Source: the human T2T-CHM13v2.0 reference genome, Homo sapiens
Direction: 5' to 3' (one strand)
DNA: 64,000 bases
Assembly: GCF_009914755.1 (NCBI RefSeq)
Contig: NC_060930.1
Part shown: piece after piece, positions 1 through 64,000 of the stretch
Layout of the letters: the number at the start of each line of letters is the position of its first letter
Position numbering within the stretch: position 1 is the first letter of the stretch
The notes under the pieces: model-generated
What the model was told of the DNA's origin: nothing
Databases searched by the model: none
What the model saw: only the letters and a program-made list of their open reading frames with translations
Made by a program: the position numbers and the translations under genes

Positions 1-14843: not shown

Positions 14844-16540
14844 AAAGCTACATACCTCCCTCACAATTTGCCCACAAGGAAATTCTTTGTGGACCTCAAG
14901 ATCTTTACCCTAAAACAGTTCTGTTGAATTTCACCCTGGCAATGTAAGTTGATAGCTTATCTTCACAGAGGCAGGACAGAAAGTCATCCCTCTGTTCACC
15001 TGAGACAAATGCATATCTGATTGCTTCTTCTGCCCTATTGTTTATGTAAAAATGCAGATTCACTAAGTGGACTAAGGAATAAGTAATTATTTCTCTATCC
15101 ATCCTCACATGTAAATTGTGTATTAAGGGAAAGGCTAATCAGAGACTCAAAAGAATGCAACCTTTTGTCTCTTATCTACCTATGACCTGGAACCTTCCCC
15201 CTACCCCACATTTTGAGTTGTCCCTTTCCAGACTGAACCAATGTACATCTTAACATATTGATTGAAGTCTCATGTCTCCCTGTATAAAACCAAGCTGTGC
15301 CCCTACCACCTCGGGCACATGTCATCAGGAGCCCCTGAGCTGTGTCATGGACACGTCCTTAACCTTGGCAAAATAAACTTTCTAAATTGATTGAGACCTG
15401 TTTCAGATACTTTAGGTTCACACTACTCTCTCAGTGTTGCCCAAAAAGCCTGTCTCAAATTTTTTGCCACCATAAATAATGCCTTAGTGAATATCAGTGT
15501 TCATGTTTCCTTTGTTATGTATCTTCAAAAATGGTGTTTACAAAATTGTTGGCCTGGGAGTCTGAAAGAGTGGGATAAAATGCGGAAAAGTAAAAAACTT
15601 TAAGTAGATGATTAAAGAAAATTCCCCCAAAGATACCCTCTATGTGCTATGTACTGTTATTATATGAAGCAATAATAAGACATTTGTTGGGTATCATTCA
15701 CTCAGTATTGCATTTAATGCACTGGTCTTGGTGATGGGGTACAGCTGAGACCAATACTCCTTTATTAGAATTTATCCCTTTATGCATCATTGTACGAGAA
15801 TATCATTTGCTTTCCTAGATCTAGATCTTAGCAGGGGCAGAGCCATTTTCTCTTTTTTATTTTGTGGTGCATTTTTTCAGCAGCTATTTAGAAAATGTGC
15901 AGGTTTTTGAGGCTCTATGTAGGAATCATTTTGGGCTAAGAGCCAAGAAGGTGAACGATGAAGCTCAAAACTTCTTACCCACCCCATGGCTGTCTTTGCT
16001 CCCACCACTATGGCCTAACCTGCTGTTCCCAGAACATGCTAAGCAGAGCCTGCCTCTGGTACTTTGCACTCATAGTTCCTTCTGCCCCAAACAGCTTCCC
16101 CCAGGTAGCAATATACTCTCTCACCAGTTTATGCCAATGACAGTTCAATGAGACCTCATTTGTATGCCCTCCTTAAAAATGCAATCTCCAGCTCCCTATC
16201 CCCTTTCCTGCTGTATTTTTATCTAAACCACTTATCAAGGTGATGACATGTTATGGAATTTAATCCCACCTCAAAGTACCATAAGAACAGGAATTTTAGC
16301 AGGCTATTTTCAGCGTGTATTCTCAATGCTAATATATTGTCTCTCATATATTAAGTGCTCAATAAATGTTTTTTTGGTTAAGTAAGTTAATTTCCTTTAA
16401 GCTGGCTGATGGGGTCATATAGAGGTAAAATTACTGGCTCTGAGTGATTTTCCTCACTTATAAATATAATTTGCAGTAATTTCTATATTATTCTTTTCCT
16501 CTTAATGCATGGTGATAATTATTTCCCTGTTACATATGTC

Positions 16541-16891
<351 letters not shown>

Positions 16892-17018
16892 TGATAAAAT
16901 GAGGCTGATTTTCACCCCTATTTTGCTGTTAAGGAAACTGGTATAATGAGTGTCACTGACTTGTTTGTGATCACACAGTGGACAAAATGGCATTTGTTTC
17001 TTTGTGGTGATCTCACAA

Positions 17019-17033
17019 AGGTCAAGATGACCT
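17019..17033. promoter_or_regulatory. Perfect consensus estrogen response element (IR3)
   Basis: AGGTCA-AGA-TGACCT; motif only, function untested. Confidence 0.45.
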
Positions 17034-17456
17034 TAGATCCTCAGTTTTGGCTGTTTTTTTTTTGTTGTTTTTTTGTTTGTTTGTTTGTTTTACACCAAGG
17101 AACCAGGTTCTAGCTCCTATGTTTGTTCATTGCATGGAAAGGAACAGGAAGATCTGGGGGCCACTGAATGGAAGGTTAGATCCATTTTCTTGGTTAAGCT
17201 TGTAGGTTTTCTCGTCTCTTTTCCTTCCTGCAGCACAATTCTTATGAATGGCAATATCTTCTATTAAAATTCTCAGTCTGTAGTCTTCTTGTCCATACAG
17301 AAAATAGATTTCAGGTCAACACATTTGATAGTCTGGACTGTGCTAACTGCTCCAATATTTGAGTACATCTTTTGGGGATGTGGGAATTTAGTGTTGTAGG
17401 CCTCAAGTGGGGTTCGTTCCCAGAATTTGGAGAGGCTATAGAAATATAACCTGGTT

Positions 17457-17809
<353 letters not shown>

Positions 17810-17856
17810 TCAAAGCTTTTCTTAGCCTCTTATGTTTCTCAGATATTAAATAATCG

Positions 17857-18196
<340 letters not shown>

Positions 18197-18210
18197 TTAA
18201 TGACAGATAT

Positions 18211-18886
18211 TGAAGCCACCTTTGCAAAATTATGACTGAGACAGAGAAAGAGATGGAATTTAACCAACTCCGTCTTGCTTCTAACCTCCAAGCCATCCTT
18301 GTTCATTCCTGGGTGTAGGCTGAACTAATTTAGGGAGAAACTTAGTTTGTAGTTTATAGTTTAAACAAAGATGGTAACAGCCCTTTCCCAAAGCAGACCT
18401 CCTTCTTGCCTTGGGACTGGATTGCCTTTGTAGGACTAACATTAGCCACAAGATTAAAAATTATGGCAGCTGGAGGCTACAAGATTCTAACCCTCCCTAA
18501 CTGCTCCTAAGATCAGTGCTTGAGATATTTTGCAGACGCTGCACTCAAGATGGGTCAGATAGCACCACCCAGATCTATTAACTGGCTCATCTGATCCTGT
18601 AGCCCCCACCCAGGAACTGACTCAGCACAAGAAGAGAGCTTCAACTCCCTATGATTTAATCTCTGACCATTCAGCACTCCTGGCTCACTGGCTTCCCCCC
18701 ATCCACCAAGTTATCCTTAAAAACTCTGCTCCCCAAATGCCCAGGGAAACTGATTTGAGTAATAAAACTCCAGTCTCCTGCACAGCCAGCTCTGTGTGAA
18801 TTACTCTTTCTCTATTGCAATTCCCCTGTCTTGATGAATCAGCTCTGTCTAGGCAGCGGGCAAGGTTAACCCCTTGGGTGGTTACA
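18211..18886 (+). mobile_element. LTR8-like ERV1 solo LTR
   Basis: TGAAGCCACCTTTGCAAAATTATGACTGAG start, GGTTACA end, AATAAA, 4-bp TSD ATAT. Confidence 0.85.
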
Positions 18887-19224
18887 ATATGTACATGGGA
18901 AAGTGGTTGGCCTGCTTGGAATTGGAACAAAGGCAAACTAAGCATGATGATTATCAATGAGTTGCAGCCCAAAACCAACCAAGGAAGGACTATTAGTTCA
19001 TGCTAGATTGCCTGTGTGGCTGTTTAAGACAGGATTCCACCAACAGTAAGAGAGACAAGTTTTAATCCCATTCAAAATTATGAAACTATTCCTTAGTAAC
19101 CAGGCTGTTTCATTTACTTTGATTTGTTACTTACTAAAGCAATTTCTGATTAACAATTTGTGGTCAGTTCTAAGTCCAGGCACATCTTCCACTATAATTA
19201 ACACAATGAGTTCTAGCTTTACTA

Positions 19225-19699
<475 letters not shown>

Positions 19700-19733
19700 C
19701 TAGGGGAGAATGTCAGGTTTGCAGGACCTTCTT

Positions 19734-20130
19734 TGGTATGGTACAAATGTGTCCCCCAAAATTAATGTGTTGGAAACTTAAGCCCCAGTGCAACAAGGTT
19801 GGGAGGTAGAGTCTTTTGGAAAATGTTTAAGTCATGAGGGCTCTGCTTTCAGGAATGAATTAATGCTGTTATAAAAGGGCTTGACAGAGGAAGGGAGTTC
19901 ATCCCTTTTTGTCCTGCCATAGGAAGACATAGTGTTACTCCCCACAACCTTCCCCCAAAGACACAGGACTCAAGGTGCCAATTTGGAAGCAGAGACCTGG
20001 CCTTCAGCAGCCATGGAATCTTCTAGGACCTGAATCTTGTACTCCCAGCCTCCAGAACTGGGAGAAAAATAAATTCCTTTATAAATTACTCACTCAGATA
20101 TTCCGTTATAGCAGCACAAATGAACTGACG
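19734..20130 (+). mobile_element. MST-type MaLR LTR
   Basis: AATGTGTCCCCCAAAATT...CCAGCCTCCAGAACTG...TTATAGCAGCACAAATGAACT. Confidence 0.7.
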
Positions 20131-20391
20131 TTGCTTAAGGTTTTCTAGCCTTAAATGCTATGATTATTCAATTATAGCTCATATCTTGTAAATATGTTCT
20201 GAGACAGGCTGAAGAGTAAGTTCTTATAAGGGAACATGAGGTTGTAATGAAAAAAAATCAATTTAGAAAAAAGCTTTTATGAAAGAAGTTGAGGACTGTA
20301 CCTACGTTAAGCATGAAAATAACAAAAACAAAAAAATACCCTTATTCCTGACAATAAGCCAAAATGTTCATTTGAGAGAAGTATCACCTAG

Positions 20392-21176
<785 letters not shown>

Positions 21177-21200
21177 CTATAAAATCCTAATTAACAAAAT

Positions 21201-21204
<4 letters not shown>

Positions 21205-21244
<40 letters not shown>
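21205..21244. repeat. (CA)20 microsatellite
   Basis: Perfect dinucleotide run. Confidence 0.95.
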
Positions 21245-21246
<2 letters not shown>

Positions 21247-21367
21247 TGTAAGGGCATGGTCTCTCTTCCTTGAAGCTACGGAATTACAATTCTCCTTCAC
21301 AAAGACAGTCAAAGGATGTGATCTGATGTGTTAGATTTTCTCTCTCCTGTTCAATATGGAGTTTTGC

Positions 21368-21750
21368 ATCTTAGTTTCTTTGGGCCGCTATAAGAAAATA
21401 CACTAAACTAGGTGACTAACAAATAACAGGATTTTACTTCTTACAGTTCTAAAGGCTAGGAAGTCTAAGATCAAGGAGACACCATATTCTATGTCTAATG
21501 AGGCTCACTCTCTGCTTCATAGATAGCATCTTCTTGCTGCAACTTCGTATGGTACAGGGGGTGAACAAGCTCCCTCTTTTATAGGGGTACTAATCCCATT
21601 CATGAGGACGCCATCCTTATGACCTATTCACCTCCCAAAGGCCCCACCTCTTAATACCACCATAATGGGGATTATGCTTCAACACAAGTATTTGTTTCTT
21701 GTTTTTGTTTTCAACATAAATATTTGGAGGGTAACCATTCAGATCATAGT
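21368..21750 (-). mobile_element. MLT1A-type MaLR LTR
   Basis: TCTTAGTT...CAGTTCTAAAGGCTAGGAAGTCTAAGATCAAGG...CCCAAAGGCCCCACCTCTTAATACCA. Confidence 0.7.
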
Positions 21751-21954
21751 AGTACCAGTATCCAAAACTGCCACCAAATAGTTTGTTGTAAGTTAAGATA
21801 ATTGCAGAGCATCACTTAACTTGAAAAGCATTTTCTAAAATGTCCAAATATTAGACACAGTTGAATATCCCATAGATATATATCTATTCAGTGTGCAATT
21901 TTGATTCATTGGCTTATTTAGTTATATATTGTGACGGTAACAATGCTCTATTTG

Positions 21955-22255
21955 GGCCGGGCGCCGTGGCTCACGCCTGTAATCCCAGCACTTTGGGAGG
22001 CTGAGGCGGGCAGATCACCTGAGGTCAGGAGTTCAAGACCAGCCTGGCCAACATGACGAAACCCTGTCTCTACTAAAAGTACAAAAATTAGCCGGGCGTG
22101 GTGGGGCGTGCCTGTAATCACAGCTACTCAGGAGGCTGAGGCAGGAGAATTGCTTGAACCCCGCGGAGCTTGCAATGAACCCAGATCACGCTATTGCACT
22201 CCAGCCTGGGCAACAAGAGTGAGACTCCGTCTCAAAAAAACAAAACAAAACAAAA
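21955..22255 (+). mobile_element. Alu with TSD
   Basis: TSD AACAATGCTCTATTTG on both sides. Confidence 0.9.
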
Positions 22256-24281
22256 AACAATGCTCTATTTGACATATCTCTTTTTAACTGGTGACAAATA
22301 CTTGTAAGAGTCTAAAAGAGACTAATAGTACTTTCTTTTGCTTTTTCTCCCACATGGTCTGACCAACAAAGAAAACTCTATGACTGCTAGATTAACAAAT
22401 AACTTCAGAGTCTGCTCATTTAAATAAATGTTATTTAAGTAACATTTAAATAAATAGTGTTAAATTGGCATCTGGAATTATGTGTAAAATATTTCAGAAT
22501 CTCACTTAGTAAGTCCTTCTCAGATTATATCTAGTTGTTTTATCCTGAAGTCCTCATTTTGAGAAGCCTGCCGTGATACAGAAGGAGGCCACTGGTGTAG
22601 CATAGTCACAGACTACTTGCTCAGCCCCGTGGGTGCTCCCTTCTGCCTACCCCTGACTTTAGCCACACCACAATATTTCTGCGTTTTTGAAGGTGACACC
22701 CATTTTCTTATTGCCCAGAATGCTATTTGGCACTCTTCCCACTCCCACCCATAATATTATTTATTCTGTGCTCCTTAGGCTTTTTATTCATATCTCTACT
22801 GCAGCATTTATCATCTTATAATGTGTGTTTTACTGATAATCAAGTGAAGTGATTCTTTACGCTATTTTTTTTTATGGATGGACAATACACACATAGGATT
22901 CAAAATTCAAAGACCATAAGAAGTTACAATGAAAAGATCCTCCATCCATCCCTGTCTGTAGGACATCCAACTTTCTCTTTCCTCAGAGGCCACCACTGAT
23001 AGCAATTTATCCAGTATCCTTCCAAAAATATTTTACATTTATACACACACACAAACACACACAAAATTCTACTGCACATTATCCTGTATCTTGCTTTTAT
23101 TGCATTTGACAGCAAATTTTGGAAATCATCCCATTATTAGCACCTGGAGAAGCCGTATAGTATACACTGGTTATAAATAGGGATTCTGAAACCAGATTCT
23201 GGTTTTGAATCATGTTTTCACTACTCATTACCTGTTACCAACCTAAGTAACAAACATAGAGGCTCTCTAAAGACAAATACATTTATTTGGGAATAAAGCA
23301 TTGTAATGGGAATCCATATGCTATAAAGTACATGTGTATTCAAGGAGGTAAAGGAAGACAAAGGTTTTTAAAGAAAAAAATAAGGAGGGTTACAATAACA
23401 AGGGCGATGCCAGTCCAAGGTTGGGAAGGCAGTTGTTGGACAAATGGTCTTGTAGAAGTATTTTTTGTGTGTGTAAGGTTTTGATGGCCTGTGTTTATGG
23501 TTGTGGCTCTTACCATCTTTTGTGATAGTTTTTGTTATTAGGCATACAAGCGTGAGAACCTTCTCTTTATGGCTTTTCTTGGCTCTGTGTCAGGATTTTC
23601 TTAACATTAGTGATTTCATTTTGATTGACAACTTTCCCACTGTACAATTTCACACTTTAGGCAATTTACTCGAGCTCTCTGAACCCCCATTTTATGATCT
23701 GTAAAACAGGTATAAAAATAGTAATTTTTCACAAAGTTGTTATGAAAGCTAAATGATTTAACATATGTAGAGAGCTTTTTAGGACATTATCTGGCACATG
23801 ATAAGCAGTAAATAATTATGAAAAAGAGCCTTCTTATTTTTTACTAGATAGAATGATGTACTGTAATTTATTGCTAATCAGTCAAATTGCTTCAGTCTTA
23901 TACTACAAACAGTGCTGCTGGAAACCCCTGCATATATTATTTTGCATATTTTCAAAAATAGTAAATTCCTAGGGGTGAAATTTCTGATGTAAAGATAGGT
24001 GCATTTTAAAATTTTGACAGGTATTACCAAATTTTCCTTTATGAAAGCACTACCAATTTGTGGGGCCACCAGCAATGATTGAGAATTAAGGTCTGGGAGG
24101 CTTATTCAGGATTTTCCATTCCTATAGCAGAATACTATGACTGGCCTATGGTGAATAGTAGATGCTTAATAAATGTTAGTAAATTGGATGGTAAATAGTA
24201 TACGAAAAACAGTTGGGTTTGGGTGAAAACAAGAAAAACTTTTAAAAATCTACTCTGGCATCTTTTGCTAGCAGGCATTGA

Positions 24282-24644
<363 letters not shown>

Positions 24645-24717
24645 TAAAAACGCCAGCCTTGTTTTCCTAGTGCTGTTTTTGGTTTTTACCTCGGGTCTTT
24701 TGTCGTGCCTTAAAATC

Positions 24718-25015
24718 ATGTCTGGTTGCGCAAGTGAGGGAAAGGATTGGGTAAAGGGGGCGCCACCGCAAGTTGCTGTGCAACATCCAGACATCACCAG
24801 ACCCACCACCTGGAGCCTGGCCTGGCGGTGTCAAACGCATTCTGGTCTCATCTTTTTAGAAACCCGTGGATGCTCAAGGAATTTCCGGATAACGTGATCC
24901 CGGATGCGCTTGACTGACTTACACGGAACGAGCAAAGCGCAAAGCAGTCCCTGCTAAGGACTTAGTTTATGCCCTCAAGCGCAAAGGTCGGACCCTCTAT
25001 GGTGTTGGTAGCTAT
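24718..25015 (+). pseudogene. H4C10P: Histone H4 pseudogene
   Basis: ATG TCT GGT...; remnants CGCCACCGCAAG (RHRK), AACATCCAG, GGCGGTGTCAAACGCAT (GGVKR), TATGCCCTCAAGCGCAAAGGTCGGACCCTCTATGGT ([12 protein letters not shown]); multiple indels; decayed stem-loop GGCTTTCAAAGAGCT at 25049-25063. Confidence 0.85.
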
Positions 25016-25157
25016 ATGCACGTACCTCATGTACATTTCACCTTAAATGGCTTTCAAAGAGCTAGATTAATTTAGTGGATAGATCAAAATGATTTATGAC
25101 CCCTCGCCCCCCAGTGATAGGAAGAGCGAACCAGCTCTTCTTTAGATAATAGTGAGT

Positions 25158-25173
25158 GGCTCTGAAAAGAGCC
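25158..25173 (-). terminator. Histone 3' stem-loop (H2BC13)
   Basis: GGCTCTTTTCAGAGCC on the minus strand. Confidence 0.95.
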
Positions 25174-25199
25174 TTTGGGTTGGACAAGAGCTTGAGAAT

Positions 25200-26276
<1,077 letters not shown>

Positions 26277-26320
26277 AAGCCTGGATTAGTTTGCAGCAAC
26301 TCAATCCCAAAGGAACCAAA

Positions 26321-26336
26321 GGCTCTTTTCAGAGCC
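26321..26336 (+). terminator. Histone 3' stem-loop (H2AC13)
   Basis: GGCTCTTTTCAGAGCC. Confidence 0.95.
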
Positions 26337-27244
26337 ACCTACAATTTTGTGGAAGAACTGAGCACTATGTTTAATGTAATTTCTCGTCTTTGCCTACTTC
26401 TAAACCACTCCAAAGGTTACGTAGATCAGTCTTCGGTGTCTTGGTTAGGTAGTGACAATCTCGTTAGCTTTATAAAAAGCCTGGATAACATTAAAAGTAT
26501 TAAACACGCCTTCATCTTAAGCTTAGTGGAAGAAAATTTAGTTTTTCCTAAGCTGGCATTATCCAAGTATGTTGAATTCTGTATGGTTCACCGTCGGGTT
26601 TTACTTTTAGTCTGTTGAAGCAAACATGTCTGCTTTGGGGCCAGATGTTTTCTGGGTCTTGGTAAATAACAAACCGGGCATTCGACGTTCAATCCAAATC
26701 TAGATCAACGACTTGGATTCTTCATTTCTGAGAAATATCTCTCGAATCTGTATAATTAATTGCATTTGAACATTAATGATTGAGTTGAGAATAATTATTA
26801 GACTAATTAGAACAGTTACTTATGGTGCCAGGTAGTTCTCTTTGAAGCATTTTCTGAAAATTCATTGAAATTAAAATTTCCCGAGCTTTCCCACCCCCAG
26901 CCACACAAATTGATTTCTTAGTACAGAGATGACTTAATTTGTTTCAGCATGGTAAATTCCACTTTTAAAATATCTGACTTGATGTTTTTAATCTGAATCA
27001 GATCTGGATGTACGAATGGAATAGATTCTTAAAAGAAAATGAATTACATTTCTAGAGTATTGGAAAAATAAGCTGCAATGGAATTACTTTAATCTAAAAG
27101 TGAAAAGTTCACATAAAGTTGTTTCTTTGACATTTTTTGGCCTTGAATTTCTCACATGCGAACCAGCTTTTCTTGGTTATAAAAATAGAAGTTTTTTAAA
27201 TTTAAGTGGTCAAAAGATAGAAAATTGAGGGGACAGGTGTATAA

Positions 27245-27522
27245 GGCTGTCCTGTCCAGTATTGCAGCCACTAGCCAATTGTGGATAGTGATCATTGGAA
27301 ATTCCATAGCATGAATTTTATATAAAATACACATTGCATTTGGAAAAGTCAGTGCCAAAAAGTGTAAAATACCTAACAATTTTAATTTCGATAACATTGA
27401 AATATGTTGGCTATATTGGATTAAGCAAAATATTAAAAATTAATTTTTCCTTGTTTTGTTACAATGTTCTCCTAGATAAGTGTAAATTACTTATATTGCT
27501 CTCATTTCCACTGGAAATCGCT
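27245..27522. mobile_element. MER33/MER3-like hAT DNA transposon fossil
   Basis: CTGTCCAGTATTGCAGCCACTAGCCA start and AT-rich body. Confidence 0.5.
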
Positions 27523-27628
27523 AGTATAGTGAACAACTGTATAGCGAAAATAGAAAATAAAATATGGAGACCATGAACTGCTAAGTCTGTCAGAGGAATA
27601 GGTGAACAACAAAAATTTGAGTCCTTCG

Positions 27629-27700
27629 CCAATCCGGTTACTGTTGGGTAGGCCTTCAGCATACTTTTGTCCAATCAGCTTCAGACTCTCACTATAAATA
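27629..27700 (+). promoter_or_regulatory. H3 promoter (two CCAAT boxes + TATA)
   Basis: CCAAT at 27629 and 27671; TATAAATA at 27693-27700. Confidence 0.85.
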
Positions 27701-27726
27701 AGCGGCTAGCTTTCTCTTTCTCCTGA

Positions 27727-28158
<432 letters not shown>

Positions 28159-28189
28159 GTCTCAAGGACTCACTGATTACATACCCAAA

Positions 28190-28205
28190 GGCTCTTTTCA
28201 GAGCC
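28190..28205 (+). terminator. Histone 3' stem-loop (H3C10)
   Basis: GGCTCTTTTCAGAGCC followed by ACCCA. Confidence 0.95.
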
Positions 28206-30168
28206 ACCCACATGCGCGCTGAAAAGATCTGTTTCTCTCAGGAATTCTTCCTGGTACTTGTTTTGCCTGTAGTAGATAGGGCCCATTTCCAGACGTTATA
28301 CAATCTGTTTCGTAAGACTCAGCCTATCCCTTTTTGAATGCTAATTTTGGGAGTCTTAACATCTAATAATGTCCGGCATTTTTCCGTAAGCATTGAGTGT
28401 AGCCAAAAGTTCCTTCGTGTATTGCTCTCCCATCTCCGCAGCCCGGTTTTGACCGGATGGTGCTTCTAATTTTCTGCTAACCTGTACTGTGGTGTGTGTA
28501 TATTTCTTGCCAACACGCCAGAAATAAAACTAAGGTTGTACTGAAGTTGGAAAAATTCAGGTTAATGTAGCTCATGCTGGCTAAAGTGAAACGTTCTCTC
28601 CCCGCCCCCCGTTCCTAAGCAGTGTTAAGTTTTCTTTGAATTTTTTCAAGCCGGATTTTGGGCCTGCTTAAACCACTTAAATGTAGTTAATGACAGATGG
28701 TTTGAGGTTTAAAAGTCTTCTGGAGAAAGCCCGCCAGAGAACATTCCCTTTGAAGCCCCATGTAAAAATACGTGTGGGAGAGAAAGTGTTTTCTCTGACT
28801 TCTGCTGACAGTGGCTAAAACTCTGAACTGTCAGGAGTATTCAAAATAAGACTGCCTTGTAGGTAAGCCTGTGGTAGTTTTTTTGAGCACAGGATAAAAT
28901 ACTTGAGTCTTTGCTTAAATGTTACTTTCTCAATGAGGCTTTGTATGACTAAATAAAATCTGTATAATCCCCACCTATTTTTTTCACCCTAGAATTTGTC
29001 ACTATATGCTGTACCAGAGTTTGCTGATGTATTGCTTGTGTGTTCTAAAATACAGGCTCATGAGAGGAGGAACTTTTGTTTACTCGCATATCTCCAGTAA
29101 CGTAGGAGCTTTTGATCAGTATTTGTTGGATAAATGAATGAATGCATGGGTATATAATAGTAAGGAGACATACCCACATGGAAAATCTCAAATGAAAGAA
29201 ATACATCAGCTTGGTAGATATGCTCAAATCAGCTTCTTGTGGGCCAGGAAAGCCCTTACCTCATCCATTCTTGTATTCAGAATGCTAGATTTCTATAACT
29301 TCTTCTGTGAGCTCTCTAGCATTCTTATAAGTATTCAAGATTTTCCCTGGCAAATTGGCTTGTGTATGTGTGTTATCATCTCTGTCTCTCCTTAGCTTAA
29401 CCTGTGAAGGATGTAAGTGGAAAGATCATAGTATTTTTACACTGAGTTTTAAAAAGCAGTTTTAATTCTCTATCTTGTTTCAGTTGGCTATTTATGTATC
29501 TTCAGTTATTAGAATTGGTTACATTCTTAATACACTTTTTTGGAAATTTGATATCAAGATCACTACTGCAACATTCACAATCTGCTCATCCTCATTTTCT
29601 TGTGTGTGGGTTCATGATTTCATTATTTCCACATATATGGAATTTAGAAAGATAAATAATTTATGATTAATATTTTACAAATTAAAATAATGCTTTAATA
29701 CTTTTAATTGGAATCAACACCGTAAGCAAAACAAAATAGAGTTTTTCCCCTCTCAGAAATTAGCTTTCTTCTGGAAAGGAAGATACACTATTTTGGAGGG
29801 AAGCAGTGCCTCTAGGACACTTAGGGGCCCAACTGCTAAACCGATGGATATTGTTGAGTGTGTAAATAGTGCATTCCTTCTTTCTGTGCTGGGAAACTAA
29901 GAGCTAGTAATAAATCAGGAAGGGCTCACACAGAGACTGCCTGGTATGTACTAATCAATACTCTTGCTGGCTGGGTAGGGCATCCTCTCCTGGAGATATG
30001 CAGCCAAGATACTCCCAGTTAAATTTCCAGTTATAATTACATGAGGAATTATTTATTTAAGGGACAGTGAGTAGTTCTAGTTATGTGGAAATGAATACTC
30101 TATGTCTTTTCAAAACACTCCATGTACTGAATTACAATAGTCTGGTAACCATCCAACTCAGCTCATTT

Positions 30169-30425
<257 letters not shown>

Positions 30426-30544
30426 GGACATAATTCTTGTGTCTGAATTTCCTGAGATGGCAAAACTCATAAGTGGCATAACAATCCTTTTCAAGGCCCA
30501 AAATAAAAGGACCTTGATATGCCCATACAGAAATATGGACAACA

Positions 30545-30850
30545 GGCCGGGCGCGGTGGCTCATGCCTGTAATCCAAGCACTTTGGGAGGCCGAGGCAGG
30601 TGGATCGCTTGAGTCCAGGAGTTGGAAACCAGCCTGGGCAATGTGGCGAAACCCCATCTCTCCAAAAAATAAAATTAGCCAAACGTGGTGGCGTGTGCCT
30701 GTGGTCCCAGATACTCAGGAGGCTGCGTTGGGAGAATCGCTTGTGTCCAGAAGTTGGAGGTTGCAATGAGCCGAGATCGTACCACTGTCCTCCAGCCTGG
30801 GTGACAAAGCGAGACCCTGTCTCAAAAAAAAAAAAAAAAAAAAAAAAAGA
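30545..30850 (+). mobile_element. Alu (J-like)
   Basis: Full dimer with long A tail. Confidence 0.88.
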
Positions 30851-31687
30851 TAACATGAGGAACTGACCTCACTATTCTCAAAATAGCCTTTGGCTTTTCT
30901 CAGAAGAGATATTTTTTTCTGAGTGTAGGTATTCACCCACTAGTGCTCTTGGAATCAATAAGTATTCAGAACCAACCTTACCATCGAACATCACCAGCTT
31001 GGACTACTATGCTTGGCCATCTACTTATCCAGCAGTTACTAAGTATTTAACTCACTTACTAATTGTAAGTGTTTACAGGATACATTTGTAACATAACACC
31101 CAGGTACAAAAAGGTTAATTACATACAGAATTAAACAGAAAAATATCAGAACACATACAATGAAGTTAACTATTATTAACATGTGATTTCAGCAGTACAC
31201 TAACATAAATACATGTAATTATTGGGTCACTGCCGAACATGTATATGTTTGAAAGACCCTTAATTAGAAAACTTCTAAGGCCAATTTTTTTTTATTCCAA
31301 ACTCTTGTAAGTGCAAAAATTAAAAATAGAAAACAAAACATGACCAATGTATACATTGGTAAACATAAAACTGTCTGGTTTTGTTTAAATATACCCATTG
31401 AGCAGCTCCTTTCCTAGAGGCCAGGAAATAGGGCTGAGGACTCTACCCTCAGTTTTCAATCTAGAGACTGTGAAACTGTAGAGAAACACACTGTCTAGTA
31501 GCAATCCATATACTTTTTCTAGTAAGCATATTAAAAACCGAATACTATACTATATTCCTTACAGCCCAGTGAGTTTCCCAGAATCATAAATAAAACCCAC
31601 CAGTACCTACTATGTAACTCCCAGTAAGAGGCTTTGACTTTTGTCAAAGTTGTGTCCCAGTAAAATGCCTTCAAGATACCACAAACT

Positions 31688-31800
31688 GGCCTGGCGCAGT
31701 GGCTCACGCCTGTAATCCCAGCACTTTGGGAGGCCTAGGCGGGTGGATTACCTGAGGTCGAGTCAGAGACCAGCCTGGCCACCAAGGTAAAACCCCTGAA
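31688..31800 (+). mobile_element. Alu left-monomer fragment
   Basis: GGCCTGGCGCAGTGGCTCACGCCTGTAATCCC. Confidence 0.8.
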
Positions 31801-31981
31801 AACACGTGTTAGCAAACGTACCTTGTTAGTATCTACATTAAGAAAAAAAAAAAAAAAAAAAACCTTGAAATTCAGGCAATGTAAACAGGTTAAAGATTAA
31901 CACCGAAACATCATGAGTGTACTGTGTAGTGGTGAAGCAGCTGAAAACGGACTCGTGTCATCTTTTTATGATTGTTGAAGT

Positions 31982-31997
31982 GGCTCTGAAAAGAGCC
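31982..31997 (-). terminator. Histone 3' stem-loop (H2AC14)
   Basis: GGCTCTTTTCAGAGCC on the minus strand. Confidence 0.95.
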
Positions 31998-32027
31998 TTT
32001 GTTTTTATGCGCTTTTCAACTCGGTCT

Positions 32028-33098
<1,071 letters not shown>

Positions 33099-33142
33099 GC
33101 CTCTCGCTGCAGTAACAGTTCCGCCGTGACCCACACCCCAAA

Positions 33143-33158
33143 GGCTCTTTTCAGAGCC
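33143..33158 (+). terminator. Histone 3' stem-loop (H2BC14)
   Basis: GGCTCTTTTCAGAGCC with downstream purine-rich AAGAAAGAG (HDE-like). Confidence 0.95.
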
Positions 33159-33242
33159 GTCCACGTTTCTCAAGAAAGAGCCAGTTCACTGTTAAGTTTG
33201 TCTCCCATTAGGTACCCTTTGGGACTCGCTTCGTACATATAA

Positions 33243-33605
<363 letters not shown>

Positions 33606-33741
33606 TGACCGTGGCTTAGGGAAGACACAATCCCCCGAGACCATGAGAAAGTGGTTCTGAGGCAGTCAGAATGCAACTGTTTTGTACATTTTAGGGAAGC
33701 AGAAGTTATAGGTAAAGTCATAAATAAATATGTGGAGGGTT

Positions 33742-34036
<295 letters not shown>

Positions 34037-34469
34037 TCAGGTAAATCAAAGAAAATGAACTGGAAAAAATAATTGCTCTTAATATCACTGTGAATACCTA
34101 GTGAGTGTTCTGTAGATGTGTTACAGTTAAATTGCCAGAAATATTCTAGTTATGTTTAAATCAATTTTTAAAATTGTGAGAAAACTCAGATACCTGGAAG
34201 GATTCAAAAGGCATCTGCACTGAGATTGCTTTTCCAGAGCCTTTGAATCCTCACACTTCTTTAAAGAAACCCAACCTGAAAAATACTTTCTAACATATGT
34301 GTGATTTATGCTAGGAATTTCCAATTTAGGATTCCATTCAATAAATTATCAAAACGTTAGCAAAGACATATACATGTTAATAGATTAAGTAAGAATAATA
34401 CATTCAAAGAGTGAAGCATATTTAAATAATTCCCAACTTTAACTTTAACTTTTGGTTGTCTATTGAAAC

Positions 34470-35082
34470 TGTAGAATCCAAAGGAAAACTTCCCCTTTGT
34501 CCTCTGAAGGTTTGGTGAAAAGTCAACTCACAAAAGGCAGATTAATAGGAGAAAAGGCATACAAATTTATTAATGTGCATGGGGGAGAATCAGTGATTAC
34601 TCCCTCCCCCTCCCCCCCACGCCCCATGCAATAGAATACAGATGATTACATACCCTTCTTCTCAGGGAAAAGGGAGTTGGGGAAGTGTGGATGATTTTAC
34701 AGGGGTATTAAGTGATTTTTAGGGGAATTCAATAGGCTTGAATAACATAACAGCCTAGGACAAAGTCTGTTTGGCCCACAGACCAGACAATGATTTGTGG
34801 CAAAGGTTTGTCTCCGTGTGTTGACAGACTTCAGTCTTCTTGCGATATGAGTTTTCAGTTAATGAAAACTCAGAGAAGAGACCAGAGGTAATTGTTTTCT
34901 TCTTTGGCAGGTCTATACTTTAGAGAGATAAGGGAATTTCAGAGAACAACTTCATTCTCTGCTTTCAGATAGAGAAATGAGAGAGAGGAATAGGGGGAAG
35001 GTCCGAAAGACCTTGAGTACTCTTCTTCAGTTCAGTATGTCAAAGCTCCATATTTTGGGGAATCGGTTTCTGAGCCCGAACA
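34470..35082 (-). mobile_element. MER34/MER39-type ERV1 LTR
   Basis: Minus strand starts TGTTCGGGCTCAGAAACCGATTCCCCAAAATATGG; TG...CA termini. Confidence 0.65.
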
Positions 35083-35145
35083 ATACAATCTCATTAGATG
35101 AAGCATCTATTCTTGATACAGGAGTATCATGTTAGAAACAAATTA

Positions 35146-35505
<360 letters not shown>

Positions 35506-35509
35506 TTAT

Positions 35510-35807
35510 GATTATTATTTTTGAGACAAGGTCTCACTCTGTTGCCCAGGCTGGAGTGCAGTGGCACAATCATGGCTCACTGCACCTTGGCTTCCCCAAG
35601 CTCAAACAATCCTCCCACCTCAGCCTCCTGGGTTGCTGGGACTACAGGCACAGGCCACCACCCTGGGCTAATCTTTGTATCTTTTTTGGTGGAGACAGTG
35701 TTTCACCATGTTGCCTAGGCTGTTCTCAAACTTCTGTGCTCAAGTGATCCTCCTGCCTTGGCCTTCCAAAATGTTGGAATTACAGGTGTGAGCCACTGTG
35801 CCCTGCC
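35510..35807 (-). mobile_element. AluJ-like
   Basis: Reverse-complement dimer with J diagnostics. Confidence 0.85.
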
Positions 35808-36236
35808 CCTATTTTTAATTTTTAATAGAACAAAACAGAATTTTGGGGTCGACACAATCTTTATATGTATGTACAGTCATTTTAGAAGAGATAAAATTCA
35901 CATTTTGGTCACAGAATACTTAGCAAAACAATATTTAAAAGTTCTTTATTGAGTTGTTTTACCCATACACTAATTGATTTTACTTTCCCCATGCACTTGG
36001 AGAACTCTAACCCACTGTTATAGCCTATTGTGTAAGCCAATATTGGAGGTGTTGATGACTATATCTTGTTTTTACAAGTCATGTGGAGTGCAGACTGGGT
36101 TTCATTTTTTTTCCCCCTATAGTGCCTAGGTCAATGGTGACCCTACAAAATAAGGTGAATATAATGTGTCAATGTAATATAATGTACATCTTTATGAAGG
36201 AAATAAAAAAAATGGATATAAAAACAAAAAAAAAGC

Positions 36237-36547
<311 letters not shown>

Positions 36548-36945
36548 AAGAAGCTTAAATTTAAATGAGACAGAAATAGCACAGAGGCATTTGGGCTTTT
36601 GGGAAAAAAGTAGAGGCCGTTCAATGCAATGGGTACATTCAAGCTATGACTTGGAGGTTCATGGTCATGGTTGGGTGGATTCTACCTAGGAGTGCTATGT
36701 TTGTTAGTAACTTCACACTTAAATCCAAATGTCACAGCTGATTATTATTAAGCAAGGGTTAAATTCTTTGAAAAGAAAAAAAAATCTAGTTTTCTGTCTT
36801 TAGGCTTGTGAGTACTGTGAAGTGTCTCAAAAAGACTAATTCCTACAAGAAATGGTTATGGGCTTGGATTTATTGTGAGACAATAAAAGAGTAACATTCG
36901 AATAAGTTTTGAGTCTCACATTTTGAATAAAGGCAGGCACACTAG

Positions 36946-37304
<359 letters not shown>

Positions 37305-37342
37305 AGGATTCTCTTTTTGGGTAGAGATTAGCTGTTTTTGAG

Positions 37343-37916
37343 TGAAGGGTGGCAAGACACACCACCCCAAAATATGCCACATTGACATAAAGAATATTTG
37401 AGTTGAGGGCAACTAAGAAGAAGCAGATACAAGAAAACTCTCTGCCCTCTCCCTATTTGCCTAAAAGCAGGACATAAATGTACGGAGGTGTCTCTCCTCC
37501 CCTCTCTACCAGAAAGGGCAAAAATTAATCACCAGAGACAACATCAGACTCTCATCAGCCTGGAGAGGGCACCAGAGCAATCTGCATAACAACTTTACTA
37601 ACCAGCCTTTATCTACCATTAATTTCGTATATATTTGCCTTCCCACAATTTGTCACTCCTAAAAACTCAAAATCCTTTTCCTTTGTCTTCTAATTTCTCT
37701 AAAAACTTATTGATCTTATTAAAGATGCTGTATATAAACTGGAGTTTTAAGTCACATTTTTTAGTTACTCATTTCTGGGTACACTCACATGAGACATGTG
37801 CTGTACCCATGTTAATAAACTTGTTTGTTTTTCTCTTCTTAATCTGTCTTTTGTCACAAGGGCTCTAGCTGAGAACTCAGAAGTGTAGAGGGAAAATATT
37901 TTTTTCCTCCCCTACA
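37343..37916 (+). mobile_element. MER34-family ERV1 solo LTR
   Basis: TG...CCCCTACA termini, AATAAA, 4-bp TSD TGAG. Confidence 0.7.
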
Positions 37917-38145
37917 TGAGGCTTCCAGGAAAACCAGGTTTTCCTGACAAAATTAACGACAAACTTTGACAAACTTTCTACTCTCTTAGGTATCTTCTTG
38001 GTTTTCCAATGTTTTTCTTTCATATCTTAAATCTGTTTACTATGTATGTCTTCATTTTAACTGTATGTATAAACATATTCTCTTTATTGATATTGTGATG
38101 ATGTTTGAAGTGTGAAATGAAGAACAGGCCTCAAAAAGAGTCTTC

Positions 38146-38447
<302 letters not shown>

Positions 38448-39159
38448 TTATATTTGATTTTTATTTTAGCTATTAATATATTCTAATAGCTGTTTAGAAG
38501 TTATATCAAAACATAAAACTCTAAGCATTTATTCAAATATATTAGAAATTTAAATGACATAAAAATTGTTAAGTACTTTATTTGGACTAGTGCAAATAGC
38601 ATAAATGTGAATTTAAATATATACAAAAAGTTAAGTAATTGAATATCAATAAAATATTAATAAACAGTAAATATAAATTTTCTATATGTGACTAGTGAGA
38701 TCTACTAAGCTAGTCTAGCCATTTTTCTCAATTATCTCCATTATTTCCTAAAGTATCCTGTGGAGTAACTCTGATTGCCTTTACTCTCATTAAAAAGATG
38801 AGGAAATTAAGACAAAAACAGCAAAAGTATCTGCAACGAAGCCACAATTTCAGTCTAGGTTTGTTTGATTGCAGAGGCTGAACTCACTATTCTCCAAAGT
38901 AAATATTTACATGGAAACACTAAAAAACAAAGAAATTACATTTTAAATTGTGTCAAGATTACACTTTCTTTAGAGTTAAAAGAATTCCACAGTGTATCCA
39001 TGCATGTAAAAAATATTAAATATATGAAAAGACGACTACTGCAATAGATAGGTATCATAAAGTTAATAGAATAATCTTCGGACTGTGATTTATAGATATT
39101 TTTTCAGTTTGCCTAATCTGAATTTCCTAAATTTTTAACTACGTACATGAATTTCTTTC

Positions 39160-40070
39160 TAGTTATTTGGACACCAACTGATGTACTTCAATTCAATTCA
39201 GGCACTGATTATTTGGAGTTAGCTGGACCTCACCAGTTAAAGGGCACATTTCCCAACAAGACTGTCCCAACTTCAGACGCCAGCTGCAAGTGGGGTTCCC
39301 AGGCCACTTGCTCTTCTGAGCAACTGGCTTCAAATCCAGGGATTCCCACTACCCCTTCATGTTCAATAATATGCTAGAATGACTCATAGAATATAGAAAG
39401 TGCTGTCCTTATGATTATAGTTTTATCATAAAGAATACAAATCAGGACCAGTCAGATGAAGAGACGCATAGGGCAAGGCTTGGAAGGGTCCTGAAAGCAA
39501 AGCTTCTGTGCCATCTCTATGTGGAACCAGGAGTCACCTCCCTAGGATATCTATGTGTTCACAAACCAATAAACTCCCTGACCTTGGTATCCAGAGCTTT
39601 TATGAGGGTTTTATTATATAGGCAGGATTGATTGAATCATTGACCATATGATTGAACTTGTTGGGGCACAGGGAAAGCTTCCCCTATGTACTCTGAAGCT
39701 TCACTGAAAATCACTGTCAAGAGGCAGATTAATAGAAGAAAAGGCATACACATTTATTTAACATGTACGCAGAAGCCTTCAGAATGAAGACCTAAAGATA
39801 CAGGGGAAATTGTCCATTTTTATGCTTAGGTTCAACAAAGTATGGACAGCTATGTAGAAATATGACTGGACATAATGTGTATGATCTAATGCTAAGAGAC
39901 TGAGTGGGGAAACCCAGCCAGGCCTGTCTAGATTCTTCTTGGGCGCTCTGTGTAGTATTTCTTTTGTATATGGGGCAGGGCCCTCTCTGGAACGGAGGTC
40001 CTACGACTTACAGTCAAACAAGGTAAGTCAAATAATTTCTTTGTGGCCAGTTTTTACACGAAAAAATAAA
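39160..40070 (-). mobile_element. MER21-like LTR fragment (~39160-39658) followed by a MER34/39-type LTR fragment (~39659-40070)
   Basis: GGACACCAACT...CAATTCAATTC is MER21-like; GGCAGATTAATAGAAGAAAAGGCATACA is shared with the LTR at 34470. Confidence 0.55.
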
Positions 40071-40084
40071 ATTTTTAGGTTTCT

Positions 40085-40090
40085 TATTGT

Positions 40091-40121
<31 letters not shown>

Positions 40122-40403
40122 GAGATGGAGTCTCACTCAGTTGTCTAGCCTGGAGTGCTGTGGTGTGATTTCGGCTCAATGTAAGCGCCGCTTCCCAGGT
40201 TCAAGAGATTCTCCTGCCTCACCCTCCTGAGTAGCTAATATTACAGGTATGTGACACCACGCCCAGTTAATTTTTGTATTTTTAGTAAAGACGGGGTTTC
40301 ACCATGTTGGCCAGGTTGGTCTCGAAGTCCTGACTTTAAGTGACCTGCCTGCCTCAGCCTCCCTAAGTGCTGGGATTACAGGCATGAGCCAGCGCGCCCG
40401 GCC
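40085..40403 (-). mobile_element. Alu
   Basis: Reverse-complement dimer. Confidence 0.88.
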
Positions 40404-41369
40404 TAAACAAGCTTATATTAAAGATGACAATTTATTACTTATAAACAAATCAATAAATCTTGCTGGGTAACTAGTTCATTAACTCAAGACTCAATCAACA
40501 AAACTAAAAGTAAATTCTGAATGTAACATAGAATTTAAAAACCATAATACTCAATGCTGGTAAACATACACAGCAGTTACTGCTGGCAAAAGTGAATGGA
40601 ATAAAACTTTTGAGGAAAATGTAGTAACAGTTATCAAAATACCTTAAAATCTGCATCCTTTGTGACAAAGCGCTTCAATTCTACATTTTCCTCAGGAAGT
40701 AAATTTTGTACAGTTCTCCTTTAAATTAGGAAAAGAAAATTAGCACATTATTGCTAAGTACTAGAAATACTGTGAAAGTGGACCTAGAAAATTCTTATGA
40801 TGGAATATTAAGCAGATATAAATTACTGCTTTTAAAATTTTTCCTAATGTGAATTTTCTAAGCTTTTAACCGTGAACATAGATTCCCTTTGGCAAACCAC
40901 CTTGATTAAATTATAGACAGAATAGAATTTTGGTAATAGTTCCGAGTATGTATAATGTTAAAGGTGGTACTTAATCCGCAGGGAAAAGATGAATTATTTA
41001 AAAAATCTGGTTGATTAATAAATTCCTAGGGAATTGGTTAACACTGTAGCAGGCAGAATTCAGGAGAAGAAATAATAAAGACATTAAAATCACTTTTGTA
41101 AACTTTTTAAATAAGGGAAATTGATTAAAACAACGCGAAGTTGTAAAATGCCATATACTGCATACATTTTGTGGGAAAAAATGTGCATTTATCTGCTCAC
41201 CAAATTATCTTATTAGCTAGCAGTAGAGCTCTTTGTGTGATGGGAAGATGGGATAACAGGCTGTTGTTACTGTACTGGTTTTTTTTTTTAATATATTTAA
41301 AAAAAAGAGTGTCTCCTAAAGTGTAAGCGCTATCATGCTGGACTAATGTTTTAATTTAATTTAATTGTT

Positions 41370-41494
41370 GTCTTGGTAGAGATGGGGTCTCGCTATTTTG
41401 CTCACGCAGATCTCAAACTCCTGACGCCCAGGTACACTCCCATCTCGGCCTCCTAAAATGGTGGGATCACAGACGTCAGCCACCGAGCCCGGTC
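41370..41494 (-). mobile_element. Alu monomer (FLAM-like)
   Basis: GTAGAGATGGGGTCTCGCTAT...GCCACCGAGCCCGG. Confidence 0.75.
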
Positions 41495-41659
41495 ACTTTT
41501 TTGTATTCCCCACAGTATTGATGTATATCTTCTGCGTTCAAAAGCAATTTTTTAAAGCCTCATAACGTGGTAACAGAATACTTTGCACATTACAAAATTC
41601 AGAACACGGAAACAAGAAGCTCGCTTTTTTTTCCCCCCTATTTCGGTTTGGCCCTTTAG

Positions 41660-42109
<450 letters not shown>

Positions 42110-42131
42110 GCGTCCTTTTCTACCAATAAAA

Positions 42132-42147
42132 GGCCCTTTTCAGGGCC
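42132..42147 (+). terminator. Histone 3' stem-loop (H4C11)
   Basis: GGCCCTTTTCAGGGCC. Confidence 0.95.
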
Positions 42148-42434
42148 ACCCTACTTTCTCAGCTGAAGAGTGGTAACACTGAGGAGTGGTTTTGGTAGGT
42201 ACGGAATTTTGCTTGGTTCTGAGTCAGTTCTGGGGGGAACAGTTTTTTGAACACAGCGGCACACGTGTGGCCATTCACCCGGGGTCACTGTAGGCAGGAC
42301 TAATTACGAGATGTAATGTCTAAACTTGCTCAAAATTCGTAAGCTTGTTTACGTAATGGAGAAAATACTCGTACACAGAATGTGCAGTACCAGAAACGTT
42401 TATGTAACCCCCGTAGTGAGCTTGACAGTGGTAA

Positions 42435-43220
<786 letters not shown>

Positions 43221-43494
43221 AATTCATAAATGGAATCTAGTGAGTAAAAGCTATTTTTTGTTTTCTTTTTGGTGAGGTTCAGTCACTTATTGTTATGATG
43301 ATGAAAATGATGGATGTGTCATTGGTGACATCAAAAGATCTGGAAGGACAATAATAGTCGCATTGATTCAGTTGAAGCAAAAGTACAAAACTCTGTAGTC
43401 CAAGTAATTACCACAAAGGAATTGTAATCATACTTTTTTTTTAATTTGAATTTTTGTTAAGGGAAAAAAATTGTATTTTACATGAAAAACAATT

Positions 43495-46185
43495 ATTTAT
43501 TTATTTATTTATTTATTTTATTGATCATTCTTGGGTGTTTCTCACAGAGGGGGATTTGGCAGGGTCATAGGACAATAGTGGAGGGAAGGTCAGCAGATAA
43601 ACAAGTGAACAAAGGTCTCTGGTTTTCCTAGGCAGAGGACCCTGCGGCCTTCCGCAGCGTTTGTGTCCCTGGGTACTTGAGATTGGGGAGTGGTGATAGG
43701 CGGTGATAGGTGAGATAGGCGGTTTTTCCCCATCTCAGTAGATGGAACGTACAATCGGGTTTTATACCGAGACATTCCATTGCCCAGGGACGGACAGGAG
43801 ACAGTTGCCTTGCTCTTGTCTCAACTGCAAGAGGCATGCCTTCCTCTTATACTAATCCTCCTCAGCACAGACCCTTTACAGGTGTCGGGCTGGGGGACGG
43901 TCAGGTCTTTCCCTTCCCAAGAGGCCATATTTCAGACTATCACATGGGGAGAAACCTTGGACAATACCTGGCTTTCCTAGGCAGAGGTCCCTGTGGCCTT
44001 CTGCAGTGTTTGTGTCCCTGGGTACTTGAGATTAGGGAGTGGTGATGACGCTTAAGGAGCATGCTGCCTTCAAGCATCTGTTTAACAAAGCACATCTTGC
44101 ACCGCCCTTAATCCATTTAACCCTGAGTTTGACACAGCACATGTTTCAGAGAGCACAGGGTTGGGGGTAAGGTCACAGATCAACAGGATCCCAAGGCAGA
44201 AGAACTTCTCTTAGTACAGAACAAAATGAAAAGTCTCCCATGTCTACCTCCTTCTACACAGACACGGCAACCATCCGATTTCTCAATCTTTTCCCCACCT
44301 TTCTCCCCTCTCTATTCCACAAAGCCGCCATTGTCATCCTGGCCCGTTCTCAATGAGCTGCTGGGCACACCTCCCAGACGGGGCCGTGGCCGGGCAGAGG
44401 CACCCCTCACGGCCCGGATGGGGCGGCTGGCCGGGCGGGGGGCTGACCCCCCCACCTCCCCCCCGGACGGGGCGGCCGGCCGGGCAGAGGGGCTCCTCAC
44501 TTCCCAGTAGGGGCGGCCGGGCAGAGGCGCCCCTCACCTCCCGGACGGGGCGTCTGGCCGGGCGGGGGGCTGACCCCCCCACCTCCCTCCCGGACGGGGC
44601 GGCTGGCCGGGTTGGGGGCTGACCCCCCCACCTCCCTCCCGGATGGGGCGGCTGGCCGGGCAGAGGGGCTCCTCACTTCCCAGTAGGGGCGGCCGGGCAG
44701 AGGCGCCCCTCACCTCCCGGACGGGGCGGCTGGCCGGGCGGGGGGCTGACCCCCCCACCTCCCTCCCGGACGGGACGGCTGGCCGGGCGGGGGGCTGACC
44801 CCCCCACCTCCCTCCCGGACGGGGCGGCTGGCCGGGCGGGGGGCTGATTCCCCCCACCTCCCTCCCGGACGGGGCGGCTGGCTGGGCAGAGGGGCTCCTC
44901 ACTTCCCAGTAGGGGCGGCCGGGCAGAGGCGACCCTCACCTCCCGGACGGGGCAGCTGGCCGGGCGGGGGGCTGACCCCCCCACCTCCCTCCCGGACTGG
45001 GCGGCTGGCCGGGCGGGGGGGCTGATCCCCCCACCTCCCTCCCGGACGGGGCGGCTGGCTGGGCAGAGGGGCTCCTCACTTCCCAGTAGGGGCGGCCGGG
45101 CAGAGGCGCCCCTCACCTCCCGGACGGGGCGTCTGGCCGGGCGGGGGGCTGACCCCCCCACCTCCCTCCCGGACGGGACGGCTGGCCGGGCGGGGGGCTG
45201 ACGCCCCCACCTCCCTCCCGGACGGGGCGGCTGGCCTGGCGGGGGGCTGACCCCCCCACCTCCCTCCAGGACGGGGTGGCTGCCGGGCGGAGACGCTCCT
45301 TACTTCCCAGACGGGGTGGCTGCCGGGTGGAGAGGCTCCTCACTTCTCAGACGGGGCGGCTGCCGGGCAGAGAGGCTCCTCACTTCTCATACGGGGCGGC
45401 TGCCCGGCGGAGGGTCTCCTCACTTCTCAGACGGGGCGGCCGGGCAGAGACGCTCCTCACCTCCCAGACGGGATGGCGGCCGGGCAGAGGCGCTCCTCAC
45501 ATCCCAGACAGGGCGGCGGGGCAGAGGCGCTCCCCACATCCCAGACGATGGGCGGCCGGGCAGAGACGCTCCTCACTTCCTAGATGTGATGGCGGCCGGG
45601 AAGAGGCGCTCCTCACTTCCCAGATGGGATGGCGGCCGGGCAGAGACGCTCCTCACTTTCCAGACTGGGCAGCCAGGCAGAGGGGCTCCTCACATCCCAG
45701 ACGATGGGCGGCCAGGCAGAGACGCTCCTCACTTCCCAGACGGGGTGGCGGCCGGGCAGAGGCTGCAATCTCGGCACTTTGGGAGGCCAAGGCAGGCGGC
45801 TGGGAGGTGGAGGTTGTAGCGAGCGGAGATCACGCCACTGCACTCCAGCCTGGGCGCCATTGAGCACTGAGTGAACCAGACTCCGTCTGCAATCCCGGCA
45901 CCTCGGGAGGCCGAGGCTGGCGGATCACTCGCGGTTAGGAGCTGGAGACCAGCCCGGCCAACACAGCGAAACCCCGTCTCCACCAAAAAAATACGAAAAC
46001 CAGTCAGGCGTGGCGGCGCGCGCCTGCAATTGCAGGCACTCCGCAGGCTGAGGCAGGAGAATCAGGCAGGGAGGTTGCAGTGAGCCGAGATGGCAGCAGT
46101 ATAGTCCAGCTTTGGCTCGGCATGAGAGGGAGACCGTGGAAAGAGAGGGAGAGGGAGACCATGGGGAGAGGGAGAGGGAGAGGGC
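43495..46185 (-). mobile_element. Full-length SVA retrotransposon (probably SVA_D-like) with an atypical, expanded SINE-R
   Basis: CCCTCT hexamers ~46125-46185, Alu-like region ~45760-46120, GC-rich VNTR ~44370-45760, SINE-R ~43515-44370, AATAAA + (TAAA)n tail; TSD GAAAAACAATT at 43484-43494 and 46186-46196. Confidence 0.95.
43717..44046 (-). mobile_element. HERV-K(HML-2) LTR5 U3 segment embedded in the SVA SINE-R
   Basis: Minus strand CCTAGGAAAGCCAGGTATTGTCCAAGGTTTCTCCCCATGTGATAGTCTGAAATATGGCC...GGTATAAAACCCGATTGTACGTTCCATCTACTGAGATGGGGAAAAACCGCCT matches recalled LTR5 sequence that lies in the SINE-R deletion. Confidence 0.85.
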
Positions 46186-46330
46186 GAAAAACAATTTTAA
46201 ATCCTCAAAAGTTGTCAGATCTGGAATTGCTAAGTGGGCCTAAATAAAATTTTTTGCATATAAATAATGTTTCTCTTTAAGATGTAAAAAATAATATATA
46301 TATTTTAACTATGTATGTCTATACATATAA

Positions 46331-46361
<31 letters not shown>

Positions 46362-46363
<2 letters not shown>

Positions 46364-46646
46364 TTTTTTTTGAGACAGAGCCTTAGTCTGTCACCCAGGC
46401 TGGAGAGCAGTGGCAGGATCTCGGCTCACTGCAACCTCTGCCTCCTGGGTTTTCGTGCCTCAGCCTCCCAAGTAGCTGAGATTATATACGCAGGCCACCA
46501 GGCCCAGCTAATTTTTGAGTATTTTTAGTAGAGAAATTGCCTCACCATGTTGTCCAGGCTGGTCTCAAAGTCCTGGCCTTAAGCAATCTGACTGCCTCAT
46601 CCTCCCCAAGTGCTAGGATTATGGGCATGAGCCATCGCACCAGGCC
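46362..46646 (-). mobile_element. Alu preceded by (TA)n
   Basis: Reverse-complement dimer; TA repeat ~46325-46361. Confidence 0.85.
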
Positions 46647-47148
46647 AAAAACACATTTTTAAAGTTAAGACTTAAATGTTGTTTTATAATTTTACACCAC
46701 CAAAGTGATGTGACACGGTGAAAAATTTAAAGCACAATCATAAGAAGCAGATTATTTGCAACCAAATCTGTAACAATAATATTCTACTTGTGGGATCTTG
46801 GGTTGAGGTGCATATGCTCTCTAAGCCTCGATTTATTTTTGTAAACAATTATGTGATGATGATAAAAATAGTTCCCAGCTCTAAGGGTTGTTGTAAGGAT
46901 TAAATGAGTAGGGCCGGGTGGCTCACGCCTGTAATCTCAGCTTTTGGGGAGGCAGAAGTGGGAGGACAGCTTGAGCCCAGGAGTTGGAGACCTGAAAAAA
47001 AAGACAAACAAGTGTAAATGAATTGGTAAATAAAAAACACTTAGAACACTGACAACAGTAAGTGCAGTGTGAAACACTTAGCATTACTTTTATGCCAAAT
47101 TCATAACCTGTAATTGCATCTGACCATCATCCCTGGGTAAGAGCAATC

Positions 47149-47451
47149 TTTTTTTTTGTTTTGTTTTGTTTTGTTTGGCGACACTCTGTCACCCAGGCTG
47201 GAGGGCAGAGGTGTGATCTCGGCTTACTGGAACCTCTGTGTCCCAGGTTTAAGCGATTCTCAGCCTCAGCCTCTCAAGTAACTGGGATTACAGGTGTGTG
47301 CCACCACGCCCGGCTAATTTTTTGTATTCCTAGTAGAGACGGGGTTTCAACACATAGGCCAGAATGGTCTCCAACTCCTGGCCTAAAGCTGTCTGCCAGC
47401 CTTGGCCTCCCAAAGTGCTGGGATTACAGGCATGAGCTACTGCATCGGGCC
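47149..47451 (-). mobile_element. Alu
   Basis: Reverse-complement dimer; AGAGCAA on both flanks. Confidence 0.85.
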
Positions 47452-48443
47452 CAGAGAGCAACCTTTTCTAACAGCCACATTTTAGTACTCTAGATTCAGC
47501 CAGGAGTTGTGTAATTAAACCTTTGTCTATTATGAAATCATAGGAAATACCTGTGTCAAGTGCATTTTTTCACACAATTTTTGCAAATGGAGACATCTTC
47601 ATTATTCCTATAGTATCATATGTTTTTAAAGTTTGTACTCACACTTTGGGTGATAAATGAAGGACAAGATCCTTCCCTATCCTTGTGAGGATGACTACAG
47701 CATGACTGGATGGGCTTGCTATGATTTTTATCTTTCCCTGTGTTCTCACTACCGTTTTATTAATCTCAGTTCTTTTTCACAGGGTAGCACAGAATTTAAC
47801 TAGCAGAAAGAGATCCAGCCATGTAGACCAGAGATTTGTCTAAGTGACGGCATGTAAGAATCAGGAAGGAAAGTTTTTTGTTTAAATACCAACAGGTTCC
47901 TTCCTTAAAGCAATTATTATTTTTCAAATCTAACCCACAAGGTGATAGTATCCTTAAACCAATTAAATCAGAATCTCGGGTTGGATAACCTCAAATATGA
48001 CTTATTAGCACTTCCCATTAATCACTGGTCCTTCAGGCCTTTAAGTTTACTTACTAGGAATCTCACTTTTAATACCATCTTATCAACTTCAGTTGTAAAT
48101 AAGAGAACACTCAAAGGCTGAGGAATTCTCAGCGGTAAAGCTCTGCCCACGTTAAGTAACAAAGGATAAGTTAGTCTTTGTTGTGATCACTTTGTTGTAC
48201 TGATAAGCTACGTATTTCTACTCAAGGATTCAAATTCTCACCTTTCTCAAGAATTGGGCCAAAACCGATAAACTAAACTTATTTACGGTCCACTGATTAA
48301 AGGTTGTTGCATAATAAGTTCTTGCTATGTTCAGCAGTTGGATTCACAGCGCCAGAAACCTATAACTGCTTGACTTTCCTCCCCACTACACTGCGAAAAT
48401 TGCCCCTTAAATGTAACTAACCCTAAAACCTCAACAGTATCGT

Positions 48444-48661
48444 GGCCAGGCGTGGTGGCTCACTACTGTAATACCAACATTAGGCATAGGCGAGGGGATT
48501 GAGGCCAGGATATCGAAACTAGCCTGGGAAACACACGGAGACCCGGTCTTTGGAAAAATAATTAGCCTTGCGTGGTGGTGGGCGCGAGGTTCCGGCTAAT
48601 CGGGAGGCTACAGTGAGCCATGATGACACTGCACTACAGTCTGCGCGACGGCCCATGTCAG
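48444..48661 (+). mobile_element. Highly diverged, internally deleted AluJ-like element
   Basis: GGCCAGGCGTGGTGGCTCAC...CAGTGAGCCATGAT. Confidence 0.7.
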
Positions 48662-48850
48662 TAAGCTCTGGAGCACCTGAAACAAGTTGTGTTGGGTATT
48701 TTATTTACTGGAGAGCGATTAGTGACTGATGCCTACTTACAGCGACTAGAGACGCATGCTCCGATAGCAGCACAAACTCAGCAGGCGCGAACAAATGGTA
48801 AAGAGAAACTGGGCAAACAAGCATCACGGCTCCTCAGCTGAGAAAGTGGG

Positions 48851-48866
48851 GGCCCTAAAAAGGGCC
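48851..48866 (-). terminator. Histone 3' stem-loop (H4C12)
   Basis: GGCCCTTTTTAGGGCC on the minus strand. Confidence 0.93.
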
Positions 48867-48888
48867 TTTTGTTGATAGAAAGGGACGC

Positions 48889-49338
<450 letters not shown>

Positions 49339-50035
49339 CTAAAGGGCCAAACCGAAATAGGGGGAAAAAAAAAGCGAGCTTCTTGTTTCCGTGTTCTGAA
49401 TTTTGTAACGTGCATAGTATTTTGTTACCACGTTATGAGGCTTTAAAAAATTGCTTTTGAACGCAGAAGATATACATCAATACTGTGGGAAATACAAGAA
49501 AGGACAAGAAATTAAGAAACTACAATGTTATCCCATCACACAGGCTAGTTAATCATGTATTTTGCAGAGCAGTTGCACATATTTTTCCAAGAAAATGTAT
49601 ACAGTGTTGTATATGGAGTTTTGTAACCTCCTTATATTGATTATAATTTAACCAATTTCTATTAAAGAGATAAAAGTGATGTTTTGGTGTCTATGTTTCT
49701 TAGGAATTATCAATAGTTATAATCAGTTCCCCAGCAATTTTTTAATCGGCTGTATTTTAAAAATAATGTTTTCCACATTCAACATAAATGTACTTTTTCT
49801 CTATACTTGGGACCAATATTGAAATTTATGATTTTATTACACCAAAATTTAAATTTTATTACATTAATATTTAAAATTGTATTAGAGGTCTCATGATTTG
49901 GTACTACGGGTCTCCGCATTATTTCCTTTCCAAATTTCCTAATCTGTTTCACCAAGGTTTCTGGACAACTTTAGAGACCTTTTGTGAAGTTTGAATAAAA
50001 TCTCTTCGAGATTTTGATAATTGCATTAGCTTTAG

Positions 50036-50411
<376 letters not shown>

Positions 50412-50502
50412 GCTTGTAGGTTTTTAAAAAGACACTTTTATATGACCCAACTAAAGATTTGTTATCAACCATTATGGAGCAACTTTGATTCCGTATATTT
50501 GA

Positions 50503-50851
<349 letters not shown>

Positions 50852-51105
50852 ACTCTGAAATTATTTTAACATCAATGAAAATTATAAAACTCCTATAACT
50901 ATTCTAATATAATCTCTTAGTATTCAATTCTTTGTTTAGAAAGTAGTTAAGAGTTGAAACTCTGGAAATAGAAAACTTTGGTTTTAGATTAAATGTTTAC
51001 CTTTCAGACTCGAGCTGACTTGTTACCGATCAGACACGAGGTGACTTGTTTATTCTTTTTAAATCTTTGCTCATCTACAAAGTTAGAATAGGATAGTGAC
51101 GGTAC

Positions 51106-52142
<1,037 letters not shown>

Positions 52143-52550
52143 GTATTTACCTCTTTGAGGTACTGTAAGAATTAATGGAGGCCAGTCTCAGTAGCCTGCC
52201 TGTAGTCCCAGCTACTCTGGAGGCTGAGGTGGGGGGATTGCATGTGTTCAGGAGTGGGAGGATTGTGCAAGCTCAGGAGTCAGAGATCAGCCTGGGCAAC
52301 ATCACAAGACCTTCATCTAAAAAATAAAAAAAATTAAAAAAATAAAACAATGGAGATAATGTATGTAAAATATTAAGCAGAAAGCCAACCTCTATTTAAT
52401 ATACGTAATTTTTTTCTTTACAACTAATTTACAAATATTTTGTTTATATTATACTTTAAATATGTTAATACATCAATTTATCTAATTATGTATAACACAT
52501 TAAGTAGTTAATTTAAATAACAAATATTTATTTTTAGTACATATTGTCAA

Positions 52551-52969
52551 TGTCGGGGCTCAGAAACCAATACCCCAAACTATGGCATGGTGACAAGCTG
52601 AACTGCAGAAGCCTCAAAGTCTCTTTGACCTTCTCCCACTCCCCAACCTTTGTCTTCCTGTTATCTGGACTCACCAAAAATGAGTCCCTGTAAGACGAAT
52701 GTAATCACACCCGAACAGCTCATTTCACAAGATAAGGTACAAGTTTAATTTCTTTTCCCTGATCCATTCATTCTTCCTAGTAATCCCCTCAAATGAATTC
52801 CTCTTCTCCCTCCCTCAAACTGTTTTTCAAGGATGGTATATAAACTTCTGAACCACGTTCTGGGGTGGGCAATCACTGATTCTCCCCATGCACATTGTAA
52901 ATTTGTCTGCCTTTTTTTCTATTAATCTACCTCATGTCTGATTTTTCAACAAACCTTCAGAGGGCATCA
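52551..52969 (+). mobile_element. MER39-type LTR
   Basis: TGTCGGGGCTCAGAAACCAATACCCCAAA start; AAACCTTCAGAGGGC near the end. Confidence 0.65.
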
Positions 52970-54704
52970 AATCAGTAAGGACATTCATTTAATTCAATAT
53001 TTCACAGATGATATAATACCATGAAGTGATAAGGCACTATAAATGTTCCTAATTGCTCCTTGCCCCTTGGATCTCTCTGATCTTTAGGTTGCCTCCTCTA
53101 GTTTACTTACTGTGAAGCTACTCATTTAACAGCTCCTCCATTTTCCTTTACATGTGTATGTGGAATTATAAACAATGATATATCACACTTGTATATTTTA
53201 TTTTGCTTAATACATAAGTTTGCATGTCAATGTTTTGATTATGAGTACATTGATTTGAGTTTGCATAAATAACACCCAAAATTATAATAATTATAAAGCA
53301 AAAGTTACTTTACAAGCTGTTTAGCTTAAAGAATTTTACTTCTGGAACTCACGAACTCTGAAAAATATTACTTAGCTAGCTTTCATGATTAAATGGTGGT
53401 TCTTGGGAGAAACAGAATCAATGGAATAATTTTATTATCAACTTCAATGATCATAACAGCATATTTTATTTAAAAACTTATTTTAATTTCAAAAATCTTA
53501 CAGGCCTTCTATGGAGCTGTATCATTTACTCTATATTGAGAAACAATTATTGAAAATTTATACACATAAATAACACAGATGACATTTTAAAAGGGAACAA
53601 ATGAATTAATTCATTGAAATCAGGATGGAGTCCTCAACATCAAATAATAAATTTTTTTAAACAATGTGATATTTATGATTTTTGTGATTGCTGTTTTATT
53701 CCAAGAAATACTAGTTGTATGTGATTGCAATCAAGACTTAAATCTAGGAAATAAAAATGTGTGAAGAGACTCAAAAATTAATGTATTTCAATGGACTGGA
53801 GATCCTGTAGAAATTCATTTTCATTAACATGTCTGTATGAGGAAAACAGTAGCTTATATAAGTTTAGGTGGAGAGGAATAGAAGGCCCTCTCTATAGCTA
53901 GGAGGACTTGGTGATCTGAGAAGGAAAGGAGTGATCTTGGTGAAAGAAAGGAAGCAGGAAAAACTGACAGGAACAGGAGTATATGACCATGATATAATAA
54001 AAAACCTGACTTACAATGTCCTTCATTCATACTGTTTTTAAATAACACGTTCTAAAGTAATCTCACACCCTAACCCCAACCCTTTCCCATCATTTATATA
54101 AACAGTCCATTATGACATGTATTCTTTGCCCAAGCCAACTTGAAGCTCCTTTTGGATAGAGACTTTATGTATCTGGATTAATATTGTATTCCCATTTAGG
54201 AGAGTGCCTGGCACACCATAGATGCTCAGAAAGATTCAATTGAACTCGAATAGGTAGGCCAAACACACACGGGGTCCTAAATTGTGCAGAAGGGTCAGAT
54301 ACCTAAATTTTGCTTCCATGGTCTTATGAAGTATAAACTAAAAGCCCAAGTAAGGAGCAAAGGTTAGTTTACCAATTTTATCTCTGGAACCCAGGTACAC
54401 TGAAAAGTATTATTTAGCTAGCTTTCAGTCCTCTGTAATACAGAAAGTAAATATCTGACACTAGGTTCATTTGAAACACTCTTGCTCTGTCACACAAGCT
54501 GGACTGCAGTGGTGCAATCATAGCTCATTGCAGCCTCGAACTCCTGGGCTCAAGTGATCCTTCTGGTCTCAGCCTCCCGAGTAGCTAGGACTACAGGCTA
54601 TGAGACGCCAGGCACGGTTAGTTATTTTACTTTTGTAAAGATCAGGCTGGCTTCGAACTCCAAGGCTCTAGCGGTCCTTCCGCCTCGGCTTCCCAAAGCG
54701 GTTC

Positions 54705-55356
54705 TGTTTACCGGATGGTGCCAAACAGTTCCAGGCTCTTGGTGCCCGGTAGAAATTGGACGACACACACACAGATAGCAAAGCAAAGCAGCAAAAGTTT
54801 AGTAAACAGAGTATTACACTCTCGGGGGTGGGAGAGAGCGGACTGACCTCTGCGAGGTGAGATCAGCGTCAGCTTGCTGTAGTTTGAGTCATTTTATGTG
54901 TGTGCGTGCGTGTGTGTATGTTTTCTGTTCCCAGTGCTGCCTAATCTATAGCCAGCATCTGCCCTTTTATTGATAGGTTTGTTGCTTACTTTGTCCTCTG
55001 TGGCTTGTGCCTCTATCTTATAATCTTAAATATATGCATGATATGTAGCCCATATGCATGAACCTTAAGTAGCTGATTATCATACGGGCTTTTGTTAAGG
55101 ATACTTTTCCTCTCTAATACGCATGCCCATCTCTGAAGAGCTGCCTCTTAAACTGGTTTGTTCCAGATCTTGCCGGCCACGAGGTCCTTGCTCACATTAT
55201 CTCTTTTGTTTCGGCTGCAAAAGGTTCACTGCTTGTTATCTCGCTTCTTGTTCACCCGCCCATCTACCTTACTTCTGCCCTTTGCTTTTACTTATTCTGC
55301 CCTCTAACTTTCAGCTCCCTTTGTTATTCTCTTGCCTCACTTTTCTTATTGTTTCA
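54705..55356 (-). mobile_element. ERV LTR inserted into an old Alu (Alu parts ~54471-54700 and ~55357-55388)
   Basis: TG...CA termini; Alu sequence TCCCAAAGCG resumes as GCTGTATTGCAGGCGCGAGCTGCCGCGCC after the LTR. Confidence 0.55.
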
Positions 55357-55557
55357 GCTGTATTGCAGGCGCGAGCTGCCGCGCCTAAATTTCTTGATGT
55401 ACCGTAAACATTTCAATGTCTACTTTCTATCTCAAAACAATGTGGTGTAAAAGCCGTTTAGTTTTGCTTCATCTCCATACAGCATTCCAGTGCCATTGCA
55501 AAATGACTCGACTATCAGATAAAACTGAACACAGCTCTACTTGGTGAAAAAGTAGGT

Positions 55558-55573
55558 GGCTCTGAAAAGAACC
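55558..55573 (-). terminator. Histone 3' stem-loop, variant (H2AC15)
   Basis: GGTTCTTTTCAGAGCC on the minus strand; U-G wobble at pair 3. Confidence 0.9.
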
Positions 55574-55619
55574 TTTTTGGTTTGGACCGAGGTATGAGTA
55601 ATGAACTGCTCCAGCCCCG

Positions 55620-56024
<405 letters not shown>

Positions 56025-56039
56025 TCAATCAGTAACGTT

Positions 56040-56715
<676 letters not shown>

Positions 56716-56762
56716 GCCCGCCCACCGCGGAACGTTCGGTCAGTCTCGGCCCACACCCCAAA

Positions 56763-56778
56763 GGCTCTTTTCAGAGCC
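56763..56778 (+). terminator. Histone 3' stem-loop (H2BC15)
   Basis: GGCTCTTTTCAGAGCC with downstream CAAAGAG (HDE-like). Confidence 0.95.
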
Positions 56779-56888
56779 ACTCAGTCTTCCCAAAGAGAAC
56801 TGGCACTCACTGTTCTTACAGCAGGTATTTCTTACTTGCTACAAAGACGATTTCCAAGATTCCTTTAGCCTTGTTAGAAACTAATTTT

Positions 56889-57184
<296 letters not shown>

Positions 57185-58297
57185 TTAGCACTGCAGTGTA
57201 CTGCATGTTGCAGCAACGCTTGAGACAATTTTATATCTGAAGAAGGATGAGGTTTATCATCAGACAAACCTAGTAAAGGGAAAATTCAGTTCCTGTTGAC
57301 CCCAAAGAAAATATAATACTTAAGTGTCACTGGTAAAATATCCACAGTGCTTCCGGCGCTCTGTCCCTAAACTTCATGTGTACTTTAGTAATGAAGCAGT
57401 TGGCACACACACAAACGTACAAATCGACTTGTTTGTTTTGAGAGTGGTGCTGTTTCTCCTCCCTTGTCCCCAGTTTGGATTTGCTAAATATTAAGATAGA
57501 AAGGCAGTAGAAAAAAGTTTGAACCCAGTTTACAGCACCGTACACGTCAATCGGGCTGAGTTGATGTCAATGGCCAATCCCGACACTGCGAGGGCAGTTT
57601 GAAACTTGGCCACCGTTTTCTCTGGTGAGTGTTCTAGTTGGGAAAATTCTTGGCAGTGCAGGTTTTTTGGAGGAATCTTGCTGTCTTACTCATTCCCATA
57701 ATTCTCTTGTGTGGAATTCCTATTTATGAACATAGTTTCTATTCCCTACTTTTTCTGTTAGGGTCTGCTCCATGTTTTCTTGTCTGTGTCACTTGCGTTT
57801 ACTGTATCTCTAGTAATTGGAAGAAATGTTAAAAGAAAAAAAAAATAGAGGAGGAGAAGGGCTGTTCTCCATTGTTTTCCCCCACCCCCAACTCAGGAAA
57901 TCAAAATGAGTGTCTTCATTTTAAACACTTAGGAGTGGCATATTTAAAAGTATTTTGGTCTTTGCCAAGAATCAGTGTGGGAACTCTTCCACATCAAATT
58001 GTATTTGCTGAAGGTTTTTGATAATATTTTTTATCCAGTAAGTGTACTCCAGTGACCCAACCATTCGATTCCTAGCTGTTTACATGAAAGAATATTTTGC
58101 ACACATGCAACAGGAGACATATGAGAATGGAAAAAATGCCATTTTTAATAGATAAAAATACTAGAGGCAACTACATGTTCATGGTCAAAATAATGCATTT
58201 ATTGAGGTACACACAGTACCTGGTTGAATTTTAGAAATGTAAGTCTCAGAAGGTTCATATATAATAACATTTTTTTTAAACTCAGAAGTAAAACCAT

Positions 58298-58419
58298 GGC
58301 TGGGCATGGTGGCTCATGCCTGTAATCCTAGCACTTTGGGAGGCTGAGATGGGAGGTTTGCTTAAGCTCAGGAGTTCAAGACCAGCCTGGGCAGTATGGT
58401 GAGACCCTACCTCTTAAAA

Positions 58420-58466
<47 letters not shown>

Positions 58467-58467
58467 A
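58298..58467 (+). mobile_element. FLAM-type Alu monomer with (TAAA)n tail
   Basis: Single left monomer plus microsatellite tail. Confidence 0.82.
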
Positions 58468-58707
58468 ATGAAAATAAAACCAAATTATACATTGTTGAAG
58501 TGTATATAGAAGCGCTTATACAGAATAAGTATACACAAGTGCGTGATAATGAAAACTTTTAAGAGAGTTTTTAAAATACCTGGCACTGGCTATCTTAGCG
58601 ATAAAGGCAAGACATGGGATGGGGAAAAACACAGAGGTAAATACAAGTTGTCGTCAATATTCCAGTTTTGGGTTAGATGTTTTATCATGGGTTTTGATAT
58701 AATTTGA

Positions 58708-59018
<311 letters not shown>

Positions 59019-60593
59019 TGATTTACACTTTAAATATATGTTACATGTATTAAACTTATGTATCAAATACTATACTGGAAAATATAATAGGAAAAAACCC
59101 CCTGTGTAAAAACAAGTTACAAGCATCACATAGTTTGTCATAAAGGAAAACTTACAGGTGAGAAACTCAAACTTAATAGTGTTCCTGTAAATATTATTCA
59201 TTTTCTAAATATTATTCATTCCTTCTCCTCTCTTAAGGAAGAGAAAAAGAAGATTCACAGAGAGCATTAAGAAGGCCCATGGATTCAGAAAGCTCAAGAT
59301 TTGGCTAAAATTAAGAGTCAGCAACCAATCTCCAGGTACCCTTGCTTCTCAATCTGTAGACTAAAGACCCTAGACCAAAAATCCTGATTCCCAGGAAGTG
59401 CTTGGAGGATCTTGATGGTGCTTCATTACAGTTGGTTTCTTTACATTATTTGATGTATTGAATCTGCATTTGGCACAGAATTGATACAATTCAGACTTCA
59501 TGAAATCCATTCAATTAAATGTTCTTTCTCCCTGCTTCTCCATCTATCTAAATCCTAACTTATCCTCCAAAGTTCACACAAGTCTCACTCTCTGAAGCCC
59601 TCTCTATTAGAGCCTAGCTGAGCTCTGTCTTCCTTTAGCTCCTCTAGCTCTTATAATCTCTACTTAACTTCCCACAAAATCTTTGTAACATCTCTCTGGA
59701 GGCTGTGTGTGTGTATGTATATATGTATTTTGTATATATGTTATGTATGTGTATGTGTGTATACTCCTCTCTCTGTTAGAACAGAGATTATACTTTTTGC
59801 ATTTATGTATCTCCTCTCCTCCCACCATTTCACACCAAAATACTTGAGAACAGTAAATTCATCATACATTTGAGTTTTTTCATCACAACTTTTCATAGCA
59901 CAGGTGCCTTTGAGCCTCTCCATTAATACAGATAATCAGCAGGAAATTCTGATATTGGTTTGTTTTATGGAATGGAGGAATCTGTAGTTAAAATCCAGAA
60001 GAGAAAGTGAGAAGGGGATTTGGAAGGATTAAGATACCTAAACACATTCTCCAGGCCAGAATAAAGAATAGTGAAGTGACTCCTTATTAAACATACAGAG
60101 AATATAGATAGATGTCTATATTTCTGCATCTATATGTCTATATGAAGTTTGGGCCATCAGGGACTACTTGAATAACCTGGAATTGTCAGCAGGGAAGAAG
60201 ATGTCTAGAAGAATATTGTGTGTGCGGTGGCTAAAATCTGTGTGGAGAATGGAGAGAAGCATTCAGAAAAAAATTGAACACTTCTTTACAAAGTTCACAT
60301 ATCAGGCCCATTACTCTCAGTTATTAAGAAGTTAAAATTTCTAAAACAGAGAGATAAAGAGAAATAAGGACTCAAAGATAGATCTTTTAAGTTATTTGCA
60401 CCTGATAGCCAAGCATGGTACCCTCTGTTGCTGAAACAATCTTGATTAATTTATGACATTGCTAATGAGCCTTGGGGAATTGATTAGAGCTAATCCAAAC
60501 CAGGTTGTCATGTTAGTGCTTTACACTGGAACTTTTATATGGTAGCTTCAAGAAAGCACATGATTCATGTTTTGCCCCAAATAACTTTTTGTG

Positions 60594-60655
60594 TATGTAT
60601 ATATATATATGTCTATATATATGTCTATATATATATGTCTATATATATATATATA
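60594..60655. repeat. (TA)n / GTC(TA)n compound microsatellite
   Basis: Direct reading. Confidence 0.9.
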
Positions 60656-61211
60656 TTTTTTTTTCTGAAGAACAATTTGTAGGGCAAAAAGGAACAGATT
60701 GGAACATAGAATTATATGAGAGAATCTGGTCCTAAAGGACTTTTTTTTTTTTTTTTTTTTACAGCTATGTCTTGAAAAAACAACTATTTACCTGAATAAA
60801 TGGTCTTTGGCCAGACTAGAAAAATTTATATTTTCCTCATTGGAAACAGAGCACTCCCTTCCATGGAGATTGCAAGAAACATACTGACAAAGCCTAATTC
60901 TTTTTCACTCATTTCTAGATTTCATGCAGTCTACCATTCTTCAGTTATGACGTAGTACTGGACATGCTCCTTTTTTATTTATTTTTATTTTTATTTTTTT
61001 TTTGTTTATTTCATTACAGCAAACATTGCCTGATAAAGGGCATGTTAAATTAATGTGATCACAACTTATCTGAGGTCCATTTCCTATTACGTGATGTGGA
61101 AAACATGGTGTGAATTTAATCATCCATTCATTTCTAAACCATCTCAAATATCTGTTACTTCTGCAGATGGCCAATTTATTCATTTCCCAATTCCTTTTAA
61201 CTTGTGTTTCA

Positions 61212-61676
<465 letters not shown>

Positions 61677-63026
61677 CTAGGGGGTTGGTAAATGTGAGTG
61701 ATGAAACTTAGCAAGGTTTTATTGAGGGTCAGAAAATGGAAAGAACAATGGGGATAGACTGTGAGAACAAATAACCTCATCCCCTGACAGTAAGAATTCC
61801 CACTGATACAAGGAAAAATAAAAGAAGTGCCTCAGCCATAGTTCTGTAATTATACTAGAGAAAAGGAATTATTTTTGATGGAGAAATTGAGAAAAGCTGT
61901 AAGAAAACACTGGGATTCTAAGCATATTAATTTGGGAAGAGCCTTAAAATCCCAAGGCACAAGGGCAGCAACTCAGGCTTTGAAATCATATAGTCAGGTC
62001 CTGGTGCAACCATTTGGAGTAGCAGTGAGGGTTGTGACCTGTATTTATCGACCCTCTGTGAGGTTGGTGCTTGTGTAGCTCATTAAACAGGGCTTACAAA
62101 TGAGAATATATAAAAAGCAGTGGTTCTCACACCTGTCAGGCCTAGGCTCCCTTTTTATGTCTAATATTTTTATGGTCCTTTTTACAGCCTGTAATTAAAT
62201 TCTTAGGTAATACTATTTAACTTAATTTTTCAAAAATTGCTAAAGCAACTTAATATGATTTAAAAGCTAAATAAGGGATGGTATTTTAACAATAAAGATG
62301 ATACTTTCAACCTATAAATGCTTGGGCCCTATACTAGAAAACAAAATGAAGTAGTTGGATGTTCCAGCTCTGTATGGGACTATCCTGAATGCAACAAGGA
62401 CCAAACCAACTGACTCAGGTAACTCAAATACCACAAGGGACATTACTCTCAGTAATGTGATTTTTTTCTTTTTGAAAAGGCCAGTAATGCTGAGTGACAT
62501 TTGAACACAATAAAATACAGTCTTCTCTTAATTTGTAAAGTGATTGCATTCTTGGAAAATTCAGTGCACATTAAACTATGCACACACACAGACATTTCAT
62601 GCTTATGTGTAAAAGGAATTCTGTTTTAGCCTCAAATAATCAGGTTTTTCATCTTCAGATTGATTTTGAGATACCTGGAAGTCATGCATGAGTTGAGGCT
62701 TCTTCACAGGATATCTAGCATCCCTGGTCCTTCCCTAAATGTCAGTAGTGTGCCCTTTCCCAATCACCAGGACAGCAAAAAAGAAAAAAAAAAAACCAGC
62801 AACAACAACAATAAAAACCCAACTTATTTAATTTCCAGAATGCTCCGTAAGAACCAGTACTGCTCTACGAGAACCATGACATTAATTACTTTCATTGCAG
62901 AAACTACATAGAGGACATGTCAAAGCTGAGAGTGGCTGGAGGGCTTCTAATAATGCCAGAATGTCCTCAGAAATAGTCTGCAGTGCTGATAATCAGTTGC
63001 AGAAGAAAAATACTTGAGGCATCTGC

Positions 63027-63993
63027 CCTAGGTAGGCCAATTTGTCCATGCACCTGGTTGGCTATCTCTAAACTTCTTTTCTTCCCTCTAGAGGTTACCT
63101 GTGGACATGTGAATAAGCAGAGGGTCTTATTACCGAGAAGAAGTGGACAGCCTGTGATGGCAAAGGGTCGTTAATTCAGAAGTCCTCCCCATTTGCTATT
63201 GCTCAGGCCAGTTTATTAAAGTTCTGCTTCTGTAGGTATAGCACTCCATTGGCTTTGAACTAAAGCAGCAGCCATCAGATTCACATTCAGCTTTGGTCTG
63301 ATAAACAAAAAAGCAGAGAAGGATATTGAAATGTAAGTAGTTGGCCACTTCTGTGGGGTCCACTGTGATACTGGAGCTCCTGTATACATCCTAGACCTTA
63401 AGAACACATGGAAACTCAGCTCTTCTAAAAATGTAATACAGAACCATGCTGATCCCAAAGAAGGAATGAGTTCCCCGCAGCCACCTTCTCGGTGGGGCTT
63501 TGCAACAGGTACCTCACTGCAGATGTCTCAATAGCTTCTCTCGTCTGGCTACCAGCAATACCTCTTAAACAGATATGTCTTCACCTTGTTAAATCAGTCA
63601 GAGAGATGTTGACGAATTCCCCTTCTTGGAACTTTATTGTTAGATGTGGAGCAAGAACATATTCTGGGAAAGATAAGGCATATTGCAACTGCTTATTCTG
63701 AGACAGATGCTCCAAATCTCAGAATTTGCTTTCTAGTCTTGTGTCCTTTTTACTGACATGTTGTGCCAGACTAGAAGGAAAGGAATGAAAATAAATGTGG
63801 GTTTGGGGGAAGGGGAGGCATGGAGGAAGGCCTACGTAGGCCAATTTGTCCATGCGCCTGGTTGGGTATTTCTAGACTTCTTTTCTTCCCTCGAGAGCTG
63901 TGGGCATGTGAATAAGCAGAGGGTCTTAATGCTGAGAAGAGGTAGACAGCCTGTGATGGCAAAGGGTCATTATCTCGGAAGTCCTCCACATTG
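63027..63993 (+). repeat. Direct duplication of ~165 bp (63027-63194 and 63831-63993)
   Basis: GTAGGCCAATTTGTCCATGC...CATGTGAATAAGCAGAGGGTCTTA...GACAGCCTGTGATGGCAAAGGGTC present in both copies. Confidence 0.85.
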
Positions 63994-64000
63994 ATTATCA

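What the first reader, a model, noticed from the sequence alone, without database searches (positions are those of the whole stretch)
43619..44160. Chimeric SVA that appears to have re-acquired the HERV-K LTR5 promoter segment missing from canonical SINE-R
Established: SINE-R of SVA is a HERV-K LTR with a ~370-bp internal deletion that joins ...CCTAGGAAAACC to AGAGACCTTTG... Seen: that SVA junction is intact at ~43612-43630, yet upstream in element orientation there is a second 79-bp copy of the pre-deletion segment (43968-44046 vs 43619-43697). The second copy has LTR5-type bases (GGAAAGCC, GGGACC) and continues into ~250 bp of U3 (43717-43967), including TATAAAA at 43760-43766. A 19-nt filler (43698-43716, AGGCGGTGATAGGTGAGAT) is built from short copies of both neighbours. 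Net gain is 349 bp inside an element with intact TSDs. GTCAAACTCAG near 44130 also looks LTR5-like while 44180-44260 looks SVA-like, so the switch-in may lie near 44130-44160. Inference: template switching during reverse transcription, or ectopic gene conversion from an LTR5 donor, restored retroviral promoter/enhancer sequence to a mobile non-LTR element. Any promoter activity would point leftward, antisense to H4C11 ~1.6 kb away.
Basis: partly seen in the sequence, partly recalled or inferred. Interest (0 to 1): 0.82.

Follow-up and report, generated by a model that had tools for sequence, protein, structure and literature searches.

The report
SVA patched from neighbouring HERV-K LTR
An SVA retrotransposon in the human histone cluster carries about 420 bases copied, after it inserted, from a solitary HERV-K LTR 51 kb away, a tidy one-off example of DNA repair between related repeats rather than a new kind of mobile element.

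Summary
A minus-strand SVA (43495-46185, 11-bp TSDs) has 349 extra bases in its SINE-R: a second, 92%-identical copy of a 79-nt segment, 251 bases of HERV-K LTR5 U3 that 28 of 28 compared SVAs lack, and a 19-nt filler.

New here is the donor. It is a 969-bp solo LTR5 at window -7850..-6882, 51 kb away on the same strand. The tract is 99% identical to it and at most 97% to the other scored copies. All 4 strictly private donor variants inside the tract are shared. A 35-mer spanning two of them occurs only at these two places in the genome.

Upstream, the tract starts seamlessly inside shared homology (44157-44130). Downstream, it ends at a non-homologous junction with a locally templated filler. 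No sister copy of the junction was found.

Best reading: post-insertion ectopic repair that started by homology and finished by end joining. Reverse-transcriptase template switching is unlikely.

Only 251 of the 367 missing LTR bases returned. The published LTR start sites and initiator lie at or beyond the SVA's 3' end, so "promoter restored" is unsupported. This is a new example of a known process; interest is modest.

The parts
43484..43494 (.). Left target-site duplication GAAAAACAATT
43495..43522 (-). Degenerate poly(A) tail (AAAT repeats) and AATAAA signal (43517-43522)
43517..43618 (-). SINE-R 3' part, homologous to LTR 698-799; 87% identical to the donor, so not converted
43619..43697 (-). 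Original SVA-type copy of the 79-nt pre-deletion segment (LTR 252-330), abutting the canonical SINE-R deletion junction
43698..43716 (-). 19-nt filler at the non-homologous junction (element orientation ATCTCACCTATCACCGCCT)
   Evidence: made of ACCGCCT (end of tract), ATCACC (start of the 79-nt copy) and ATCTCA (14-15 nt away on either side). Matched nowhere else in the genome search.
43717..43967 (-). LTR5 U3 segment (LTR 331-579/581) that canonical SVAs lack. It was copied from the donor, which lies outside the window: a solo HERV-K(HML-2) LTR5, 969 bp, minus strand, window places -7850..-6882 (G000:C6:27644150-27645118; locus L002:1111-2079).
   Evidence: absent from 28 of 28 SVAs compared. 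Donor: homology to 18 other LTR5 loci stops at the LTR ends; 5-bp TSD TTCTC; 99% identical to the tract; only other genomic place with the 35-mer.
43968..44046 (-). Second, donor-type copy of the 79-nt segment
44047..44130 (-). Converted SINE-R sequence upstream of the repeat (donor-type, including the private C at 44050)
44131..44156 (-). Switch interval: 26 bases identical in SVAs and the donor, within which the tract begins
44157..44360 (-). Unconverted SVA-type SINE-R 5' part (LTR start at 44298; env-derived 44299-44360)
   Evidence: SVA-type at 17 of 17 diagnostic sites; the donor's private bases at 44172 and 44166 are absent.
44388..45763 (-). SVA VNTR
45764..46123 (-). SVA Alu-like region
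   Evidence: Read. It aligns to other SVAs (L045, L057).
46124..46185 (-). 5' hexamer-type repeat (GAGAGG/GAGGGA on the + strand)
   Evidence: (D7, D8)
46186..46196 (.). Right target-site duplication GAAAAACAATT

Best explanation
A canonical SVA first inserted here by L1-type retrotransposition (shown: hexamer, Alu-like, VNTR, SINE-R, poly(A), 11-bp TSDs). Later, at the DNA level and in place, 412-440 bases were copied into its SINE-R from the solo HERV-K LTR5 lying 51 kb away on the same strand.

The most likely route is inferred. A break occurred just 5' (element orientation) of the 79-nt segment. The VNTR-side end lost or had corrected up to about 110 bases, invaded the LTR5 through SINE-R/LTR homology, and was extended along it. 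Synthesis ran through the 79-nt homologue and 251 bases further into U3, which the SVA has no counterpart for. The displaced strand was then joined to the other break end by microhomology-driven end joining, leaving a 19-nt filler stitched from local sequence.

This accounts for the duplicated 79-nt segment, the one seamless and one ragged junction, and the unchanged donor. A replicative template switch (see rivals) would give the same product. I put about 0.8 on in-place DNA copying from this LTR, split roughly 2:1 between break repair and a replication switch.

The result is a partial return of U3 enhancer-region sequence, not a rebuilt LTR promoter.
For: Donor identity:
- The tract is 99% identical to L002; the other 38 scored matches are 96-97%.
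- All 4 of L002's strictly private sites inside the tract (LTR 248, 296, 486, 504) are shared with the SVA. Its 2 private sites just upstream of the tract (LTR 126, 132) are not shared.
- A 35-mer over two private sites, with up to 1 mismatch, occurs at only 2 places in the 3.1-Gb genome: the tract and L002.

In place and after insertion:
- Donor and recipient are 51 kb apart on the same strand. For an unrelated insertion, about 102 kb / 3.1 Gb, or 3e-5, would fall that close (arithmetic coordinates).
- The 86-nt junction query matched full length only to itself; the 39 other scored matches, of 61 candidates, covered one side only.
- A 511-nt query across the SVA-type and U3 parts found no other SVA. 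The five best 6-511 matches fetched were provirus env+LTR without VNTR.

Junction anatomy:
- SVA-type at 17 of 17 diagnostic sites up to 44157 and LTR5-type at 4 of 4 from 44130 on, with no duplication at that side.
- A filler with local templates sits at the other side.

Donor intact: 969 bp with its own TSD.

No flank paralogy: homology between the two loci is confined to the LTR-derived part.
Against: - The SINE-R/LTR homology upstream of the switch is only about 87% by my count of the sites, which is low for strand invasion.
- The copied strand contained a 79-nt homologue of the other break end and could have annealed there cleanly, but did not.
- L002 today reads G at LTR 580, where the SVA and 17 of 17 other LTR5s read C. 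Either the tract ended 2 bases earlier, or L002 changed afterwards.
- No ape or human population data could be consulted, so 'post-insertion' rests on donor proximity and uniqueness, not on an observed allele without the insert.
- The genome search scores only the best candidates (40 per call), so absence of sister copies is not exhaustive.
Confidence: 0.8

Rival explanations
1. Replication-based template switching (FoSTeS/MMBIR type). A stalled or collapsed fork in the SVA let the nascent strand switch to the LTR5 51 kb away, copy about 420 bases, and switch back using microhomology with a filler.
For: It gives the same product: a templated insertion from a nearby cis donor, and a microhomology/filler junction. 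The GC-rich VNTR next door is a plausible fork obstacle; that last point is inference.
Against: One junction lies in long homology with replacement of recipient sequence. That is the usual signature of homologous invasion, not of two microhomology switches. The sequence alone cannot separate the two routes.
Confidence: 0.25
2. Template switching by the L1 reverse transcriptase during the SVA's own insertion. The cDNA started on SVA RNA, jumped to an RNA carrying LTR5 U3, then jumped back to the SVA RNA in shared homology.
For: The whole chimera lies inside intact TSDs. Fillers and microhomology occur at RT template jumps (general knowledge, recalled).
Against: - The template would have to be RNA from this one LTR locus, because its variants are unique in the genome.
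- The SVA would then have to land within 51 kb of it, about 3e-5 by chance.
- U3 of a solo LTR is not in its own transcript (general knowledge of LTR transcription; start sites at 793/826 in the passages of PMC4379556).
- No sister copies were found.
Confidence: 0.05
3. Assembly artefact: reads from the LTR5 were spliced into the SVA.
For: None found. Repeats are where assemblies fail (general knowledge).
Against: The tract differs from L002 at 4 sites (44056, 43994, 43805, 43731), and perhaps at 43718. It has a unique 19-nt filler and a duplicated segment that differs at 6 of 79 bases. A collapse or mis-join of existing reads would not create these.
Confidence: 0.02

Closest known systems
Coupled homologous and non-homologous repair of a double-strand break (one-ended gene conversion finished by end joining; synthesis-dependent strand annealing with microhomology/polymerase-theta-type joining). 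Named from recall; no paper on it was read here.
   Same: Non-reciprocal copying from an ectopic homologous donor that stays intact. One junction lies in homology. The other is non-homologous with a short filler templated from nearby sequence. There is no crossover: the 51-kb interval with its histone and tRNA genes is still present (hub annotation).
   Different: This is a natural germline event, inferred from one allele, between two different repeat families. No enzyme dependence is shown.
Ectopic gene conversion among HERV-K LTRs and among other dispersed repeats (Alu, L1). Recalled as established; not read here.
   Same: Sequence transfer between non-allelic copies, recognised by shared private variants and a mosaic of diagnostic sites.
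   Different: The recipient is an SVA, a non-LTR composite whose SINE-R descends from the HERV-K env/LTR. The transfer also adds sequence the recipient family lacks, with a duplication and filler, rather than swapping like for like. Three full-text searches listed no paper whose title or abstract start describes SVA-from-LTR5 conversion. I opened passages of only three of them.
Canonical SVA retrotransposon
   Same: Hexamer, Alu-like, VNTR, SINE-R with the internal LTR deletion junction, AATAAA, A-rich tail and 11-bp TSDs are all present.
   Different: It carries 349 extra bases in SINE-R that 28 of 28 compared SVAs lack. The subfamily (A-F) was not determined, because no reference consensus was at hand.
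L1-mediated chimeric retrocopies made by RT template switching (U6-L1 type; SVA 5' transduction and MAST2-SVA groups). Recalled.
   Same: A composite of two sources inside one pair of TSDs.
   Different: Those chimeras draw on abundant or upstream RNAs, spread as families, and have donors unrelated in position to the insertion. Here the donor is the neighbouring locus and the junction is unique.

Membership tests
SVA retrotransposon | Composite order: hexamer repeat, Alu-like, VNTR, SINE-R, poly(A) signal and tail | tested here: met
   The VNTR and Alu-like parts align to other SVAs and SINE-R to 28 SVAs.
SVA retrotransposon | Target-site duplication of L1 type | tested here: met
   11-bp GAAAAACAATT at 43484-43494 and 46186-46196. 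The reconstructed empty site holds a TTTT/AA-like stretch (my reading, inference).
SVA retrotransposon | SINE-R lacks LTR 331-697 (367 bp in the donor's numbering) | tested here: inconclusive
   The canonical deletion junction is intact at 43618/43619, but LTR 331-579/581 is present again 19 nt upstream of the 79-nt segment. The element is canonical plus a secondary insertion.
HERV-K(HML-2) LTR5 solo LTR (the donor, L002) | Full LTR bounded by TG...CA, with a short TSD and no internal proviral sequence | tested here: met
   969 bp, starts TGTGGGG and ends ...TTCA, flanked by TTCTC on both sides. Homology with 18 other LTR5 loci ends at the LTR borders. Assignment to LTR5_Hs, LTR5A or LTR5B was not tested.
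Non-allelic gene conversion / ectopic templated repair | Identified donor sharing private variants across the tract only | tested here: met
   4 of 4 strictly private donor sites inside the tract are shared; 0 of 2 just outside are shared. The 35-mer occurs at 2 genomic places only.
Non-allelic gene conversion / ectopic templated repair | Non-reciprocal, donor unchanged, no crossover | tested here: met
   The donor is full length with its TSD. The interval between the two loci is present in the window and the hub annotation.
Non-allelic gene conversion / ectopic templated repair | An ancestral allele of the recipient without the tract | not testable with these tools
   Only this one human assembly is searchable. 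No ape or pangenome data were available.
Polymerase-theta-type templated insertion | Short filler copied from sequence within tens of bases of the junction | tested here: met
   16 of 19 bases are covered by words of 6 or more from the 60-nt flanks; 36 of 5000 shuffles reach this. A 10-nt ACCGCCTATC repeat spans both filler borders. Enzyme involvement is not testable.
RT template-switch chimera | Donor RNA independent of the insertion site; chimeric copies may propagate | tested here: not met
   The donor is the neighbouring locus. No second copy of the junction was found.
Functional HERV-K LTR promoter | GC boxes, TATA/initiator and start site (nt 602-606, 759-763, 790-797, 807-812; start at 793 or 826) | tested here: not met
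   Motif positions come from passages of PMC4379556, mapped through the donor's numbering (offset about 1). Positions 582-697 are still absent, and SVA homology ends at LTR 799. Returned: the GA motif and two E boxes, one altered at 43805. Activity was not tested.

The most novel reading that the evidence does not exclude
The returned U3 piece (GA-rich motif and E boxes of the HERV-K enhancer region), added to the KLF-bound SINE-R, makes this SVA behave like an LTR5-type enhancer or antisense promoter in germline or naive pluripotent cells. It would act on the flanking histone genes H4C11 and H4C12. More broadly, SINE-R/LTR5 homology would let SVAs repeatedly pick up retroviral regulatory sequence from nearby LTRs.
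Probability: 0.08. Interest if true: 0.6.

Novelty: new member of a known kind. Interest (0 to 1): 0.35.

Why it matters
The 79-330 region that SVAs share with HERV-K LTR5 is enough for DNA-level exchange between the two families. A repair event can therefore hand a non-LTR element sequence that its whole family lost at its origin.

The case is unusually well resolved. The donor, both junctions, the filler and a rough age of a few million years can all be read from the sequence. That makes it a useful natural example of homology-started, end-joined repair in the human germline.

It also warns that repeat annotation of this locus (an SVA interrupted by an LTR5 piece) reflects one secondary event, not a nested insertion or a new SVA subfamily. 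Any regulatory consequence for the histone cluster is untested.

Tried and rejected
- **Sister copies or a source element.** An 86-nt junction query and a 511-nt query across the SVA-type and U3 parts found none. The five best long matches fetched are provirus env+LTR ends without VNTR.
- **Flank paralogy driving the exchange.** The whole 3.2-kb donor locus against the window shows only the LTR-derived matches and a partial Alu.
- **Another LTR5 inside the window as donor.** None was found.
- **A break-site hotspot.** One SVA (L037) has an insertion at almost the same SINE-R site. It is an ordinary Alu with its own TSD, so I treat it as coincidence.
- **Literature.** Three full-text searches gave no paper describing SVA-from-LTR5 conversion by title or abstract start. 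Passages opened in PMC12673149 and PMC5753468 were irrelevant to the question. PMC6509360 only states that KLF4 binds a piece common to LTR5Hs and SINE-R.
- **Errors corrected.** A pattern given as a window reference was not accepted and was re-sent as letters. One paper search failed on a two-letter term and was re-sent with different terms.

Full report
**What is there.**
The window holds a full-length SVA on the minus strand at 43495-46185.
- In element orientation it starts with a hexamer-type repeat (46124-46185), followed by an Alu-like part.
- Next come a VNTR (arrays called at 44388-45763), a SINE-R, an AATAAA at 43517-43522 and a degenerate A-rich tail.
- It is flanked by GAAAAACAATT at 43484-43494 and 46186-46196.

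**The observation.**
- The repeat finder reports 43619-43697 and 43968-44046 as a 79-nt direct repeat, 92% identical, 349 nt apart (D6).
- Other SVAs align to SINE-R positions 1-393 and 664-865 of this element as one contiguous stretch with a 79-nt overlap. This element therefore carries 349 extra bases.
- The 251 bases at 43717-43967 matched LTR5 copies at 96-99% in all 39 non-self matches scored, of 1250 first-look candidates.
- The 19 bases at 43698-43716 matched nothing but themselves.

**SINE-R against the LTR.**
In the numbering of the donor LTR described below, the 79-nt segment is LTR 252-330, and the SVA resumes at LTR 698. Canonical SINE-R therefore lacks LTR 331-697, which is 367 bp. 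The insert returns LTR 331-579/581. Positions 582-697 are still missing.

**The donor.**
- The best non-self match of the U3 piece, at 99% against 96-97% for the other 38, lies at G000:C6:27644540-27644788. That is on the same strand, 51 kb to the left.
- The locus (L002) holds a 969-bp LTR (G000:C6:27644150-27645118, window places -7850..-6882) whose homology to 18 other LTR5 loci stops at its ends. It is flanked by TTCTC on both sides, so it is a solo LTR.
- I aligned the SINE-R with this LTR, 17 other LTR5 copies and 28 SVAs. Three LTR5 loci with internal rearrangements or partial matches were left out, as were several SVAs with internal deletions or insertions (L005, L007, L022-L026, L028, L037, L038, L050).
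- From 44298 to 44157 the element has the SVA base at 17 of 17 sites where the two families differ. It also lacks the donor's private bases at 44172 and 44166.
- From 44130 on it has the LTR5 base at 4 of 4 such sites.
- It shares with the donor bases that none of the other copies has: 44050 (0 of 28 SVAs, 0 of 17 LTR5s), 43812 and 43794 (0 of 17 LTR5s each).
- It also shares bases that few others have: 44002 (2 of 28 SVAs, 0 of 17 LTR5s), 43920 (1 of 17 LTR5s) and 43880 (2 of 17 LTR5s).
- In a full-length comparison of 17 LTRs, the donor has 8 strictly private sites. The 4 inside the tract are all in the SVA, and the 2 in the homologous region just outside are not.
- A 35-base pattern over 43786-43820, with up to 1 mismatch, occurs at exactly two places in the 3.1-Gb assembly: the tract and the donor.

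**Order of events and mechanism.**
- The donor's variants are unique to its locus, so the template was that locus or its transcript.
- If the chimera had formed on RNA during retrotransposition, the SVA would have had to land within 51 kb of it, about 3e-5 by chance.
- I found no sister copy of the junction and no other SVA with U3 after the 79-nt segment. Only 40 candidates are scored per search, so this is not exhaustive.
- The upstream boundary is seamless, inside 26 bases that are identical in both families. It replaces SVA sequence rather than adding to it.
- The downstream boundary is non-homologous. It carries a filler made of ACCGCCT (the tract's last bases), ATCACC (the first bases of the 79-nt segment) and ATCTCA (found 14-15 nt away on either side). 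16 of 19 bases are explained this way, and 36 of 5000 shuffles do as well.
- One homologous and one end-joined junction, a duplicated recipient segment and an intact donor are what homology-started, end-joined repair of a break would leave. The break would have lain just 5' of the 79-nt segment, and synthesis overshot into U3. A replicative template switch would look the same.
- Homology between the two loci is limited to the LTR-derived part.

**Date.**
Inside the tract the SVA and the donor differ at 44056, 43994 (a CpG site), 43805 and 43731, and perhaps at 43718. Three of the changes are on the SVA side. Four differences in about 412 bases is about 1%. At commonly used human rates (0.5-1 x 10^-9 per site per year, recalled) that means several million years, with a Poisson range of roughly 1 to over 20. 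The event is old and probably fixed, but I could not check apes or other humans.

**Function.**
Passages of PMC4379556 place these HML-2 LTR features:
- a GA-rich motif at nt 379-386;
- E boxes at nt 465-476 and 485-496;
- GC motifs at nt 602-606 and 759-763;
- the TATA-like AATAAATA at nt 790-797;
- an initiator at nt 807-812;
- start sites at 793 or 826.

Mapped through the donor (offset about 1), the tract returns the GA motif and the two E boxes. The second E box carries the SVA-specific T>A at 43805. The 602-606 motif is still absent. The 759-797 part was always in SINE-R, and SVA homology ends at LTR 799, before the initiator and the 826 start. The TATAAAA at 43760-43766 is not among the elements those authors list. 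PMC6509360 (passages) reports KLF4 binding to a piece common to LTR5Hs and SINE-R, so SVAs already carry enhancer sequence without this insert. A restored promoter is therefore not supported, and added enhancer strength is possible but untested. Any transcript in element sense would run leftward towards H4C11, whose 3' end is 1.3 kb from the SVA tail (hub annotation).

**Comparison and novelty.**
The process is known: ectopic gene conversion and coupled homologous and non-homologous repair (named from recall). The pairing of an SVA with the LTR family its SINE-R came from did not appear in three full-text searches (judged from listings and a few passages). I rate it a new member of a known kind, of modest interest.

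Noticed in passing
L037:1806-2145 (G000:C15, about 73.35 Mb): Another SVA has an Alu insertion, with a long A tail and TSD AAGAGTCATCACCA, at almost the same SINE-R position as the inferred break in this element. It looks like coincidence, not a shared event.
   Followed up: partly
L016 (G000:C22:12639859-12640109) and L019 (G000:C14:9942237-9942487): These two LTR5 copies on different chromosomes are nearly identical. The maximum pairwise identity in the set is 0.999, and they have 0 and 1 private sites. A recent duplication carrying the LTR would explain it.
   Followed up: no
L024, L028 (G000:C19 20.67 Mb; C3 5.11 Mb) and L025/L038 (G000:C13 48.72 Mb): These SVAs have internal SINE-R deletions relative to this element: about 21 bases after the 79-nt segment in two loci, and about 108 bases in one. 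They may be subfamily markers or local deletions.
   Followed up: no
L022:1531-2760 (G000:C4 108.81 Mb): This SVA has a roughly 1.2-kb insertion inside SINE-R, near the same region. The insertion matches neither the window nor the donor LTR. Its identity is unknown.
   Followed up: partly
L005 and L007 (G000:C13 48.82 Mb; C12 123.49 Mb): These LTR5 copies have internal rearrangements: a roughly 300-base interruption in L005 and a roughly 35-base gap in L007.
   Followed up: no
window 43484-43494 / 46186-46196: Joining the flanks gives an empty site reading ...CAATTTTAAAT..., which contains a TTTT/AA-like stretch of the kind the L1 endonuclease nicks (motif recalled).
   Followed up: no
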